Positions 1-64,000 of a stretch of 64,000 nucleotides of DNA are shown piece by piece. Position numbers and translations under genes: made by a program. How positions within the stretch are numbered: position 1 is the stretch's first letter; every line of letters starts with the position of its first letter. Below the pieces are notes generated by a model, which did not search any database, was not told where the DNA came from, and was given only the letters and a program-made list of their open reading frames with translations. Source of the stretch: Escherichia phage AV111; the sequence record OR352941.1. The stretch is one strand, 5' to 3'.

Positions 1-2314
<2,314 letters not shown>

Positions 2315-2344
2315 ATAAAATAAAGCAAATTAAGAGGAATTAAA

Positions 2345-4327
2345 ATGGCACTTCTCTCTCCGGGCGTTGAGCTCAAAGAAACTACCGTACAGAGTACTGT
2401 AGTTAATAACTCCACTGGTACTGCTGCCCTGGCTGGAAAATTCCAATGGGGACCGGCATTCCAGATTAAACAAATCACTGATGAAGTTGCATTAGTTGAT
2501 ATGTTTGGTACTCCTAATACGGATACAGCAGATTATTTCATGTCTGCTATGAACTTCCTTCAATATGGTAACGACCTTCGTGTTGTACGCGCAGTCGATC
2601 GTGATACTGCTAAGAACTCATCTCCTGTAGCAGGTAATATTGAATTCACAATCTCTGCCACTGGTAGTAACTATGCGGTTGGTGATAAAATTATCGTTAA
2701 GTATTTGACCGAAACTGTTGAAGCAGATGGTTATGTCACTTCAGTTGATGTTGATGGTAAAATTCTTAACATTTATATCCCAACTGGTAAAATTATTGCT
2801 AAAGCGAAAGAAATCGGCGAATATCCTGAATTAGGTTCTAACTGGACCGCCGAAGTTGCCAGTTCTTCTTCTGGACTCTCTGGCGTTATTACAATTGGTT
2901 CTATCGTAACCGATTCTGGTATTCTGTTAACTGAAGTTGAAACTTCTGAAGAAGCTATTACTTCTCTAACTTTCCAAGAATCTATTAAAAAATATGGCGT
3001 CCCGGGCGTAGTTGCTCTTTATCCTGGTGAACTTGGCGACCAGCTCGAAATTGAAATCGTATCTAAAGCAGAATATGACAAAGGTGCTTCGGCCCAGTTA
3101 AAAATTTATCCTGACGGTGGCACTCGTGCATCTACTGCTAAAGCAATCTTTGGGTATGGTCCACAGACTGATGACCAATATGCAATTATCGTTCGTCGCA
3201 ACGACGCGGTAGTCCAGAGCGTAGTTCTTTCTACTAAACGTGGTGAACGCGATATTTATGGTAGCAATATCTTCATTGATGATTTCTTTGCTAAAGGCGC
3301 AAGCAATTATATTTTCGCTACGGCACAAGGTTGGCCAAAAGGTTTCTCTGGTGTAATCAAACTGAATGGTGGCTTATCATCTAATGAAACGGTTGAAGCC
3401 GGTGATTTAATGGAAGCTTGGGATTTGTTTGCTGACCGTGAATCGGTTAATGCACAGTTGTTTATTGCTGGTTCTTGTGCTGGTGAATCTTTAGAAGTTG
3501 CTTCTACAGTTCAGAAACATGTTGTAGCAATTGGTGATTCTCGTCAAGATTGCTTGGTTCTTTGCTCACCGCCACGTGCAACTATAGTCGGTATTCCTGT
3601 TAATCGTGCAGTTGATAATCTGGTTGATTGGCGTACAGCGTCAGGAACTTACACTGATAATAACTTTAATATAAGTTCTACTTATGCTGCTATTGATGGT
3701 AACTATAAATATCAATATGACAAATATAACGATGTGAATCGTTGGGTTCCATTAGCTGCTGATATCGCCGGTCTTTGTGCTCGAACAGACAATATTTCTC
3801 AGCCTTGGATGTCTCCAGCCGGTTATAACCGTGGACAAATTCTTAACGTTATTAAGCTTGCAATTGAAACTCGTCAACCACAGCGTGATCGTTTGTATCA
3901 GGAAGCTATTAACCCTGTTACTGGTACCGGTGGTGATGGGTATGTTCTGTACGGTGATAAAACTGCCACTTCTGTTCCTTCACCATTTGACCGTATTAAC
4001 GTTCGTCGTTTGTTCAATATGGTTAAAACGAACATTGGTTCAGCATCCAAATATCGCCTGTTTGAATTGAACAACGCATTTACCCGTTCTTCTTTCCGTA
4101 CAGAGACTTCTCAATATCTACAGGGTATTAAAGCTCTCGGTGGTGTATATAACTTTAAAGTTGTTTGTGATACTACCAATAACACCCCAGCAGTTATCGA
4201 CCGTAATGAATTTGTAGCTACTTTCTACTTACAACCTGCCCGCTCGATAAATTATATTACGTTGAACTTTGTAGCAACAGCAACTGGTGCCGATTTCGAC
4301 GAACTGATTGGTGCTGTAGGTGGTTAA
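2345..4327 (+). CDS. 18: Tail sheath protein gp18
   Basis: 660 aa ORF in T4 position after gene 17, preceded by late promoter TATAAATA at 2310-2317; length matches T4 gp18 (659 aa). Confidence 0.9.
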   Translation: MALLSPGVELKETTVQSTVVNNSTGTAALAGKFQWGPAFQIKQITDEVALVDMFGTPNTDTADYFMSAMNFLQYGNDLRVVRAVDRDTAKNSSPVAGNIEFTISATGSNYAVGDKIIVKYLTETVEADGYVTSVDVDGKILNIYIPTGKIIAKAKEIGEYPELGSNWTAEVASSSSGLSGVITIGSIVTDSGILLTEVETSEEAITSLTFQESIKKYGVPGVVALYPGELGDQLEIEIVSKAEYDKGASAQLKIYPDGGTRASTAKAIFGYGPQTDDQYAIIVRRNDAVVQSVVLSTKRGERDIYGSNIFIDDFFAKGASNYIFATAQGWPKGFSGVIKLNGGLSSNETVEAGDLMEAWDLFADRESVNAQLFIAGSCAGESLEVASTVQKHVVAIGDSRQDCLVLCSPPRATIVGIPVNRAVDNLVDWRTASGTYTDNNFNISSTYAAIDGNYKYQYDKYNDVNRWVPLAADIAGLCARTDNISQPWMSPAGYNRGQILNVIKLAIETRQPQRDRLYQEAINPVTGTGGDGYVLYGDKTATSVPSPFDRINVRRLFNMVKTNIGSASKYRLFELNNAFTRSSFRTETSQYLQGIKALGGVYNFKVVCDTTNNTPAVIDRNEFVATFYLQPARSINYITLNFVATATGADFDELIGAVGG

Positions 4328-4439
4328 TAAGACGCCTGATGGGCTATTTCGGTAGCCCATATAAATATACTATATCGTTTAAAAATTAATTCTATGGGCA
4401 TCAGGTTAATCCTAAGCCCATATTACTACAGAGGCTAAT

Positions 4440-4931
4440 ATGTTTGTAGATGACGTAACTCGTGCCTTCGAATCAGGTGATTTCGCTCGCCCTAACCTGT
4501 TCGAAGTAGAAATCTCTTATCTTGGGCAAAACTTTAGCTTCCAGTGTCGTGCTACGGCTCTTCCTGCTGCGATTGTTGAAAAGGTTCCTGTTTCTTATAT
4601 GAACCGTAAAATTAACGTGGCAGGTGATCGTACATTCGATGATTGGACTATTACAGTAATGAACGATGATGCTCATAGCATTCGTCAGAAATTTGTTGAT
4701 TGGCAAGGTATTGCAGCAGGACAAGGTAATGAAATTACCGGTGGTAAACCTGCTGAATATAAAAAGTCTGCTATCGTTCGTCAATTTGCCCGTGATGCTA
4801 AAACGGTCACTAAAGAAGTTGAAATTGTCGGCTTGTGGCCTACTAACGTTGGCGAAGTATCTCTTGACTGGGACAGCAATAACGAGATTGAAACGTTCGA
4901 AGTAACTCTTGCTCTTGATTGGTGGGAATAA
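4440..4931 (+). CDS. 19: Tail tube protein gp19
   Basis: 163 aa, same length as T4 gp19; synteny; late promoter at 4360-4367. Confidence 0.9.
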   Translation: MFVDDVTRAFESGDFARPNLFEVEISYLGQNFSFQCRATALPAAIVEKVPVSYMNRKINVAGDRTFDDWTITVMNDDAHSIRQKFVDWQGIAAGQGNEITGGKPAEYKKSAIVRQFARDAKTVTKEVEIVGLWPTNVGEVSLDWDSNNEIETFEVTLALDWWE

Positions 4932-5015
4932 TCTGGTTGGGGAGAAATCCCCAGCTTCCCGTGATGACGGAGAAGTCCATATAAATATAACTATAATTCC
5001 CATTCGGAGAATACA

Positions 5016-6587
5016 ATGAAATTTAATATCTTAAGTTTGTTTGCTCCATGGGCAAAAATGGACGAACGTGATTACAAAGACCAAGAAAAAGAAAATTTAG
5101 AATCTATCACCACACCAAAATTAGACGACGGCGCTAAAGAATACGAAGTATCTGAAAATGAAGCACAGCAAACATATAATGCTATGTTTCAGAGAATGTT
5201 CGGTAGTCAAGAACCAGGGCTCAAATCAACCCGTGAATTAATCGATACGTATCGAAATTTGATGACGAACTATGAAGCGGATAATGCAGTCTCTGAAATA
5301 GTTTCTGATGCTATCGTATATGAAGATGATACAGAAGTCGTTTCTATAAATTTAGACAACACAAAATTTAGTCCAAATATAAAATCAATGATGTTGGATG
5401 AATTTAACGAAGTGTTGAATCATTTATCTTTCCAACGTAAAGGTTCAGACCATTTTAGGCGTTGGTATGTAGATTCTCGAATTTTCTTCCATAAAATTAT
5501 TGACCCTAAACGCCCTAAAGAAGGTATTAAAGAGCTTCGTCGTTTAGACCCACGTCAAGTTCAATATGTCCGTGAAGTTATTACAACCACTGAAGCCGGT
5601 GTTAAAATAGTCAAGGGTTATAAAGAATATTTCATTTATGACACATCACACGAATCTTATGCTTGTGATGGCCGCATATATGAAGCTGGCACAAAAATAA
5701 AAATCCCTAAAGCCGCGATTGTTTATGCCCATTCTGGTTTAGTTGATTGTTGTGGTAAAAATATCATCGGTTATTTGCATCGGGCTATTAAGCCAGCGAA
5801 CCAATTAAAACTTCTTGAAGATGCCGTTGTAATTTATCGTATTACTCGTGCTCCCGATCGTCGTGTATGGTACGTTGATACAGGTAATATGCCTTCAAGA
5901 AAAGCAGCAGAACATATGCAACATGTTATGAATACGATGAAAAACCGTATTGCATATGATGCTACTACAGGCAAGATTAAAAACCAGCAGCATATTATGT
6001 CGATGACCGAAGATTATTGGTTACAACGACGTGATGGTAAAGCAGTAACAGAAGTTGATACATTACCGGGTGCAGATAATACCGGAAATATGGAAGATGT
6101 ACGTTGGTTCCGTAATGCGCTTTATATGGCTTTACGTATTCCTATTACCCGTATTCCAAGCGACCAAGGTGGTATACAGTTTGATGCTGGTACTTCTATT
6201 ACACGAGATGAATTGTCATTTGGTAAATTTATTCGTGAGCTGCAACATAAATTTGAAGAGATATTCCTAGACCCGCTTAAAACTAATTTAATTCTTAAAG
6301 GAATTATTACAGAAGATGAGTGGAATGATGAAATAAATAATATTAAGATAAAATTTCATCGGGATAGTTATTTCTCGGAATTAAAGGATGCTGAGATTCT
6401 GGAGCGTCGTATTAATATGCTTCAGATGGCCGAACCATTTATTGGTAAATATATTTCTCACAGAACAGCTATGAAAGATATTCTTCAGATGTCTGACGAG
6501 GAAATTGAACAAGAGGCTAAGCAAATTGAAGAAGAGTCGAAAGAGGCTCGTTTCCAAGACCCCGACCAAGAACAAGAGGATTTTTAA
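5016..6587 (+). CDS. 20: Portal vertex protein gp20
   Basis: 523 aa (T4 gp20 524 aa); synteny; late promoter TATAAATA at 4980-4987. Confidence 0.9.
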
Positions 6588-6802
6588 TGGACGATTTAAT
6601 TCAAGCTATTAAATCAAACGACCTCGTTGCTACTCGAAAGTTTTTTGAAAGTGCAATGGCAGAAAAAACGGTTCGTTTGATTGAAGCACGCAAAGCAGAA
6701 ATCGCTTCTCAATTTTTGATTGAAGGCGAAGAACCTGAAGAAGAAAAGAAAGCTAAAGCTTCGGAAGACGACGCTGATGAAGATGATGAGGACGATGAAT
6801 AA
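6587..6802 (+). CDS. 67: Prohead core protein gp67
   Basis: 71 aa acidic C-terminus ([11 protein letters not shown]), position between 20 and 68 as in T4. Confidence 0.8.
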
Positions 6803-7227
6803 TGTATCTTATCCCTGAATCTTATGAATTGGTACTCGAAAATGTCGAAGCACTTATTCCTGAAGCACAGGGCCGAATCGATGCATTGTCTTCTGCTCTC
6901 GATATTGACGATATAAATACTATTATCGAGAACATGCTTGAAACTGAAACGGATTTAGCTGTTGCAATGGCTTCCATTATTAATGAAGAACAGTTAAATG
7001 AGTTTATCGTTAAACATGTTTCTTCTCGTGGTGAAGTCACCCGCACTAAAGACCGTAAAACTCGTGAACGTAACGCGTTCCAAACCACCGGTCTTTCTAA
7101 AGCAAAACGTAGACAAATCGCTCGTAAGGTCGTTAAAGCTAAAAAAGCTAACCCTTCAGGCCAAGTTAAAGGCTTGCGTAAGCGTAAAAAGGCTCTTAAA
7201 CGTCGTAAAGCATTAGGATTAAGCTAA
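6802..7227 (+). CDS. 68: Prohead core protein gp68
   Basis: 141 aa, same size as T4 gp68; basic C-terminal tail; synteny. Confidence 0.8.
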
Positions 7228-7868
7228 TGAATAAACCCGAGTTACTTATTGAAACTTGGGGTCAACCCGGTGAGATTATTGATGGCGTTCCAATGTTGGA
7301 ATCTCATGATGGAAAAGATTCTGGCTTAAAACCAGGGCTTTATATAGAAGGTATTTTTCTTCAGGCAGAGGTTGTTAACCGAAATAAACGTTTATATCCT
7401 AAACGTGTTTTGGAAAAAGCCGTAAGCGACTATATTAAAGAACAAGTCGCAACCAAACAAGCCCTTGGAGAATTAAATCATCCACCTCGTGCAAATGTTG
7501 ACCCTATGCAAGCCGCTATCATTATTGAAGATATGTGGTGGAAAGGAAACGATGTATATGGACGTGCTAGAATTATTGAAGGTGACCATGGTCCCGGCGA
7601 TAAATTAGCTGCTAATATACGAGCTGGTTGGATTCCAGGTGTTTCCTCTCGTGGTCTTGGTTCTTTAACCGACACCAATAAAGGGTACCGTATCGTGAAC
7701 GAAGGATTTAAATTAACCGTCGGCGTAGATGCCGTATGGGGACCTTCTGCTCCAGATGCTTGGGTTACTCCTAAACAAATATCAGAATCAGAAAATTCGG
7801 TGGAAACCACCAAAAACAGTGCTGATGAAGCATTTAAAGCTCTCGCAGAGAGTTTAAAAGCATTATAA
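7227..7868 (+). CDS. 21: Prohead core scaffold protease gp21
   Basis: 213 aa (T4 212 aa); synteny between 68 and 22. Confidence 0.88.
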   Translation: MNKPELLIETWGQPGEIIDGVPMLESHDGKDSGLKPGLYIEGIFLQAEVVNRNKRLYPKRVLEKAVSDYIKEQVATKQALGELNHPPRANVDPMQAAIIIEDMWWKGNDVYGRARIIEGDHGPGDKLAANIRAGWIPGVSSRGLGSLTDTNKGYRIVNEGFKLTVGVDAVWGPSAPDAWVTPKQISESENSVETTKNSADEAFKALAESLKAL

Positions 7869-7901
7869 ATAATAATGTAATCTAAACCACAGGACACTAA
7901 A

Positions 7902-8714
7902 ATGATCAAAGAACAACTTTTGAAAGAAGCTCAGAACATCGAGACTTCAGTTGCTCTTAATAGTGTTTTCGAATCAGTAGAACTGTCTCCGGACGTTAAA
8001 GCTAATTTCAGCACTGTATTCGAAGCCACCGTTAAGCAGGAAGCAGTCAAACTGGCTGAATCTCATATCAAAGCCATCGCCGAAAAGGCCGAAGAAGAAG
8101 TTGAAAAGGCTAAAGAAGATGCTGAAGAGAAAGCTGATAAAAAATTGGCTGAACAAGCTTCTAAATTCCTAGACCATCTTGCAAAAGAATGGCTCGCAGA
8201 AAACCAAATCGCAGTTGATAAAGGCATTAAAGCTGATTTGTTCGAATCCATGCTTGGTGGTCTGAAAGAACTGTTTGTTGAACATAACGTTGTTGTTCCA
8301 GAAGAATCTGTAGATGTTGTAGCAGAAATGGAAGAAGAGCTGGCCGAACATAAAGAAGAAACCGCTCGTTTGTTCGAAGAAGTTGCCAAACGTGATGCAT
8401 ATATCAATTACGTTCAGCGTGAAACCGCTATTAATGAAAGCGTAAAAGACCTGACTGAATCTCAGAAAGAAAAAGTTATTGGCCTGGTTGAAGGTATGGA
8501 TTATTCTGACGCATTTGGTACTAAGTTAACTGCTATTGTAGAAATGGTTAAAGGTTCTACTAAAGAAGAAGCCGCTATTACCGAAAGTATAAATACAGTT
8601 GACAATGACGCTGCCGGTCTTAATTTTGTTGCCGAAGCAGTTGACACTACCACAACTCAGGTAGAACAGAATTCTAATGTAAGTTTATATGCGAAAGTCG
8701 CATCTCGTTTCTAA
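7902..8714 (+). CDS. 22: Prohead scaffold protein gp22
   Basis: 270 aa highly acidic coiled-coil-like protein (EEEVEKAKEDAEEKADKK); T4 gp22 269 aa; late promoter at 7864-7871. Confidence 0.88.
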   Translation: MIKEQLLKEAQNIETSVALNSVFESVELSPDVKANFSTVFEATVKQEAVKLAESHIKAIAEKAEEEVEKAKEDAEEKADKKLAEQASKFLDHLAKEWLAENQIAVDKGIKADLFESMLGGLKELFVEHNVVVPEESVDVVAEMEEELAEHKEETARLFEEVAKRDAYINYVQRETAINESVKDLTESQKEKVIGLVEGMDYSDAFGTKLTAIVEMVKGSTKEEAAITESINTVDNDAAGLNFVAEAVDTTTTQVEQNSNVSLYAKVASRF

Positions 8715-8731
8715 TTTAAAGGTTAACACAA

Positions 8732-10300
8732 ATGACTACTATCAAAACTAAAGCTCAGCTCGTAGACAAATGGAAAGAACTGCTGGAAGGTGAAGGCCTG
8801 CCGGAAATCGCTAATAGCAAGCAGGCTATTATCGCTAAAATCTTCGAAAACCAGGAAAAAGATTTCGAAGTATCCCCTGAATATAAAGACGAGAAAATCG
8901 CTCAGGCATTTGGTTCTTTCTTGACCGAAGCTGAAATTGGTGGTGACCATGGTTATAATGCTCAGAACATCGCAGCAGGTCAAACCTCTGGTGCAGTAAC
9001 CCAAATTGGGCCGGCAGTTATGGGTATGGTTCGTCGTGCTATTCCTAATCTGATCGCTTTTGATATTTGTGGTGTTCAGCCTATGAACAGCCCGACCGGT
9101 CAGGTATTTGCTCTCCGTGCAGTATATGGTAAAGACCCTATCGCTGCTGGCGCTAAAGAAGCTTTCCATCCGATGTATGCCCCAGACGCGATGTTCTCTG
9201 GTCAGGGTGCTGCTAAGAAATTCCCAGCTCTGGCTGCTAGCACACAAACCACTGTAGGTGATATCTATACTCACTTCTTCCAGGAAACTGGTACTGTATA
9301 TCTGCAAGCTTCTGTTCAAGTAACAATCGATGCTGGTGCAACTGATGCAGCTAAATTAGATGCAGAAGTTAAGAAACAAATGGAAGCTGGTGCACTGGTA
9401 GAAATCGCTGAAGGTATGGCTACTTCTATCGCTGAACTCCAGGAAGGTTTCAACGGTTCTACCGATAACCCATGGAATGAAATGGGCTTCCGTATCGATA
9501 AACAAGTTATCGAAGCTAAATCTCGCCAGCTGAAAGCTGCTTACTCTATCGAATTAGCACAAGACCTCCGTGCAGTACACGGTATGGATGCTGATGCTGA
9601 ATTGAGCGGTATTCTGGCTACAGAAATTATGCTAGAAATCAACCGTGAAGTTGTTGATTGGATTAACTACTCTGCACAGGTTGGTAAATCTGGTATGACC
9701 CTGACTCCGGGTTCTAAAGCTGGTGTATTTGACTTCCAGGACCCGATTGATATCCGTGGTGCTCGTTGGGCCGGTGAAAGCTTTAAATCTCTGTTGTTCC
9801 AGATTGATAAAGAAGCAGTTGAAATTGCTCGTCAAACCGGTCGTGGTGAAGGTAACTTCATTATCGCTTCCCGTAACGTAGTTAACGTACTGGCTTCAGT
9901 TGATACTGGTATTTCTTACGCTGCACAGGGTCTGGCTTCTGGTTTTAATACCGACACTACTAAGTCTGTATTTGCCGGTGTACTTGGTGGTAAATACCGC
10001 GTATACATCGACCAGTATGCTAAACAGGATTACTTCACCGTTGGTTACAAAGGCGCTAACGAAATGGATGCAGGTATTTACTATGCTCCTTACGTTGCAC
10101 TTACCCCACTGCGTGGTTCCGATCCTAAGAACTTCCAGCCGGTAATGGGCTTTAAAACTCGTTACGGTATCGGTGTTAACCCGTTTGCTGAAAGTTCCCT
10201 GCAGGCTCCAGGTGCTCGCATCCAGTCCGGTATGCCGTCTATCCTGAACAGCCTTGGTAAGAACGCTTACTTTAGACGTGTGTATGTCAAAGGCATCTAA
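8732..10300 (+). CDS. 23: Major capsid protein gp23
   Basis: 522 aa (T4 521 aa); paralogous to downstream gp24; followed by hairpin terminator at 10325-10342. Confidence 0.95.
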   Translation: MTTIKTKAQLVDKWKELLEGEGLPEIANSKQAIIAKIFENQEKDFEVSPEYKDEKIAQAFGSFLTEAEIGGDHGYNAQNIAAGQTSGAVTQIGPAVMGMVRRAIPNLIAFDICGVQPMNSPTGQVFALRAVYGKDPIAAGAKEAFHPMYAPDAMFSGQGAAKKFPALAASTQTTVGDIYTHFFQETGTVYLQASVQVTIDAGATDAAKLDAEVKKQMEAGALVEIAEGMATSIAELQEGFNGSTDNPWNEMGFRIDKQVIEAKSRQLKAAYSIELAQDLRAVHGMDADAELSGILATEIMLEINREVVDWINYSAQVGKSGMTLTPGSKAGVFDFQDPIDIRGARWAGESFKSLLFQIDKEAVEIARQTGRGEGNFIIASRNVVNVLASVDTGISYAAQGLASGFNTDTTKSVFAGVLGGKYRVYIDQYAKQDYFTVGYKGANEMDAGIYYAPYVALTPLRGSDPKNFQPVMGFKTRYGIGVNPFAESSLQAPGARIQSGMPSILNSLGKNAYFRRVYVKGI

Positions 10301-10324
10301 TCTTAATTGATTAAATCTTATTTT

Positions 10325-10342
10325 GGGAGACTTCGGTCTCCC
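10325..10342 (+). terminator. Stem-loop gggagaCUUCGgtctccc followed by T-run; terminator after gene 23
   Basis: Perfect 7-bp GC-rich stem with UUCG-type loop, then atttttgg on plus strand. Confidence 0.7.
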
Positions 10343-10352
10343 ATTTTTGGTT

Positions 10353-10622
10353 TTATTTCTGTGCAATTTCGATGTAAGTTTTCAAAATATTTTGCCAATT
10401 AGGCATACCTTCTTGGACATATGCTGGAGAACCGTCTTTGTTTTTGAATGATGCAAGTTTATCAGTAGCCCAATAGCCTTTAGCTCGAGCTTCAGAATCA
10501 ACTTTCATCCATACTTTGTTGAAGGCATTACCATTAACTTTTGCACCATATTTTTCTACTAACTTAACTGCTTCAGCTTCCAGAACTTTTAAAGTATCTC
10601 TTAAGAAACGTGCTTTAGTCAT
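10353..10622 (-). CDS. Hypothetical 89-aa protein, antisense to the late capsid operon
   Basis: ORF MTKARFLRDTLKVLEAEAVK...; T4-early-type promoter directly upstream at 10653-10682; no family recognised. Confidence 0.6.
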   Translation of the reverse strand: MTKARFLRDTLKVLEAEAVKLVEKYGAKVNGNAFNKVWMKVDSEARAKGYWATDKLASFKNKDGSPAYVQEGMPNWQNILKTYIEIAQK

Positions 10623-10652
10623 TTTGTTTACTCCTCTGTAGTTGATAAGTTT

Positions 10653-10682
10653 ATAGTATCACGTACCAAATACGTTGTAAAC
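10653..10682 (-). promoter_or_regulatory. T4-early-type sigma70 promoter (GTTTAC -35, TACTAT -10) for the 89-aa ORF
   Basis: Minus-sense reads GTTTAC-N17/18-gTGATACTAT; same architecture recurs upstream of many minus-strand early genes in this window. Confidence 0.6.
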
Positions 10683-10688
10683 AATCTT

Positions 10689-10696
10689 TATAAATA
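10689..10696 (+). promoter_or_regulatory. T4 late promoter TATAAATA upstream of gene 24
   Basis: Exact TATAAATA 28 nt before the gene 24 start codon. Confidence 0.75.
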
Positions 10697-10723
10697 ATCT
10701 ATATCACATAAGGAAAAAATGCA

Positions 10724-12007
10724 ATGAGTAAAATCCAAAAATTATTGCGTGAATCTACAACGTCTACTAGCAACTCAATTGGTCGCCCAAATCTCGTTGC
10801 TTTGACTCGCGCTACGACTAAATTAATATATTCTGACATTGTAGCAACACAAAGAACTAATCAACCTGTTGCTGCTTTTTATGGTATCAAATATCTTAAC
10901 CCAGATAACGAATTCACATTTAAAACTGGTGCTACTTATGCAGGCGAAGTTGGATATGTAGACCGAGAAAAAATTACCGAACTCACAGAAGAATCAAAAG
11001 TCACACTAAATAAAGGTGATTTTTTCAAATATAATAATATCGTCTATAAGGTGTTAGAAGATACACCGTTTGCAGATATTCAGGAAAGTGATCTAGAATT
11101 AGCTCTTCAGATTGCGGTCGTTCATTTAAAGGTACGGTTATTTTCGGATGCAGCGGTAACAAGCAAATTTGAAAGCTCTGGTAGCGAAATTTCTGATGCA
11201 AGATTCCAGATTAATAAATGGCAAACTTCAGTCAAATCTCGTAAACTTAAAACCGGCCTCACGGTTGAATTAGCGCAAGATTTAGAAGCGAATGGATTTG
11301 ATGCCCCTAACTTCTTAGAAGATTTGCTTGCTACTGAAATGGCTGATGAAATTAATAAAGATATTCTTCAGTCTTTAATTACTGTATCAAAACGTTATAA
11401 AGTTACTGGAATTACTGACACCGGATTTATTGACTTGAGCTATGCGTCTGCTCCAGAAGCAGGTCGTTCATTATATCGAATGGTGTGTGAAATGGTATCA
11501 CACATTCAAAAAGAGTCAACTTATACTGCAACGTTTTGCGTAGCTTCAGCTCGTGCAGCTGCTATTCTTGCTGCTTCTGGTTGGTTAAAACATAAGCCGG
11601 AAGATGATAAGTATCTTTCACAAAATGCTTATGGATTCTTGGCAAATGGATTACCTCTTTACTGCGATACCAACAATCCGTTAGATTATGTTATTGTGGG
11701 TGTTGTAGAAAATATCGGCGAAAAAGAGATTGTAGGGTCTATCTTTTATGCTCCATACACTGAAGGAGTAAATTTAGATGACCCGGAACATGTTGGTGCA
11801 TTTAAAGTTGTAGTTGATCCAGAAAGCTTGCAACCGTCTATCGGATTATTGGTTAGATATGCTTTATCAGCAAATCCTTACACAGTAGCAAAAGACGAAA
11901 AAGAAGCGAGAATAATTGATGGCGGGGACATGGATAAAATGGCGGGACGTTCAGACTTGTCTGTTTTATTAGGTGTTAAATTGCCTAAAATTATTATAGA
12001 TGAATAA
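10724..12007 (+). CDS. 24: Capsid vertex protein gp24
   Basis: 427 aa (same as T4 gp24), gp23 paralogue. Confidence 0.92.
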   Translation: MSKIQKLLRESTTSTSNSIGRPNLVALTRATTKLIYSDIVATQRTNQPVAAFYGIKYLNPDNEFTFKTGATYAGEVGYVDREKITELTEESKVTLNKGDFFKYNNIVYKVLEDTPFADIQESDLELALQIAVVHLKVRLFSDAAVTSKFESSGSEISDARFQINKWQTSVKSRKLKTGLTVELAQDLEANGFDAPNFLEDLLATEMADEINKDILQSLITVSKRYKVTGITDTGFIDLSYASAPEAGRSLYRMVCEMVSHIQKESTYTATFCVASARAAAILAASGWLKHKPEDDKYLSQNAYGFLANGLPLYCDTNNPLDYVIVGVVENIGEKEIVGSIFYAPYTEGVNLDDPEHVGAFKVVVDPESLQPSIGLLVRYALSANPYTVAKDEKEARIIDGGDMDKMAGRSDLSVLLGVKLPKIIIDE

Positions 12008-12015
12008 ACGAAAAA

Positions 12016-12031
12016 GGGACCTTACGGTCCC
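12016..12031. terminator. Bidirectional hairpin terminator between gene 24 and rnlB
   Basis: gggaccttacggtccc flanked by A-run upstream and T7 run downstream, so U-runs on both strands. Confidence 0.75.
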
Positions 12032-12039
12032 TTTTTTTG

Positions 12040-13039
12040 TTATGATACTAATTCAATCCATGCAGGACGCAGAACATCTTGCACCATTCGGACTAATTCT
12101 TTCTTAACAAGATTCGGATTATCAGATGATGTTAATACAATACCTTCACGAGAAGTTTCTTCCAGAATATCTTGAACAGTCAATCCCATCACTTTGCCAA
12201 AATCTTTTGGCGTTACAGTCCCAATCTTAGAAATAACATTATTAACACGGTTTAATGTAACATAACAAGCTAGGACATCAAGCAAGTTTTTGTCAATTTC
12301 GGTTAATGGAACCTGAGTTTTTAATAGGCTTATCAGACTTTTTCTTTTCACTGAATTTAGAGTTCTTACACTTAATAGCTACACGAGTACCGTTTGGCAG
12401 CCATTTAGGGAAACAAGGCTTCAGAACATAACCTTCTGCCGTATTATCGCCAATAACATTAGCATCAAATACACAATTATTTGCTTCTACAAGGTCTTCT
12501 GACGCAGTAGCATTATAAGCGGCTAAAACGGAATCAAGGTCATTTGGAATCGTGATAAGAGCATCAAATGTGCCACGTCCAAGCACTGGTGCCATTTTAA
12601 AACCGAATTCATTACAGAAATCTTGCATTTCGTAATCGGTCAAATACGTATTATCACCACTTTCTGTATTGATAAGGATATCGAACACATAAAAATCTTT
12701 TTCACCGTAGTCAACACCTTTCTGGATTCCACCACCAGCGAATTCACCAAAGACCTGATATGATACAGCTCGAGAACTACCCATTACTTCTTGAACGTTT
12801 TTAATAGCCTTATCATACTTCTTGAGTACAATTTCATAACCATAAAAATCTTCTGCTGGAAGAATAGGGCCTGTGCGCTTGGCGCATGTGACGTTGTCAC
12901 GTTCAATTATTAACGAGAAGTTAGTCCCATGGATTTTCTCACGTGCTACCCAAACACCAGTAGTCAAACCATTAGTGTAGAGTTTTTCAATAAACTTAGA
13001 GTTGTAGTGGTTTTCAAGACTGCTGTATTTCTTAAACAT
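12040..13039 (-). pseudogene. rnlB: RNA ligase 2 (rnlB) interrupted by a +1 frameshift; two ORFs of 248 aa (12293-13039) and 103 aa (12040-12351)
   Basis: N-part [16 protein letters not shown]...[10 protein letters not shown] (ligase KxHG motif) and C-part ...LACYVTLNRVNNVISKIG...RPAWIELVS each match remembered T4 Rnl2 (334 aa); the frames meet at an A5 run (T5 on plus strand, 12318-12322). Confidence 0.8.
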
Positions 13040-13158
13040 AAATCACCATTATAAATAATAATATCAAAATAATTAGCAGAGACTCTGTCTCTGACCAGAT
13101 GTTTAATTTGAATGGATAGAACCTAGATTCATTATACCATCAAAAAATGTAAAGCATA

Positions 13159-13410
13159 TTAGAACTTGATTTCTATCCAATGACCATCACGCTGGTCGTG
13201 ATTAATTTTGTACTGAAAGCCATTATCACGAAGCCATTGACCGACTTGTTCAGTTATAGTTAAATCGTTCTTTGACGGGTAGTACGTGAATTGTGTCTGG
13301 CCTTTGTCAGCGGCTTTCTCTGCCATCGCAGAGAAGTTAGTAATAAAATCACTCAACAAATTAGCTTTAGTGGCCAGAGCCCTTTCTCTTAATTCCTGTG
13401 CAAAACTCAT
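13159..13410 (-). CDS. Hypothetical protein (T4 24.x-like)
   Basis: 83-aa ORF between rnlB and hoc, position of T4 24.2/24.3. Confidence 0.55.
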   Translation of the reverse strand: MSFAQELRERALATKANLLSDFITNFSAMAEKAADKGQTQFTYYPSKNDLTITEQVGQWLRDNGFQYKINHDQRDGHWIEIKF

Positions 13411-13607
13411 TTCTTCACCTTTTTGTTAATCAAACGTTTACGGTATACAACTTTTTCTTTTGCTTTAAACTTTGACCGAGCTGTCTCGGCTTTAGTCCAT
13501 AGTAATCCAACTTCTTTAGGTTGTAAACCAATTTTTTGAGCAATTTCTACGAATGAAAATCCCGCCTCATGTAATGTATAAACTTCAACTTCAGCTCTCA
13601 TAATCAA
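13407..13607 (-). CDS. Hypothetical small basic protein with possible helix-turn-helix
   Basis: 66 aa; segment FSFVEIAQKIGLQPKEVGLLWTKAE resembles an HTH; basic C-terminal tail. Confidence 0.5.
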   Translation of the reverse strand: MIMRAEVEVYTLHEAGFSFVEIAQKIGLQPKEVGLLWTKAETARSKFKAKEKVVYRKRLINKKVKK

Positions 13608-13702
13608 TCCCGTATTATTTGGTTTGTGCCATTATATACATCAATCTCAAGTTGTGTTTTGTATGCTTTAAAAACGAAGAAAGGGGCCGAAGCCCCTTAC
13701 GA

Positions 13703-14551
13703 TTATGGATATGTATAGATGATACCAGTTTCCAAAGCAGTTTTATGGATGATGTATCCGTTACGTGATTCTTGAACATCAACTTCCGGATAGTCTTTCA
13801 TCATCTTCTGAAGAGTGTAACGATGCAGGTAGTATTTACTATCTGGATCTTCAGTTTTCCAATCTTTACCTTCTTCAGTCATTTTTTGGATTTCATCCAT
13901 AACCCACCAACCGCACCAGATGTAAGCTGAAGTACGATGTGGAAGAGGATGAACATAAGGTAATTCACCTTCTGGTTCCGGAGCAACTTTATCAGTTACC
14001 TGAACTTGACCTTCTGCTGTAATAGTTTTGCTATCGTAATCAGTTGCAGTTACTTGGGCTACACATTTAATTCTTTTTACTCCACTTGTAGTTGGAGTAT
14101 AGCTAAATGTGGAGTTAGTTTCTCCACCAACCTGTGAATCATCTACATACCACTGATACGTAGCAGACGCTCCAGCTGGTTGAGAAGCTAAGGCAGCAGT
14201 AAATTGAACTGGGGTTCCAATTACTCCAGCTGAAGGACTATTGGGAGTTACAGCTAAGGTAGTCGTTTGTGTCTTGTTTTGAACTGTGATGGTTGTAGAA
14301 GCTTCTGCTGTTTCAGCTTCAGCTTCTGGAACTGTATTTGTTGCAACTACTTTAATAGTCTTTTGACCGGCAGGTCCTTTTAGTACATAACTAAAAGTTG
14401 CTTCAGCTCCATCTTGCGGAACATCATCTACAGACCAAGCATATGTAATAGTTCCACCTCCAGTTTCACCACCGGGAGTAGCAGTAAACTGCTTAGTCTC
14501 ATCTATAACTCCAGTAGGTGTTTTAGGAGTTATATCAACTGTAAAAGCCAT
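13703..14551 (-). CDS. hoc: Hoc, highly immunogenic outer capsid protein (shortened, 282 aa)
   Basis: N-terminal Ig-like domains and C-terminal capsid-binding segment (APEPEGELPYVHPLPHR...GIIYTYP) match remembered T4 Hoc; about 94 aa shorter than T4 Hoc (376 aa). Confidence 0.9.
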   Translation of the reverse strand: MAFTVDITPKTPTGVIDETKQFTATPGGETGGGTITYAWSVDDVPQDGAEATFSYVLKGPAGQKTIKVVATNTVPEAEAETAEASTTITVQNKTQTTTLAVTPNSPSAGVIGTPVQFTAALASQPAGASATYQWYVDDSQVGGETNSTFSYTPTTSGVKRIKCVAQVTATDYDSKTITAEGQVQVTDKVAPEPEGELPYVHPLPHRTSAYIWCGWWVMDEIQKMTEEGKDWKTEDPDSKYYLHRYTLQKMMKDYPEVDVQESRNGYIIHKTALETGIIYTYP

Positions 14552-14560
14552 AAGTTATCC

Positions 14561-15229
14561 TTATTTTAATGTTACGAAAGAAGAATTACGAGTTTCACGA
14601 ATTAGAACTGATCCATCGCGATTAATATAATAAATTAAGCTAAATAATGTTTGGTGAGCAGAAGCGTGCACAAAACTGGTTGGACGAGATTTCCAATCTG
14701 GGGTTTCGGCTATCCATTGATAAATCCACCAAGGAACAGTAACATATCCTGGGCCTTTGCCTAATTTAATGAGTGTAGGACTAAAATTTTCAGGCAGAAC
14801 AAAATTTACTTCTTTATTTACCTCTGTCTCAGGCTCTTTTTCGGATTCAACAACCTGAGTAATTGCTTCTTCGAATTTATCATGGTCGAATTCTTTTTCT
14901 TGTTCGACAACTTCTAATACTTCAACTTGTTCTGTTGGAGAATCAAACAACAGAATAGCTTCTTCTTTAACTTCTTCGTTGGTGAAATTAACACCGTCTA
15001 CATCATCTGCGGCAGTAATTAAATCGGTGATAGATAATCCATCAGTTTCGGGTAACGGTTCATCAGCCAGTGCGTTAAGAGCTTCTTCGATATCAATAAC
15101 AATATTATCGAATGATTTTGTTTTCTTAACACTAATGCCAAATTGTTCCGCATATTCAAACAGTTTAGCTTTGGCTTCCTTTTTATCAGAAAGAGCACGT
15201 AACTCTTCAATATAGTCTTTATCGATCAT
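14561..15229 (-). CDS. inh: Inh, inhibitor of prohead protease (packaged internal protein)
   Basis: 222 aa acidic protein in the T4 inh position between hoc and uvsW (T4 Inh 226 aa). Confidence 0.75.
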   Translation of the reverse strand: MIDKDYIEELRALSDKKEAKAKLFEYAEQFGISVKKTKSFDNIVIDIEEALNALADEPLPETDGLSITDLITAADDVDGVNFTNEEVKEEAILLFDSPTEQVEVLEVVEQEKEFDHDKFEEAITQVVESEKEPETEVNKEVNFVLPENFSPTLIKLGKGPGYVTVPWWIYQWIAETPDWKSRPTSFVHASAHQTLFSLIYYINRDGSVLIRETRNSSFVTLK

Positions 15230-15242
15230 GGTATTTCCTCAT

Positions 15243-15250
15243 TATAAATA
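15243..15250 (+). promoter_or_regulatory. T4 late promoter TATAAATA upstream of uvsW
   Basis: Exact TATAAATA about 30 nt upstream of the uvsW ATG. Confidence 0.7.
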
Positions 15251-15279
15251 TAACTATATTTATTACATGGTAATTTGAC

Positions 15280-16794
15280 ATGACTGACATTAAAGTACAT
15301 TTTTATGATTTTAGTCACGTGCGCATTGAATGCGACGAAAGTACGTTTTACGAACTTCGTGACTTTTTTAGCTTTGAAGCCGATGGATACAAATTCAACC
15401 CGCGTTACAAATATGGGAACTGGGACGGTAGAATTCGACTTTTAGATTATAACCGTTTGTTACCATATGGACTTGTAGGACAAATAAAAAAGTTCTGTAA
15501 CAATATGAGTTATTCTGTATGGATTGACCCTAAAATCTTTGAGACAGAAGACCTTACCAGGGAAGATTTTGACGCATGGCTTTCTAAACAAGAAATTTAT
15601 TCGGGCAATTCCAAAATCGAACCACATTGGTATCAAAAAGATGCAGTATATGAAGGACTAGTTAATCGTCGTCGAATTTTAAACCTTCCGACATCAGCAG
15701 GTAAATCACTAATCCAAGCACTTTTAGCTCGATATTATCTAGAGAACTATGAAGGTAAAATTCTCATTATCGTCCCTACAACAGCATTGACAACCCAGAT
15801 GGCTAATGATTTTGTTGATTATCGCTTGTTTAGTCATTCGATGATTAAGAAAATTGGCGGTGGTGCTGATAAAGCAGACAAATCTAAAAACGACGCTCCA
15901 ATTATTGTTGGCACATGGCAAACGGTAGTTAAGCAGCCTAAAGAATGGTTCTCTCAGTTCGGTATGATGATGAACGATGAATGCCACTTAGCAACAGGCA
16001 AAAGTATTTCTTCAATCATCTCAGGATTAAATAATTGTATGTTTAAATTCGGTTTATCTGGCTCATTAAGAGACGGAAAGGCCAATGTAATGCAGTACGT
16101 AGGCATGTTCGGCGAAATCTTCCGTCCTGTTAGCACGTCTAAATTAATGGAAGATGGACAGGTAACTGAGCTTAAGATTAATAGTATTTTCCTTCGTTAT
16201 CCAGACGAATTCGCCACCAAATTAAAAGGTAAAACATACCAAGAAGAAGTTAAAATTATTACCGGACTAAAACGACGTACAAAGTGGATTGCTCAACTTT
16301 CAGTCAAATTGGCTAAGAAAGACGAGAACGCTTTTGTAATGTTTAAACACGTTACACACGGTAAAGAAATATTTGAAGCTATTAAAGAGCTTGGATACGA
16401 AAAAGTTTATTACGTATCAGGTGAAGTTGATACTGAAACACGTAACGCGCTTAAAGTCATGGCAGAAAATGGTAAAGGCATTATTATTGTCGCATCATAT
16501 GGAGTATTCTCTACTGGTATTTCAGTCAAGAATCTTCATCATGTTATTTTTGCCCATGGTGTTAAATCAAAAATTATCGTACTTCAAACCGTAGGTCGCG
16601 TGCTTCGCAAGCATGGTTCTAAATCTGTTGCTACAGTTTGGGATCTCATCGACGATGCAGGTGTAAAACCTAAATCATTAAATACTAAAAAGAAGTATAC
16701 TCATCTTAATTACTTGTTAAAACACGGTATTGATCGTATCCAACGTTACGCTGATGAGAAATTTAACTATGTAATGAAAACAATTAATTTATAA
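15280..16794 (+). CDS. uvsW: UvsW, SF2 DNA helicase (recombination/repair)
   Basis: 504 aa; helicase motifs (LPTSAGKS Walker A, DECH box); N-terminus MTDIKVHFYDFSHVRIE matches T4 UvsW. Confidence 0.93.
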   Translation: MTDIKVHFYDFSHVRIECDESTFYELRDFFSFEADGYKFNPRYKYGNWDGRIRLLDYNRLLPYGLVGQIKKFCNNMSYSVWIDPKIFETEDLTREDFDAWLSKQEIYSGNSKIEPHWYQKDAVYEGLVNRRRILNLPTSAGKSLIQALLARYYLENYEGKILIIVPTTALTTQMANDFVDYRLFSHSMIKKIGGGADKADKSKNDAPIIVGTWQTVVKQPKEWFSQFGMMMNDECHLATGKSISSIISGLNNCMFKFGLSGSLRDGKANVMQYVGMFGEIFRPVSTSKLMEDGQVTELKINSIFLRYPDEFATKLKGKTYQEEVKIITGLKRRTKWIAQLSVKLAKKDENAFVMFKHVTHGKEIFEAIKELGYEKVYYVSGEVDTETRNALKVMAENGKGIIIVASYGVFSTGISVKNLHHVIFAHGVKSKIIVLQTVGRVLRKHGSKSVATVWDLIDDAGVKPKSLNTKKKYTHLNYLLKHGIDRIQRYADEKFNYVMKTINL

Positions 16795-16819
16795 GGGCTT
16801 CGGCCCTTAGGAGATAAAA

Positions 16820-17050
16820 ATGGTACTTGAATTTAAACAATTTTTATACGAAGCATCTATTGACGAATTCATGGGTAAAATTGCTAGTTGTCATACCCTA
16901 GAAGGGCTTGAAGAATTGGAAGCTTATTATAAGAAACGTATAAAAGAAACGGAATTAAAAGATACAGATGATATTTCTGTCAGGGATGCCTTAGCAGGTA
17001 AGCGTGCCGAACTTGAAGGCGATGATGAGGATGTGGAAGAAGACTTCTAA
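16820..17050 (+). CDS. uvsW.1: UvsW.1
   Basis: 76-aa acidic ORF immediately after uvsW, same size as T4 UvsW.1. Confidence 0.8.
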   Translation: MVLEFKQFLYEASIDEFMGKIASCHTLEGLEELEAYYKKRIKETELKDTDDISVRDALAGKRAELEGDDEDVEEDF

Positions 17051-17108
17051 TTAAAAAAAGGCCCGACCTTTTTGGAAGGGCCAAAAACCATAGGCAAAAA
17101 AGGTAACA

Positions 17109-17276
17109 CTATAGTAAAAGTTGGGTTTCGTTCAATTGCTCTTCTGAACTTTCTGAAACCGGCAATTGTTGGACATAGTTATAACAAGGACCAGGATGTG
17201 CTGGACCTTTGTCTGTTTCAACAACCAATGCAGAATCGATTGGAGTTTTACAGACAACACAAATCTTATCTGACAT
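17109..17276 (-). CDS. uvsY.-2: uvsY.-2-like small Cys-containing protein (55 aa)
   Basis: Hand-translated minus-strand ORF MSDKICVVCKTPIDSALVVETDKGPAHPGPCYNY..., preceded by SD GAGGAG and late-promoter-like TATAAATA (plus 17302-17309); below the 60-aa cutoff of the ORF track. Confidence 0.65.
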   Translation of the reverse strand: MSDKICVVCKTPIDSALVVETDKGPAHPGPCYNYVQQLPVSESSEEQLNETQLLL

Positions 17277-17399
17277 GATTGTCTCCTCTGAATTATATAT
17301 CTATTTATAACCCCATCTTAAAACGCATTTCTTGTACACGCTTTAAACATGCTTCCATTTCTGCTAAAAGTCTAAATACTTCTTTATAATTTGTCATAT

Positions 17400-17627
17400 T
17401 TACCCCATATCTCTCATATGCATATCAATGCCCATATCTTTAGAATAAAAATATTCATCAAGATATCCGGCAAATTTTCCTTTAATATAAAGGACATCTT
17501 CACCACACGGGTGGTCTGCCAGTATACGAATATCCTGACGACGTAGACGATACCTTTCCATTAAGAATTTAATTTCAGTTTCAAATTCTTCGTCATTATT
17601 AAAGGCATCTTCAATTGAATAACGCAT
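17400..17627 (-). CDS. uvsY.-1: uvsY.-1-like protein
   Basis: 75-aa ORF immediately downstream of uvsY on the same strand. Confidence 0.7.
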   Translation of the reverse strand: MRYSIEDAFNNDEEFETEIKFLMERYRLRRQDIRILADHPCGEDVLYIKGKFAGYLDEYFYSKDMGIDMHMRDMG

Positions 17628-18040
17628 TATTGCCCCGCTTCAAATTCTCGCATATCCTGGATATGTTTAAGTGCAAAACTACGAGACTTAACTGCGTCAA
17701 GTGCACCACTACAGAACTCAAGTAAAATTCCCCAGTATTGTAAAGTAGTCTCTATTTTAAGCACATCTTTATCTGCAGCCAGGACAGTCTTCATTTCAGA
17801 TTTCTCGTATCGGTCCATACTGAATTCATCACCGTCACCTCGTCCCGAGTAGTAGTCTAATCTTGCTTTTAGAGCAGTTTTCTTCTGAGTCTCTATACGC
17901 AACATTTCTTTACGAATAAATGAGTGCTTACGTAGCCATTTGCTGTATAACTTAACATTATTCGCTGTCTCATATTGCAACTTTGTCATATCAATAGCTA
18001 AGTCTGCGTCTAACTCTTCCTGTAAATCTTCCAGCTTCAT
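17627..18040 (-). CDS. uvsY: UvsY recombination mediator
   Basis: 137 aa, identical length to T4 UvsY; N-terminus MKLEDLQEELDADLAIDMTKLQYE. Confidence 0.92.
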   Translation of the reverse strand: MKLEDLQEELDADLAIDMTKLQYETANNVKLYSKWLRKHSFIRKEMLRIETQKKTALKARLDYYSGRGDGDEFSMDRYEKSEMKTVLAADKDVLKIETTLQYWGILLEFCSGALDAVKSRSFALKHIQDMREFEAGQ

Positions 18041-18119
18041 AATGTTCTCTCTTTAACTAATAATCTCCCGGCTGTATCGGAAGGACCTAAAACCATTATA
18101 CATAGTTTGCCTTGAAGCA

Positions 18120-18518
18120 TTACACTCTATTGCTTGACGCTAACTGAAGTTTAATTTGTTCAATATCGTCAGGGTTGTCTACGACCGAAAATCTAATCTC
18201 TACTATAACCGTATAGTCATCATATACTGGCGTTACACTTACAGAAAGTTTGTCGATGCGTGGCTCATAGTTACGAACAGCTGCCTGGATATTACGCTCA
18301 ATCGTATCGGTTGTAAGTGGTGTCATGTTCTCGAAAAGTTCGTCGACCAAATCGCATCCAAATTCAGGGTCGAAGGGGCGTGAGCCTTTTCTAGTTGTCA
18401 CTATGCCAAGAAGACTATTTTTAATAGAACGAAGTCCTACAGAACGAGCAACGTCCTTGTTCCAATCCATACGCATTTCTGGGTCGATATCTGAATAAAG
18501 TTTATTGATATTAGACAT
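18120..18518 (-). CDS. 25: Baseplate wedge protein gp25
   Basis: 132 aa; ...NINKLYSDIDPEM..IEQIKLQLASSNRV matches T4 gp25. Confidence 0.93.
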   Translation of the reverse strand: MSNINKLYSDIDPEMRMDWNKDVARSVGLRSIKNSLLGIVTTRKGSRPFDPEFGCDLVDELFENMTPLTTDTIERNIQAAVRNYEPRIDKLSVSVTPVYDDYTVIVEIRFSVVDNPDDIEQIKLQLASSNRV

Positions 18519-19144
18519 TATAGTAACTCAAAGAATTCTTTGAGGCCTCGTATTGTGTGAACGTGTGACGCCCCACATTTGGGACATTTAATAGGGGTTG
18601 CCAGATAAATTGATGGCGACACCAAAAGATTTTTAATATTGATCATGTCATCTTCTGTTATAAGGCCGTAAAGGTCGTTTATTTCTGCTTCAGTTAAATC
18701 TTCAACAGGGATGGACTCTCCATTGACAAAAATGGCCTCAATACATGAAGCAATCATTAATGCGATATTTTTATCGTCAAATAATTTAGGTTGACGGAAC
18801 TTAATTTTAATACCACTAAACGAATACCAGGGATCGGCCTGTTCATCTAATTGAGTGTGCAATAAATTCATATAGACTTGAAATGAATGCCCACAGGAAC
18901 AATTCCAGGTGTGTTCTTGATTCACTTCACCTAATGAATGTGCCCACAGATTTACCAACAATAGCTCGGCTTCTTGTTTAGTCAAGTTTTTAGCGTTAGA
19001 GCAATTAGTGATAATATTGTTCACTGCTGATTCAATAGTACCGGTAGCCCGTGCACCTATGAGTCCTAAATATTCTTTTAAAGTAAAGGCTCTACAATTC
19101 ACTTCTTTATCGCCTAAACGTACGGTAAACGTATATTTGTACAT
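18518..19144 (-). CDS. 26: Baseplate hub protein gp26
   Basis: 208 aa as in T4; synteny, divergent from gene 51. Confidence 0.85.
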   Translation of the reverse strand: MYKYTFTVRLGDKEVNCRAFTLKEYLGLIGARATGTIESAVNNIITNCSNAKNLTKQEAELLLVNLWAHSLGEVNQEHTWNCSCGHSFQVYMNLLHTQLDEQADPWYSFSGIKIKFRQPKLFDDKNIALMIASCIEAIFVNGESIPVEDLTEAEINDLYGLITEDDMINIKNLLVSPSIYLATPIKCPKCGASHVHTIRGLKEFFELL

Positions 19145-19162
19145 GTTAACTCCTTTATTGTG

Positions 19163-19174
19163 TATTTATAAATA
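19163..19174. promoter_or_regulatory. Overlapping divergent late promoters (TATTTATAAATA) for genes 26/25 (minus) and 51 (plus)
   Basis: tatttata (19163-19170, TATAAATA on minus) overlaps TATAAATA (19167-19174, plus) in the 47-nt 26/51 intergenic gap. Confidence 0.65.
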
Positions 19175-19191
19175 ATAGAAAAGGAGTAATT

Positions 19192-19944
19192 ATGGCTAAT
19201 ATAATTCGTTGTAAATTACCGGACGGTGTTCATCGTTTTAAGCCGTTCACTGTGGCGGATTATAGAGACTTTTTACTAGTTAGAAATGATATCGAACATC
19301 GTTCGCCACAAGAACAAAAAGAAATAATTGCCGATCTGATTGATGATTATTTTGGCGAGTACCCTAAAACATGGCAACCATTTATATTCCTGCAAGTTTT
19401 TGCAGGCTCTATAGGCAAAACAAAAGTTCCCGTTATTTTCACTTGCCCTAAATGCTCTAAAGAAAAAACTGCACCATTTGAGATATATCAAAAAGAACTA
19501 GTCGAACCTGAACTTGATGTTGCTGGTATAAAAATACGTTTTTCTTTCCCTGAAAAGTTTTATGACAACAAGGCATTAATGATAAGTGAAAACATAAAAG
19601 AAATATATTATAATGACGAATGGTACCCATGGAATGATTTGACTGAAGAGAACCAAATCCAAGTAATAGAAGCAATAGACATTGACTCGCTCGAGAAGGT
19701 TATTGCTTCTATGAACCCTATTAATTTGACCCTTAGATTAGGTTGTTGTGAACGACATGTTAAAACATATACTGATATCTTAGAGGTTTTTAAATTGTTA
19801 GTTAACCCTGATGAGATTTTTACATTCTATCAGATAAACCATTCACTAGTAAAGAGTCAATACACATTGGATTCTATTATGCAAATGATTCCTGTTGAAC
19901 GTGGTATTGCTTTAACATTAGTAGAAAAGGACCATAAAAAATGA
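19192..19944 (+). CDS. 51: Baseplate hub assembly catalyst gp51
   Basis: 250 aa (T4 249 aa); synteny. Confidence 0.85.
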
Positions 19945-21113
19945 CAGTATTCCAACGTCCAGGATATCCTAACTTAAGCGTTAAATTATACCAAGATTAT
20001 TCGGCTTGGCAAGAAAATAGATACGTTGAACTCGCGGCAACAATAACAACTTTAACCATGCGAGATTCGCTATATGGAAGAAATGAAGGGATTCTTCAAT
20101 TTTATGACACTAAAAACATCCACACTAAAATGGACGGTAGACAGATAGTTCAAATCTCTGTTTCAAATTCAAACACGCCTCTCCAAGTTAGAACTCGAAT
20201 TTATGGATGTAGACATTATTCTGTGTCTGTGGACTCAAAAGGTGACAATATTATTGCAATTGAGCTTGGAACAATACATTCTATAGAGAACCTTAAATTT
20301 GGGCGTCCATTCTTCCCGGACGCAGGCGAATCTATACGTGAAATGTTAGGTGTCATATACAAAGACCGTGCGTTAATTACTCCGCCAATAAACACTATTA
20401 ATGCTTATGTTCCTGATATCCCTTGGACAAGCACATTTGATGATTATTTGGCATATGTCAGAGAATTAGGACTTGCTACTGCGAGTGATAAGTTCGTATT
20501 CGTATGGCAAGATATTTTAGGCGTAAACATGATTGACTACGATACTCTTATTGGTCAGGAAGGCATTAAGATGATTGTAGGTGAGCCAAATACTGTAGGT
20601 CAGTATATTCAAGAGCTTGAGTATCCATTAGTATGGGATTTTACCTGGATGACTAAAGCCAACCAATTTACAAGAGACCCTATTAAAAACGCCACAATAT
20701 TCGCCCATTCATTTTTAGATACATCTATTCCGGTTATTGTTACTGGCGATGGTGATAATGCTATTCTTGTGTCAAGATCCGGTGGATATTCCGAAATGAC
20801 CTATCGTAATGGATTTGAAGAAGCAAGTCGTCTTCAGACAATGGCTCAATATGACGGATATGCTAAATGCACTACTACAGGTAATTTTAACATAACGCCT
20901 GCTACTAAAATTATATTTGTTGACCAAAAGAACCAATTCAAATCCGAATTTTACGTGGATGAAGTTATTCATGAGTTATCAAATAACAACTCACAAACTC
21001 ATCTGTACATGTTTACCAACTCAATGGTGTTAGAACCTGTTAACCCAGTTAAGGTTAAAAATGAACTTAAATCTGATTCTACCTCTAAAGAAAATAATTC
21101 TACCACAGTCTAA
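19941..21113 (+). CDS. 27: Baseplate hub protein gp27
   Basis: 390 aa (T4 391 aa); synteny. Confidence 0.88.
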
Positions 21114-21594
21114 TAAAAAGGTAATGATTCCTAAATTAGGGCTCAAACATTATAATCTTTTAAAGGACGTTAAAGGCCCTGATGAAAACATGAAAATCTT
21201 AGCTGATTCTATTTGTAAAAATATGAGTCCCGCAGATTTTGATTTTGCATGTCTACACATATTGGAATTTAATAACAAACTTAAGTCTGAAGTTGAAAAA
21301 GATGGATTCACTTATAAACTAGATGACGTCTATGTATGCCAACGAACAGAATTCCAATTTCAAGGTAATACTTTTTATTTTAGACCCCCAGGCAAATTTG
21401 AACAATTCGCTACAATCAGTGAAATGCTATCAAATTGCTTAATAAAAGTTAATGACGAAGAGAAAGAAATTTCTTTCCTTGAGATGCCTGCTTTTGTAAT
21501 CAAATGGGCAGAAGACCTTTCGACAACTATTGCTATTCCGGGCCCTAATGGTCCTATTAAGGGTATAGCAGAAATTATTGGATTGCTTGAATGA
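21061..21594 (+). CDS. 28: Baseplate hub distal subunit gp28
   Basis: 177 aa as in T4; overlaps the 3' end of gene 27. Confidence 0.85.
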
Positions 21595-23363
21595 AACCTG
21601 AAGAAATGAAATCCATGCGTAGAAATAAGGTCATTGCCGATAATAAACCACAAAAAGTAGCTGCAACAGCAGCTACCGATTCATTAGAAGCATTGAATGA
21701 CATTTCATCAAAACTAGACGATGTCCAAGCCGCGTCTGAACTCACATCACAAAGTGTAGAAGATAAAGGCAATGGAATTATTGAATCAATTGGAGACTTA
21801 AAGAATTCGACAGATAATACTGCTGAAGGCACAGAGCTTATCGCAGAAGTTATTGAAAAACAAACTGAAGTCACTAAAGGTATAAACGAAGTTTCTAGTG
21901 CAATAAGCTCTAAGTTAGACCGATTAGCTACATTATTAGAGCAAAAATTACAAACATCTACCGCTATTCAAAATACAGGAGGCACCTCTCTTGAAGTAAT
22001 TGAGAACGCAATACCTGTTAAAGTGGTTGAGAATGAAACTTCTGATGAGTTGTTTAAAGCATTCCCTACACCTGAAAAGATTGATAATAAGCCAGACGAA
22101 GATTTCTTCCCAGCACCGGTTCAAGAAAGTGCTAATTCTACTTCCGATTCTAAAGGCGGAATTAGCTTTAAATTGAGCGATAAAATTGCAATGCTCACCA
22201 AAACAGTTCAAACCGGGTTTAATAAATCAATATCAATTTCAGACAGAATTGCTGGAATGCTTTTCAAATACACTATAACGGCTGCTATTGAAGCAGCAAA
22301 AATGGCCGCACTTATTCTTGGTATTGTTATCGGTATTGATTTATTGATAGTCCATTTCAAATATTGGACAGACAAGTTCACTTCTGCCTGGGATTTATTT
22401 GATGAAAACTTTACTAAATTCTCCGATGAAGCTAAAGAGTGGGGTAAATTCTTAAGCGATATATTCACTTCTATTGACTCGATAAAACAATTGTGGGAAG
22501 CTGGAGACTGGGGTGGTTTAACCGTTGCTATTGTCAAAGGTGTAGGAACAGCATTAATGAACTTAGGTGAACTAATTCAATTAGGAATGGCTAAACTCTC
22601 CGCGTCTATATTGCGTGCTATAGGTTTTGGTGATACCGCGGACGAAATAGAAGGACGTGCTTTAGAAGGATTCCAAGAAACTACTGGGAACAAATTAAAG
22701 AAAGAAGACCAAGAGAAAGTCGCTAAATATCAAATGAAGCGTGACGATGGGGAATTAGGAACCGTTTCTAAAGGTCTTGATATGTTACAACGCGGCAAAA
22801 CATTCGTTACTAACTGGGTTCGTGGTAATGACAATAAAGAAGAGTTTAGTACAAGCGATGAGCGTGCTGCGGAATCAGCAAAATTAAAAGAGTTACCTGA
22901 AGAGGAGCGTAAAGAGGCGTATATAAAAGCTAATGAAACTCGTGCGGCGCTGGTTAGATTTGAGGATTATATCGATAAAATCGATATGACTAATCCGGAA
23001 AATGCTAAAAACGTCGAGAAGTCTTATGCTGATTTAAGTAAACTTATTAAAGACCCTGAACTTAATAAAACTCCTGTTGTTAAAAAGGAAATAGATGCTA
23101 GATTTGAAAAGCTAAATAATAAAATGGCTGAAGCTAAAAAGGCTCAGACTACAGTTAAGCCTGAATCTTCGTCTAAATCTCCGGAAGCAAAACAAGTTCA
23201 GTCAATAGAGAAAGGACGTGCTTCTGAATCTAAACAACAGCAACCGGTAGCGGCGATTAGTAACACAAATAATGTCGTCAAAAAGAATACCGTAGTCCAG
23301 AATATGACCCCTGTAACAAGTACAACGGCTCCTGGAATTTTCCATGCCACCGGTGTTAATTAA
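21591..23363 (+). CDS. 29: Baseplate hub / tail length determinant gp29
   Basis: 590 aa, same length as T4 gp29. Confidence 0.88.
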   Translation: MKPEEMKSMRRNKVIADNKPQKVAATAATDSLEALNDISSKLDDVQAASELTSQSVEDKGNGIIESIGDLKNSTDNTAEGTELIAEVIEKQTEVTKGINEVSSAISSKLDRLATLLEQKLQTSTAIQNTGGTSLEVIENAIPVKVVENETSDELFKAFPTPEKIDNKPDEDFFPAPVQESANSTSDSKGGISFKLSDKIAMLTKTVQTGFNKSISISDRIAGMLFKYTITAAIEAAKMAALILGIVIGIDLLIVHFKYWTDKFTSAWDLFDENFTKFSDEAKEWGKFLSDIFTSIDSIKQLWEAGDWGGLTVAIVKGVGTALMNLGELIQLGMAKLSASILRAIGFGDTADEIEGRALEGFQETTGNKLKKEDQEKVAKYQMKRDDGELGTVSKGLDMLQRGKTFVTNWVRGNDNKEEFSTSDERAAESAKLKELPEEERKEAYIKANETRAALVRFEDYIDKIDMTNPENAKNVEKSYADLSKLIKDPELNKTPVVKKEIDARFEKLNNKMAEAKKAQTTVKPESSSKSPEAKQVQSIEKGRASESKQQQPVAAISNTNNVVKKNTVVQNMTPVTSTTAPGIFHATGVN

Positions 23364-23371
23364 GGATTATT

Positions 23372-24481
23372 ATGATTAGTGTAAAAGAAATAGTAGTAGA
23401 TGCAAAGGATTTAAATAAAGCAATCCCAGTCTCAGAAAGTGCTGGGCAAAGCACTAAAACCGAAACAACTACTAAAACTTATGTTGCTCAATTTCCTACA
23501 GGAAGAGCAGCCGGAAATGACTCCACAGGAGACTTCCAGGTAACAGACCTTTATAAGAATGGATTATTATTTACCGCGTACAATATGTCTGCACGCGATT
23601 CAGGATCCCTCAGGAATTTACGTCCGGCGTATGCCGGGACTTCGTCTAATGGTATCATATCAGATTTAACTGATAACGTGAAAGATGCAGTGACTAAATT
23701 CTCAAATGGATTGCTTCCTGCCGGAGCTAATAAGTCTACTATAAACAAAACTCCTGTTGCTAATATACTTTTGCCACGTTCCAAATCTGACGTCGATACA
23801 ACTTCACATCGTTTTAATGATATCGGTGATAGCCTTATTACTAAAGGTGGAGGTACTGCTACGGGTGTTTTAAGTAACATTGCTTCTACTGCAGTTTTTG
23901 GTGCATTAGATTCTATTACTCAAGGGCTTATGGCTGATAATAACGAACAGATTTATACGACTTCTCGTAGTATGTATGGTGGTGCTGAGAACCGTACTAA
24001 AGTCTTTACATGGGATTTAACTCCACGTTCAACTGAAGACCTTATGGCTATTATAAACATTTACCAGTATTTTAACTATTTCTCATATGGTGAGACCGGT
24101 AAATCACAGTACGCCCAAGAGATTAAAAGTTATTTAGACGAATGGTACCGTTCAACGTTTATTGAGCCTATGACACCGGACGATGCAGTAAAAAATAAGA
24201 CATTGTTTGAAAAGATTACTGCGTCATTAACAAATGTATTAGTTGTAAGCAACCCTACGATTTGGATGGTTAAAAACTTTGGACACACATCTAAATTTGA
24301 CGGGTTAACTGATGTATTTGGCCCATGTCAAATTCAAAGCGTACGTTTTGATAAAACTCCAAATGGACAATTTAATGGTCTTGCTGTTGCTCCTAACTTA
24401 CCGTCAACATTTACGTTAGAGATAACAATGCGAGAAATTATTACATTAAACCGTTCTTCACTTTATGCGGGGACTTTCTAA
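23372..24481 (+). CDS. 48: Baseplate tail tube cap gp48
   Basis: 369 aa; synteny 29-48-54. Confidence 0.85.
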   Translation: MISVKEIVVDAKDLNKAIPVSESAGQSTKTETTTKTYVAQFPTGRAAGNDSTGDFQVTDLYKNGLLFTAYNMSARDSGSLRNLRPAYAGTSSNGIISDLTDNVKDAVTKFSNGLLPAGANKSTINKTPVANILLPRSKSDVDTTSHRFNDIGDSLITKGGGTATGVLSNIASTAVFGALDSITQGLMADNNEQIYTTSRSMYGGAENRTKVFTWDLTPRSTEDLMAIINIYQYFNYFSYGETGKSQYAQEIKSYLDEWYRSTFIEPMTPDDAVKNKTLFEKITASLTNVLVVSNPTIWMVKNFGHTSKFDGLTDVFGPCQIQSVRFDKTPNGQFNGLAVAPNLPSTFTLEITMREIITLNRSSLYAGTF

Positions 24482-25443
24482 TGTACTCTTTAGAAGAATT
24501 TAATAACCAAGCTATAAATGCAGATTTCCAACGAAACAATATGTTTAGTTGTGTATTTGCTACTACACCGTCGACCAAATCGTCTTCACTAATTTCGTCA
24601 ATTGGTAGTTTTGCTTATAATAACTTAGGGTTGGATTCTGATTGGTTAGGATTAACTCAAGGTGATATCAATCAGGGCGTAACAACCCTGATTACAGCAG
24701 GAACACAGAAATTAATTCGAAAATCAGGTGTAAGTAAATATTTGATTGGAGCAATGAGTCAACGTACGGTACAGAGTTTGTTAGGCGAATTCACAGTAGG
24801 ATCTTATCTAATAGACTTCTTCAATATGGCATATAACAATACAGGTTTAATGATTTATTCTGTAAAAATGCCTGAGAACCGATTATCTTATGAAACGGAT
24901 TTCAACTATAACTCACCGAACATCCGAATTACCGGTCGTGAAATGGACCCGTTAGTAATAAGCTTTAGAATGGATTCTGAAGCATCTAACTTTAGAGCAA
25001 TGCAAGACTGGGTAAACTCGGTCCAAGACCCTGTAACAGGTCTTCGCGCTTTACCACAAGACGTCGAAGCGGATATTCAGGTTAATTTACATGCACGAAA
25101 TGGTTTACCACATACCGCTGTCATGTTCACTGGATGTATTCCTGTTAGTGTCTCTTCTCCTGAGTTAACATATGATGGTGATAATCAAATAACAGTTTTT
25201 GACGTAACATTTGCTTATCGCGTTATGCAATCAGGTGCTGTAAATAGACAGGCTGCTTTAGAATGGTTAGAATCAGGACTTATTAGTAGTGTTTCAGGAA
25301 TGTTTGGAAATAATCAGAATGATTCTGGTCTAGGAAGTGCAGTATCAAGACTTTCTAGATTAGGTGGGACTGCTGGAGGTGTGTCTAATATAAACACATT
25401 GACAGGTGTGGTGAATTCTGCGTCAAGAGTTTTAGGACTATAA
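24481..25443 (+). CDS. 54: Baseplate tail tube initiator gp54
   Basis: 320 aa as in T4 gp54; gp19/gp48-like tube fold family by position. Confidence 0.85.
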   Translation: MYSLEEFNNQAINADFQRNNMFSCVFATTPSTKSSSLISSIGSFAYNNLGLDSDWLGLTQGDINQGVTTLITAGTQKLIRKSGVSKYLIGAMSQRTVQSLLGEFTVGSYLIDFFNMAYNNTGLMIYSVKMPENRLSYETDFNYNSPNIRITGREMDPLVISFRMDSEASNFRAMQDWVNSVQDPVTGLRALPQDVEADIQVNLHARNGLPHTAVMFTGCIPVSVSSPELTYDGDNQITVFDVTFAYRVMQSGAVNRQAALEWLESGLISSVSGMFGNNQNDSGLGSAVSRLSRLGGTAGGVSNINTLTGVVNSASRVLGL

Positions 25444-25449
25444 GAAAAA

Positions 25450-25466
25450 GGGAGACAACGTCTCCC
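25450..25466. terminator. Hairpin gggagacaacgtctccc between convergent gene 54 and the alt-region genes
   Basis: 7-bp GC stem identical to the repeated gggagac stem family; T-rich flank. Confidence 0.5.
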
Positions 25467-25475
25467 TTTAGGGGT

Positions 25476-25769
25476 TTATTTACGGAATGAAAGGAATGCT
25501 GGTGCTCGGAATGGAGTATCATCTTTAGAGTATTTAACTAATACGACCATTGGTACCTCTGTTTCTAAATGTCCTGTCAATACACCGATAAAAATTTGAT
25601 CAGTGTGCTCAGGGTCACGAAAGTTTTTAAGAGGTTCCATAGCAATATGGAATGCACCTGGGAATACTCGATTCAATTCGTCAATCACAGCTTCGTTAAA
25701 AACATCATCTGCCGGGATAACATCTTCAACTACTAGTTCTTGACCATTAAAGCGAAGCATAGATTTCAT
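25476..25769 (-). CDS. Hypothetical protein (alt.-x-like); start placed at internal Met with SD
   Basis: ORF track gives 121 aa from 25841, but the N-terminal 24 codons overlap an early-type promoter (25798-25828); SD gaggaaaacg precedes MKSMLRFNG... Confidence 0.5.
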   Translation of the reverse strand: MKSMLRFNGQELVVEDVIPADDVFNEAVIDELNRVFPGAFHIAMEPLKNFRDPEHTDQIFIGVLTGHLETEVPMVVLVKYSKDDTPFRAPAFLSFRK

Positions 25770-25827
25770 AACGTTTTCCTCATGTTGTTGATGGGATGAT
25801 AGTATCACACATCCATGTGTTTGTAAA

Positions 25828-27915
25828 CTATCCTTGGACAAATTTAAACGGAACTGATTCTAAATCCATTAAAGATGCTAACAATTTCAAACCTTTAGGT
25901 GCACTAGTTTTTTCTACAAATGAGGAGAACGATACCGGCTCATCCGATTCGATTTCACCCGTCATAGCAACCACCTCGCCTGTTTCCATGAGAACATCAC
26001 CATCATAAATGACGGCTTCATCCAACTGGTCTGAGGACATGACTTCAGCTTGAATAAATTTAAGGTTGGATTCTAAACCTGCACCGGTGTCAGATGACGC
26101 ATCTGTAATTTTATTTATCTGCAAGAGAATGCCTCTAGGCAAAATAATTTCTTGCTCATTAGGGTGATTACTCAACTGTCCTGGATAAATCACGTTAACT
26201 TTATGGGCGCCATCGATAGCCCATCCAACGTTAACACGGATTTGTTCTGGTGCATGCATAGCTGTTCTTACTTGACTAGGAGAAATAGTAACACCTTCGT
26301 CATTATTGTCAATGTTAAGCTCTTTGCGAACTTCTTCAGGAGCAAGTCCAAGGGCAACGTTCTCTTTAAACCCACCAAAAATAATAGGAGCTAATGAAGT
26401 AGAAACATAGTTTCTGAAGTAGAATACCTTATTTTTAACCATTGCTTCGTAAATAGGCATTCTGATAGACTGAGCTCTATATAACGTTAGTCCTTCAGGT
26501 AAACGGTCTCCATTTAAAAACGCCGAATCAAGACCATCAATAGCGCGTTTAACTTCATCTTCATCCGCAACATCGTAAAAATCTGGTTTATAACGACCTA
26601 ACAACATATTATTGATATCTATATATGCAGAAGAGGCATATTCACGAATAGCTCGTTTTTCAGCAACAGAGTATTGTTTAGGGTCCCGATTCATTGTTAT
26701 ATTAAAGGTGCCTCTAGCCGATTCTCGGGCATAAGTATACATCACATTAGACAAGAACGCTGATTTACGTTGTTTCCAAGTTCTTTCAGATACTTCAGCT
26801 AAAACGTCGTCAGGCAGTTGGAAATTATCACGTCTAAAATCTTCAAACCATTCGTCTTTAATAGAGTCTGCAATTTCATTTGCAGCTTCAACAAAAGCAG
26901 CTAATGCTTTAACAGATGTTGTTTTTTCAGTTTTAATTTTCTTAGCAAACTTTTCTAAAGTTGGCTTAATAACACTACCATAAGAAACTTCATCAGCAAA
27001 TCTAAAGGATTCATCAATACGATTATAAATCTTATTTTCGATATCAGCAACTAAAGTGCCTTTTGCTGTGGATGATGCTTGGGCTAGTACGATTTCATAT
27101 GCTTCAGGAAGTAATTCGGCTGTAGCCGGGCCACTAACTTCTTTAGCAGAATTTTCGTATTTCTGGAATAACTCACCTTCTTGGCGGTCAGCTTCTAAAG
27201 ATTGGCTTGCGGCAATAGCGCGCCGAGAAATTTTAGTACGAGCAATAACAGGCTTATCTTTACGTTTTTCTTCTACAGCAGCAATAGAACCAGCGATAGC
27301 CGTTTCTTTGGTGACCTTTTCACCAGTCTTTTTACTCACATAAACTTCGCCAACATCAGAATCTACTTTCGTGTACAACTCTGTGTTAATGTTAGGGATG
27401 CCTTTAATATCTTCAATGTTGGCATTTTTACGAACCATCATCACATAGGTGTGTTTACCTGTGAATTGATACATTGCCGACAATACTTTAAAACGACCAC
27501 CGGTTTTAGTAGAAACTAAACGAGCAAGAAGAGTTTGAAGCTGATGTCCACGTCCTTTCAATTTCTTGGTAGGGAACCGGAACAGAACTGCATCCATACG
27601 AAGAGCTTTAACCTGTTCATATACTGTATTGAAAATAGTGTTGATTGCATCAATAGGAGCAGGACCAAGGCCATTTTTCAATTCAGCGAGATTACCCTTT
27701 TCAGACAGACTCATAATAACAACATGAGCGTATTTGTCGCCAAGTTTAACTTGTTTTACAGCGTCGCCTTCGGAAAGGTAAGAGAATAAACGAACTACGA
27801 TGTTTGTATCGATATCACCAATTTTCCAGACTTGTGGAACTTTAGCTTTAGGGTTCAAATTGACGACAGGAAGACTGCCTTCAGATTCAAACACTTCATT
27901 TAATTGTTCAGACAT
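25828..27915 (-). CDS. alt: Alt-like mono-ADP-ribosyltransferase (packaged, modifies host RNA polymerase)
   Basis: 695 aa; C-terminal ART motifs YRAQS..(R), VSTSL (STS) and E-containing loop; T4 Alt is 682 aa at this locus. Confidence 0.85.
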   Translation of the reverse strand: MSEQLNEVFESEGSLPVVNLNPKAKVPQVWKIGDIDTNIVVRLFSYLSEGDAVKQVKLGDKYAHVVIMSLSEKGNLAELKNGLGPAPIDAINTIFNTVYEQVKALRMDAVLFRFPTKKLKGRGHQLQTLLARLVSTKTGGRFKVLSAMYQFTGKHTYVMMVRKNANIEDIKGIPNINTELYTKVDSDVGEVYVSKKTGEKVTKETAIAGSIAAVEEKRKDKPVIARTKISRRAIAASQSLEADRQEGELFQKYENSAKEVSGPATAELLPEAYEIVLAQASSTAKGTLVADIENKIYNRIDESFRFADEVSYGSVIKPTLEKFAKKIKTEKTTSVKALAAFVEAANEIADSIKDEWFEDFRRDNFQLPDDVLAEVSERTWKQRKSAFLSNVMYTYARESARGTFNITMNRDPKQYSVAEKRAIREYASSAYIDINNMLLGRYKPDFYDVADEDEVKRAIDGLDSAFLNGDRLPEGLTLYRAQSIRMPIYEAMVKNKVFYFRNYVSTSLAPIIFGGFKENVALGLAPEEVRKELNIDNNDEGVTISPSQVRTAMHAPEQIRVNVGWAIDGAHKVNVIYPGQLSNHPNEQEIILPRGILLQINKITDASSDTGAGLESNLKFIQAEVMSSDQLDEAVIYDGDVLMETGEVVAMTGEIESDEPVSFSSFVEKTSAPKGLKLLASLMDLESVPFKFVQG

Positions 27916-27956
27916 AGTGTTTTCCTTTTAGTAATAATTTATATTTATGCCAAAAA

Positions 27957-27970
27957 GAGCCCGAAGGCTC
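27957..27970 (-). terminator. Hairpin gagccUUCGggctc plus U-run (minus sense) downstream of alt
   Basis: Stem-loop with UUCG loop in the minus-strand sense, followed by UUUUG. Confidence 0.5.
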
Positions 27971-28159
27971 TTAATCCACAATCGGGAGCAAAGTACGATA
28001 AACTTCAAAATTAGGGCCTTTTTCGTACCCATTAACGTTATCTACGAAAACCCGATACGAATTTTCATTAGGAAAATCTAATATAATCTGAGAGCAAGAG
28101 GTGGAAACATCTCCACCATCCTTCTTAGCTACAATAACTGTTTCTAAATAAGCTTTCAT
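27971..28159 (-). CDS. Hypothetical small protein
   Basis: ORF track 69 aa; probable start MKAYLETV overlapping the gene 30 stop. Confidence 0.45.
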   Translation of the reverse strand: MKAYLETVIVAKKDGGDVSTSCSQIILDFPNENSYRVFVDNVNGYEKGPNFEVYRTLLPIVD

Positions 28160-29652
28160 TATAAACCTGTCTGGGACCACGGTCCAAATACGTCTTCAAA
28201 CGAATCCGCTTCTGTTTTATCAAAACGGAACCCTTTAATAATTGGAAGGAAAATACCTACAGTACCTTCACGGCCTTTAGAATGAACCCAACCATTACAT
28301 TCACAATCAGCGATACGTCCAATTAATTTACCTTCACGAGCTTCGGTCATTAATCGTTCACGGTCTAAATCATGACGCTCGTCTAAAGGAATAAGAACCT
28401 TTACACCGTCAACTGTTTTATGAGTTGTATCTTTAAAACCTGAACCGCAATCGGTTGTAATACGACGACAACGTGATACGAGTTCGACACCACCTAATTT
28501 GTTAGGGTCTTTAGAGTGTTCATAGTATCCTACAACTTCTAAAGCGATATCAATAACTTCTTTAAATTTAATTAGGTTCTTAGAACGTTTGTTTTCCCAA
28601 TATGAATCACGGTTTTTAAGGATAATACCTTCAAGACCTTGGTCAACATATTTTTTATAAACCACTTTAGCTTCGTCAAGATTACGAACTAACTGATTTT
28701 CAATTGGCTCAATTCGTTTAAAGCCTTCAGCCATATTTTCAAGAGCAGCAAAACGAACATCGTATTTCTGACCTTTAATTTTGCCATCAGAATAGACTTC
28801 ATCTAAAGGAACATAGTCCCAGGCTTGAAGAACCATACCTTCAGCTTCTTTAGGAGAAATAGTCCCTTGAAGAGATTTATTTGCTAAACCGTTTGAAGTG
28901 CTACGGTCCGCAACTTGTACTTCTTCGGATTCTTCATTATCACCAAATAAGAACGACAGGTCATTTCCTGAGCTCACAGCCTTTTTAATATCAAATGAAT
29001 GGTAAACTAATTCACCGTCGATTAAAACCCCATTAGGGTGTCTTTCACGAGCTTCTTTAGTCATTTCCATTAGTTCATCCGCTAATAGGGTAAGACCATG
29101 GTATTCATTACCAGCACGAGAAAAGAATTGAACACCATCATCGCGAACTTCAGCGAAACAACGAGCGCCATCGGCTTTTAATTGAGCAAATGCAGGCCAT
29201 TTAATATTTTTAGTAATCAATTTCTCATCATATGCAGATGCTAACATCTGTGGTTGCAATTGAATAAGTCCAGGCCACACCTTATTCGCGATAGACACTG
29301 AAGCACCTACTTCAAGGTCGCGCATCATTACACGACGAAGGACTTCTACATCATCAGGTTTACCGTCAGCGATATAACCCATGAGCTCTTTAATTGCAGC
29401 ATTACCAGTGAGTTTACGAGTGGCTAATGTGAACTCAATAAAATCCAACATGTCATCTAATTCAAGAAGACCATACGCTTGAGACCTTTCACCTGGTCCT
29501 GGCCATTTCTTAATATAATACTGGATACCACGTGCATATGTTAAACGATACACACGTTCAAGTAATTTGTTGTCCTTATTTTTCTTAAGGATTTCCTGTT
29601 TTGTTTTAGTAGAACCGATCGCAGCTATTTGGTTTAAAATATCTAAAATCAT
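28159..29652 (-). CDS. 30: ATP-dependent DNA ligase gp30
   Basis: 497 aa; adenylation motif KADGAR; N-terminus MILDILNQIAAIGSTKTKQEIL matches T4 DNA ligase. Confidence 0.93.
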   Translation of the reverse strand: MILDILNQIAAIGSTKTKQEILKKNKDNKLLERVYRLTYARGIQYYIKKWPGPGERSQAYGLLELDDMLDFIEFTLATRKLTGNAAIKELMGYIADGKPDDVEVLRRVMMRDLEVGASVSIANKVWPGLIQLQPQMLASAYDEKLITKNIKWPAFAQLKADGARCFAEVRDDGVQFFSRAGNEYHGLTLLADELMEMTKEARERHPNGVLIDGELVYHSFDIKKAVSSGNDLSFLFGDNEESEEVQVADRSTSNGLANKSLQGTISPKEAEGMVLQAWDYVPLDEVYSDGKIKGQKYDVRFAALENMAEGFKRIEPIENQLVRNLDEAKVVYKKYVDQGLEGIILKNRDSYWENKRSKNLIKFKEVIDIALEVVGYYEHSKDPNKLGGVELVSRCRRITTDCGSGFKDTTHKTVDGVKVLIPLDERHDLDRERLMTEAREGKLIGRIADCECNGWVHSKGREGTVGIFLPIIKGFRFDKTEADSFEDVFGPWSQTGL

Positions 29653-29918
29653 TTGATGTCCTCGATTTTGGTTACGGTTCTATTATAAGCCACTTCATCT
29701 AGAAGCGATTTCAGCGTTTTCTGATAAGTTGTAATCCATTTACCGAGTCCTTCAACATAGTATTCTGAAATGTAGATGAACCCTTGTTCAACACACTCTT
29801 TAAATATTTCTGCGTCTTTTACTGAACGAAACAATGACCAGTCTCGAAAGAACATGTTAACGTGACCGTAGTCACGTGTGGTATTTTTGCCATCTGTAAT
29901 ATCATGAACTACAAACAT
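29649..29918 (-). CDS. Hypothetical protein (30.1-like)
   Basis: 89-aa ORF immediately upstream of gene 30, translationally coupled. Confidence 0.6.
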   Translation of the reverse strand: MFVVHDITDGKNTTRDYGHVNMFFRDWSLFRSVKDAEIFKECVEQGFIYISEYYVEGLGKWITTYQKTLKSLLDEVAYNRTVTKIEDIK

Positions 29919-29927
29919 AATTAACCC

Positions 29928-30752
29928 TTAACAATTTATAGACCAAGTCCATTTAGACGAATCTAAAGGAAAGTTTTGAATCGTCCACCACGGCTGCATA
30001 TCAGTTGGTCCTGGGGTTCGCCAGGTATATGGAGTACGTGTTGTCGAGGGGCCACCAATTTGATTAGGCCATGCACCTGGACTTGTTGCACCAGATTCTT
30101 TAAGCAAATCCGCCAATCGTTTTAAAAGGTCTTCACGATCTGAATCTGAATTATTCTTAGGCAGAACCAAACGAGATTCAATATCATCCCACGTGTGTAC
30201 ACGTTGTGCAGTACGAGGAATGGCATCACGTTCACCACGAGCCAACCAATAAATCGGTACATTAAGAATTTCTGCCGCATGGTCACAATGATGAGCTAAA
30301 TCGTCAACGTAACAAATTACGTTATATTTTGTTTTAGCTAGTTCGAATAATTGTTCCTTTGAAGAATCATGACCACACATCATTACTTCAGAGAAAGCGC
30401 CTGGGAACAAAGCATTCAAATTAAATTGTCTATTCAATCGAGCATCAATTGAATCACCTAGCGCCGTCACGGCTACAAAATTATAGTCTTCTTTTAGTTT
30501 ATTGATAACTCGAAGAGCATCAGAATAAGGCGCTAAGTAACGAATAAAATCAGAGCTATTATATTTTTCTATTAATTGTTTACCAAGGTTATCGTCGGTA
30601 TTGAACAGTTTACCAGGAGAAATAAATTTTTCGTCCTGAATCATTTTTAAAATATGTTCTAATGGAAGATTATATTTTTGGGCAAAATAAGGAAGTCCAG
30701 ATTGCCAGCTTAAACATACACCATCAATATCAGTTAAAATAGTAGGCTTCAT
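29928..30752 (-). CDS. HAD-like phosphatase/nucleotidase family protein (30.2-like) with unusual Pro/Trp-rich C-terminal tail
   Basis: N-terminal HAD motif I LTDIDGV; C-terminal ~55 aa low-complexity (SPGAWPNQIGGPSTTRTPYTWRTPGPTDMQPWW). Confidence 0.6.
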   Translation of the reverse strand: MKPTILTDIDGVCLSWQSGLPYFAQKYNLPLEHILKMIQDEKFISPGKLFNTDDNLGKQLIEKYNSSDFIRYLAPYSDALRVINKLKEDYNFVAVTALGDSIDARLNRQFNLNALFPGAFSEVMMCGHDSSKEQLFELAKTKYNVICYVDDLAHHCDHAAEILNVPIYWLARGERDAIPRTAQRVHTWDDIESRLVLPKNNSDSDREDLLKRLADLLKESGATSPGAWPNQIGGPSTTRTPYTWRTPGPTDMQPWWTIQNFPLDSSKWTWSINC

Positions 30753-31216
30753 AAAGAGTCTCTTAATAGGTTTAACACATCAATAAATTCAGCTTCGGTT
30801 AGTATTGTATCATCTTTTGTTAGACCACTAGCCATGCTGTGCTTCAAAACTTTTCCTTTCGAGGCTTGTAATGCATCACGAAAGCCCTTGTTTTGGATCG
30901 CTGCTTCAAAATATGCATTTGTGTATAATTCTTTCCACGCCGCGGAGTATCTTGAAAACGGAACTCCAAGCCAAAAGAGGGTCCCACGGTCCTGAGCTCT
31001 AGCATAAGACCTTCCAGCTTGTTGGGCGGCAAGCCCGGATAACCCAAATATACGACGTTGTTGTTCAACATTTTTCACCTTACACCCTTGGAGGAATCCT
31101 TCAAGACCTCCGAATTGAATACCATCCATAACAAAAGGCCATTGGGCGAAATTACTTAATGCACATGACGGCCACTTGAAATTACTTCTTATTTCTAATT
31201 CAGACATCTTTAACAC
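30749..31216 (-). CDS. NADAR (YbiA/DUF1768) family protein, putative ADP-ribosyl-nucleic-acid hydrolase (30.3-like)
   Basis: 155 aa; NADAR-like segments SNFAQWPF, GIQFGGLEGFLQGCK, WKELYTNAYFEAAIQNKGFRDAL. Confidence 0.7.
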   Translation of the reverse strand: MLKMSELEIRSNFKWPSCALSNFAQWPFVMDGIQFGGLEGFLQGCKVKNVEQQRRIFGLSGLAAQQAGRSYARAQDRGTLFWLGVPFSRYSAAWKELYTNAYFEAAIQNKGFRDALQASKGKVLKHSMASGLTKDDTILTEAEFIDVLNLLRDSL

Positions 31217-31418
31217 TTATAATTTCAACATCAGCCCAATGACCGTAACTAGGCAGACGGTCTTCAATGGATAAACCACCGTCATTTTTAAGCATTTTAA
31301 TTGACGTAATGTATGGTTCTAAACGGTTTTCTGCATAATATGGAAAAACGTCTGTTACACGATAAGTAACTTCGATCATTTCCGTACCAAACAATTTCTG
31401 GATTAATTTATTCAACAT
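31200..31418 (-). CDS. Hypothetical protein (30.x cluster)
   Basis: 72-aa ORF in a tightly packed same-strand array. Confidence 0.5.
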   Translation of the reverse strand: MLNKLIQKLFGTEMIEVTYRVTDVFPYYAENRLEPYITSIKMLKNDGGLSIEDRLPSYGHWADVEIISVKDV

Positions 31419-31605
31419 GTTTCAACCCTTTAATAGGAGATAACTCTTTACCCATACGTATATCGGAAGTCCCATCAACCCATTGAACAGCATACGCTTC
31501 ATTGATAATTCCAGCAGTGGTTTTAAATTCATGGAGAACTTTAAAAATCATCCCAGGGATTCCAACACCTTTTAATTGGACTGTTTGTGCTATTAAAAAT
31601 TTCAT
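31408..31605 (-). CDS. Hypothetical protein (30.x cluster)
   Basis: 65-aa ORF overlapping neighbours by a few nt. Confidence 0.5.
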   Translation of the reverse strand: MKFLIAQTVQLKGVGIPGMIFKVLHEFKTTAGIINEAYAVQWVDGTSDIRMGKELSPIKGLKHVE

Positions 31606-31659
31606 ATTTTTCCACTTACTAAAGAAATCATTATACTCTAATCCGTTCTTGGATGTACA

Positions 31660-32274
31660 CTACTTAATGAAATTAATTTCTACCGGATGAACAACAGGTT
31701 GAGCAGTGATATATTGAGTAATTGCTTTCATGACTAGAGCTTCAGAACCAGGATTTTTCTCAACGAATTCACGTGCTAGGTTATGAGCTTCGAGTTCACT
31801 CAATAAACCGGAACGCTGGCATCCACGGTCTTGAGTACCCTGTTCAGATAAAAGGACTACTACATATTTTTCATCGTCGTAGGGCTTAGCCAGTTGAGCA
31901 AATGTTCCTTTACTTCCAAAAGGAGAGTTATGTCGCCACATCACGCCGTGAGGAGTTTCAACCTTCGTATATTCGTGCGGTCCATTTTTCTTAGTTTCTT
32001 GATGTGGAACTTCATAAACCTTAGGGTTAGGACATTCAATAAAATGCTCATCTAAATCGGTCGAGAATATTAAAGTAAAACAATTACTGAATTTACCAAC
32101 ACCGGCCTGATAAATTTTACCTTCAGAAGTTCTAATTTCACAAACTGAGCCGGCATCAGTAACTTCTAAAACTTCAAAAGGCTCAATAAGGTCATATGAG
32201 AACATGTTTTTAAGGCGTGGAGTAATATCCCCATTTTTAAAATTCATTTTATAAAAAGTATTAACTTTAAACAT
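31660..32274 (-). CDS. Hypothetical protein (30.x cluster); start moved to internal Met after SD
   Basis: ORF track 214 aa from 32304; the first 10 codons lie in hairpin gggagcUUCGgccccc (32286-32302); SD GAGGA precedes MFKVNTFYKM. Confidence 0.55.
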   Translation of the reverse strand: MFKVNTFYKMNFKNGDITPRLKNMFSYDLIEPFEVLEVTDAGSVCEIRTSEGKIYQAGVGKFSNCFTLIFSTDLDEHFIECPNPKVYEVPHQETKKNGPHEYTKVETPHGVMWRHNSPFGSKGTFAQLAKPYDDEKYVVVLLSEQGTQDRGCQRSGLLSELEAHNLAREFVEKNPGSEALVMKAITQYITAQPVVHPVEINFIK

Positions 32275-32309
32275 AATTTCCTCAGTGGGGGCCGAAGCTC
32301 CCAATTAAT

Positions 32310-32675
32310 TTAGATATCAAATTCGTTAAGAACTACATCAAAGATTGCTTCGAGATGTTCAGGTTTAGCTCGGTTACTCAGGATATGACGAATCCAAGTT
32401 TTAACCAGAAGTTTACGATTAACACCATTCCAGCAAGGATGAGTACCTAAATCACGCTGACGGAAATCATCATCTAATGCAATTTTAAAATTTGAACCTT
32501 CCATCGTGATTGAAACCGTGATACCATTTTCAAATCGCATATAAACGTAATTAGGAGTCATGCACTGTTCGATTTCACAAACTGTACCGTTTTCGTGTTT
32601 CCATAAGCAAATAACTTCAGAAGAACCAGCAATACCGTTAGAAACATATTTACGTTCGAAGTTGGTGTAGTTCAT
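32310..32675 (-). CDS. Hypothetical protein (30.x cluster)
   Basis: 121-aa ORF with its own early-type promoter at 32717-32745. Confidence 0.55.
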   Translation of the reverse strand: MNYTNFERKYVSNGIAGSSEVICLWKHENGTVCEIEQCMTPNYVYMRFENGITVSITMEGSNFKIALDDDFRQRDLGTHPCWNGVNRKLLVKTWIRHILSNRAKPEHLEAIFDVVLNEFDI

Positions 32676-32749
32676 TTTATTCTCCAGATGTTTAAGTTGT
32701 TTGTTGGTACAGGTCTATAATAACATAACCTGTACCAAAGTAAACTGTT

Positions 32750-33118
32750 TTATGCAACTTTAATCCAATTGTCTAAATTTAAAACACCTTTGGCTTTCAT
32801 TTTTTCTATCAGGTTATCTGCTGTAATGCGTCCATTTTGATACCATGTAACATCTTCAGAGTAACCAGTTTCTTCGTCAACATATGTTTCTGAGCGAATT
32901 TTACCGGTAATAATAGTTTTTAATTCGTATGTGTCACCCGTGAAAAAGTTTGCTAACACAATTTTCCAAGAGAAATCATCAGAAGGACCTTCAGGGGTCA
33001 TACAACTTACGATCTCAAATTGCTCTTTGTATAACATCCACTGGAATTCTTTAATTTCGATAGCTTTATAACCATCGTGGTCTTTACATTTGATGTATGA
33101 GTTCAGATTGATTTTCAT
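32750..33118 (-). CDS. Hypothetical protein (30.x cluster)
   Basis: 122-aa ORF with early-type promoter at 33161-33189. Confidence 0.55.
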   Translation of the reverse strand: MKINLNSYIKCKDHDGYKAIEIKEFQWMLYKEQFEIVSCMTPEGPSDDFSWKIVLANFFTGDTYELKTIITGKIRSETYVDEETGYSEDVTWYQNGRITADNLIEKMKAKGVLNLDNWIKVA

Positions 33119-33225
33119 TTTGTTCTCCAGGTTGTTTTATTGATTAGATGGTACAAGTCTATAGTAACACATCCTACAGGAGAGTAAACATCTTTTTAAA
33201 CTTTTTCTGCCCTAAACGCACAAAA

Positions 33226-33243
33226 GGGAGACCGAAGTCTCCC
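33226..33243 (-). terminator. Hairpin gggagaCUUCGgtctccc (minus sense) plus U-run downstream of the 58-aa basic ORF
   Basis: Same 18-mer as at 10325 and 49988, in the opposite orientation so the UUCG loop is in the minus-strand transcript. Confidence 0.6.
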
Positions 33244-33248
33244 TAAAA

Positions 33249-33425
33249 TTATGCAACAACCTTTCCAAAACGAGAAGCATCATCTCGAAGAACTGCACGT
33301 GCTCTGCGCATGATCTTCTCAACAGTTTGATTGATACGAGAGTTCGACCCACGCTTGTAGCCAGCGCGTTTAGAATCACCAACTTTCTTTTCAACTGCTT
33401 TCTTTGCTTTAACTTGTTTTGCCAT
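33249..33425 (-). CDS. Small lysine/arginine-rich protein (58 aa, 30.9-like)
   Basis: Hand-translated MAKQVKAKKAVEKKVGDSKRAGYKRGSNSRINQTVEKIMRRARAVLRDDASRFGKVVA; below the ORF-track cutoff; the plus-strand ORF 33212-33394 is its antisense artifact. Confidence 0.6.
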   Translation of the reverse strand: MAKQVKAKKAVEKKVGDSKRAGYKRGSNSRINQTVEKIMRRARAVLRDDASRFGKVVA

Positions 33426-33722
33426 TATAAATTCTCTTTAAATTAAAATGCAGGACTTATTGACATTGCCTGCGCAAGCCCTCAAGGGGAACATAGGTTT
33501 TTGGATATTTAACGACCAGGATAACCATAAACCCGTCATCATACCAACCACGACTTAGACAGATAACCTTTTTCTGACGCGTGATAGTACAAAATACATT
33601 CAAGAGGTACACCGTAAAACTGCCGTGGTCTTAAAACTATAATGATTCGCAAATCATTAATCAGACAGTTCGACGGCTCCTCGATTTTCTAGCCGCACTT
33701 AAGGTAGCGAATCACCTAAAAC

Positions 33723-33971
33723 TTATTTAAGGGTAATAACAAAATGACGTACTGCTTTACGAGCTGCAGAAGCCAAAGGCTTAGCATATTTCAGTTCATC
33801 TTTTGCTTCCAGTTCAGAGGCCAAAGCTGCCTGTACCGGGTTCAGATGTTTGAAATAATGCAGGATTTCCAGTGCTTCGGCTTCAACATCAATAGATGCG
33901 CCATAGTTTTCATGACCATTATTCCATGCGTTTCGTTGCAGTTCAAGAGCGTGTTGTAATTGTTTAATCAT
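33723..33971 (-). CDS. rIII: rIII lysis inhibition accessory protein
   Basis: 82 aa, same length as T4 RIII; synteny next to gene 31. Confidence 0.8.
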   Translation of the reverse strand: MIKQLQHALELQRNAWNNGHENYGASIDVEAEALEILHYFKHLNPVQAALASELEAKDELKYAKPLASAARKAVRHFVITLK

Positions 33972-34095
33972 TTTAAATTCTCAATTCGAGATAATATTTA
34001 GTAGCCACGTTCGTCTGAATTTCACCTTCTTTCGACAAGTCTCTCAGTTGTAGGCTACCGCTTAGAAGAGTGTTCTCTTCATATAGTTATTTATA

Positions 34096-34428
34096 TCACT
34101 TATAAAGACACGGAATAGCTTTATAGTGGCATGTTACGAATTTCTGTTTAATTTCTTTAGGTTGTTTAAGTCCCAAAGCCACAAATGGATGTGGAACATT
34201 TCGAATTTGTCCAACTGGTAGTGGAGTCAAATCACCGACTTCAACAAAACCTTCAGGAACATCAGGACCTACAGAATGAACTACACATAGTTCAGGAACT
34301 TCACCTTGAACACGTTTACCAATCACAAGTCCTGATTCGGTAACTTCTTCATCACCCGCTTGAGCGGGTTCAGAAACCAGAATGACATATTCACCAACAG
34401 CACGAATTGGGAGTTGTACTTCAGACAT
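34096..34428 (-). CDS. 31: gp31 co-chaperonin (GroES analogue needed for gp23 folding)
   Basis: 110 aa; [34 protein letters not shown]...[15 protein letters not shown] nearly identical to remembered T4 gp31. Confidence 0.95.
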
Positions 34429-34454
34429 CTTATTTCCTTGTTGTTTGACGATAG

Positions 34455-34483
34455 ATTAATAATACCATACTATTCGTAAAGCA
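34455..34483 (-). promoter_or_regulatory. Candidate MotA-dependent middle promoter for gene 31
   Basis: Minus-sense aTGCTTTAc (MotA box) followed 12 nt later by TATTAT (TAnnnT), about 30 nt upstream of the gene 31 ATG. Confidence 0.5.
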
Positions 34484-34485
34484 TA

Positions 34486-34794
34486 TTACATAAGAAGCAA
34501 ACGTTCTACCGGAGTACCATCAACCGAAATTACTTTATCAAGGCGGAAAGAACGCCACTGGCCTAACTTGGTATCGAATGCTCGAACTGATTCACGAGGT
34601 TCATAACGAACTTCTGTTGCCGGATTGTTATTTTCATATTTGACTTCAAGTTCATCGCGGGAGGCAAACATCGTACGAACATCACCGTTAGCCTTTTCAA
34701 ATACAACACAATGAACGCCTACAGACAGAATAGTTTTAATACGTTCACGAAGAACCATAGTTTCTTGTTCAGTTAAAATCATATTATTCACCAC
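34486..34794 (-). CDS. Hypothetical protein
   Basis: 102-aa ORF between cd and gene 31. Confidence 0.55.
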   Translation of the reverse strand: MVNNMILTEQETMVLRERIKTILSVGVHCVVFEKANGDVRTMFASRDELEVKYENNNPATEVRYEPRESVRAFDTKLGQWRSFRLDKVISVDGTPVERLLLM

Positions 34795-35365
34795 AAAAGT
34801 TTCGGATTTGTTCCCAATTCAGAGAACGAAGATTATTACGAGAGTACTGAATTACTTCAATACCGGCTTGTTTTAGAATGTCTGCCCAATTTTCAGGAGA
34901 TCTGTCATATAATTCTGCGTATACAACCTTTTTAATACCTGACTGTGTAATAGCTTTAGTGCAATCAGGACATGGAGAAAGCGTCGTATACAACGTAGCA
35001 CCTTCAATAGAATTACCTTTACGAGCTGCAAACAAAATTGCATTCAGTTCCGCATGGATTTCATTATTAGCAGACCATGCACTATGAGCGGCCCGATGTT
35101 CTTTAGCCAAAACAAAATTATCTGCCCGTCCAAATGCTGTAGTGCCTTCTTTATGCCCAGCAACGATGACCGGGCTTGGTTTATTCTTCAACCAACCGTT
35201 TTCGGATGCATGTTCACAACAGTTAACACCACCGGCCGGGCTACCGTTATACCCAGTAGAAATAATGCGCCCATCTTTTTCAATGACTGCGCCAACTTTC
35301 CATGAACAACATTTTGATTCTTGAGAAATCAGATATGCAATCTGAAGGTATGTGCTAGCTTTCAT
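34784..35365 (-). CDS. cd: dCMP deaminase
   Basis: 193 aa (T4 Cd 193 aa); cytidine/dCMP deaminase zinc motifs HAE and PCxxC. Confidence 0.92.
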   Translation of the reverse strand: MKASTYLQIAYLISQESKCCSWKVGAVIEKDGRIISTGYNGSPAGGVNCCEHASENGWLKNKPSPVIVAGHKEGTTAFGRADNFVLAKEHRAAHSAWSANNEIHAELNAILFAARKGNSIEGATLYTTLSPCPDCTKAITQSGIKKVVYAELYDRSPENWADILKQAGIEVIQYSRNNLRSLNWEQIRNFCGE

Positions 35366-36357
35366 TATTGAACCTTATTAATATAAGTTAACAGCTCTTT
35401 AGTTTGTTCCCAACTGATGCACGCATCGGTAACGGAAACGCCATAGGACATATTATCAGAAATTTTTTGATTTCCTTCATGTAGGAATGATTCTATCATA
35501 ATTCCTTTGACCAAATCATTAGCTGCTAAATTTTTACCAATACCAATTTGATTGCTATAATGCCCAGCAGCGTTTGCATGGCTACAGTCAACCATTACAT
35601 AATGATTCAGACCTACTGCACTTGCTTTGTTAGAAGCTTCTTGAATATCAGAAGAATGATAGTTCGGGCCGTTGGTCCCGCCACGCAATACGATATGCGT
35701 ATTCTGATTACCTTCAGCTTCAACAATGCCTACAGTACCATCGACGTCCATACCCATATACCGATGTGGCCAGGCGGCACTATACATCGCGTCTGTAGCT
35801 ACTTTAATAGAACCATTGGTTGCGTTCTTAAAGCCTACGCACATCGGTAGACCTGAAGCAATTTCACGATGTGTCTGACTTTCAGTCGTACGGGCTCCAA
35901 TAGCAACCCATGAGAAAATACCAGAAAGATACTTAATCGTGAATGGGTCTAATACTTCAGTTGCTAATGGAAGTCCCATACGTAGAAGTTTACGACACAA
36001 TGTTCGTGCAACTATAAGACCGTGGTTCATATCAAAACTTCCGTCAAGATATGGATCATTTACAAGACCTTTCCAACCTACGGTAGTTCGAGGCTTTTCA
36101 AAATAAACGCGCATCACTAACAGAACATTAGGAAGACGAGTTTGAAGTTCAGCCAGACGTTTGCCGTATTCAACAGCAGCAATAGGGTCATGAATTGAAC
36201 AAGGACCTACAACAATAAGTTTGCGTGGGTCTTCACCGTTCATAATCGAATTAACTTGTTCGCGATGAGAAGCCACTTGTGATGCGTAAGCTTCCGACAA
36301 AGGAATAATCTCAGCCAGTTCTTTTGGAGAAATAAGTTTTCTGACGACAGGTAACAT
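35365..36357 (-). CDS. 3-deoxy-D-arabino-heptulosonate-7-phosphate (DAHP) synthase, class I (AroG/AroF/AroH-like)
   Basis: 330 aa; collinear with remembered E. coli AroG over its whole length (LIVVGPCSIHDP, VMRVYFEKPRTTVGWKGL, AIGARTTESQ.HRE.ASGL, GFKN, ILRGG); stop overlaps the cd start (TAATG). Confidence 0.88.
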   Translation of the reverse strand: MLPVVRKLISPKELAEIIPLSEAYASQVASHREQVNSIMNGEDPRKLIVVGPCSIHDPIAAVEYGKRLAELQTRLPNVLLVMRVYFEKPRTTVGWKGLVNDPYLDGSFDMNHGLIVARTLCRKLLRMGLPLATEVLDPFTIKYLSGIFSWVAIGARTTESQTHREIASGLPMCVGFKNATNGSIKVATDAMYSAAWPHRYMGMDVDGTVGIVEAEGNQNTHIVLRGGTNGPNYHSSDIQEASNKASAVGLNHYVMVDCSHANAAGHYSNQIGIGKNLAANDLVKGIMIESFLHEGNQKISDNMSYGVSVTDACISWEQTKELLTYINKVQ

Positions 36358-36477
36358 AACAATCCTTAGGAGATATAAACAGATTCTGATTCAACAATAC
36401 CTTTAACCGGATTAGACAGGCTAAGTTGGTAGTGCTCAGATTTATGACCATTCTCGATAGTAATGAGATAGCTCTCA

Positions 36478-36714
36478 TTATAGTGTTCCATATACTCGAG
36501 TTGCTTCAACAAGACCATCACTGCCTAATTTAAGATTAGTAATTTGGTCACCATCTTTAGGATTAACGATTATGAGAAAAGAACGTGGAGATTCTTGAAT
36601 AACTCGTAATGTTGCATCTTGGAAACGTTCAGACACTTTATTGATGAGTGCTTGAGCAAATTCTTTTACTTTAATCTGAAATTCGTGTACTGTAATTGGG
36701 TTTTCACTTAACAT
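36478..36714 (-). CDS. Hypothetical protein (cd.x cluster)
   Basis: 78-aa ORF with early-type promoter at 36741-36770. Confidence 0.5.
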   Translation of the reverse strand: MLSENPITVHEFQIKVKEFAQALINKVSERFQDATLRVIQESPRSFLIIVNPKDGDQITNLKLGSDGLVEATRVYGTL

Positions 36715-36740
36715 TCTGTTTTCCTCATTTTGGTAGAGTT

Positions 36741-36770
36741 ATAGTATCACAACTCCACCGCGTTGTAAAC
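36741..36770 (-). promoter_or_regulatory. T4-early-type promoter
   Basis: Minus-sense GTTTAC-N18-TACTAT. Confidence 0.55.
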
Positions 36771-36772
36771 CA

Positions 36773-37048
36773 TTAAATTGCTTTGCATTCAATTTTTTGT
36801 GTACCGAAATTGATATCACATTGGATAACTAAATCGCCGTCAAGATCAAATACCACGATGGCGTGTGCAGACCCAGGGAGAAGAGTAATAGCAATAGAAT
36901 CTACTTGGTCTGGGAGCAAAGCATTGAGTACATGAGTTAGTTGAGCATGAACTCTGAGTTCGGCCGCATTATCAAGCACTTCAAACATATTATTAGCAAT
37001 AATCTGACTGAAGACTACCTTTACAATTTCAGAATAAGTTGGGAACAT
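36773..37048 (-). CDS. Hypothetical protein (cd.x cluster)
   Basis: 91-aa ORF. Confidence 0.5.
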   Translation of the reverse strand: MFPTYSEIVKVVFSQIIANNMFEVLDNAAELRVHAQLTHVLNALLPDQVDSIAITLLPGSAHAIVVFDLDGDLVIQCDINFGTQKIECKAI

Positions 37049-37055
37049 AATTACC

Positions 37056-37280
37056 TCAGTGCACAGTATTTACTTTAACTCGAACAACAAATCGCTCGGT
37101 TGGTTCACCTACAGGAACAAACTCTACATGATATTCACCTTTGTAACGAGTATTCAGATCATTACGAATTCCTGCGAGTTTGTTGATTAATGTAGGACTC
37201 ATATTAAGTCCCACTAGTTCACGAAGCATTTTGTATGCTTCATCTTCGATTTCATGATGTTTATCGTACATAGTTTTCAT
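37056..37280 (-). CDS. Hypothetical protein (cd.x cluster)
   Basis: 74-aa ORF. Confidence 0.5.
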   Translation of the reverse strand: MKTMYDKHHEIEDEAYKMLRELVGLNMSPTLINKLAGIRNDLNTRYKGEYHVEFVPVGEPTERFVVRVKVNTVH

Positions 37281-37451
37281 TTAACCATTCAATTGCCTGG
37301 TCGACGTTATCAAATATACCGCCGACCAAACGTTCTTCATGCTCATAGTCCAGCACATCAATACCGAACTGTCCATTTACTAAAGGCCAGGCTACAAACA
37401 AATATTCTTTATGCTGTTCGATGGCCTCAATCACTTCATATAATCGTTTCA

Positions 37452-37452
<1 letters not shown>
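37261..37452 (-). CDS. Hypothetical protein (cd.x cluster)
   Basis: 63-aa ORF immediately downstream of pseT. Confidence 0.5.
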
Positions 37453-38538
<1,086 letters not shown>

Positions 38539-38539
<1 letters not shown>

Positions 38540-38838
38540 TATTTGATTCCTAAGAAAGCTTCAAGAATACGAATGTTGAGTTCGCGCCGGTCTTTATTAA
38601 TTTCAGCAACGTTTTTATTAATTGACGTACTTCTAACGTTTGAAGAAATAAATTTAATCATATGACTTTTGAGTTGTTGCAAATCCAACCCTTTTTCTTT
38701 AGCAGCTTTACGAAGAGCTTTACCTGCTTCATCTAGTGCCTTTGCTGCATCTTTGTCATAATTGCCAGGTGACATTCCACGACAGATATCAACATACTCA
38801 TCAGACCGTTTGATGTAATTCTCTAGTAATGTTTTCAT
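38539..38838 (-). CDS. Hypothetical protein (pseT.x)
   Basis: 99-aa ORF with early-type promoter (GTTTAC-N18-TATAAT) at 38866-38896. Confidence 0.5.
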
Positions 38839-38895
38839 TTAGATTTCCTCAATTATCCATAGGAGCATTATACTCTGCTCCTGAGAGTTTGTAAA

Positions 38896-39120
38896 CTATT
38901 TTACTAAAGATTCAATATACTCGTGAAGAGTTTTAGTCGCTACTGCCCACTTATTCTGATATTCATTTTTCAGATTAGCACGAGACTGAACTAACAATCG
39001 GTCATTAGTCGGAGGCAAAGATTCTAATCGTTGAATCTGGCGCCCATAAATCATAGCCGCCATTTCAGATTCATAGATAAGCCCTTTAATGTATTCATGC
39101 TGTTCTTTAGTCATTGGCAT
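38896..39120 (-). CDS. Hypothetical protein
   Basis: 74-aa ORF. Confidence 0.5.
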   Translation of the reverse strand: MPMTKEQHEYIKGLIYESEMAAMIYGRQIQRLESLPPTNDRLLVQSRANLKNEYQNKWAVATKTLHEYIESLVK

Positions 39121-39401
39121 TTTTCCTCTTTTAAACCACTACGATAATAACATAACATAGTCTTCTGGTCATGTATATATCTTTTTACGTCGTTTAACCA
39201 GATACGAAATTCTTGAGAGTCTTCAAATGGCATTCCAACCCACGGATTACCATCAATAACCTTTACTTGCCATTTCTGGTTATATTCGGAAATAGGCGTA
39301 GGCCATGAAGGATGTAAAGTTTCTTTAGGGCTTACTGGCACATCCTGAGTACATCCAACTAGGAGACCAATAGATAATACAGCCACAGTTAATTTAATCA
39401 T
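39111..39401 (-). CDS. Outer-membrane spanin lipoprotein (o-spanin, pseT.2-like)
   Basis: 96 aa; signal peptide with lipobox LLVGC; directly follows and overlaps the i-spanin-like gene. Confidence 0.7.
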   Translation of the reverse strand: MIKLTVAVLSIGLLVGCTQDVPVSPKETLHPSWPTPISEYNQKWQVKVIDGNPWVGMPFEDSQEFRIWLNDVKRYIHDQKTMLCYYRSGLKEEKCQ

Positions 39402-39754
39402 TCTGAGAGCTTCCTGAGGTCTTCTGCAAAGGAATCGAAGGACCTGTTGATTTGTTTTTCGACCAATCCTGGCTTACTTGCCACCACGTTCTTCTTCTTC
39501 GAATCCTTACGGAGCTTTTCATTTTCAGCCTTAAGTTGGTCAACTAAAACACGGTTCTTATAAGTCATTTCTTCGATTGACTGATATTGAATCTTGAAGT
39601 CGTCTAATACTTTAGCATTGTTTTTAGCAGTCTCTTTAACAGAAGCCAATTCAGTATTCAGCGAATCAACTTTGTTGTTTAAGACAACTATTGTTATAGT
39701 AGAAACTAGAGCAAAAGCTGTTACTATAGCATAAATCGGATTTACTTTAAGCAT
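39398..39754 (-). CDS. Inner-membrane spanin (i-spanin, pseT.3-like)
   Basis: 118 aa; N-terminal transmembrane helix (IYAIVTAFALVSTITIVVL) followed by coiled-coil-like periplasmic domain. Confidence 0.7.
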   Translation of the reverse strand: MLKVNPIYAIVTAFALVSTITIVVLNNKVDSLNTELASVKETAKNNAKVLDDFKIQYQSIEEMTYKNRVLVDQLKAENEKLRKDSKKKNVVASKPGLVEKQINRSFDSFAEDLRKLSE

Positions 39755-40242
39755 GTTTTAATAATCTCAATGATTTCATCTCGGGATAATCCATTGATAA
39801 GAACGGTTTTCAAACCATCACACTGGATTTTGTATGATTCAAACAATACACACAACTCTTCTGCTGTATGATATGGACTTGAAATTCCGAGGCGGTTGAA
39901 TTTGTCGGTAAGAGGGTCGCAAATAATATAGAATTTGATACCTGCGATATGTACGTTTGGTTGACTAATATTAATGAACACATTAGCGTCATATTTAGTC
40001 AAATTGTTTTGAAGAAATTCTACCATAGCATTAACTGCTTCTGGCATCGCTTCGCGTTTCTCTTCAGCGTATCGGGTTGAATACTCTTTTTGTTTTACTT
40101 TCTTTTTAAGATTTTTGGCCAGTGTAACACGTAGGTCAGTAAGATAACCAACTGGACGTCCTTTCTTAAAGACCCGGATTCCGTCAGTTGTGTCTCCAAA
40201 AGCGTTTACGACCATATCGTTAGTAATCAATTGCATATTCAT
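39742..40242 (-). CDS. alc: Alc, host transcription termination/unfolding factor (167 aa from internal start)
   Basis: SD GAGGAG 6 nt before ATG of MNMQLITNDMVVNAF...; 167 aa matches T4 Alc length; early-type promoter at 40272-40301. Confidence 0.8.
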   Translation of the reverse strand: MNMQLITNDMVVNAFGDTTDGIRVFKKGRPVGYLTDLRVTLAKNLKKKVKQKEYSTRYAEEKREAMPEAVNAMVEFLQNNLTKYDANVFINISQPNVHIAGIKFYIICDPLTDKFNRLGISSPYHTAEELCVLFESYKIQCDGLKTVLINGLSRDEIIEIIKTCLK

Positions 40243-40303
40243 AATTTTCTCCTCGTGTTGTTGATAAACCCATAGTATCACCATCCTTGGTGTTTGTAAA
40301 CCG

Positions 40304-41437
<1,134 letters not shown>

Positions 41438-41483
41438 TCAGTTAGTTTTTTTAAATTGTACCACAATCCTTGTGGTATGTAAA

Positions 41484-41894
41484 CTACTTTTTCTTATGTT
41501 GGATATTCCAAGGCGGGTTGAACTTTTTGATAAAAAGTGGTTCTTCAAGGTCCATTGTTGCGATGGTCATTGAACCAAGTTCGTTGGTGACTGAAAGGTC
41601 AAAACATTGGCGGGCCCAGAATTCAACCTTTTTGCCTTGCATTAAGGCATCCAAAATCATAAGTGATTTTCTTGAATCTGAAGTCTGGTCTTTTCGATTT
41701 ATGGCTGTTCGATAATAGTTAATGCGTTTCTTTAAATTCTTGGTTTTACCAATATACACGAGTTCGTCATCTATAGCAATAGCATATATGACATTTTTCT
41801 TATTAGGGACATCAACTGTTTTAATTGTTGCATCTTCTAATAGCTCCAATTCTGTATATTTAATAAAGGAATATTCGGCGGCGATATCTTTCAT
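41484..41894 (-). CDS. denA: Endonuclease II (GIY-YIG family, host DNA degradation)
   Basis: 136 aa (T4 EndoII 136 aa); GIY-YIG-type motif VIYAI...VYIGKT; position between rnlA and nrdB. Confidence 0.85.
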   Translation of the reverse strand: MKDIAAEYSFIKYTELELLEDATIKTVDVPNKKNVIYAIAIDDELVYIGKTKNLKKRINYYRTAINRKDQTSDSRKSLMILDALMQGKKVEFWARQCFDLSVTNELGSMTIATMDLEEPLFIKKFNPPWNIQHKKK

Positions 41895-41920
41895 AATAAA
41901 GTGGGACCGAAGTCCCGTCC

Positions 41921-42430
41921 TTAGAAATATTTTTTGTATGAATTGATTACATTTTGGTCTACATCATTATCAATTTGTGCGACAAGATAAGAACTGATTT
42001 CAACTTCTTGTGGGGCTGCTTGAACCAAATCAGAGTTCAAATACTCACGAATCCATGGAATAGGATGACGAGTTGATACGTCTTTAAGAGGACATGGCAG
42101 ACCACAACTACGCATACGAGACACGGTAAGATAATCCACAAATTCACTTAGGATTTTAACATTTAGACCTGGAAGAGCACCATCTTTAAACAAGTGTTCA
42201 GCCCATTCTTTTTCTTGAGCGTTAACTTCCATGAAAATATCAACTGCTTCTTGTTCACACTCTTGAGCAATTTTGACCCATTCATCACCGTCTTCGCCAT
42301 CTTGTAAAGCACGAATAATATATTGAGTGCCCTTGAGGTGAAGCTGTTCATCACGAGCAATGAACTTCATAATCTTGGCATTACCTTCCATGATTTCCAT
42401 GTTCTTATGGAAGTTAAAGGTACCGTTATG
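41921..42430 (-). CDS. nrdB: Ribonucleotide reductase small subunit NrdB, 3' exon (approximate 5' boundary)
   Basis: Translation ...MEIMEGNAKI..FIARDE.LHL.GTQ...VSSYLVAQIDN corresponds to the C-terminal half of class Ia NrdB; upstream boundary estimated by alignment to E. coli NrdB. Confidence 0.8.
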   Translation of the reverse strand, partial: HNGTFNFHKNMEIMEGNAKIMKFIARDEQLHLKGTQYIIRALQDGEDGDEWVKIAQECEQEAVDIFMEVNAQEKEWAEHLFKDGALPGLNVKILSEFVDYLTVSRMRSCGLPCPLKDVSTRHPIPWIREYLNSDLVQAAPQEVEISSYLVAQIDNDVDQNVINSYKKYF

Positions 42431-43512
42431 TTCGATTGAGCTCGCTAATTCTCAACCCGTTCTCTTATGAACTGCTACATATTACTATGCAGACCAGACT
42501 ATATCACAATCCCGGAGGGATTCTCCCCATTTCGAGTCGCTTGACCCTACGTCCGAAGACTAGTCGTTGAACCTTGCTTTGCAATTGTCGCCGTGCCATC
42601 GTTTATATGTTGATGGTGATAAATCTTTCTTATCACAATATGGACAATTCAATTGAATTCTATTTGGATTTAATTTACATCTGTCATTATGTTTTAGATA
42701 AAATCCAGGACCTTTACCAATGTGACCACAGAAATCACATGTGATTTCTTTTTGTGCAGGATGGGTCCCGTTCTTAACCATTTCTAATGTTTTTGCTGAT
42801 GTTCTTTTCTTATGGTCTTCTGATAAGAAATGATGTGAACCGTCATTTACCCGTTTTGATTGAGTTTCTGACTGCATTTTACCACCGCAAAATACATGAG
42901 TACCTTCTTTTATAGCTGCAATATTACGTTCTTTGACTTTTGCAACATGCTCAGCTTGTTGAAAATTATGTATACCTAATGCAACTCTATTTAAATTAGA
43001 TTTACGTTGTATTTCACCACCTAAAAGATGAAATGTACCATTTTCTATCTTAGATTTAATAGAGGCAATATTTTTAGCTCGTACTTCAGGGATATTAAAA
43101 ATCTGGATTTCTCTAGATTTTGCGGCTTTAGAAGCTAATTCAGAAATTTCTTCAGGAGAATATTTCATTCTAAGCTTTATAGCATGACAAGCCTGGTAAT
43201 CTTTTTGAGCTAAATGTATATCATAATGTTCCTGTATAGAAAGGCACATCAAATTATCTAAATCATTATTTTCACGGTTACCGTCTTTATGATGGATTTC
43301 GTATGTTCTTCCATCAGAATCTTTAGGTATAGGTCCGTTAGCATCTATCCAAATTTTTCTATAGTTCAATTGTGCATCCTCTTAAAAGTATAATCATATT
43401 TATATTATACTAATTAAAGGTGCAAGCAAAACCTTGGCTGCTAGTTTTCCTATAAAGGACTTTCCAGCAATTAAAGGAGTTTTCGATAAACGTTACCGTT
43501 TAAAGGCGCATT
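42431..43512 (-). mobile_element. Probable group I intron in nrdB carrying an HNH homing endonuclease gene (boundaries approximate)
   Basis: About 1.1 kb separates two halves of a conserved NrdB at the FYVSFA / ELMEGN junction; ~145 and ~160 nt of noncoding sequence flank the endonuclease ORF, as in the T-even nrdB intron. Confidence 0.7.
42560..43369 (-). CDS. HNH homing endonuclease, I-TevIII-like (intron-encoded)
   Basis: 269 aa; HNH motif EIHHKDGNRENNDLDNLMCLSIQEHYDIH; C-terminal Cys-rich zinc-finger-like segments (CDFCGH...C, CPYCDKK...C); same length as I-TevIII. Confidence 0.8.
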   Translation of the reverse strand: MNYRKIWIDANGPIPKDSDGRTYEIHHKDGNRENNDLDNLMCLSIQEHYDIHLAQKDYQACHAIKLRMKYSPEEISELASKAAKSREIQIFNIPEVRAKNIASIKSKIENGTFHLLGGEIQRKSNLNRVALGIHNFQQAEHVAKVKERNIAAIKEGTHVFCGGKMQSETQSKRVNDGSHHFLSEDHKKRTSAKTLEMVKNGTHPAQKEITCDFCGHIGKGPGFYLKHNDRCKLNPNRIQLNCPYCDKKDLSPSTYKRWHGDNCKARFND

Positions 43513-44190
43513 TTACGCAAAAGATACATAAAAACGAATTGCTTCTAAGGCATTAATAACGTGCAAACAGAGGTAAAGAGATTTCATTAGCTCACGCTTC
43601 CAATATGTCTCATGCTCAATAGCATCTTCAATAACGTCTTCGTCTGCATTAATTTCTTTTTGGTATTCGATATCAGCTTTAGCGTTTTCCCAATAACGAG
43701 CTTTAACCAGAACATCATCATAATATCGTCCGATAGATTCGGCACGCTTCATAATAGCTTCATCTAATACAATCTCATCAAACACCTTCGATGGATCTGT
43801 ATAAAGATTTCGCATAATATGAGTATATGAACGAGAGTGAATAGTTTCACTGAAAGTCCATGTAGCAACCCATGTATCTAATGAAGGGTCTGAAAGCAAT
43901 GACATAAGTACCGCAGATGGTGCTCTACCTTGGATAGAATCTAATAATGATTGATACTTAAGGTTGTTGGTAAAGATGTCCTGTTGGAACTGTGGAAGCT
44001 TATTAAACTGGGCCGAATCCAACATCAAGTTTACTTCCTCGGGACGCCAAAAGAACGAGAGCTGCTTTTCGATAAGCTCTTCAAAAACTTTATGACGCTG
44101 AATATCATACCGTGCGAGGCCAAGACCAGAACCAAAGAACATCGGTTCATTCAAAACATCGACTTGTTGTGTGTTAAAAACTGTACTCAT
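43513..44190 (-). CDS. nrdB: Ribonucleotide reductase small subunit NrdB, 5' exon
   Basis: 225 aa ending ...LCLHVINALEAIRFYVSFA then stop (stop lies in the insert). Confidence 0.85.
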   Translation of the reverse strand: MSTVFNTQQVDVLNEPMFFGSGLGLARYDIQRHKVFEELIEKQLSFFWRPEEVNLMLDSAQFNKLPQFQQDIFTNNLKYQSLLDSIQGRAPSAVLMSLLSDPSLDTWVATWTFSETIHSRSYTHIMRNLYTDPSKVFDEIVLDEAIMKRAESIGRYYDDVLVKARYWENAKADIEYQKEINADEDVIEDAIEHETYWKRELMKSLYLCLHVINALEAIRFYVSFA

Positions 44191-44245
44191 TATATTTTCT
44201 CACCTAGTTATTAACTCATCCATGAGTAAATTATAATAAAAAGTC

Positions 44246-45235
44246 TTAAAGCTTACAAGCAGAACAATCTTCTGCTTTAGGTGTTTCTAATTCATAGTCG
44301 TCTGTACCAGACCCATCACGAGTGTTATGATAGTAGAGGTTTTTTCCGCCAAAGTACCAGAAGTAAAGCAGATCGTCAAGCATTACTGACATTGGCACTT
44401 TACCTTTCTCAAATACTGCAGGGTCATAGTAAGTATTAGCAGAAGCAGATTGGCACACCCATTTCAACATGATAGCAACTTGGGTCAAATAAGGTTTATT
44501 ACCTTTCTTAGCAAGTTTCCACGCGTAGTCGTAAAGACTCATGTTATGTTCTATATTAGGAACAACCTGACGGAAGTTGCCTTCTTTAGATTCTTTAATA
44601 CTTACTGGACCACGTGGTGGCTCAATCCCGTTTGTAGAGTTTGATACTTGACTGCTTGACTCACAAGGCATGAGTGCAGACAACGTTGAGTTACGAATTC
44701 CATGTTCTTTGAGTTCAGCTCGAAGTTCTTCCCAGTCACAGACGTAGTTCGGGGCTGCGATTTGGTCAATCTTTTTATTGTACCAGTCGATAGGTAATTC
44801 GCCTCTAGACCATTTAGTGTCTGAATAATACTCGCAACATCCTTTTTCTTTGGCGAGTTTGATTGATGCTTTGATAAGGCCATATTGCAATCTCTCAAAC
44901 AATTCATGAGTCAAATCGTTAGCGTCTTCATATGAAGCAAAGTTAGAAGCTAACCATGCGGCATAGTTCGTCACACCAACACCGAGGTTTCGACGCTTTT
45001 TAGCTTTTAAAGCTTCTGGAACCGGATAATCTTGATAGTCTAACAGGTTATCAAGTGCACGTACTTGTACTTCAGCAAGTTCATTAATTTTATCTTGGTC
45101 TTGCCAATCAAATTTATCTAATACAAAAGCAGATAATGTGCAAAGGCCCACTTCACCTTTGTTTTCAATAACTTGTATTGTTGTATACTCATCATCTTCG
45201 TAAAATTCATCTACAAATTCATAATCAATATTCAT
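44246..45235 (-). CDS. nrdA: Ribonucleotide reductase large subunit NrdA, C-terminal piece (NrdA-b-like)
   Basis: 329 aa; GEVGLCTLSAF...ALDNLLDYQDYPV...NSTLSALMP.ESSSQ.SN.TNGIEPPRG...C-terminal CxxC tail, collinear with E. coli NrdA residues ~455-761; own ATG overlaps the stop of the upstream HNH gene. Confidence 0.88.
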   Translation of the reverse strand: MNIDYEFVDEFYEDDEYTTIQVIENKGEVGLCTLSAFVLDKFDWQDQDKINELAEVQVRALDNLLDYQDYPVPEALKAKKRRNLGVGVTNYAAWLASNFASYEDANDLTHELFERLQYGLIKASIKLAKEKGCCEYYSDTKWSRGELPIDWYNKKIDQIAAPNYVCDWEELRAELKEHGIRNSTLSALMPCESSSQVSNSTNGIEPPRGPVSIKESKEGNFRQVVPNIEHNMSLYDYAWKLAKKGNKPYLTQVAIMLKWVCQSASANTYYDPAVFEKGKVPMSVMLDDLLYFWYFGGKNLYYHNTRDGSGTDDYELETPKAEDCSACKL

Positions 45236-45935
45236 TTAATTCTTCTACCTTTTTTCGAGATATTCCTAGAGCTTTAGATGCTCGATGTATTGATTGATAT
45301 TCTATACCGTTTATTTTTACAGCAATTAAGTTATGGGGTTTTAATCCCTTTGGATGAGGTTTACTGACGTATTCTTGATTATCGTTTTCAGAGATATTAT
45401 CAAGCTTTCGACACTTAAAGCCTTTATGTTGAGACCTTTTGCCTTTGCATACGGCCGACATTGCCGAAGCATTGAGTGAATGTAGTTCGCAAAATTCTCT
45501 TAGGCCTTTATGGATTTCTTCATGACCGTCCGGGAAAGTAAATACCCAAGTTGTTTGAAGTTTTTCTCTATGCTCGTCAGTTACCGGAATACCTTTGTTC
45601 CAAGCTGGTTTGCCTTTATTATTTTCAGATACAGAAATAGCCAATTTTCTTCTAAGCCACCCATGGCGTTTATTGGTGTTCTTTCGTTCAATATTATCTT
45701 CAGAATAAACACACATCATATTAGCGGCAAATACCAATTTATGATTATCTGGATATATCTTTACTAATAATTGATGAGCTATGTAATGCTCTTCGGGTGT
45801 CAAATCTACCAGGTTTTCCTTTGTATCAGAACCACCAATACACAGAGGTATAATATGGTGTGATTCGGTATAGCAATCTAATTTTCTGTTCTTAGCTTTA
45901 GAAATAAGGTTATTGTAAATTTTAGAATAATCCAT
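45225..45935 (-). CDS. HNH homing endonuclease (MobE-like) inserted within nrdA
   Basis: 236 aa; HNH motif ESHHIIPLCIGGSDTKENLVDLTPEEHYIAH; C-terminal basic DNA-binding-like region; lies between the two nrdA pieces. Confidence 0.85.
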   Translation of the reverse strand: MDYSKIYNNLISKAKNRKLDCYTESHHIIPLCIGGSDTKENLVDLTPEEHYIAHQLLVKIYPDNHKLVFAANMMCVYSEDNIERKNTNKRHGWLRRKLAISVSENNKGKPAWNKGIPVTDEHREKLQTTWVFTFPDGHEEIHKGLREFCELHSLNASAMSAVCKGKRSQHKGFKCRKLDNISENDNQEYVSKPHPKGLKPHNLIAVKINGIEYQSIHRASKALGISRKKVEELNEY

Positions 45936-45980
45936 AACTTTTCCTCTTGTTATGGATTATTTATTAACGGCCTGTGTACT
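45225..45980 (-). mobile_element. Homing-endonuclease insertion splitting nrdA (free-standing HEG or ORF-containing intron)
   Basis: NrdA homology stops after the SNLCCEIAIPTNDVN active-site segment and resumes at GEVGLCTLSAF in a separate ORF; the intervening 0.75 kb is almost entirely the HNH ORF. Confidence 0.75.
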
Positions 45981-47405
45981 TTATTTGCTTTGAATTATAC
46001 CGCCAGGATTAGCTTCATAAAACTTAGCTACATCCGACTTCTTAATTTTGATTAAACGGGTTTGTTGGCTATTCACATCATTAGTTGGAATAGCGATTTC
46101 ACAACATAAGTTACTTTGACGAATTGGAGCTTTTTCACGAATAAATGGAGTGTAGTTATTCGTGTTATCAACAAACTGCGGATAAATTCGAGCAGTGCCA
46201 GAACGTTCAGTCATGAACAATTCAAAGAGTTCTAGTGCTTTGATTCTTTTCTTTCTGATTGTTGGGTCTTTTTCAGCTTTCTCATAAAGCTCATGGAATT
46301 TATCTTGATCTTCAAAGAACGAGTAGTATAGTTCGCCTGACATTTCGTGAGGGCTAAATAAAGTAATATAATCATTTTTACCAAGGCGTTCCATCATAAG
46401 GTCATTAATCTGAATTCCGTAGTCCATATGTCGAATACGGTTTTCATCTACGCCTTTGTTATTTTTCAGAACTAATAGGTTCTCTACTTCTAAGTGCCAC
46501 ATTGGATAATACGCTGTAGCAGCACCACCACGAATACCACCTTGAGAACAAGATTTTACTGCAGTTTGGAAATGTTTCCAGAATGGAATAACACCCGTAT
46601 GTCGAACTTCACCCATACCGATCTTAGAACCTTCTGCACGAAGCATACCAACGTTGATACCGATACCAGCTCGTTTAGAAATATATTCAATAATTGATGC
46701 TGAAGTTTTGTTAATAGATTTTAACGAATCACCGGCTTCAATAACTACACAACTAGAGAACTGGCGAGTCGGAGTACGAGCACCTGCCATAATTGGAGTA
46801 GGCAATGAAACTTGATGAGTAGAAACGGCATCATAAAAACGAATAATATGTTTCAAACGGTTATGAGTTTCGTCTTGGTGTAAGGCCATACCAATAGCCA
46901 TGATAGCAAACTGGGGAGTTTCATAAATCTTCCCAGTTGTTTTATCTTTAACTAGATATTTTTCTTTAAGCTGCATAGCACCAGCATAAGTCAGGTCAAA
47001 GTCTCGGTCATGTTTAATCTGTGAATCGAGATAAATGATTTCTTCTGCTGAATATTGAGACAACAGCTCAGGGTCATATTTGCCTTCATTAACACAGTAA
47101 GAAATATGGTCGATAAAAGCAGGCGGTTCAAACTGCCCGTATACATCTTTACGAAGTGCAAACATTAGCCCTTTGGCGGCGACATACTGATAATCAGGTT
47201 CTTCGACAGAAATCAAGTTAGCTGCAACTTTAATACAAATCTTCTGAATATCTTTGGTGCTCATCCCATCGACAAGATGGGTCTTAATTTCTTCGTACAA
47301 TTCATATGGGTCAATTTGTGTTCCTTCACATTGCCAAGTTAAGACTTTAATAATTTTCTGTGCATCAAAATTTTGGGATACACCACTGCTCTTATTTACT
47401 TGCAT
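45981..47405 (-). CDS. nrdA: Ribonucleotide reductase large subunit NrdA, N-terminal piece (NrdA-a-like)
   Basis: 474 aa; ATP-cone N-terminus, catalytic SNLCCEI motif near the C-terminus, then 29 non-homologous residues and stop. Confidence 0.88.
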   Translation of the reverse strand: MQVNKSSGVSQNFDAQKIIKVLTWQCEGTQIDPYELYEEIKTHLVDGMSTKDIQKICIKVAANLISVEEPDYQYVAAKGLMFALRKDVYGQFEPPAFIDHISYCVNEGKYDPELLSQYSAEEIIYLDSQIKHDRDFDLTYAGAMQLKEKYLVKDKTTGKIYETPQFAIMAIGMALHQDETHNRLKHIIRFYDAVSTHQVSLPTPIMAGARTPTRQFSSCVVIEAGDSLKSINKTSASIIEYISKRAGIGINVGMLRAEGSKIGMGEVRHTGVIPFWKHFQTAVKSCSQGGIRGGAATAYYPMWHLEVENLLVLKNNKGVDENRIRHMDYGIQINDLMMERLGKNDYITLFSPHEMSGELYYSFFEDQDKFHELYEKAEKDPTIRKKRIKALELFELFMTERSGTARIYPQFVDNTNNYTPFIREKAPIRQSNLCCEIAIPTNDVNSQQTRLIKIKKSDVAKFYEANPGGIIQSK

Positions 47406-47492
47406 ATATTCCTCAGTATAGGTTGATAGACATTACTCCAAACGGGATAGTATTTATCCCGTTAATTTATTATACACTTTTAAACTGAAGCG

Positions 47493-47747
47493 TTAATTAT
47501 CCTCAGCAATAATTTCTTCGTATTCTTTAGGTGTCAAGACTGTGATATCGAAATAAACCAACGGTTCTTTTTCCATACCGTAACCACCACAGAATTCACG
47601 ATATTCATAAATTCGTTCATGTGAATAACAAATGAATCGTTCACCTTTAACTGTGATTTCACTATTCGGTGAAGGGATATCCAGTTCGGTAGGATTTTTC
47701 ATTTCAAAAATTGTGGTGCCATATGAATTAATAAAACGTAAAATCAT
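47493..47747 (-). CDS. Hypothetical protein
   Basis: 84-aa ORF between nrdA and td. Confidence 0.5.
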   Translation of the reverse strand: MILRFINSYGTTIFEMKNPTELDIPSPNSEITVKGERFICYSHERIYEYREFCGGYGMEKEPLVYFDITVLTPKEYEEIIAEDN

Positions 47748-47748
47748 T

Positions 47749-48609
47749 TTATACCGCCATTTTAGCTTTGATAGCTGGATGAGATTCGTAATTTTTAAGA
47801 ACGAAATCAGAATGTGTCATCGTTCCAGTAACCCAGTCCATTTGGATTTTTGTAGGCCAATTCTCAAAATTACTAGGCCAATTAATTTCAAGAGAACATA
47901 ACTCTTTAGGTTCACGACGAAGAACTTCTTTGCATTGTTCTACATGATTGCTGTAGATATGCGTGTTGCCGCCTGAGAACACTAAATCACCTGGAATAAG
48001 GTTACACATCTTCGCTACAATATGCGTTAAGGCAGCGTACGAGGCGATGTTGAACGGCAGGCCCAAGAAAACATCTACACTGCGTTGATACCATTGTAAA
48101 TCAAGATGTCCATTACGCACATTAAATTGATAGAACATATGACAAGGAGGAAGAGCCATTTGGTCAATTTCGGCTGGGTTCCATGCAGAAACTATTTGAC
48201 GACGATCATTAGGAAGAGCTTTAATACGGTCGATAGTTTTGACCAATTGGTCTACACCACCAAAATCACGCCATTGCTTACCATAAATAGGACCAAGTTC
48301 GCCGCTATGATATCCAAGGTCTTTTGCCTGATTTTCATAGTTGTCGTCCCAAATAGTTTTACCTTCAATTAGACTGCCATGAGTACGAATACGCAAATCA
48401 TTAACATTGGTAGAACCAGACATGAACCACAGTAACTCGGCAATACAAGCTTTCCATGCTAATTTCTTAGTTGTTACTGCAGGGAATCCTTTAGTCAGAT
48501 CCCATCGTAATTTAGTTCCGAACAGAGCAATAGTGCCGGTACCTGTACGGTCGTCTGTTTCGTAGCCATTTTCTAAGATATCTTTAATCAGGTATTGGTA
48601 TTGTTTCAT
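47749..48609 (-). CDS. td: Thymidylate synthase (intronless)
   Basis: 286 aa uninterrupted; TS motifs (LPPCH.F.QF, DLGPIYG); same length as spliced T4 TS. Confidence 0.93.
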   Translation of the reverse strand: MKQYQYLIKDILENGYETDDRTGTGTIALFGTKLRWDLTKGFPAVTTKKLAWKACIAELLWFMSGSTNVNDLRIRTHGSLIEGKTIWDDNYENQAKDLGYHSGELGPIYGKQWRDFGGVDQLVKTIDRIKALPNDRRQIVSAWNPAEIDQMALPPCHMFYQFNVRNGHLDLQWYQRSVDVFLGLPFNIASYAALTHIVAKMCNLIPGDLVFSGGNTHIYSNHVEQCKEVLRREPKELCSLEINWPSNFENWPTKIQMDWVTGTMTHSDFVLKNYESHPAIKAKMAV

Positions 48610-49193
48610 TTATAAACGCTCTCAGTAATTTCGGTGAGTTCATCGATTCTGTAGTAATGAGATTCTACCATAGAACGTTGAAGCATAATATCTTGGACGA
48701 AATCTTTATCAAGTTGAACATCAGAATTAACACGACATTTCTTAATGATTTTAGTCATCACGATTTCATCGGCATAAGGCAGTGCTTGTTTTAATAGAGC
48801 AGGGCCACCAATAACAGATACATCAACATGTTCAGTAGAAAGTTTAAACGGTACGTCAGTTGCAGGGCTAAACAGGTTAATTTCACCACCCATTACCAAG
48901 GTAATAAATTCAGATTGGGCGATATAGAACCGTGCAAGTTCGTTGGTTTTGGTCCTAGGCAGTTTTCTGGCCATATCAGTGACAACCACATGAGTACGAT
49001 CTGGGAGTAGACGAGGTAATGATGCAAAAGTCTTAGCACCCATAACCATTACAGTGTTTTTAGTGCGAGCAACAAAGTTACTCATATCTTGTTTGATATG
49101 CTTCCATGGAAGTCCATCACCTAATCCAAAAGCATATTCCAGTTTATCATCAACTGTTTTAGTCGGAGCACATGCGAATACTAATTTAAGCAT
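48606..49193 (-). CDS. frd: Dihydrofolate reductase
   Basis: 195 aa; ...KLVF...PTKTVD...AFGLGDGLPW...VIGGPALL...ESVYK matches T4 Frd. Confidence 0.92.
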   Translation of the reverse strand: MLKLVFACAPTKTVDDKLEYAFGLGDGLPWKHIKQDMSNFVARTKNTVMVMGAKTFASLPRLLPDRTHVVVTDMARKLPRTKTNELARFYIAQSEFITLVMGGEINLFSPATDVPFKLSTEHVDVSVIGGPALLKQALPYADEIVMTKIIKKCRVNSDVQLDKDFVQDIMLQRSMVESHYYRIDELTEITESVYK

Positions 49194-49195
49194 TT

Positions 49196-49459
49196 TTATT
49201 TCCTCAGATTTTTCTTAACAACTTTCCAATCAGCTTTAAACGATTCAACATCAGAGTGGTGAATCCAGAATCCTGCACTTTCACCATCTTCGTAGAGTGG
49301 ACATCCATCACATTCTTCGTTCCAACCCATTTCACGTAAAGCTTCTTCAGCTTGTTCAAGGAGTTCAGCGTCTTTACCAACGATGTTGAAGTACCATTTA
49401 CCTCTAACTTCAGAATCTTTGATGCTCTGGCGTTGCAATCTCATTTTATTCTCCTTCAC
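49196..49459 (-). CDS. Hypothetical protein (frd.x)
   Basis: 87-aa ORF. Confidence 0.5.
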   Translation of the reverse strand: MKENKMRLQRQSIKDSEVRGKWYFNIVGKDAELLEQAEEALREMGWNEECDGCPLYEDGESAGFWIHHSDVESFKADWKVVKKNLRK

Positions 49460-49505
49460 TTTTATTTGATAGGGCTACTATAACATAACCCTATCTGATT
49501 GTACA

Positions 49506-49898
49506 CTACTTTTTAAAGGTTTTTTGCAAAAGTTCGATGATTTCGTCGACGTTGGTTTCATCTACGATACAATGGATTTTTGTTACACCTAAAGCTATAC
49601 CTTCGTTAGTAGGTTGAGGCTTTACTAAATCTACCTCAGTAAAGTATTTGAACTCGTCAGGATAAATCTCAAAATAAGTTTCAATTCCACCAGAGTCAGA
49701 ACATACAGTACCATCTTCCATAGTTACACTTACTACGTTTGGCGTATCGCTATCATAATCAGGTTCCATTCTGTTTACAACAAAACTAGGCCCGTGGAGT
49801 TCAATCAATTTTAACATCTTAGCATTATTGTGTGGTGCTTCTTGAACAAAGTCGTCTTTAAATAAAGGGTTAATGATATAAGATTTTCCGATTTCCAT
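49506..49898 (-). CDS. Hypothetical protein (frd.x / 32.1-like)
   Basis: 130-aa ORF with early-type promoter at 49928-49956. Confidence 0.5.
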   Translation of the reverse strand: MEIGKSYIINPLFKDDFVQEAPHNNAKMLKLIELHGPSFVVNRMEPDYDSDTPNVVSVTMEDGTVCSDSGGIETYFEIYPDEFKYFTEVDLVKPQPTNEGIALGVTKIHCIVDETNVDEIIELLQKTFKK

Positions 49899-49987
49899 TT
49901 TGATTTCCTCATGTTGTTGATAGGTCTATACTAACACATCCAGGGAAGAAGTAAACAACCTTTTCAGTAATTTACAGATACTCAAAA

Positions 49988-50005
49988 GGGAGACCGAAGT
50001 CTCCC
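49988..50005 (-). terminator. Hairpin gggagaCUUCGgtctccc plus U-run (minus sense) after gene 32
   Basis: Same 18-mer as at 33226; UUUUG follows in the minus sense. Confidence 0.65.
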
Positions 50006-50011
50006 GATTTA

Positions 50012-50914
50012 TTATAGACCGGCTAACAGATCATCGAGGTCGCCATCATCAGAGGATGAGGTAGAGCTCATGAAGTCATCTTCAGTTTTTGCAGAACTAA
50101 AGGCTTCCATGTCTTTATCAAAATCGTCGAGGTCAGAAGCAACTTTATCTGCAACAGAAGCTGCGGCAGCTGCTGCACCACCAAGAGCGGCAGTACCAAG
50201 AACCTTAGCGAAAGATTCATTTAATTTTTCAAAGGATTTGAACTGGTCTTTAGCTGTCAAAGTAGTAAGGTCTACCATCTGGTCATATAGTTCTTTCTGG
50301 AATGCTTCGTCATTAATACGAGGAATTTCAGATTGACCCAAGAATTTAGATTCGTCATAGTTGCTAAAACCAGAAACCTGCTTAGCTTTCAGAACGAAGT
50401 TAGCACCTTCAAACGGACAAGTAACATCAACTGGAGTTTCACCCATTTCGGTATCAACTGCAATCATTGCATTGATTTTGTCCCAAATCTTTTTACCGAA
50501 ACGATATTTAAATACTTTACCTTCGTTATCTGGAGCTTGAGGGTCTTTAACAACCAGAATATTAGCCCAATAAGAAGTTTTACGTTTCAGTTGAGAATAT
50601 TCATTTTTGTTGGTATTGTACAGGTCATTTTTACTAATGTACTGACATACAGGACAAGAGTCGTAATCACCGTGTGTAGAAGAGCAATTTTCAATATACC
50701 ATTTACCATTTTTCTTGAAACCGTGGTTAACAAGAATTGCAAATGGAAGTGCGTCATCTGTTTTTGCCGGCAGGAAACGAATTACCGCTTGACCATTACC
50801 GGATGCATCGAGTTTCAGCTTCCATTCACCTTTCTCTTCTGAAGAGAAACCTTTGTTACCATTCAGTTTAGCCATTTGAGCAGCGAGGTCAGCAGTAGAT
50901 TTACGTTTAAACAT
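50012..50914 (-). CDS. 32: Single-stranded DNA-binding protein gp32
   Basis: 300 aa; [46 protein letters not shown]...acidic C-terminus, matching T4 gp32 (301 aa). Confidence 0.95.
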
Positions 50915-50959
50915 TATATTTACCTTTATTTAGATTATTTAATTTATTTACAGTTGGTT

Positions 50960-50983
50960 GCTACGACACTTATACCTCGTAGC
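50960..50983 (-). promoter_or_regulatory. Hairpin in the gene 32 leader, candidate translational operator element
   Basis: Minus-sense GCUACGA-N10-UCGUAGC stem-loop followed by an AU-rich leader; late-promoter-like TATAAATA upstream (plus 50994-51001). Confidence 0.45.
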
Positions 50984-51030
50984 TGGTATGTTTTATTTAT
51001 AAAGTAATTTTAACACACAAGAAATAAAGC

Positions 51031-51684
51031 TTAATACTTACATGATTTGATTGTTTCTATGAACAATTTCTTAGCAGCATTTCCATCGATTTGAAGTATT
51101 TTTCGATATGCCTTTAATTTGGTAGAATAATTTTGCCAGACTAAATTGTCGGTAAGTTCGTCATGCTTATCTATAATATTCAAGAATGAATCTAACAACA
51201 AAAAGGTTTCAAATGAAATTATATTGCTTTGTAGCAATTTAAATATGTAGCTCGACTGAACTTTATTATTATAATCAAATATCTCTTGAAGCGCACTAAC
51301 TTCCACTTTCTTACTGAAATAGTAGATGTTACGTACGTCTTCAGCAAACGTCTCCTTGGCTTGTTTGAGACGTCCAATATATTCCCTATAGAAAACTAAT
51401 GCATCAGCGTCTGATATCTCACCAATCCATGCGTCTTGGTTAGCAACTAAGTTGCTTATGAATATCAAGGTGAGTTCCTTCAATTTATATTTCTCTGCTA
51501 GTTTTTCAAAGAAATATTTATCTCGGCGTTTTTGATACGCGTTATCCGAAACACGCATGCACCAGTTATATTTGATTACGTCATACCGACCACCAAAATG
51601 GTTTTTGCACATCAAGTATAGTTTATATACCGATTTTCCATTAATATAACGTTCTCCATCAGGAGGCATGCGTATTTTAATCAT
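51031..51684 (-). CDS. 59: gp59 helicase loader
   Basis: 217 aa; near-identical to remembered T4 gp59 (..GKSVYKLYLM.K.H..G.YDVIKYNWCMRVSD.AYQKRRDKYFF..). Confidence 0.95.
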   Translation of the reverse strand: MIKIRMPPDGERYINGKSVYKLYLMCKNHFGGRYDVIKYNWCMRVSDNAYQKRRDKYFFEKLAEKYKLKELTLIFISNLVANQDAWIGEISDADALVFYREYIGRLKQAKETFAEDVRNIYYFSKKVEVSALQEIFDYNNKVQSSYIFKLLQSNIISFETFLLLDSFLNIIDKHDELTDNLVWQNYSTKLKAYRKILQIDGNAAKKLFIETIKSCKY

Positions 51685-52019
51685 AATAAGAAATCTAACG
51701 TATTAGTTTTTTCGCCACGAGCAACTGATGGGCGAAGCATGTTTTCGTCAATTGCTTCGCTTGTAATTTTTTCAACAATTCCTGTAGGAATAAATTTAGC
51801 AAATTGTGTTTCTGGAATAGAATTTTCTTCCAAGAAAGCAGTTGTTGCTTCTAAATAAGACATACCAAATTGTTCAACCATGGATTCGATAATGAATCCG
51901 TTTTCTTGTCGGTCAAGCAATTTAGCGATATCATCTTTATCGTGTTTTACTGCTAATTCTTGTTCAGATAAACCGGCCTCATCAACCGGTTTAATATCAC
52001 TTAGTGAAAACTGTGTCAT
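51681..52019 (-). CDS. 33: gp33 late transcription co-activator
   Basis: 112 aa as in T4 gp33; synteny 59-33-dsbA. Confidence 0.85.
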   Translation of the reverse strand: MTQFSLSDIKPVDEAGLSEQELAVKHDKDDIAKLLDRQENGFIIESMVEQFGMSYLEATTAFLEENSIPETQFAKFIPTGIVEKITSEAIDENMLRPSVARGEKTNTLDFLL

Positions 52020-52266
52020 AAAGCTCGACTACCTCTTCGTTTTCAGCTTCAAATTGGTCACGAGCGTCTTTATGATAAAGAGCTAACAAACGATTAAACA
52101 TTTTTCCATCGACGCCAAGCTCTTCTTTAGCACGAGTACGAATGTCTTTAATCAGTTCATTATAACCAGAAATTTTAAGTTTGTTATCAGAAGCTTCCTT
52201 GACTAGTTTAGCCAGTTCTTCACCATGCACATCTTGATTAAATTCAACTGCTTCTTTCTTAGCCAT
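51997..52266 (-). CDS. dsbA: DsbA double-stranded DNA binding protein
   Basis: 89 aa from MAKKEAVEFNQ (the ORF track adds 6 upstream codons overlapping rnh). Confidence 0.75.
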   Translation of the reverse strand: MAKKEAVEFNQDVHGEELAKLVKEASDNKLKISGYNELIKDIRTRAKEELGVDGKMFNRLLALYHKDARDQFEAENEEVVELYDTVFTK

Positions 52267-52273
52267 GTTTACC

Positions 52274-53191
52274 TCAGAATTCATTAATTACACTTGTTAA
52301 TTTAGAAAGACCAGATTTTACAAAGTATGAATAAATCTTGCCTTTAGGTTGTTGTTTATATGAGTTATAATACTCTATAATGGTTGAAGCAATATTATCA
52401 GGGATATAATCAAAATCAATGAGAACCAAATTTTCTTGATACCGTTTATATTCTTCTGCACTTAATAATACTTCAGCTTGAGAACGGTCATTGGCAATTG
52501 CTTCAATAATCGATGTTTTCATACTCGGAGTTCGTTCACCATCAACTCTGGTAAACCAGAAGTCGCCACGAACTCGAACAGATGCAACACCATCCTTACG
52601 GTCACCTTTAAGAATTTTAGTCATGCAATCAATTTCAGCAGAACCATTCTTAATTTTAACCCATTTTTTCTGTGGTGGCGACCACTGTTTAACGTTAGGA
52701 TATTTGTGTAATTGTGTAAAGTCACCATCTGATGCAACAATACATACTTTATGTCCAGCTAATGACAAATATTTAGTTAATACACCGATATGGTCATCCG
52801 CTTCATACTTGTCAATATCCATTACAACGTATGGCATGTATTTCTTAATCTCATCAACAACTTGATGGAGTGCAGTAAAATATCCTTCCCAATCCCACTT
52901 TGAAGCTTCACGATCGGTTTTACGATTTTTCTTGTAATAGTAAGCAAAATCACGTCGCCAATAACCTGAAGTAGCATTATCCATACACAATACAAATTTT
53001 GTATAGCCTTGCTTACGGAACATCACTACGTTTTTACGAATTGAATTCAAGATTACATGGCGAACCATCGGAACAGTAATTTTATCGCCGTCTTCAAAGT
53101 TGTTTAATGCGGCTGCCAACGCAATGTTACTAAAGTCGGCAAGTGCAATACCTTCTTTGTAATCTTCATCCAACATCATTTCTAAATCCAT
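52274..53191 (-). CDS. rnh: RNase H (5'-3' exonuclease, FEN-1 family)
   Basis: 305 aa; MDLEMMLDEDYKEG...near-identical to remembered T4 RNase H. Confidence 0.95.
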   Translation of the reverse strand: MDLEMMLDEDYKEGIALADFSNIALAAALNNFEDGDKITVPMVRHVILNSIRKNVVMFRKQGYTKFVLCMDNATSGYWRRDFAYYYKKNRKTDREASKWDWEGYFTALHQVVDEIKKYMPYVVMDIDKYEADDHIGVLTKYLSLAGHKVCIVASDGDFTQLHKYPNVKQWSPPQKKWVKIKNGSAEIDCMTKILKGDRKDGVASVRVRGDFWFTRVDGERTPSMKTSIIEAIANDRSQAEVLLSAEEYKRYQENLVLIDFDYIPDNIASTIIEYYNSYKQQPKGKIYSYFVKSGLSKLTSVINEF

Positions 53192-53223
53192 ATGAACCTC
53201 TTGTTCAGTTAGTCAACTTGTCT

Positions 53224-53264
53224 ATAGTAACACACTCATTTGAAAGCGTAAACTGGTATAAATA
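53224..53264. promoter_or_regulatory. Back-to-back promoters: early-type for rnh (minus) and late TATAAATA for gene 34 (plus)
   Basis: Minus-sense GTTTAC-N18-TACTAT (53224-53253) and plus-strand TATAAATA at 53257-53264. Confidence 0.6.
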
Positions 53265-53294
53265 AGTATTATTGAAACAATAAAGGAAAAACGA

Positions 53295-56200
53295 ATGGCC
53301 GACATCAAACGTAAGTTCAGAGCCGAAGACGGTCTGGACGCCGGTGGCGACAAGATTGTTAACGTAGCATTAGCCGACCGTACAGTAGGTACTGATGGCG
53401 TAAACGTTGACTTCCTGGTACAAGAAAACACCGTTCAAGTATATGATTCTACGCGTGGATATAACAAAGGATTTGTTGTTCTTTATGACAACCTTTTATA
53501 TCAAGCAATAAATGATATCGTGTCTCCTTCCGGGGCATTTAACCTTTTACAATGGCGTGCAGTTCGTACTGATGCACAATGGATAACTGTCGCTTCTGGG
53601 ACTTATCAACTTTCTTCAGGTGAATCGATTTCGGTTAACACTGGGGCCGGCAATGATATGGTTTTCACGTTGCCGAATACGCCGGTTGATGGCGATACTG
53701 TTGTTTTGGCTGATATTGGCGGAAGAACCGGGACAGTTAAAGTACAGATTAACGCGTCTGTGCAGAGTATTTTAAACTTTAGAGGTGAACAAGTTCGTAC
53801 AGTTTTAATGACGCGCCCACGTTCACAACTATTGTTTGTGTTTAGTAATCGTTTGTGGCAGATGTATATTACCGATTATGGTAAAGAATCAATCACTGTT
53901 ACACCAGCGTCACCATATCAAGCACAAGCAAATGATTTTATCGTTCGTCGTTTTACTAGTGCAGCACCAATCAACATTACACTTCCACGTAATGCTAACA
54001 ATGGTGATATAATCAGCCTAGTCGATTTAGATAAATTAAACCCACTGTATCATACAATTGTTAAAACATTTGATGATACAACGTCTATTGGTGAAGTCGG
54101 GACTCATATTGCCGAAGGCAGAAATGACTCTGACGCGTTTTTTGTTTTTGATGCTGCAAGTAGTTTATGGCGTATATGGGAAGGCGACCAGAAATCGCGT
54201 CTTCGTATTATCCGTGCGGATTCAAATATTCGTCCAAATGAAGAAGTTCTTATTTTTGGCACAAATAACGCTACAGCCGGAACTATTAATCTTACACTGC
54301 CTACCGGAATTTTGAGTGGTGACACTGTTAAAATTTCAATGAACTACATGCGTAAAGGCCAAACAGTAAAAATTAAAGCTGCCGAAGGTGATACAATTGC
54401 TTCTTCTGTTGCATTGCTTCAGTTCCCTAAACGTTCTGAATATCCACCTGATGCTCAATGGGTCTCTGTTACTGAACTAGAATTCAATGGCACTACTTCA
54501 TATGTTCCTGTATTAGAATTAGCGTATATCGAAGACACCGTTGCTGGTACAAGTTATTGGGTTGTTCAACAAAACGTCCCAACTGTAGAACGTGTCGATG
54601 CATCGAGCAATACAACTCGAGCTCGTTTAGGTGTTATTGCTCTTGCTTCTCAAGCGCAAGCAAATGTTGATTTAGAGAATACTCCAGCTAAAGAAGTGGC
54701 TATTACTCCTGAAACGTTGGCAAATCGTACAGCAACTGAATCTCGACGTGGTATCGCTAAAATTGCTACAACAGCACAAGTTAACCAGAATTCCACAGCA
54801 TCATTTGTGGACGATACTATTGTTACGCCTAAAAAACTAAATGAGCGTACAGCAACTGAAACTCGTCGCGGTCTTGCTGAAATTGCTACTCAGGCCGAAA
54901 CCGATGCTGGTCTTGATGACACAACGATTATTACACCTAAGAAATTGCAGGCACGTCAGGGCTCTGAAACACTATCTGGTATAGTTAAATATGTATCAAC
55001 TACTTCTGCTACTCCTGCTGAAACTCGTGGGGCCGCAGGCACTAACGTTTATAATAAAACCGTAAATAATTTAACTATTTCTCCTAAAGCCCTTGACCAA
55101 TATAAAGCAACTTATGCTCAACAAGGTGCAGTAATTTTAGCTGTTGATAGTGAAGTAATTGCTGGTCAATCCCAAGCAGGTTATTCTCACGCTGTAGTAA
55201 CTCCTGAAACACTACATAAGAAAACTTCTACTGATGGACGTATTGGTTTAATTGAAATTGCTACGCAAGCAGAAACTAATGCTGGGACTGATTATACACG
55301 TGCAGTAACGCCTAAGACGTTAAATGATAGGAAAGCTACGGAAGGATTATCCGGCATAGCCGAACTTGCTACGCAAGTTGAATTTGATACTGGAACTGAT
55401 GATACTCGTATCTCGACTCCACTGAAAATTAAAACTCATTTTGATTCTTCTGACCGTACCAGTGTTAATTCTGATTCCGGACTTATTGAAGAAGGAACCT
55501 TGTGGAACCATTATACTCTTGATATTTCTAAAGCAAATGAAACACAACGCGGTACACTTCGCGTAGCGACCCAGGCAGAATCTAATGCAGGAACTTTAGA
55601 TGATGTTCTTATTACTCCTAAAAAGCTTTTAGGGACTAAGTCCACTGAAACGTCTGAAGGTGTAATTAAGGTTGCTACTCAAGATGAAACTGTAACGGGA
55701 ACTTCCACTAATACTGCTGTATCTCCTAAGAATTTAAAATGGATTGTCCAGTCTGAACCAACATGGGCTGCTACTACAGCAATTCGCGGATTCGTTAAAA
55801 CTTCATCCGGTTCTATTACATTTGTTGGTAATGATACAGTTGGTTCAACACAACCTTTAGAATCATATGAAAAAAATAGCTATGCTATATCTCCATATGA
55901 ATTAAACCGTGTACTTGCTAACTATTTGCCATTAAAAGCAAAAGCTGCTGATAGTAATTTGTTAGATGGTCTAGATTCTCTTCAGTTCATCCGTAGAGAC
56001 ATCGACCAGACGGTTAATGGTTCTTTAAGTCTTACTAAACAGACCAACCTGAGTGCTCCTTTAGTATCTACAAGCACTGCTTCTTTTGGTTCCGAAGCAT
56101 CTGTTACTCGTAGATTAACTCTTAATGACTCTAGCGGTTCCGAAATAATTTTCACTAAAGGAACCCAATCTCTTAGTAATAAAGAGAATTTCGTTGTTAG

Positions 56201-57128
56201 AGCATGGGGTAATAGCGCTACAGATGGTGCCCGTGATACAGTATTTGAAGCGGGTGACGAAACCGGATACCATTTCTATTCTCAGCGCGCTGCTGATAAT
56301 AAAGTATCATTTAATATTAATGGAACACTTTATTCAACAGGTATTGTTTCTACAAATGGATTAAATGTTACGGGTGTTTCTACCTTTACCGGGCCTATTA
56401 GTGCTACAGGCGAAATTGTTTCTAGTTCTCCTATTGCATTCAGAGCTATTAACGGTAACTATGGTGTTATGCTTTATAACGCTGGTAACAGTTCTTATAT
56501 TGCATTAACTAACTCAGGTGACCAGACCGGGACGTTTAATAACTTACGCCCGATCACGATTAACAACGCCACAGGCTTAGTTCGTCTTGACAATGGTGTT
56601 CAAATCACAAGTGGTGCAACAATAACTACCGGCGGGTTAACTGTAAATAACAGAATTATTTCTAACGGCGTTAAAACTGCCACGGTTTATACCGATAAAC
56701 CAACAGCTTCTACTGTAGGTTTTTGGTCTATTGACATTAACGATTCTGCTGTATATAGCCAATTCCCTGGATACTGGACGCGTGATAACAAAGGTAACCG
56801 TGACCAAGAAATTAAATATCCTGGTACTTTGACTCAATTCGGCAATAGCTTAGATTCGCTTTATCAGGATTGGATTTGTTATCCTACGGGTGCAAATGGT
56901 GGTAGTATTCGTTATACTCGTACCTGGCAGAAAAATAAAGATGCTTGGACTTCATTTGCAATGGTATTTGATAGTGGCAACCCACCTTCACCTAGCGATG
57001 TCGGTGCTATCCCATCTGATAATGCTGTTATTGGAAACCTTACTATTCGAGACTTCTTACAATTAGGAAATGTGAGAATTGTTCCGGACCCGGTTAACAA
57101 AACAGTTAAATTTATATGGGTTGAATAA
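53295..57128 (+). CDS. 34: Long tail fiber proximal subunit gp34
   Basis: 1277 aa; MADIKRKFRAEDGLDAGGDKIVNVALADRTVGTDGVNVDFL...collinear with remembered T4 gp34 (1289 aa). Confidence 0.95.
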   Translation: MADIKRKFRAEDGLDAGGDKIVNVALADRTVGTDGVNVDFLVQENTVQVYDSTRGYNKGFVVLYDNLLYQAINDIVSPSGAFNLLQWRAVRTDAQWITVASGTYQLSSGESISVNTGAGNDMVFTLPNTPVDGDTVVLADIGGRTGTVKVQINASVQSILNFRGEQVRTVLMTRPRSQLLFVFSNRLWQMYITDYGKESITVTPASPYQAQANDFIVRRFTSAAPINITLPRNANNGDIISLVDLDKLNPLYHTIVKTFDDTTSIGEVGTHIAEGRNDSDAFFVFDAASSLWRIWEGDQKSRLRIIRADSNIRPNEEVLIFGTNNATAGTINLTLPTGILSGDTVKISMNYMRKGQTVKIKAAEGDTIASSVALLQFPKRSEYPPDAQWVSVTELEFNGTTSYVPVLELAYIEDTVAGTSYWVVQQNVPTVERVDASSNTTRARLGVIALASQAQANVDLENTPAKEVAITPETLANRTATESRRGIAKIATTAQVNQNSTASFVDDTIVTPKKLNERTATETRRGLAEIATQAETDAGLDDTTIITPKKLQARQGSETLSGIVKYVSTTSATPAETRGAAGTNVYNKTVNNLTISPKALDQYKATYAQQGAVILAVDSEVIAGQSQAGYSHAVVTPETLHKKTSTDGRIGLIEIATQAETNAGTDYTRAVTPKTLNDRKATEGLSGIAELATQVEFDTGTDDTRISTPLKIKTHFDSSDRTSVNSDSGLIEEGTLWNHYTLDISKANETQRGTLRVATQAESNAGTLDDVLITPKKLLGTKSTETSEGVIKVATQDETVTGTSTNTAVSPKNLKWIVQSEPTWAATTAIRGFVKTSSGSITFVGNDTVGSTQPLESYEKNSYAISPYELNRVLANYLPLKAKAADSNLLDGLDSLQFIRRDIDQTVNGSLSLTKQTNLSAPLVSTSTASFGSEASVTRRLTLNDSSGSEIIFTKGTQSLSNKENFVVRAWGNSATDGARDTVFEAGDETGYHFYSQRAADNKVSFNINGTLYSTGIVSTNGLNVTGVSTFTGPISATGEIVSSSPIAFRAINGNYGVMLYNAGNSSYIALTNSGDQTGTFNNLRPITINNATGLVRLDNGVQITSGATITTGGLTVNNRIISNGVKTATVYTDKPTASTVGFWSIDINDSAVYSQFPGYWTRDNKGNRDQEIKYPGTLTQFGNSLDSLYQDWICYPTGANGGSIRYTRTWQKNKDAWTSFAMVFDSGNPPSPSDVGAIPSDNAVIGNLTIRDFLQLGNVRIVPDPVNKTVKFIWVE

Positions 57129-57136
57129 GAGGTTAT

Positions 57137-58261
57137 ATGGAAAAATTTATGGCAAGGTTTGGACAGGGATACGTCCAAACGCCGTTTTTATCGGAAAGCA
57201 ATTCAGTTAGATTTAAGCTAAGTATAGCGGGTTCATGCCCGCTTTCAACAACTAATCCGTATATTTTGTTCCAAAACGAGCCTTTAGGGTTGCAGTCTTT
57301 TGGTATTGGACTAAATGTTAGGGTGATAAATCCGGAAAATGGAACTATAGTTGATAGTAAATTATACAATTTTGCGCCTACAAATAATGCAACTTCGGCC
57401 GCGTTTATTTCGTTTGTTAATACATACGCGGATAATTTCATTTTCGCATTTATTTCTAATAACAAATTTAATTTGCCGCCAGAAATAATTGAATGGTTTA
57501 AAGCTGCTGGGAGTTCAGTTATACCGTCAATTGAAGTTGCTAGTCTTGTTGATATTTCATATTCAGCGTTTTATGTTTCAGGTAAAAATACTATTGCATT
57601 AGAACACATAAAATACAGTAATAAGAAAACAATTTCTGATTACGCAACTCCATTAGATATTGTATATGACTCTATTGCTGATATAGGTGCTACCGGCTAT
57701 CCTAGACGTACATATGAAGCTCTAGAAACGTTTTTATCTCCTGTTGAAGGAACTAACAATGAAATAAAAAGGATGCCTACATCATCCCTTGTTACTCCTA
57801 TCGCAAACTATGGATTAAAGCCTACAGATTTTCTTTATTTGAAATTTCAATTAATGGCTGATGAAGAATTATTAGAGGAAGGAACCACAAGACTTTCAAT
57901 TCGTTTCTTTAAGTCTCCATCTAGCTCTCCTATATCATCTAAAGATATAAACTTTGATGGAACTGCCGGGGAGTGGAAGCTATATGAAGAATACGTTGAA
58001 ATACCAGCTGAAGCTGATGGCTTTACAGTATATTGTTACCGTACGGCCCCAGTCGGTCAAGGTGGACTAAGAAATGTTATTTTCACTGAAGTATCATGTA
58101 ACGGAAGTATAGCAAAACCAGCCGAGTTTGGTATAAACGGTATTCGTGCTAATTACATCGATGAATCATTAACCGGTAATGATATAATGGACTTGCCTAC
58201 TCAGTTATCTAACGACACAGGTAAGGTATTTGGGCAGGAATTTAAAGAGTACACAGAATAA
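57137..58261 (+). CDS. 35: Long tail fiber hinge connector gp35
   Basis: 374 aa (T4 372 aa); synteny. Confidence 0.85.
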   Translation: MEKFMARFGQGYVQTPFLSESNSVRFKLSIAGSCPLSTTNPYILFQNEPLGLQSFGIGLNVRVINPENGTIVDSKLYNFAPTNNATSAAFISFVNTYADNFIFAFISNNKFNLPPEIIEWFKAAGSSVIPSIEVASLVDISYSAFYVSGKNTIALEHIKYSNKKTISDYATPLDIVYDSIADIGATGYPRRTYEALETFLSPVEGTNNEIKRMPTSSLVTPIANYGLKPTDFLYLKFQLMADEELLEEGTTRLSIRFFKSPSSSPISSKDINFDGTAGEWKLYEEYVEIPAEADGFTVYCYRTAPVGQGGLRNVIFTEVSCNGSIAKPAEFGINGIRANYIDESLTGNDIMDLPTQLSNDTGKVFGQEFKEYTE

Positions 58262-58262
58262 A

Positions 58263-58278
58263 GGAGACTTCGGTCTCC
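58263..58278 (+). terminator. Hairpin ggagaCUUCGgtctcc plus T-run after gene 35
   Basis: UUCG loop in plus sense, followed by ttttcg. Confidence 0.6.
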
Positions 58279-58286
58279 TTTTCGCG

Positions 58287-58294
58287 TATAAATA
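58287..58294 (+). promoter_or_regulatory. T4 late promoter TATAAATA upstream of gene 36
   Basis: Exact TATAAATA 27 nt before the ATG. Confidence 0.7.
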
Positions 58295-58320
58295 CTTTAA
58301 TATTAATAAGGAGACACGAA

Positions 58321-58977
58321 ATGGCCGATTTAAAAGCCGGAAGTACAGTTGGTGGTTCCGTCATATGGCATCAAGGCAATTTTCCTTTAATGCCAGCTGG
58401 CGATGACATCCTATATAAAACATTTAAATTATACACCGAATATAACAAGCCAAAAGCGGCTGATAACGATTTCGTATCTAAAGCAAATGGTGGGACATAT
58501 CTCAAAAAGGTAATCTTTAACGAAGGTGTTGCAGTCAAAACAGCAGATGACCAAACGAATGGTATTTTTTCTGGTGGTGGTGACGCCGCGACATTTGACC
58601 AAACAAACATGGATATTGTTTCATGGTATGGTATTGGGTTTAAATCATCTCAAGGTACAGGTGAAAGAACTGTTGTAATTGATACTCGCACCGGTAATAT
58701 AAGTTCTAAAGGCGTTATTGAAGCATCTCAATTCAGAGCCACAACGTTAGCACCTTTAAATAATTACGACCTTACTCGCAAAGATTATGTTGATAGTCAA
58801 ATAAATACAGTTAATGCTAATGCAAACAGTCGTGTACTCCGTTCAGGAGATACGATGACCGGCGCGCTAACCGCCCCAAACTTTTTCTCACAGAATCCTG
58901 CATCTCAACCCTCGCATGTTCCACGATTTGACCAAATTGTTATTAAGGATTCTGTTCAAGATTTCGGCTATTATTAA
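58321..58977 (+). CDS. 36: Long tail fiber distal connector gp36
   Basis: 218 aa (T4 221 aa); synteny. Confidence 0.85.
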   Translation: MADLKAGSTVGGSVIWHQGNFPLMPAGDDILYKTFKLYTEYNKPKAADNDFVSKANGGTYLKKVIFNEGVAVKTADDQTNGIFSGGGDAATFDQTNMDIVSWYGIGFKSSQGTGERTVVIDTRTGNISSKGVIEASQFRATTLAPLNNYDLTRKDYVDSQINTVNANANSRVLRSGDTMTGALTAPNFFSQNPASQPSHVPRFDQIVIKDSVQDFGYY

Positions 58978-58985
58978 GAGGACTT

Positions 58986-61900
58986 ATGGCTACTTTAAAA
59001 CAAATACAATTTAAAAGAAGCAAAACTGCAGGAGCACGTCCTGCCGCTTCAGTATTAGCCGAAGGTGAATTGGCTATAAACTTAAAAGACCGTGTACTTT
59101 TTACTAAAGATGACCAAGGAAATATTATTGATCTGAGTTTTGCTAAAGGCGGTAGTATTGACGGGAATGTTATTCATACAGGTAATTATAACCAAACCGG
59201 CGATTATACTTTAAATGGCACCTTCACTCAGACAGGTAATTTTAATTTAACTGGTATTGCTCGAGTAACTCGTGATATTATTGCCGCTGGGCAGATTATG
59301 ACTGAAGGCGGTGAACTTATTACAAAAAGTTCAGGTACAGCACATGTTCGTTTTCATGATTCAGCTGACCGTGAACGTGGAATCATTTTTTCTCCTGCTA
59401 ATGACGGATTAACTACACAAGTTCTTAATATTAGAGTTCAAGATTACAAAGCCGGTTCAGAAAGCACTTTCGCTTTTAATGGAAATGGTTTGTTTTCTTC
59501 ACCAGAAGTTTTTGGGTGGAAATCTGTATCAACTCCGGTAATTTATACCAATAAAGTTATTACTAATAAAAAGGTTAAAGGTGATTATGACATCTATTCG
59601 TTGGCTGACAACACTCCTTTAACCGAAAGCGAAACAGCAATTAATCATCTTCGTGTCATGCGTAATGCAGTTGGTTCGGGTATTTTCCATGAAGTTAAAG
59701 ATAATGACGGTATCTCATGGTACGCTGGTGATGGGCTTGACGCATATCTTTGGTCGTTTACCTGGTCCGGTGGATTGAAAGCAGGCCATTCTATTTCTGT
59801 TGGTACTCCTGGTGGCAATAAAGGATACTCTGAATTAGGGACTGCTTCAATTTCTCTTGGTGATAATGATACTGGATTTAAATGGCATCAGGATGGATAT
59901 TTCCATACAGTAAACAACGGAACAAGAACTTTCATTTACGGTCCTGCGGAAACACAAAGCCTTAGAAAAATGGTTATGGGTTATTCTCCGGATGGTGTTC
60001 TTATGACAACGCCACCGACAGAAAACTATGCCCTGGCAACTGTAGTTACTTACCACGATAATAACGCGGTTGGAGATGGTCAAACTCTTTTAGGATATTA
60101 TCAAGGTGGAGCATACCACCACTATTTTCGTGGTAAAGGCACTACAAACATTAACACCGCGGGTGGTTTGTTAGTTACTCCAGCCAATATCGACGTGATT
60201 GGCGGTTTAATTAATATCGACGGTCGCAGTAATGCTTCAACCTTACTGTTTAGTAGCTATACGTCCGGTCAAAGCTCTGTCGATAATATGAATATACGCG
60301 TTTGGGGCGATACTTTTACTACTGTAGGTGGTACTCGCAAAAACGTAATGGAAATATCTGATGCCACTAGCTGGATGCAATATATTCAACGAACAACTGC
60401 AGGTAAAGTCGAATCGGTTCTAAACGGCACCCAGATTGTTAATGAAAACTTGACCGTAGTAAAAAATGCTACATTTGATGGTACAATCAGCGCAGCAGGT
60501 GAAATCGCAACAAATGCAGTAAATGGTCTTCGTATTTGGAACAACGATTACGCCGCTATTTTCCGTCGTTCAGAAGGAAGTCTTCATATTATTCCAACTG
60601 CCTTTGGCGAAGGCAAAAATGGTGATATCGGCCCACTTCGTCCATTTAGTTTGGCTTTAGATACTGGTAAAGTTACTATTCCAGATTTACAATCAAGTTA
60701 CAATACGTTCGCAGCAAACGGATATATTAAATTTACCGGTCACGGCGCTGGTGCAGGTGGTTATGCTATTCAGTATTCGCAAGCAGCTCCTATTTTCCAG
60801 GAAATTGATGATGACGCAGTAAGTAAATATTATCCTATTGTTAAACAAAAATTCTTACAAGGAAAGGCTGTTTGGTCTTTAGGTACTGAAATTAATTCTG
60901 GTACTTTTGTTTTGCATCATTTAAAAGAAGATGGAACTCAAGCTCATACCTCAAGATTTAATGCCGATGGTACAGTTAACTTCCCGGATAACGTCCAAGT
61001 TGGTGGTGGTGAAGCTACTATTGCTAAAAATGGCAATATTTTCTCTGATATTTGGAAAACATTTACTTCAGCTGGCGATGTAACTAATATTCGAGACGCT
61101 ATTGCTACCCGTGTTGCCAAAGAAGGTGATACGATGACCGGCCGCTTAACCCTTAAAACCAACTCAGATGCTGTTGTTATCGATTATCCGGCAGATGAAG
61201 CGGGTTATGTTAAGGGTAAAAAAGGTGGTGTTGATAACTGGTATGTAGGTAATGGTGGTGCTGATAACGGTTTAGCTTTCTGGAGCTTCCAATCCCAAGG
61301 TGGTATTAATATCAACCCGAACGGTGAAGTTATTCTGGCGCCGCAAGGTGTTGCAATAGTCAATATAAACCGCGACCGTATTCATATGAATGGTTCCAAC
61401 TGGATTGCACATAAATCTGGTGCATGGGGTGACCAATGGGGCTTAGAAGCACCTTATTTCCTTGATTTTGGTAGCGTTGGTGAAGATAGTTATTATCCTA
61501 TTATTAAAGGCCGTTCTGTAATTACCGGTCAAGGATATACTACTTCTGTTGACCTTGGTATTAGACGTACACCCCAACAATGGGGACAAGCTATAATTCG
61601 AGTAGGTAATGCTGAACGAGCTGACGGCCCTGTAGGTATTTTTGAATTCCATTCGTCTGGACTATTCTATAGCCCTACTATGGTTCAAACTCCGGCAATT
61701 GGTGTTGGTACTGTTAACGGATTAGGTGCTCCGAGTATTGCAATCGGTGATAATGACACTGGCTTATCACATGGCGGTGATGGTCGAGTTAATATGGTTG
61801 CTAACGGGATGCATATTGCATCTTGGTCTAGCTCTTACCATATCCATGAAGGTCTTTGGGATACCACTGGTGCTTTGTGGACCGAAACAGGAAGAGCTAT

Positions 61901-62306
61901 TATTTCTTTTGGTCATTTAGTCCAACAGAGTGATGCCTATTCCACATTTGTTCGAGATGTTTATGTCCGTTCTGATATTCGTGTTAAAAAAGACCTTGTT
62001 AAATTTGAAAATGCTTCTGAGAAGCTTTCTAAAATTAACGGTTACACTTATATGCAGAAACGTGGAACTGACGAAGAAGGTAATCAGAAATGGGAACCTA
62101 ACGCTGGTTTGATAGCTCAAGAAGTTCAAGCTATTTTACCGGAATTAGTTGAAGGCGACCCTGATGGTGAAGCTTTACTTCGTTTGAACTATAACGGTGT
62201 AATTGGTTTAAATACAGCTGCAATCAATGAACATACTGCAGAAATTGCAGAACTTAAGTCAGAGATTGAAGAGCTTAAAAAATTAGTTAAATCATTGTTA
62301 AAATAA
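58986..62306 (+). CDS. 37: Long tail fiber distal subunit gp37 with C-terminal S74-type intramolecular chaperone domain
   Basis: 1106 aa; N-terminus [34 protein letters not shown] as T4 gp37; C-terminal ~120 aa carry SDIRVKKDL...[15 protein letters not shown]...coiled coil. Confidence 0.93.
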
Positions 62307-62337
62307 TAAGAGGGGCTTAGGCCCCTTGGAGGTTTAT

Positions 62338-63132
62338 ATGGCAGTTGAAGGACCGTGGGTTGGATGGTCTGCGAGGGTACAAACTGGAGATCCTTGGATG
62401 GGTGGTGCTGCGCAGAGATTGAGAATGGGAATTCCGTTTTGGATGAGTAATATGATAGGTCGATCTGTTGAAATAATTCACACGCTTGGAGCAGACCATA
62501 ACTTCAATGGTCAATGGTTCCGAGATAGATGTTTTGAGGCAGGTAGTGCGCCTATAGTGTTTAATATTACAGGTGATTTAGTGTCTTATAACAGGGACGT
62601 CCCGTTATTCTTTATGAATGGAGATACGCCTAATGAATACGTTACTTTGAATATTCACGGCGGAGTTCACATGTGGGGCCGCGGTGGCCAAGGTGGTTGG
62701 ACACACTCAGGCGGTGACGGTAACGGGCAATGGGGCGGTGATTGTATTGTTAACCATATAGGCACCCGTTTACGTATATGGAACTACGGTGTTATCTGTG
62801 GCGGCGGTGGCGGCGGCGGTGGTATCGCTTATCGTCCTCACTCTGGTGCTAACTGGCAGGATATTGGCGGTGGCGGCGGAAGACCATTTGGCCCAGGAGG
62901 TGGAGGTGGCTATTCTGGTGGTGGAGCTTCTTATGAAGGCCCGGGTGGTGGATATAACTACGGTAACGCTCACTCTGGGCATGGTGGCGATGCAGGCGGC
63001 GCAGGTCAAAACGCCTGGCAAGATGGCGGGAAAGCGCTTAAAGTAGGAGCAGGTGGCGGTTCTGGTGCAGCTGTTGCAGTGTCATCCCCGATGTGGGGAG
63101 CAACAGGTACTATCTATGGCCCATGGCTATAA
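62338..63132 (+). CDS. 38: gp38 receptor-recognising adhesin, T2-type with glycine-rich motifs
   Basis: 264 aa from ATG after SD GGAGG (the ORF track starts at an upstream TTG); N-terminal gp37-attachment-like region then poly-Gly motifs ([18 protein letters not shown]). Confidence 0.85.
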
Positions 63133-63148
63133 TACGAAAGTATTAAAT

Positions 63149-63156
63149 TATAAATA
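63149..63156 (+). promoter_or_regulatory. T4 late promoter TATAAATA upstream of holin t
   Basis: Exact TATAAATA 18 nt before the ATG. Confidence 0.7.
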
Positions 63157-63174
63157 TCTTTAAAGGAGAAAAGT

Positions 63175-63828
63175 ATGGAACCAAAAGTAGGATTTTCATT
63201 AACAGACCTACTTTTTGGACTTCTTGATAGAATTTTTAAAGATACTACTTCCGGGAAAGTAGTTTTTTCCCGGGTCCTAGTCGTAATATTATTGTTCTTT
63301 ATGACATTGATTTGGTATAAAGGCGAGTATATTCTAAACTTTTATAAAGAGACTACTTATGCCTCTTATACTGAAATGATTAGACAAGACCAGGACAATA
63401 GATTTAAAATTGCGGCTATCGAGCAGCTCCGAATAGTGCATTCTTCTTCAGGCGCAGACTTCACAGCGGTATATTCTTTTAGACCTACCAACATGAATTA
63501 TTTTGTGGATATGGTGGCTTATGAGGGTAAATTACCGGAAACGGTAGACGCAAAAAATACGGGAGGGTTTCCGATTGACAAAACGTCAGTAGAGTATATG
63601 GCAGGTGTTAACGGGAACTATTTTGAATCCACTACAGAAACTGTGTTCCTTCCTACAAAGAAGAAAACACAATTCACGTATATGTTTTCATGCCCGTTTT
63701 TTAATTTGGATAACGTCTACGCCGGCTCGATATCATTATACTGGTATGATATCAAACCGGATTTAGGATTTCCTAGACTTTCGTCTATGTGTGGTCAGGC
63801 CGGGAGGACATTAGGTCGAACTCGTTAA
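63175..63828 (+). CDS. t: Holin T
   Basis: 217 aa; ..DLLFGLLDRIFKD..GKV..SRV.VVILLF...periplasmic domain, matching remembered T4 holin (218 aa). Confidence 0.93.
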   Translation: MEPKVGFSLTDLLFGLLDRIFKDTTSGKVVFSRVLVVILLFFMTLIWYKGEYILNFYKETTYASYTEMIRQDQDNRFKIAAIEQLRIVHSSSGADFTAVYSFRPTNMNYFVDMVAYEGKLPETVDAKNTGGFPIDKTSVEYMAGVNGNYFESTTETVFLPTKKKTQFTYMFSCPFFNLDNVYAGSISLYWYDIKPDLGFPRLSSMCGQAGRTLGRTR

Positions 63829-64000
63829 AAATTGGAGGTATACATCATTAAGTAACGGTGTATATCTTCATACCCTTCATTAAATTGCTCAATAAGAGTA
63901 TCACGTTCATCTTCAGTTAAAGACTTAAAGAGTTTATTAAAAGATAGACCATTAAGTTCCTTTCCATGTTCATTACGAATACCTAGCTCGTTCAAAAAGG
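63825..64000 (-). CDS. asiA: AsiA anti-sigma-70 factor, 3' portion only (truncated by window edge)
   Basis: Hand translation of the minus strand gives ...ELGIRNEHGKELNGLSFNKLFKSLTEDERDTLIEQFNEGYEDIHRYLMMYTSNF, matching the T4 AsiA C-terminus; convergent with t, 4-nt overlap. Confidence 0.8.
   Translation of the reverse strand, partial: FLNELGIRNEHGKELNGLSFNKLFKSLTEDERDTLIEQFNEGYEDIHRYLMMYTSNF

Follow-up and report, generated by a model that had tools for sequence, protein, structure and literature searches.

The nrdB gene of Escherichia phage AV111 (sequence record OR352941.1) is represented by three open reading frames on the minus strand (43513..44190, 42560..43369 and 41921..42400), which raises the question of whether the gene is interrupted by an intron and, if so, whether that element is able to move. 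The window analysed here is the whole 64,000-nucleotide stretch of this phage DNA. The insert in nrdB is almost certainly the RB3-type, full-length form of the T-even nrdB group I intron, residing in a Mosigvirus-type T4-like coliphage. The gene is organised as follows.

43515..44190, minus strand: nrdB exon 1, 676 nt, with its junction placed from T4 and RB3
42424..43514, minus strand: group I intron of the RB3 type, 1091 nt, ending in G 42424; assigned from RB3 and T4 identity and Rfam RF00028 matches to its halves
41921..42423, minus strand: nrdB exon 2, 503 nt with the stop codon counted

The exon borders differ slightly from those of the reading frames. Exon 1 ends at T 43515, after ...FYVSFA and the first base of the Cys codon, and the first base of exon 2 is G 42423 (...C TFNFHKNMEIMEGN), giving FYVSFAC|TFNF across the junction. 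An earlier, sequence-only reading of this DNA had placed an insert of about 1.1 kb at the T-even intron site, directly before a motif given as ELMEGN. The size is confirmed (43514..42424) and so is the site, the insertion nucleotide being that of the T4 and RB3 nrdB introns, but the motif reads EIMEGN and is found 11 codons downstream of the junction. When the insert is removed in silico, the spliced CDS encodes a NrdB of 392 amino acids with no internal stop, and its full 1179 nt can be aligned, with no gaps, to the uninterrupted nrdB of the sister Mosigvirus phages JK42, APCEc01, p000y, JK36, moha and F31 (99.3-99.4% identity). As these are natural intronless genes, the match establishes the junction without recourse to a model. 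The splice-site sequences, ...TTTGCGT|AAAATGCG ... CATAACG|GTACC, are identical in T4 and RB3. Within the insert the central reading frame is bordered by 145 nt (5') and 136 nt (3') of non-coding sequence, in keeping with the flanks of some 150 nt noted previously.

These flanks, together with the end of the reading frame, contain the predicted elements of a group I ribozyme.

43422..43514, minus strand: 5' ribozyme segment, from the Rfam match to model positions 1-137 and the ViennaRNA fold
43509..43506, minus strand: IGS/P1 3' strand, GCGC
43501..43488, minus strand: P2, AAACG-GUAA-CGUUU
from 43479, minus strand: P3 5' strand, CUCCUU
43470..43464 pairing with 43444..43438, minus strand: P4
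43459..43448, minus strand: P5 hairpin
within 43440..43432, minus strand: P6 5' strand
43429..43422, minus strand: P6a 5' strand
42424..42582, minus strand: 3' ribozyme core, from the Rfam match to model positions 112-253 and the MFE fold
42582..42574, minus strand: P6a 3' strand
42573..42560, minus strand: P6 3' strand, J6/7 and P7 5' strand, overlapping the last codons of the ORF and its TAG stop
42560..42551, minus strand: P7.1
42547..42534, minus strand: P7.2
42528..42523, minus strand: P3 3' strand
42521..42509, minus strand: P8
within 42504..42496, minus strand: P7 3' strand
42492..42475, minus strand: P9
42472..42459, minus strand: P9.1
42456..42435, minus strand: P9.2
42424, minus strand: terminal G of the intron

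In P1 the end of exon 1 (...GCGU) is matched by intron positions 6-9 (GCGC) in one U.G and three G-C pairs, with T 43515, the last base of the exon, providing the U that faces intron G6. The scan for a group I core that had been proposed as a check detects both halves of RF00028 (Intron_gpI) when these are searched separately. The 5' half matches model positions 1-137 with 25.8 bits (E = 4e-5) and the 3' half positions 112-253 with 29.3 bits (E = 4.4e-6), both significant but each below the family threshold of 50 bits, which is meant for an uninterrupted match. At the gathering score the whole window gives no Rfam match, as the alignment is broken up by the long loop that holds the ORF. This blank is uninformative, since control loci from T4 and RB3, where the td and nrdB introns are proven, are equally blank. 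A permissive run placed the whole model on the 3' region and spuriously aligned its 5' part to sequence within the ORF; it gave way to the half searches. The MFE fold of an ORF-deleted mini-intron (ViennaRNA) recovers P2, P4, P5, P6a, P7.1 and P7.2 as well as P8, P9, P9.1 and P9.2. The retrieved copies of the intron are all more than 99% identical, with at most 10 of the 1091 positions differing, nearly all of them within the ORF. The nrdB introns of T4 and RB3 have been described as self-splicing (PMC2988022), and from its 99% identity to them the AV111 intron is expected to self-splice too.

If the insert were to stay in the RNA, nrdB would be a gene in pieces, with two NrdB polypeptides assembling as those of the split NrdA probably do. 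The halves are indeed annotated as separate CDSs in many database records, and the adjacent nrdA is truly split by a free-standing HNH gene that leaves no room for an intron. However, exon 2 has neither a start codon nor a ribosome-binding site at its true beginning, and its first ATG lies 11 codons past the junction, so that the conserved CTFNFHKN would be lost without splicing. Moreover, the flanks that carry the recognisable group I core are essentially identical to those of introns shown to self-splice in T4 (PMC2988022). Such an arrangement is therefore extremely improbable, and both a pseudogene and a two-polypeptide NrdB were rejected on the missing start of exon 2 and the core in the flanks.

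For the self-splicing intron, the following sequence of events can be proposed. The intron would be transcribed within the nrdB pre-mRNA, where the two non-coding flanks and the final ~30 nt of the ORF would fold into the ribozyme core, with the ~840-nt ORF region looped out of P6a. Guanosine-initiated self-splicing would then join ...UUUGCGU to GUACCUUU... and restore the 392-aa NrdB; the predicted ligated-exon junction is ...TCTTTTGCGT joined to GTACCTTTAAC.... The looped-out ORF would give rise to I-TevIII, an HNH and double-zinc-finger endonuclease. In early transcripts a hairpin over the ribosome-binding site would hold back its translation, whereas transcripts from a late promoter would start inside the hairpin, without its 5' strand, and leave the ribosome-binding site free. 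Repair of a cut genome would finally give it a copy of the intron together with neighbouring exon bases, the process known as homing. The coding and regulatory features are given below.

42560..43369, minus strand: I-TevIII homing endonuclease ORF, 269 aa with a TTG start, from Pfam HNH_3 and RB3 identity
43373..43424, minus strand: hairpin over the I-TevIII ribosome-binding site, dG -14.9 kcal/mol

The full-length HNH/zinc-finger endonuclease that had been recognised from the letters is I-TevIII, with its catalytic and zinc-binding residues intact. The protein has an N-terminal HNH domain (residues 4-48 match Pfam HNH_3, E = 6e-13). Towards the C-terminus are two zinc fingers of the pattern CX2CX12-13HX3C, at residues 211-231 and 242-263, a motif described previously for I-TevIII (PMC1865063). 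H26, H27, N39 and H48, the roles of which were defined by alanine mutants of I-TevIII, are all kept, as are C211/C214 and C242/C245, and mutation of these residues abolishes cleavage or binding (PMC1865063). A Pfam FlgM match to residues 74-117, scoring 26.5 bits where the cut-off is 25, was judged to be due to chance in a helical, charged linker. The AV111 and RB3 proteins share the same TTG start and the same stop and are identical at 266 of 269 residues, the substitutions being D23Y, D117G and I142V, and the ORFs differ at nine nucleotides, five of them synonymous. D23Y, which lies beside the catalytic histidines, was considered as an inactivating change and rejected, since Y23 is present in 7/7 other full-length copies examined and D23 only in RB3. 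D117G and I142V are common to only one other copy examined, that of 348Ecol098PP.

The hairpin upstream of the ORF sequesters its Shine-Dalgarno sequence AAGAGGA (43383..43377) by pairing, and the loop carries the T4 late-promoter consensus TATAAATA (43404..43397). None of 200 shuffled sequences was as stable (z = -4.39). A hairpin over the ribosome-binding site with a late promoter in its loop has been described for I-TevIII (PMC2988022), and late-promoter regulation of this kind would be anticipated in AV111 from the RB3 and T4 literature.

RB3 I-TevIII is active and the RB3 nrdB intron mobile (Robbins et al. 2007, PMC1865063), and the RB3 and T4 literature likewise leads us to infer cleavage by the AV111 enzyme, and the geometry of the cut. 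It is unlikely, although not negligibly so, that the intron splices whilst its endonuclease is inactive, a vertically inherited passenger like that of T4 but without an obvious deletion. The three amino-acid changes relative to the characterised RB3 enzyme, two of which fall in the linker that joins the HNH domain to the DNA-binding domain and is poorly understood, would be compatible with such a passenger, as would the weakness of TTG as a start. The same TTG is, however, used by the active enzyme of RB3, every experimentally critical residue is kept and the ORF differences include the five synonymous ones mentioned above. Furthermore, the identical protein occurs in 348Ecol098PP, Y23 is the prevailing residue, and the co-conversion tracts of AV111 and vB_EcoM_G2469 differ although their exons are near-identical, suggesting recent or repeated mobility.

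The origin of the element becomes apparent from alignment with the RB3 and T4 nrdB introns, as had also been proposed. The RB3 intron has the same length and is identical at 1081/1091 positions (99.1%), the sole difference outside the ORF being at intron position 1001 in the P8 loop. In contrast, the exons are only ~80% identical (551/671 for exon 1 and 393/501 for exon 2), the AV111 host gene being from a different genus with Mosigvirus-type exons. Such a disparity between intron and exons is what characterises an element that has spread horizontally through homing. T4 has the same ribozyme sequence at the same site, with 593/598 positions identical over the retained part, but is without intron positions 210-700 (491 nt). 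The HNH domain is thereby gone and the frame shifted, and from the shared TTG start only 22 codons are read, which agrees with the earlier description of the T4 endonuclease as a truncated remnant. The T4 nrdB intron depends on MobE for trans-homing (PMC2790892). RB3 has mobE between nrdA and nrdB, whereas AV111 has none at that position, where the intergenic region is 55 nt.

Other carriers of the nrdB intron belong to Mosigvirus, Dhakavirus and Tequatrovirus isolates such as 348Ecol098PP, vB_EcoM_G2469, JK45, JM10 and Bp7. The 348Ecol098PP intron differs from that of AV111 at two positions and encodes an identical I-TevIII, whereas that of G2469 has nine differences within exons that differ at only four positions. 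The full-length form is present in 79 records of the phage collection, one of which has the identical endonuclease, and its occurrence in RB3 has been known since Eddy & Gold 1991, as cited in PMC2988022. The element is thus already known and is not unusual among phages. Its distribution among close relatives is patchy, as sister phages with 99.4%-identical exons carry no nrdB intron. The exon bases around the insertion point retain a further mark.

42341..43519, minus strand: co-conversion tract, with sites at 43519 and 43516 on one side of the intron and at 42422, 42407, 42401 and 42341 on the other

Counted from the insertion point these sites are -5, -2, +2, +17, +23 and +83, and all have the RB3-type base rather than that of intronless Mosigvirus; at -5, -2 and +2 a JK42-type site has C, A and C. 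Spliced AV111 nrdB differs from the intronless gene of JK42 at seven positions, all between -26 and +83, six of which have the RB3 base. Donor-type bases around the insertion site are as expected for co-conversion during homing. In G2469 the donor bases extend only from -5 to +2 and in AV111 out to +83; unequal tracts of this kind would mean separate homings, or one homing and subsequent recombination. The likeness of the intron to that of RB3 might instead be that of an intron inherited from ancient times and kept by strong purifying selection, as there is constraint on ribozyme cores and on endonuclease genes, and exon sequence near insertion sites is conserved anyway. This is very unlikely, given only five synonymous differences in an 810-nt ORF against ~20% exon divergence, the absence of the intron from the sisters with 99.4%-identical exons, and the exon differences from these sisters, which are of donor type and confined to -26 to +83.

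The other T-even intron sites differ in their state.

47749..48609, minus strand: td (thymidylate synthase), intronless, one 286-aa ORF matching Pfam Thymidylat_synt end to end

The td gene is collinear with the T4 td exons and the ~1017-nt T4 intron is absent, leaving an empty I-TevI intron site between 48062 and 48061, exactly the uninterrupted gene that had been reported. The accompanying statement, that mobile-intron content differs from T4 at two of three classical sites visible here, holds for nrdB and td, but these are the only two of the three sites that lie in the window; nrdD is outside it, and a search of all six frames gave no glycyl-radical motif. The nrdA gene beside nrdB is split at the same active-site position as that of Aeromonas phage Aeh1, a split that the earlier reading did not mention here. 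With its split nrdA and intronless td, AV111 is the opposite of 348Ecol098PP, G2469, JK45, JM10 and Bp7, in which nrdA is intact and td contains an intron. There is, in our view, an even chance that the intron is now spreading across T-even genera via its own endonuclease, without MobE, and that both RNR subunits are reassembled after HNH invasion. If so, splicing of the RNA would reassemble NrdB, and NrdA would form from two associating polypeptides, as it does in Aeh1.

Apart from getting the annotation right, the locus has little significance. One spliced CDS (44190..43515 joined to 42423..41921) should replace the two nrdB ORFs, and the TTG-initiated ORF of 269 aa should carry the name I-TevIII. 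In many relatives in the databases the nrdB halves are left separate, the endonuclease is labelled hypothetical, or its start is set at an internal ATG. As an example of intron homing between phage genera the locus is a clean textbook case, with the co-conversion tract visible. Since a 99% conserved intron lies within exons that are ~80% conserved, and its tract can be seen, the locus could serve as natural material for studies of I-TevIII target tolerance; at positions -5, -2 and +2 the alleles of intronless Mosigvirus phages depart from the homing site of T4 type.

The nrdB gene lies on the minus strand, preceded by nrdA, td and frd and followed by denA and rnlA in the same order as in T4, and the nearest database relative for this stretch is the Mosigvirus Escherichia phage vB_EcoM_G2469 (99.4%). 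The minus-strand ORF listing of the region returns three reading frames, of 225, 269 and 159 aa. The T4 annotation of nrdB joins two parts across an intron of 598 nt, and the splice sites, ...TCTTTTGCGT|AAAATGCG... and ...CATAACG|GTACCTTTAA..., are common to T4, the window, RB3 and seven other phages examined. The ORFs, and the borders drawn from the splice sites shared with T4 and RB3, are as follows.

44190..43513, minus strand, N-terminal NrdB piece, 225 aa (ORF listing)
43369..42560, minus strand, I-TevIII ORF, 269 aa, TTG start (ORF listing)
42400..41921, minus strand, C-terminal NrdB piece, 159 aa (ORF listing)
44190..43515, minus strand, nrdB exon 1 (shared splice sites)
43514..42424, minus strand, nrdB intron, 1091 nt (shared splice sites)
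42423..41921, minus strand, nrdB exon 2 (shared splice sites)

When spliced in silico, nrdB becomes a CDS of 1179 nt that encodes 392 aa of NrdB without a premature stop and reads ...FYVSFACTFNFHKNMEIMEGN... at the junction. It forms one ungapped 1179-nt alignment with the uninterrupted nrdB of JK42, APCEc01, p000y, JK36, moha and F31 (99.3–99.4%), and the predicted exon junction is borne out independently by these natural intronless alleles. The observation made in the sequence-only reading is confirmed and its interpretation supported, except in the detail of the insertion site: the two NrdB halves are indeed interrupted, but the junction falls 11 codons upstream of the second ORF's ATG and not directly before 'EIMEGN'.

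At its gathering threshold, Rfam gives no group I intron match anywhere in the window, and likewise none in the T4 and RB3 control loci, where td and nrdB introns have been demonstrated by experiment. The null result in the window arises because an ORF loop of ~840 nt interrupts the model. When the intron halves are searched separately against RF00028 (Rfam Intron_gpI, with a family threshold of 50 bits for an uninterrupted match), both give partial matches that are significant but fall short of that threshold.

43531..43395, minus strand, 5' flank, model positions 1-137, 25.8 bits, E = 4e-5
42590..42475, minus strand, 3' flank, model positions 112-253, 29.3 bits, E = 4.4e-6

The conserved P7 strands GUUCAACGACUA and GAUAUAGUCU lie within the 3' match. 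The P1 helix is GCGU/GCGC, with the terminal U of the 5' exon opposite intron G6, and the last intron base is G. With the ORF loop swapped for a tetraloop, the predicted MFE fold recovers P2 (GNRA loop), P4, P5, P6a, P7.1, P7.2 and P8, as well as P9 (GNRA loop), P9.1 and P9.2; P3 and P7, which form a pseudoknot, were located by visual inspection. P6a pairs 43429..43422 with 42582..42574 and so reaches the 3' end of the ORF, such that the last ~30 nt of the I-TevIII ORF, including its TAG, double as P6a, P6, J6/7 and the 5' strand of P7. All copies of the intron are nearly identical, leaving no base-pair covariation in these predicted helices. Some related GenBank records carry a spurious 96-nt ORF across the 3' ribozyme core.

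The ORF does encode the full-length 269-aa HNH/zinc-finger endonuclease originally described, with a Pfam HNH_3 match at residues 4–48 (E = 6e-13) and 266 of 269 residues identical to RB3 I-TevIII, with which it shares the TTG start and an upstream AAGAGGA. The RB3 enzyme confers mobility on its intron (Robbins et al., PMC1865063); its cleavage is abolished by H26A, H27A, N39A and H48A, and its binding requires C211, C214, C242 and C245, in two CX2CX12-13HX3C fingers (PMC1865063). The window protein retains H26, H27, N39, H48, the four cysteines and both zinc fingers, and differs from RB3 only by D23Y, D117G and I142V. The seven other full-length copies that were examined all have Y23, making RB3 the outlier, and the 348Ecol098PP protein is identical to that of the window over its whole length. 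Given these features, it is likely that the window I-TevIII is homing-competent.

For linker residues 74–117 (ORF 42560..43369), Pfam reports FlgM (anti-sigma-28) at 26.5 bits, where the cut-off is 25; this marginal match is probably due to chance, the segment being charged and helical. In related GenBank records (L002, L006–L010) the nrdB exons are mostly annotated as separate genes, and in most such records I-TevIII appears as a 'hypothetical protein' or with an internal-ATG start (229 aa in 348Ecol098PP), misannotation that apparently stems from the TTG start.

The I-TevIII ribosome-binding site sits inside a predicted hairpin (43424..43373, minus strand; dG -14.9 kcal/mol, z = -4.39, 0 of 200 shuffles equally stable), the loop of which holds TATAAATA (43404..43397), the T4 late-promoter consensus. 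The ORF may be kept silent in read-through early transcripts, whilst late transcripts would begin within the hairpin and free the ribosome-binding site.

Compared with the nrdB intron of RB3, the insert has 1081 of 1091 positions identical, the only non-ORF difference being at intron position 1001, in the P8 loop; compared with what T4 retains of the intron, it has 593 of 598. Window-intron positions 210–700 (491 nt) are missing in T4, where the shared TTG start leads into only 22 codons in frame; the T4 annotation also states a deletion derivative, and the T4 copy is the truncated remnant it was said to be. The exons are far less alike (exon 1, 551/671; exon 2, 393/501 identical to RB3). A 99% intron in a ~80% gene, with sister phages that lack the intron, is the pattern classically left when an element spreads horizontally by homing, and the nrdB intron appears to have spread in this way.

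Against intronless JK42, the spliced gene has 7 differences, all within -26..+83 of the insertion site. Position -26 (43540) is a synonymous change private to the window, and at the other six the window has the RB3-type base.

43519, 43516, 42422, 42407, 42401, 42341, minus strand, RB3-type exon positions -5, -2, +2, +17, +23 and +83 (against intronless Mosigvirus alleles)

Judged by sequence, these bases beside the intron are a co-conversion tract. Positions -5, -2 and +2 read T, G, T in every intron-bearing allele examined and C, A, C in the intronless Mosigvirus alleles; the P1 helix needs G at -2. In G2469, whose exons are otherwise near-identical to those of the window, donor bases are limited to -5..+2, and this shorter tract suggests that homing occurred separately in the two or that recombination followed. 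Neither mobE nor nrdB.1/nrdB.2 is present in the 55-nt gap (44191..44245) between nrdA-C, the second piece of a split nrdA, and nrdB, unlike in T4 and RB3, which carry these genes between nrdA and nrdB. MobE-driven trans-homing has been described in T4 (PMC2790892), but without mobE in this intergenic region it cannot originate from that position.

The nrdA gene (44246..47405, minus strand) is itself interrupted by an insert of ~904 nt, at approximately 46071..45158.

47405..45981, minus strand, nrdA-N, 474 aa (ORF)
45935..45225, minus strand, free-standing MobE-like HNH gene, 236 aa (ORF in the nrdA insert)
45235..44246, minus strand, nrdA-C, 329 aa (ORF)

The insert takes the place of 'GPDAEI' between NLCCEIAIPTNDVN and GLCTLSAF, a site flanked by the counterparts of E. 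coli Cys439/Glu441 and Cys462, and gives NrdA-N a basic tail and NrdA-C an acidic head; the HNH gene and the start of nrdA-C share 11 nt. In Aeromonas phage Aeh1, nrdA is split by mobE and activity depends on the tails (PMC3045599). As the site and charge pattern are the same and the endonuclease gene overlaps nrdA-b in a similar way, the window arrangement by analogy closely parallels this 'genes-in-pieces' RNR (PMC3045599). Over its first 99 residues the HNH protein shares 49% identity with RB3 MobE, and it is 100% identical to one in Tequatrovirus HY01, although the nrdA flanks there are only ~85% identical. The split arrangement is common to 32 phage records, whereas nrdA is intact in the closest relatives, G2469 and JK42.

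The td gene (48609..47749, minus strand) is a single 286-aa ORF that matches Pfam Thymidylat_synt across the whole profile. It is collinear with the T4 td exons and the ~1017-nt T4 intron is missing between 48062 and 48061, in agreement with its description as intronless. In contrast, the td intron with I-TevI is present in G2469 and 348Ecol098PP, and even very close relatives thus differ in intron content. No nrdD was found within the window. The full-length nrdB element occurs in 79 of 886 matching phage records, from Tequatrovirus, Mosigvirus and Dhakavirus, several of them with the names I-TevIII or 'intron-associated endonuclease 3' in their annotation; knowledge of the RB3 element goes back to 1991, and its biochemical characterisation followed in 2007 (PMC1865063). 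Its combination with a split nrdA and an intronless td is found in no record among the best matches, and is ordinary mosaicism of mobile elements. The td–nrdA interval (47406..47748) holds one small ORF only (47493..47747, 84 aa), whereas JK42 has an extra nrdA.1-like gene and both nrdA.1 and nrdA.2 occur there in T4 and RB3, a variation in small-gene content beside mobile elements.

Follow-up and report, generated by a model that had tools for sequence, protein, structure and literature searches.

In the window, by which we mean the whole 64,000-nucleotide stretch of Escherichia phage AV111 DNA analyzed here (OR352941.1), the ribonucleotide reductase (RNR) gene nrdA is divided between two open reading frames, with a gene for an HNH endonuclease between them. 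All three frames lie where an earlier note, made from the sequence alone, had placed them (Table 1), and the gene order is T4-like, td-nrdA-nrdB-denA. The nrdA-a frame ends at a TAA codon (45981-45983). The endonuclease frame is out of frame, with its own ribosome-binding site and a stop codon upstream, and it overlaps nrdA-b by 11 nt, the ATG of nrdA-b (45235) lying inside the 3' end of the endonuclease gene. The approximately 45 nt that the note gave ahead of the HNH frame corresponds exactly to the spacer. Because the same three intact reading frames recur in at least 32 phage records (34 by protein search), the split is not a sequencing artefact.

Table 1 Features of the divided nrdA locus (positions in the window).
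Feature	Position	Strand	Description
nrdA-a	45981-47405	minus	474 aa; ORF
HNH endonuclease gene (mobE-type, MobE_split), free-standing	45225-45935	minus	236 aa; ORF
nrdA-b	44246-45235	minus	329 aa; ORF
nrdA-a core, residues 1-446	46068..47405	minus	ATP-cone, all-alpha domain, first RNR barrel half
NrdA-a C-terminal tail, element-encoded, and stop codon	45981..46067	minus	QQTRLIKIKKSDVAKFYEANPGGIIQSK, 28 aa
Spacer, 45 nt	45936..45980	minus	between nrdA-a stop and HNH ATG
NrdA-b N-terminal tail, element-encoded	45158..45235	minus	MNIDYEFVDEFYEDDEYTTIQVIENK, 26 aa
nrdA-b core, residues 27-329, and stop	44246..45157	minus	second barrel half
Mobile cassette, ~930 nt	45143..46070	minus	tail-a codons, spacer, mobE, tail-b codons, short nrdA-like right end

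The break separates residues of the active site. NrdA-a residues 3-447 align to residues 7-455 of E. coli R1 and NrdA-b residues 23-323 to residues 453-751, and the Pfam RNR barrel is split cleanly, with profile positions 1-221 in NrdA-a and 219-523 in NrdA-b. Mapped to E. coli R1, NrdA-a holds Cys219 (C225), Asn432, Cys434 (C439) and Glu436 (E441), and NrdA-b holds Cys32 (C462), a YY pair and, at its C-terminus, the CxxC (CSAC), in line with the earlier suggestion that the active-site cysteines would lie on separate polypeptides. The insertion site falls in a barrel loop, with the C439/E441 equivalents on the strand at one side of it and the C462 equivalent on the strand at the other.

The endonuclease has an N-terminal HNH motif, an I-HmuI NUMOD-like domain (residues 135-173) and a weak I-TevI-like DNA-binding match at its C-terminus. 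Outside the coliphage group, its nearest relative in the phage collection is MobE of Aeromonas phage Aeh1 (48% identical across 229 of its 236 residues, E 3e-61), and Aeh1 was also the sole full-length relative returned by an IMG/VR scan with a MobE alignment. The wider protein database, beyond IMG/VR, supplied intermediate relatives: eight full-length metagenomic homologues (51-67% identity), every one of them inside an nrdA split the same way. Both nrdA halves are intact in 34/34 phage records and in the 8/8 diverged metagenomic members.

Each half of NrdA carries an additional tail at the break. The earlier note counted 29 non-homologous residues at the end of NrdA-a; we count 28 after NDVNS, and 29 only if that S is included. 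For NrdA-b it gave a 23-residue leader, a length that lies between 22 and 26 aa depending on whether the element-encoded, native-NrdA-like IENKGEVGL is counted. The NrdA-a tail is basic (pI 10.0, net charge +3.8) with the conserved motif L[IV]K[IV][KR]K[SKC]D[VI]xxF, and the NrdA-b tail is acidic (pI 4.05, net charge -8.5) with a YEDDEYTT stretch that is invariant across the family. All 11 family members conserve the motifs and have the same charge pattern, a basic a-tail (+3.4 to +6.4) and an acidic b-tail (-7.5 to -13.5). The tail codons have pN/pS of 0.17-0.34 with pS of 0.44-0.81, and their indels are in-frame only. These pN/pS values, obtained at near-saturated synonymous sites, mark the tails as translated sequence under purifying selection. 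The Aeh1 tails, with pI 10.4 for the a-tail and 3.8 for the b-tail, are essential for activity (Crona et al. 2010, PMC3045599). Comparing the window with Aeh1, 11 of the first 19 positions of the window's NrdA-b tail are shared and a K-KKS-V-KF pattern is common to both NrdA-a tails, with alignment scores of 42 and 64 (shuffle p<=0.0005 for both tails). By these alignments the basic NrdA-a and acidic NrdA-b tails are homologous to the Aeh1 tails. The comparison with the Aeh1 proteins that the note had proposed yields homology in MobE and in both tails, and a shared insertion site.

Taken together, we estimate at about 0.88 the probability that the nrdA gene of this Mosigvirus-like T-even coliphage has taken up a MobE_split homing-endonuclease cassette of the Aeh1 mobE type; judged from its sequence, the insert is homologous, not merely analogous, to the Aeh1 mobE cassette. 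A free-standing endonuclease that leaves a two-polypeptide NrdA, as in Aeh1, was the reading favoured in the earlier note, and it gains from the lack of an intron match, the MobE and tail homologies, and the evolution of the tail codons as coding sequence. A group I or other self-splicing intron bearing the HNH frame would instead restore a continuous nrdA mRNA, as for the window's nrdB. Such an intron would have close precedents: T-even nrdB, td and nrdD have group I introns with homing endonuclease frames (PMC2988022), the window's own nrdB contains one, and intron reading frames can extend into core sequence, so that tight spacing alone is no bar. However, a permissive Rfam scan of 41500-48000 (E<=10) gave no group I intron in 45150-46100 with RF00028, the covariance model that the note had named for such a search, and the same scan detected the nrdB intron as a positive control (42475-42715, 33.8 bits, E 7e-6). 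Furthermore, non-coding sequence in the insert amounts to just 45 nt, the 28 and 26 codons on either side continue the exon reading frames and show protein-level conservation, and the homologous insertion in Aeh1 was reported to be no self-splicing intron, both polypeptides having been purified with their tails (PMC3045599). We consider an intron at this site extremely unlikely.

The tails might alternatively be split-intein halves that join NrdA-a and NrdA-b by protein trans-splicing, like the metagenomic "fractured genes", but the chance of this appears very slight. The idea has real counterparts, since at loci L032 and L035 true split inteins with a free-standing endonuclease gene break nrdA ~12 residues upstream (PMC2677866), the nrdA tail of locus L034, at the same site as in the window, resembles a degenerate N-intein, and a degenerate-intein origin of the Aeh1 tails was raised by Crona et al. 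(PMC3045599). Against it, the tails are far shorter than any intein half, the a-tail begins with Gln and not with Cys or Ser, the b-tail ends ...IENK before Gly with no His-Asn before the +1 position, Pfam gave no matches to Hint or intein domains, and the mature Aeh1 proteins keep their tails (PMC3045599). In local alignments the window and Aeh1 tails showed no significant resemblance to the intein halves of L032 and L035 (p 0.13-0.86), although the tails are too short for a decisive test, and the L034 a-tail served as the positive case (p 0.0005-0.002); we rejected an intein origin of the tails on this comparison and the Pfam result. A further possibility is that the insertion inactivated nrdA and left a young pseudogene pair, the phage relying on host RNR or on the anaerobic NrdD. 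T4 nrdA is dispensable for growth in many laboratory conditions, and the cassette is recent enough in this lineage (one mismatch to the HY01 copy) that decay might not show yet. We nevertheless find inactivation quite improbable, given that both halves are intact in all the phage and metagenomic members, that dN/dS among carriers is 0.005-0.13, and that the Aeh1 split enzyme is fully active (PMC3045599). Useless products would also hardly account for tails that stay conserved while MobE identity falls to 48-67%.

Under the preferred reading, a homing cassette of the Aeh1 mobE type, the split NrdA products would in all likelihood reassemble, by analogy with Aeh1, through the short charged tails that the insert carries. 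In a mixed infection, MobE would cut an intact nrdA allele near the insertion site, and recombinational repair would copy in the whole cassette together with its tails, the flanks being hardly co-converted. The damage to the gene would be repaired at the protein level, without RNA or protein splicing. The redox pair C225-C462 would span two chains, and dimerisation and NrdB binding would depend on the oppositely charged tails, as they do in the measurements on Aeh1. That the products are unspliced and remain separate polypeptides, that they have RNR activity and need the tails, and that MobE cleaves at its target site are points carried over from Aeh1 or inferred from the sequence.

The boundaries of the cassette and its distribution point to recent movement. 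Relative to the uninterrupted phage APCEc01, whose flanks are 98.8% identical, the insertion amounts to 916 nt and replaces 12 nt (four native codons). The intact nrdA sequence around the site in APCEc01 or T4 is AATGATGTGAATGGTCCTGATGCTGAAATTGGTTTATGC. The first five codons of the nrdA-b core (GEVGL, 45143-45157) retain element-type nucleotides. Compared with the Tequatrovirus HY01, the window shows a single mismatch over 45144-46082, whereas the flanks are only 65-85% identical; identity changes sharply at both cassette ends, and the exon dS is ~1.7 compared with a mobE dS of 0. This near identity of a cassette embedded in flanking nrdA that is saturated at synonymous sites is indirect evidence of recent homing between genera, here a Mosigvirus-like phage and a Tequatrovirus. 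Among carriers, both nrdA halves show strong purifying selection by their dN/dS, and mobE is also under purifying selection (dN/dS 0.11-0.26), although the signal in the halves could stem partly from recombination with uninterrupted alleles rather than from selection after insertion. T4 nrdA is not essential under laboratory conditions, so that intact reading frames say less about function than they would in an essential gene.

The nrdA-a/mobE/nrdA-b arrangement of Aeh1 was reportedly described by Friedrich et al. in PNAS in 2007 and was later studied by Crona et al. (NAR 2010/2011, PMC3045599), and the window matches it closely. The site is the same, with Cys219 and Cys434 on NrdA-a and Cys32 on NrdA-b in the window and Cys219, Cys431 and Cys31 in Aeh1, and the three products have similar sizes (474/236/329 aa in the window, 473/237/323 aa in Aeh1), as do the spacer (45 and 46 nt) and the mobE/nrdA-b overlap (11 and 14 nt). 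The two differ in their phages, Mosigvirus and Tequatrovirus coliphages here and a Cinqassovirus for Aeh1, and in context, the window's nrdA and nrdB having T4-like neighbours whereas those of Aeh1 lie near nrdD. A 2022 preprint reports that a variant MobE inserts within nrdA in Aeh1 and several others, with NTE and CTE conserved, and lists as MobE_split Aeh1, F2, vB_EcoM-ZQ3, HY01 and "B. cereus" WP_100771429 (File S4, bioRxiv 10.1101/2022.08.31.505936). Of the listed proteins, that of HY01 matches the window endonuclease at 100% identity and that of ZQ3 at 99.6%. The preprint mentions the split in passing, as unpublished, and does not cover the boundaries of the cassette, statistics on the tails, its metagenomic members or covariation in the hairpin.

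Other mobile elements share parts of this organization. Canonical T4 MobE, like the window endonuclease, is associated with the RNR operon, and it is 46% identical to its N-terminal HNH region over 127 aa, the only part that aligns. T4 MobE (141 aa) targets nrdB from a gene placed between nrdA and nrdB (PMC2988022), the layout that the earlier note had given; it has no tails and splits no gene. We rejected the identification of the window gene as canonical T4 MobE: it has 236 aa and lies inside nrdA, and the gap between nrdA-b and nrdB is only 55 nt, with no mobE there. The T4 MobA element is also similar in structure: a related HNH Mob endonuclease splits the topoisomerase gene 39/60, an essential enzyme gene, and the element extends ORF1 in frame at its C-terminus and ORF2 at its N-terminus. 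There, a short element-encoded stretch takes the place of deleted host codons, for which the counterpart in the window is IENKGEVGL. In contrast to MobA, the window element has another target gene, no translational bypass cassette and no similarity in tail sequence. In the split-intein nrdA genes (Dassa et al. 2009, PMC2677866), the break likewise falls close to the active-site cysteines, and a free-standing endonuclease gene separates the halves. However, the N- and C-intein halves of L032 and L035 (CVTG..., ...VHN|C) are genuine, and these loci presumably trans-splice, whereas the window tails have no intein hallmark.

The split arrangement is thus already known, having been described for Aeh1, annotated in GenBank records and listed in the 2022 preprint for HY01, ZQ3 and F2. 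The earlier note underestimated how well known it is; the kind is established and the window adds no new principle. Biochemical demonstration of activity from a split nrdA comes from Aeh1 only (PMC3045599). Full activity of an enzyme divided between its active-site cysteines, reached with neither RNA nor protein splicing, offers a selfish element a striking route to harmlessness, and the same element, tails included, is present and appears to have been recently mobile in ordinary, genetically tractable E. coli T-even phages. The eleven diverged members define conserved tail residues and regulatory features that could be targeted by mutagenesis. A more speculative idea, which we think unlikely, is that the tails form a heterodimerisation module that is autonomous and portable and moves with the endonuclease, perhaps as a split-intein remnant in which association was kept and splicing lost. 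If true, introns and inteins would be joined by MobE_split as a third general class of mobile elements that repair themselves, one that appears to be actively moving among genera of coliphages and is open there to dissection by T4 genetics.

The spacer contains elements that may control mobE expression. A Shine-Dalgarno sequence, AAGAGGA, precedes mobE, and a late-promoter-like AATAAATA (45958-45965) matches 7/8 positions, its ATAAATA core being present in all family members. No terminator was found inside the cassette in a consensus promoter/terminator scan of 44100-47600, in which promoter and terminator counts were at chance level. A predicted 13-bp hairpin (45926-45961, -13.1 kcal/mol) overlaps AATAAATA; its 5' arm lies in the spacer and its 3' arm contains the mobE AUG and codons 2-4. 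In the family alignment, 88.5% of cells are paired compared with 34-43% in slid controls, pairing statistics that are inflated by the coding 3' arm and by taking the structure from one of the aligned sequences. Four pairs have compensatory changes, and the covariation score was reached in 0/500 shuffles, again with the structure from one aligned sequence. The eight metagenomic homologues share the putative late-promoter core and the predicted hairpin over the mobE start codon, and Aeh1 likewise has a hairpin and a late-promoter element upstream of mobE, the hairpin covering the AUG in the window and the Shine-Dalgarno sequence in Aeh1. On long transcripts the hairpin would pair the mobE AUG with sequence overlapping the late-promoter core, and most MobE translation would take place on a short late transcript without the 5' arm, the same logic as reported for Aeh1 mobE and I-TevI. 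We also considered an autorepressor operator modelled on that of I-TevI, which mimics the I-TevI homing site; as a mimic of the nrdA target around the Leu-Cys-Thr codons, GTACAYA in the spacer was rejected, the best 11-nt matches being no better than shuffles (p 0.09-0.97). The GTACAYA motif is conserved in the spacer.

The nrdA region holds three intact ORFs at the positions given by the earlier note, and the split was confirmed by the ORFs themselves, by Pfam and by alignments to E. coli R1 and to the unbroken nrdA of phage APCEc01. The nrdA-a stop is separated from the endonuclease ATG by 45 nt, and nrdA-b begins in a different frame, at an ATG that makes it overlap the end of the endonuclease ORF by 11 nt. 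Compared with APCEc01, whose flanks are 98.8% identical, 916 nt stand in place of 12 nt (the G-P-D-A codons). The RNR barrel is cut cleanly, with Pfam profile positions 1-221 on NrdA-a, which also carries the ATP-cone and all-alpha domains, and positions 219-523 on NrdA-b. NrdA-a residues 3-447 align with E. coli R1 7-455 and NrdA-b residues 23-323 with 453-751; therefore Cys219 and Cys434 (equivalent to C225 and C439) fall on one chain and Cys32 (C462) on the other, with the tyrosine pair and the C-terminal cysteines, so that the active-site cysteines would be divided between two polypeptides as had been proposed. The extensions described at the break are both present, but they measure 28 aa on NrdA-a (a-tail) and 22-26 aa on NrdA-b (b-tail) instead of 29 and 23.

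Features of the split nrdA and the adjacent nrdB
Feature	Position	Strand	Details
nrdA-a	45981..47405	-	474 aa, intact ORF
GTACAYA / TGTACATA motif	45966-45980	-	directly after nrdA-a stop
Late-promoter-like box	45958-45965	-	AATAAATA
Predicted hairpin	45926-45961		perfect 13 bp, -13.1 kcal/mol
HNH endonuclease ORF (mobE)	45225..45935	-	236 aa, intact ORF
Variable central block of mobE	~45370-45590	-	linker before and into NUMOD-like domain
nrdA-b	44246..45235	-	329 aa, intact ORF
nrdB	41921-44190	-	directly downstream, broken by group I intron
nrdB exon 1 end	near 43513
nrdB intron	42475-42715	-	span of RF00028 match, 33.8 bits
I-TevIII-like HNH ORF in nrdB intron	42560-43369	-	full-length, 269 aa
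nrdB exon 2	~41921-42470

We read this arrangement as a free-standing MobE_split cassette whose NrdA halves would reassemble as proteins (probability about 0.88). The earlier note had favored such a two-polypeptide NrdA on the model of Aeromonas phage Aeh1, and homology of both MobE and the tails, together with a negative Rfam intron scan, supports it. The Aeh1 locus encodes nrdA-A (473 aa), mobE (237 aa) and nrdA-B (323 aa); its spacer is 46 nt long and its overlap 14 nt. Aeh1 MobE is the next-best full-length match in the phage collection behind the coliphage group (48% identity over 229 aa, E 3e-61). The window tail MNIDYEFVDEFYEDDEYTTIQV aligns with Aeh1 M-IEHERIYEVYEDEEYTTVEI, and RLIKIKKSDVAKF with Aeh1 MLFKVKKSEVDKF (both p<=0.0005 in shuffle tests). 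Tail charges follow the same pattern, with pI 10.0 and +3.8 for the a-tail and pI 4.05 and -8.5 for the b-tail, compared to reported pIs of 10.4 and 3.8 in Aeh1 (PMC3045599). Removal of the Aeh1 tails lowered activity ~2000-fold, because (aa/ab)2 no longer formed and NrdB was no longer bound tightly; the aa/ab heterodimer was still able to assemble (PMC3045599). No database match to these tails was found in 2010 (PMC3045599); judging by sequence, the window and its relatives now supply such matches.

That the insert is instead a group I intron spliced from the mRNA is very improbable. The covariance-model search suggested earlier was run permissively over 41500-48000 (Rfam, E<=10) and found no group I intron in the insert, whereas the same scan detected the nrdB intron, an internal positive control. 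We give equally little credence to the tails being intein or split-intein halves: Pfam found no Hint or intein domain, the tails have neither a position-1 nucleophile nor a terminal His-Asn, and they are dissimilar to genuine split-intein halves of two metagenomic nrdA loci, L032 and L035 (p 0.13-0.86). A dead gene is also unlikely, if slightly less so, as both halves are intact in every carrier and dN/dS among carriers is 0.005-0.13 for the halves and 0.11-0.26 for mobE.

Genuine split inteins fracture nrdA between SNLC and CEI in L032, L035 and also L036-L038, L041 and L044 (N-intein CVTGETYV..., C-intein ...NGILVHN). The gene between the halves is free-standing and is either GIY-YIG (L035 693-1397) or HNH (L032 487-1422), and a canonical MobE-like gene comes after nrdA, at 2501. 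These loci correspond to the 'fractured genes' described by Dassa et al. 2009 (PMC2677866). In L034 (144-2444, IMGVR_UViG_3300042400_000402), a GIY-YIG-like endonuclease gene breaks nrdA at the same loop as in the window. The a-tail of this locus (FKLSLDDGTEVLIPGQHKVLLSNGDMKKVRELTEDDDITDLLL, 43 aa) resembles the C-terminal portion of true N-inteins significantly (p 0.0005-0.002) but has no Cys1, and its b-leader is without His-Asn; these tails look like a degenerate split intein kept as tails.

The cassette arrangement itself is established from Aeh1 (2007, 2010; PMC3045599) and a 2010 review (PMC2988022). Furthermore, File S4 of a preprint (bioRxiv 10.1101/2022.08.31.505936) lists MobE_split from Aeh1, F2, vB_EcoM-ZQ3 and HY01 and a protein mislabelled as 'Bacillus cereus'; the HY01 protein listed there has the same sequence as the window endonuclease. 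The finding is therefore already known, a textbook-quality case of a remarkable arrangement in a tractable host and no discovery. What is added here is the exact cassette limits, statistical and evolutionary backing for tails and hairpin, eight metagenomic members and evidence of recent inter-genus transfer. The mislabelled protein, WP_100771429.1, is of e11/2 type with an NCBI entry under Bacillus cereus; it almost certainly stems from coliphage DNA that contaminated the assembly.

A protein-database search returned eight full-length endonuclease homologues (51-67% identity), all lying between nrdA-a (474-485 aa) and nrdA-b (324-329 aa) on contigs with the T4-like neighbours td, nrdB and rnlA. 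In each of 11 diverged members the a-tail is basic (charge +3.4 to +6.4) and shows the motif L[IV]K[IV][KR]K[SKC]D[VI]xxF, and the b-tail is acidic (-7.5 to -13.5) around an EDxEYTT core that does not vary. Tail codons have pS 0.44-0.81 and pN 0.08-0.19, and the resulting pN/pS of 0.17-0.34 argues that these element-encoded tails are translated and constrained. The b-tail ends in IENKGEVGL, which is similar to native NrdA (NDENGEIAL in E. coli), and the element therefore carries its own copy of the few codons displaced; the MobA element of gene 39/60 likewise replaces displaced codons, via its 'homR'.

One metagenomic member, L094 (707-2551, ENA ERZ14207129 NODE_16), has an intein and the MobE_split cassette in one nrdA-a. 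The intein (PT-HINT / Intein_splicing matches; ...FANDILVHN followed by CLEIAIPT) occupies the site of the catalytic Cys439, 10 residues ahead of the cassette, placing two different mobile elements <=12 codons apart. Distant full-length endonuclease homologues (34-36% identity) occur in phage records H137-H160 (e.g. PSD2002, G8, HY03) and in many T-even phages adjoin uvsW, a helicase gene; the preprint names them MobY1 (bioRxiv 10.1101/2022.08.31.505936). The C-terminal DNA-binding architecture is therefore shared outside the nrdA-splitting lineage too.

An ATAAATA core is kept upstream of mobE in all members, and in three of them the T4 late-promoter box is complete (TATAAATA). The 5' arm of the window hairpin starts inside the late-promoter-like box and pairs with the mobE AUG and codons 2-4. 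In the 11-sequence alignment, 88.5% of hairpin cells are paired, compared to 34-43% with a slid partner, and the covariation score was reached by 0 of 500 shuffles; these pairing statistics are inflated, as one arm is coding sequence and the structure comes from a member sequence. Four pairs show compensatory changes, such as codon 2 GAY/AAY with TCC/TTC in the 5' arm. The Aeh1 hairpin occupies the same place but covers the Shine-Dalgarno sequence, whereas that of the window covers the AUG; in Aeh1, hairpin and late promoter confine MobE translation to late transcripts (PMC2988022). A late transcript beginning a few nt past the box would miss the 5' arm, and we infer similar regulation of mobE by hairpin and late promoter in the window. 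The GTACAYA motif recurs in the spacers of the metagenomic relatives (L093-L100) and is found in nearly all members, with no significant similarity to the nrdA target region; it may be an RNase E site, an operator or an alternative pairing partner.

This region of the window has the T-even coliphage gene order td - nrdA - nrdB - denA, and its closest genomes are Mosigvirus (JM17 96%, JK45 98%, ZQ3 96%). A DNA search found the same split nrdA in at least 32 phage records and a protein search in 34, or ~27 distinct phages after RefSeq/GenBank duplicates were dropped. These are Escherichia, Shigella, Salmonella and Yersinia phages of Mosigvirus and Tequatrovirus. In most records a homing endonuclease is annotated between two 'ribonucleotide reductase alpha' genes, and the record of e11/2 labels it MobE.

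Between the window, with Mosigvirus-like exons, and the Tequatrovirus HY01, nrdA exons are only 65-85% identical in 75-nt bins (dS ~1.7), yet there is one mismatch from 46082 to 45144 and mobE dS is 0. Identity changes abruptly no more than ~12 nt away from the insertion boundaries, which means that co-conversion was confined to very short tracts. This pattern is a signature of recent homing of a discrete ~930-nt unit between genera. Furthermore, e11/2, F26 and 236Ecol005PP have another allele of the mobE central block (67-74% identity) in a cassette otherwise 93-100% identical, and F2 has part of it, which points to mosaic recombination between cassette alleles.

The intron ORF of the adjacent nrdB is full-length as in RB3, unlike the truncated T4 version, whereas nrdB is uninterrupted in ZQ3, the closest carrier. 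A single operon thus combines two solutions to hosting an endonuclease gene: RNA splicing for nrdB and, probably, protein reassembly for nrdA.

Follow-up and report, generated by a model that had tools for sequence, protein, structure and literature searches.

Genes 37 and 38 of Escherichia phage AV111 and the T2/S16 type of long tail fibre tip

In phages T2 and T6, the C-terminus of the tail fibre protein gp37 is cleaved off, and gp38 then caps the fibre. The structurally resolved counterpart is the gp37-gp38 tip of phage S16 (PDB 6F45; Dunne et al. 2018); published descriptions of S16 place the cut at DLNVS^SDRRIKK (^ marks the bond), present release of the chaperone as the event that exposes the docking surface for gp38, and report that three conserved tryptophans of gp38 plug pockets on the gp37 base. 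According to the same authors' CASP13 account, models of this complex were poor. An interdigitated gp37 trimer and a polyglycine sandwich are ill suited to single-chain prediction. Cleavage of this kind is familiar from the endosialidase endoNF and from MyRF, in which the C-terminal helix forms the coiled coil that drives trimerisation, and in which Ser587 and Lys592 of MyRF are the equivalents of the catalytic dyad Ser911/Lys916 of endoNF. Phage T4 differs: the protein called gp38 there is a chaperone with no relation to the capping protein and does not enter the virion, and the T4 tip uses gp38 and gp57A as chaperones. The receptors differ as well, with T2 using FadL/OmpF, T6 using Tsx, S16 binding OmpC, and T4 recognising OmpC together with lipopolysaccharide (LPS).

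The window analysed here is a stretch of 64,000 nucleotides from Escherichia phage AV111 (GenBank OR352941), a Mosigvirus and an already published coliphage. AV111 needs both OmpA and LPS, as it fails on ompA, waaC and waaR mutants, and its published host range is broad (46 ESBL/AmpC strains). Its genes 37 and 38 very probably encode a receptor-binding tip of the T2/S16 type, in which an S74-chaperoned gp37 is capped by a gp38 adhesin.

Gene order and expression signals

In a protein look-up, gp37 and gp38 were exact matches to the two AV111 entries given in Table 1. Among the relatives, gp37 shares 82% identity with its counterpart from FL08 and 76% with that from AV119. Gene 38 follows 31 nt past the gene 37 stop; it is located directly 3' of the S74-bearing gene 37 and 5' of the holin gene t, the setting of a T2/S16-type adhesin, and the same order of the three genes is found in T2, T6, S16, RB69 and VR26. 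The start of gene 38 was set at the ATG backed by a GGAGG ribosome-binding site, and the TTG at 62326 of the mechanical open reading frame list was rejected.

Between the two genes lies a tetraloop hairpin, and the 46-nt intergenic stretch that contains it (62300-62345) folds with a calculated energy of -14.3 kcal/mol. RB69, LF82-1, FL08, AV119, VR26, T6, T2, S16 and T4 all have an equivalent hairpin between genes 37 and 38, with stems of other sequence. On the + strand of the region, the T4-type late promoter sequence TATAAATA occurs only at 53257, 58287 and 63149, and a scan of this strand found no copy between genes 37 and 38. The copy at 58287 probably drives a transcript of genes 36, 37 and 38, co-transcription being read from this spacing of promoter sequences. 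A scan for sigma-70 promoters gave no excess over shuffled sequences (22 found, 20 expected) and was disregarded.

Table 1. Features of the AV111 tail fibre tip locus (positions are those of the 64,000-nt window).
Feature	Position	Strand	Details
Late promoter TATAAATA, T4 type	58287..58294	+	Upstream of gene 36
Gene 37, distal long tail fibre subunit precursor	58986..62306 (incl. stop)	+	Open reading frame, 1106 aa, WPK34197.1
DVYVR, aa 991-995	61956..61970	+	Predicted last strand of mature gp37; from alignment, with a docking role suggested by S16
SDIRVK	61971..61988	+	Predicted catalytic Ser996 (codon 61971-61973) and Lys1001 (codon 61986-61988)
Intramolecular chaperone / Peptidase_S74 domain, aa 996-1106	61971..62303	+	111 aa; Pfam PF13884, 6F45_A
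C-terminal heptad-repeat helix, aa 1087-1106	62244..62303	+	Predicted trimeric coiled coil of the chaperone
Hairpin GAGGGGC-TTAG-GCCCCTT	62310..62327	+	Between gene 37 stop and gene 38 ribosome-binding site
Shine-Dalgarno GGAGG of gene 38	62328..62332	+	Read from sequence; 5 nt upstream of ATG 62338
Gene 38, tail fibre adhesin	62338..63132 (incl. stop)	+	264 aa, WPK34198.1; Pfam GP38 and Gp38_N
gp38 N-terminal attachment domain, aa 1-40	62338..62457	+	Trp7, Trp20, Trp35; PF21721
Approximate recombination junction in gene 38, ~aa 82-108	62580..62660	+	Sliding DNA identity
gp38 specificity region, aa 112-246	62671..63075	+	Hypervariable loops in alternation with conserved glycine-rich motifs
Holin gene t	63175-63828		Downstream of gene 38

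The chaperone domain of gp37 and its predicted cleavage site

An earlier note on this DNA had placed an S74-type chaperone of about 120 residues at the end of gp37, from nt 61900 onwards. Such a domain is indeed present, but its extent has to be corrected to 111 residues, starting at nt 61971. The Pfam model PF13884 matches residues 996-1055 with 48.6 bits (cut-off 22; E = 9.7e-13) over model positions 1-57 of 58; by its profile score this match is far beyond chance, and it begins exactly at Ser996, the first residue of the SDIRVKKDL segment that had been singled out before. The S16 gp37 chain of PDB entry 6F45 (chain A) aligns with residues 912-1106 at E = 9e-46, and with the S74 part alone at E = 1.2e-34. 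The domain forms the extreme C-terminus of the protein, and in the 28 PHROG tail fibre families that it matches, the match likewise lies at the extreme C-terminal end; the DNA that encodes it is 91-99% identical to that of RB69, FL08 and AV119 and contains no frameshift or truncation. A 15-residue motif quoted in the earlier note corresponds to residues 1041-1055 (nt 62106-62150). The terminal coiled coil of which it spoke was likewise located: the last 20 residues form three heptads with I1087, L1090, I1094, L1097, V1101 and L1104 in the a/d positions, a pattern from which the helix is predicted to be able to assemble into a trimeric coiled coil.

The claim that T4 gp37 lacks this domain also holds. 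Pfam detected no S74 match in T4 gp37 and instead found Collar and Phage_fiber matches, neither of which was found in AV111 gp37, and the BLASTP alignment of the two proteins ends at residue 645; a T4-type receptor-binding tip on AV111 gp37, homologous to residues ~800-1026 of T4 gp37, was rejected on these grounds.

The SDIRVK segment aligns with ADLRAK of the MyRF chain 7dc3_A, with Ser996 and Lys1001 opposite MyRF position 587 (an alanine in the crystallised mutant) and Lys592. The motif S-D-x-R-x-K is common to the six homologues from T2, T6, VR26, AV119, FL08 and S16, in which the conserved surroundings of the predicted cut read (V/I)(R/S)^SDxRxK, and the DVYVR segment just before the cleavage site aligns with DLNVS of S16 and with DVYIR of fPS, T2, T6 and VR26. 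The scissile bond of AV111 gp37 is predicted to be that between Arg995 and Ser996 (DVYVR^SDIRVK), an assignment that we add here. By homology to S16 and T2/T6, gp37 would cleave itself after trimerisation. It should be kept in mind that the alignment reveals 12 residues, inserted a short way ahead of the cleavage site, that AV111 gp37 has and S16 gp37 lacks; with an arginine instead of the S16 serine in the P1 position, the local geometry of the two reaction centres is not identical. The residue that precedes the cleavage serine is an arginine in T2 and T6 gp37 as well.

The gp38 adhesin, its chimeric make-up and its receptor

Two Pfam models cover gp38, namely Gp38_N (PF21721; residues 1-40, 70 bits) and GP38 (PF05268; residues 45-264, 218 bits), both with cut-offs of 25. 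Over its full length the protein matches the S16 (6F45_D; E = 3e-48) and PP01 (9v85_A; E = 9e-63) adhesins, and it belongs with phrog_2056 (E = 1e-104). An alignment of seven adhesins, including that of S16, showed Trp7, Trp20 and Trp35 of the attachment domain to be invariant, as are the glycines at positions 114-119, 155-161, 177-181, 185/188, 203/205, 214-223 and 239-243. Glycine makes up 27% of gp38 overall and 37% of residues 112-264, with uninterrupted runs of eight (155-162), five (177-181) and again five residues (187-191); the first of these aligns with S16 151-GGGGGGGG-158. Full-length homology to 6F45_D and 9v85_A suggests that gp38 adopts the polyglycine-II sandwich fold. Its identity amounts to 43% with T2, 60% with T6, 49% with S16 and 84-87% with VR26, AV119 and FL08. 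The designation of gp38 as a T2-type adhesin with poly-glycine motifs is thus right with regard to the family, but the AV111 protein is a member of the Ox2/OmpA subtype.

Sliding comparisons of DNA identity revealed that gp38 is a natural chimera of an RB69/AV119-type attachment domain and a VR26/Ox2-type specificity domain, for which we add the evidence here. Upstream of the junction, gene 38 shares 95-98% identity with RB69/AV119 and 60-75% with VR26; on the downstream side it shares 83-92% with VR26 and 47-79% with the other sequences. At the protein level, the identity of residues 1-44 is 100% with AV119 and 52% with VR26; for residues 101-264 it is 92.7% with VR26 and about 80% with AV119/FL08. 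A tblastn search of the phage collection with gp38 ended at residue 176, as the low-complexity filter masks poly-glycine, and could therefore not rank the specificity domains; they were ranked by blastn on the 3' half of the gene and by our own alignments. A break at such a place is evidently tolerated, since an engineered gp38 chimera of T2 (residues 1-113) and PP01 is functional. The attachment domain of the AV111 adhesin fits the resident RB69-type gp37 tip.

Taken together, the tip could be assembled as follows. A gp37 precursor of 1106 residues would be made, in which residues 996-1106 serve as the chaperone; its C-terminal heptad helix would gather three chains and template the trimeric β-helical tip. 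Once the trimer is folded, Ser996, activated by Lys1001, would cut the bond to Arg995 and the chaperone would depart. The flat trimeric end thus exposed, formed by the DVYVR strands, would then be docked by a single gp38 through Trp7, Trp20 and Trp35. The glycine-rich motifs of gp38 would build a polyglycine-II sandwich displaying the hypervariable loops, which would bind the host outer membrane protein OmpA. For AV111, the cleavage, the 3:1 stoichiometry of gp37 and gp38, the docking mode and the fold are all carried over from S16, PP01 and T2.

Two other readings of this arrangement deserve mention. Gene 38 occupies the same position as gene 38 of T4, and its homologues in JS10, EcWhh-1, wV7, HY03 and UPEC07 are annotated as "distal long tail fiber assembly catalyst", so that gp38 might be thought of as a T4-type chaperone that aids folding of gp37 and does not enter the virion. 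Such labels, however, reflect gene position alone, as stated in the literature and in a note in the T4 record. T4 gp38 has no Pfam GP38 match and no similarity to AV111 gp38 (best BLASTP hit E = 1.2 over nine residues), and the AV111 protein matches over their full length the S16 and PP01 adhesins that were solved as receptor-binding proteins; the chaperone reading was rejected, and we consider this function vanishingly improbable. The view that gp38 is of the adhesin type, on which Pfam, PDB and PHROG agree, was also that of the earlier note. Alternatively, the S74-like domain might be a degenerate, non-cleaving remnant on mature gp37, with gp38 attached elsewhere, or might act as a trimerisation tag only. 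The P1 arginine and the upstream insertion, both departures from S16, would speak for this, but the catalytic serine and lysine and the domain as a whole are conserved and intact, the arginine is shared with T2 and T6, whose gp37 C-termini are reported to be cleaved, and in S16 the surface on which gp38 docks becomes accessible only once the chaperone has been released. In our view, a remnant is highly improbable, and an S74-chaperoned, self-cleaving gp37 capped by gp38 is the preferred reading.

As to the receptor, the published OmpA/LPS phenotype and the likeness to AV119 and FL08, the nearest characterised adhesins, both of them OmpA-dependent, support gp38 as the probable receptor determinant of AV111. 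This accords with the earlier expectation that specificity resides in gp38 and that the host range would be unlike that of T4 with its OmpC and LPS receptors. Binding of OmpA by gp38 alone leaves the need of AV111 for the LPS outer core unexplained. It may be that gp38 is not the sole determinant, and the LPS requirement may come from the gp12 short tail fibres, from the gp37 shaft, or from LPS truncation acting indirectly through the level of OmpA; we regard this as an open contender, with somewhat less than an even chance of being correct. It draws on the failure of AV111 on the waaC and waaR as well as the ompA mutants, and on reports that LPS composition can indirectly alter the outer membrane protein composition and that the OmpA-dependent phage RB32 is LPS-sensitive too. 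Against this, the loop aromatics Trp132, Trp148 and Tyr150 of gp38 could contact sugars themselves, and the present evidence locates no LPS-binding site. A contribution by several determinants complements the main explanation and does not exclude it.

Trp132, Trp148 and Tyr150 are additional aromatics in the AV111 loops when compared with AV119/FL08; these three and the C-terminal Trp263 are common to AV111 and VR26 and are missing from AV119 and FL08, which depend on OmpA only. One might speculate that the chimeric adhesin, through a sugar-contacting patch of these four residues, accounts for both the LPS outer-core dependence and the broad host range, although we consider this unlikely. In Ox2 host-range mutants, mutations in the hypervariable regions of gp38 changed receptor specificity; were the speculation true, the aromatic patch of AV111 gp38 would be their natural counterpart.

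Comparison with known systems

The tail fibre tip module of AV111 offers nothing new in kind: it is textbook knowledge for T2-type phages, and the gp38 type and the OmpA/LPS dependence of this phage have been published. The suggestion of novelty is the only weak point of the earlier note. For discovery the locus is of little consequence, as T-even phages have this tail fibre tip more often than any other, and both its structure and the chemistry of its cleavage have been worked out; what is new here is the assignment of the cleavage site and the evidence for the gp38 chimera. The predicted Arg995-Ser996 site and the junction in gp38 (~residues 82-108) mark points at which modules could be cut or swapped in the re-targeting of AV111-like therapeutic phages, and the chaperone domain and the gp38 attachment domain, co-inherited as a block, are the parts to keep together.

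T4 gp37 occupies the same locus and is homologous to AV111 gp37 over its N-terminal two-thirds (residues 1-645, 35% identity), but it ends in a Collar/fibre-repeat receptor-binding tip without S74. With the intramolecular chaperone (Peptidase_S74) domains of endoNF and MyRF, AV111 gp37 shares the C-terminal position and a Ser-Lys pair spaced i/i+5, together with a predicted coiled coil; dependence on a trimer and self-cleavage are expected by analogy. Sequence similarity to MyRF is distant (E ~0.01), and the face released by cleavage is predicted to be the docking site for a separate adhesin in AV111, in contrast to the tailspike end in endoNF.

In comparison with S16, the order of genes 37, 38 and t is the same, the SDxRxK and GLIAQEV motifs and the heptad tail of the chaperone all align, and the three gp38 tryptophans and all glycine-rich motifs are conserved. 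Identity in the gp37 tip is ~40%, and the two phages differ in their loops and in their receptors, S16 binding OmpC and AV111 needing OmpA. T2, T6, Ox2 and K3 (Henning group 1986-1989; Trojet et al. 2011) likewise possess a gp38 adhesin of ~260 residues that caps a cleaved gp37; in it, an attachment domain is combined with four hypervariable segments, which are set apart by five glycine-rich motifs. PF13884 is found in T2 gp37, too. The N-terminal gp38 subtype of AV111 is RB69/AV119-like and not T6/VR26-like.

The "type 1" Gp38 adhesins of the Tequatrovirus phages AV119 and FL08 (Lutz et al. 2025) are 84-86% identical to that of AV111 and are accompanied by a near-identical gp37 chaperone domain, and OmpA dependence has been shown experimentally in all three phages. 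They differ from the AV111 adhesin at Trp132, Trp148 and Tyr150 and in the C-terminal 20 residues. AV111 itself is a Mosigvirus, and its specificity domain is nearer to that of the Gaprivervirus VR26 than to those of AV119 and FL08.

Chaperone domain at the gp37 C-terminus

The distal long-tail-fibre subunit precursor (gp37) and the glycine-rich adhesin encoded downstream of it (gp38) are, by exact-sequence look-up, the Escherichia phage AV111 proteins WPK34197.1 and WPK34198.1, respectively. This phage is a Mosigvirus (GenBank OR352941; genome 172,602 bp), for whose isolation an ESBL strain of E. coli was used. The assignment suits the rest of the window as well, of which 20 kb are 98% identical to Mosigvirus genomes (e.g., JK45 and APCEc01). 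The earlier note had proposed that gp37 ends in an S74-type self-cleaving chaperone domain. The presence of such a domain is borne out by Pfam, since residues 996-1055 match Peptidase_S74 (PF13884, 'chaperone of endosialidase') with 48.6 bits (E = 9.7e-13; curated cut-off 22 bits), Ser996 occupying position 1 of the model. In a search of solved structures, residues 912-1106 were matched to the deposited S16 gp37 construct (6F45_A; E = 9e-46), an alignment that takes in SDxRxKKD, GLIAQEV..LP.LV and the helical tail.

On their own, the C-terminal 122 residues give weak matches to the self-cleaving domain of MyRF (7dc3, E = 0.011) and to a tail-fibre protein (8jov). Ser996 and Lys1001 (residues 12 and 17 of the query fragment) are aligned with ADLRAK of MyRF, whose S587/K592 form a catalytic Ser-Lys dyad equivalent to S911/K916 of the endosialidase endoNF; cleavage takes place only in the trimer. 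The motif (V/I)(R/S)|S-D-x-R-x-K is kept in all seven phages aligned (AV111, VR26, AV119, FL08, T6, T2, S16). The cut reported for S16 separates the two adjoining serines in DLNVS^SDRRIKK; through it, the last 113 residues are released and the docking surface for gp38 is exposed. By alignment, AV111 gp37 is predicted to be cut at DVYVR^SDIRVK (Arg995|Ser996), which would release 111 residues (nt 61971-62303). In the C-terminal 20 residues, the a and d positions of the heptads are occupied by I, L, I, L, V and L, a pattern that fits the coiled coil driving trimerisation in the Peptidase_S74 family. Matches to the domain occur in 28 different PHROG tail-fibre families, at the extreme C-terminal end, as expected of a mobile C-terminal folding module.

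Organization and mosaicism of the fibre locus

The T-even long-tail-fibre operon resides on the + strand of the window. For g38, the start TTG 62326 of the mechanical ORF list was rejected in favour of ATG 62338, which is preceded at 5 nt by GGAGG and yields the MAVEGPW... N-terminus common to AV119 gp38.

Long-tail-fibre genes (ORF listing) and segments of DNA identity at the tip
Feature	Coordinates	Strand	Remarks
Gene 34	53295-57128	+	
Gene 35 (hinge)	57137-58261	+	
Gene 36	58321-58977	+	
Gene 37	58986-62306	+	1106 aa
Gene 38	62338-63132	+	glycine-rich ORF; ATG start, corrected
Holin gene t	63175-63828	+	
Chaperone domain and first ~250 nt of g38	61900-62600		91-99% RB69/FL08; 71-98% LF82-1/AV119; 30-75% VR26
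Later part of g38	~62600 to g38 end		83-92% VR26 (Gaprivervirus); 47-79% others

On the + strand, genes 34, 36 and t are each closely preceded by a T4-type late promoter box (TATAAATA; 19 in the window versus 7.3 expected from shuffles), at 53257, 58287 and 63149, respectively. The same + strand search detected no TATAAATA box between g37 and g38, so that g36, g37 and g38 probably form a single late transcript. The stop codons of g37 and the ribosome-binding site of g38 are separated by a stable tetraloop hairpin (GAGGGGC-TTAG-GCCCCTT, 62310-62327); the intergenic stretch of 46 nt that includes it has a folding energy of -14.3 kcal/mol. Equivalent hairpins occupy the same place in RB69, LF82-1, FL08, AV119, VR26, T6, T2, S16 and even T4; most have a CTTCGG loop, with TTAG replacing TTCG in AV111, and their stem sequences differ yet still pair. 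They resemble the C(UUCG)G hairpins described for T4 intercistronic regions. A T-rich run follows the AV111 hairpin on the minus strand, and in this orientation the hairpin has a terminator-like score.

A search of phage records returned no match above ~91% to the g37-g38 tip, and sliding DNA identity revealed a patchwork. At the protein level, gp38 residues 1-44 share 100% identity with AV119 and 52% with VR26, in contrast to residues 101-264, which share 92.7% with VR26 and about 80% with AV119/FL08. The attachment domain hence travels with the gp37 end that it must fit, the 'lock-and-key' association described by Trojet et al., and the specificity domain has been exchanged at a junction near residues 82-108. 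A comparable junction is compatible with function in the engineered T2(1-113)-PP01 gp38 chimera. The exchange in AV111 is in line with the modular shuffling known for the tail-fibre locus and introduces no new principle. AV111 gp38 shares its 90%-identity cluster with a single further protein, of 264 aa, which comes from ENA metagenome assemblies and was seen on 2 contigs (up to 101,029 bp long), so that the chimeric adhesin has a close relative outside the isolate.

The gp37 shaft is likewise a patchwork by sliding DNA identity: 60336-60560 is 88-93% identical to the Tequatrovirus FL08 and only 51-57% to RB69/LF82-1/AV119, and 61086-61760 is 89-95% identical to LF82-1 and 55-78% to RB69/FL08. 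Residues 420-566 (60243-60683) resemble the trimerisation region at the C-terminus of gp34, the proximal fibre (PDB 4uxe of T4, E = 7.5e-13; Pfam Gp34_trimer 26.2 bits, just below the cut-off of 27), and T4, T2 and VR26 gp37 match Gp34_trimer as well. Residues 58-131 of gp35 match Pfam ILEI (PF15711, ILEI/PANDER-type domain; 30.2 bits, curated cut-off 27), as do gp35 of T4 (35.9 bits), RB69 (30.2 bits) and, weakly, S16 (19.1 bits).

The gp38 adhesin and its receptor

That gp38 is a T2-type glycine-rich adhesin with hypervariable segments, as had been claimed, is upheld by Pfam matches over its whole length (Gp38_N, residues 1-40, 70 bits; GP38, residues 45-264, 218 bits), by phrog_2056 ('tail fiber protein; host specificity'; E = 1e-104), by full-length alignment with S16 gp38 (6F45_D; E = 3e-48), and by the match of residues 37-262 to 9v85_A (E = 9e-63), the receptor-binding domain of PP01 gp38. 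In the same seven phages, including T2, T6 and S16, W7, W20 and W35 and the glycine motifs at 114-119, 155-161, 177-181, 203-205, 214-223 and 239-243 are invariant, and the segments separating these motifs are variable. These are the features described for the gp38 family, in which three tryptophans insert into pockets of the gp37 base, the glycine-rich motifs make a polyglycine-II sandwich, and host range is determined by distally located hypervariable loops. Glycine accounts for 27% of gp38 and for 37% of residues 112-264; the G8 run (155-162) aligns with S16 151-GGGGGGGG-158 (literature numbering). Domain identity and residue conservation are established here for both proteins. In many GenBank records, gp38 homologues are labelled 'distal long tail fiber assembly catalyst' or 'tail protein and peptidase'; these labels are misleading, being borrowed from the unrelated T4 gp38 or the neighbouring S74 domain.

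The AV111 paper grouped gp38 with the T2/T6 adhesins and found no plating on ECOR4 ompA, waaC and waaR mutants, i.e., dependence on OmpA and LPS. Since T4 uses OmpC and LPS (T2, OmpF and FadL; T6, Tsx), the prediction of a host range differing from T4 was correct and is already documented. The closest characterised adhesins, those of AV119 and FL08 (84-86% identical), are OmpA-dependent ('type 1'). Direct sugar contact by gp38 may underlie the LPS requirement, as is suggested by W132, W148 and Y150 in AV111 and VR26, where AV119 and FL08 carry Q, N and G; the requirement may instead come from another fibre, or it may arise indirectly, through changes that truncated LPS causes in the outer-membrane proteins.

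Proposed assembly of the tip and comparison with T4

The best-supported mechanism for the AV111 tip has five steps. The gp37 precursor would trimerise via its chaperone domain, the Ser996/Lys1001 dyad would cleave the Arg995-Ser996 bond, the chaperone would depart, W7, W20 and W35 would anchor one gp38 to the DVYVR face thereby exposed, and the hypervariable loops of this adhesin would bind OmpA. Cleavage, gp37:gp38 stoichiometry, docking mode and fold are proposed by analogy with S16, PP01, T2 and T6. The observation in the earlier note is confirmed and its interpretation supported. Tips of this type had been described before, as a class and in AV111 itself, whose OmpA/LPS dependence is published; the present analysis adds the mosaicism of g37-g38.

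T4 differs in both proteins, as had been stated for gp37. Its gp37 has Collar and Phage_fiber matches in Pfam and no S74 match, which T2 and VR26 gp37 do have, and it aligns by BLASTP with AV111 gp37 over residues 1-645 only; its gp38 is unrelated, with no detectable similarity to AV111 gp38 (best E = 1.2). According to the literature, T4 exchanged the ancestral tip for a lambda-like one that depends on gp38 and gp57 as chaperones.
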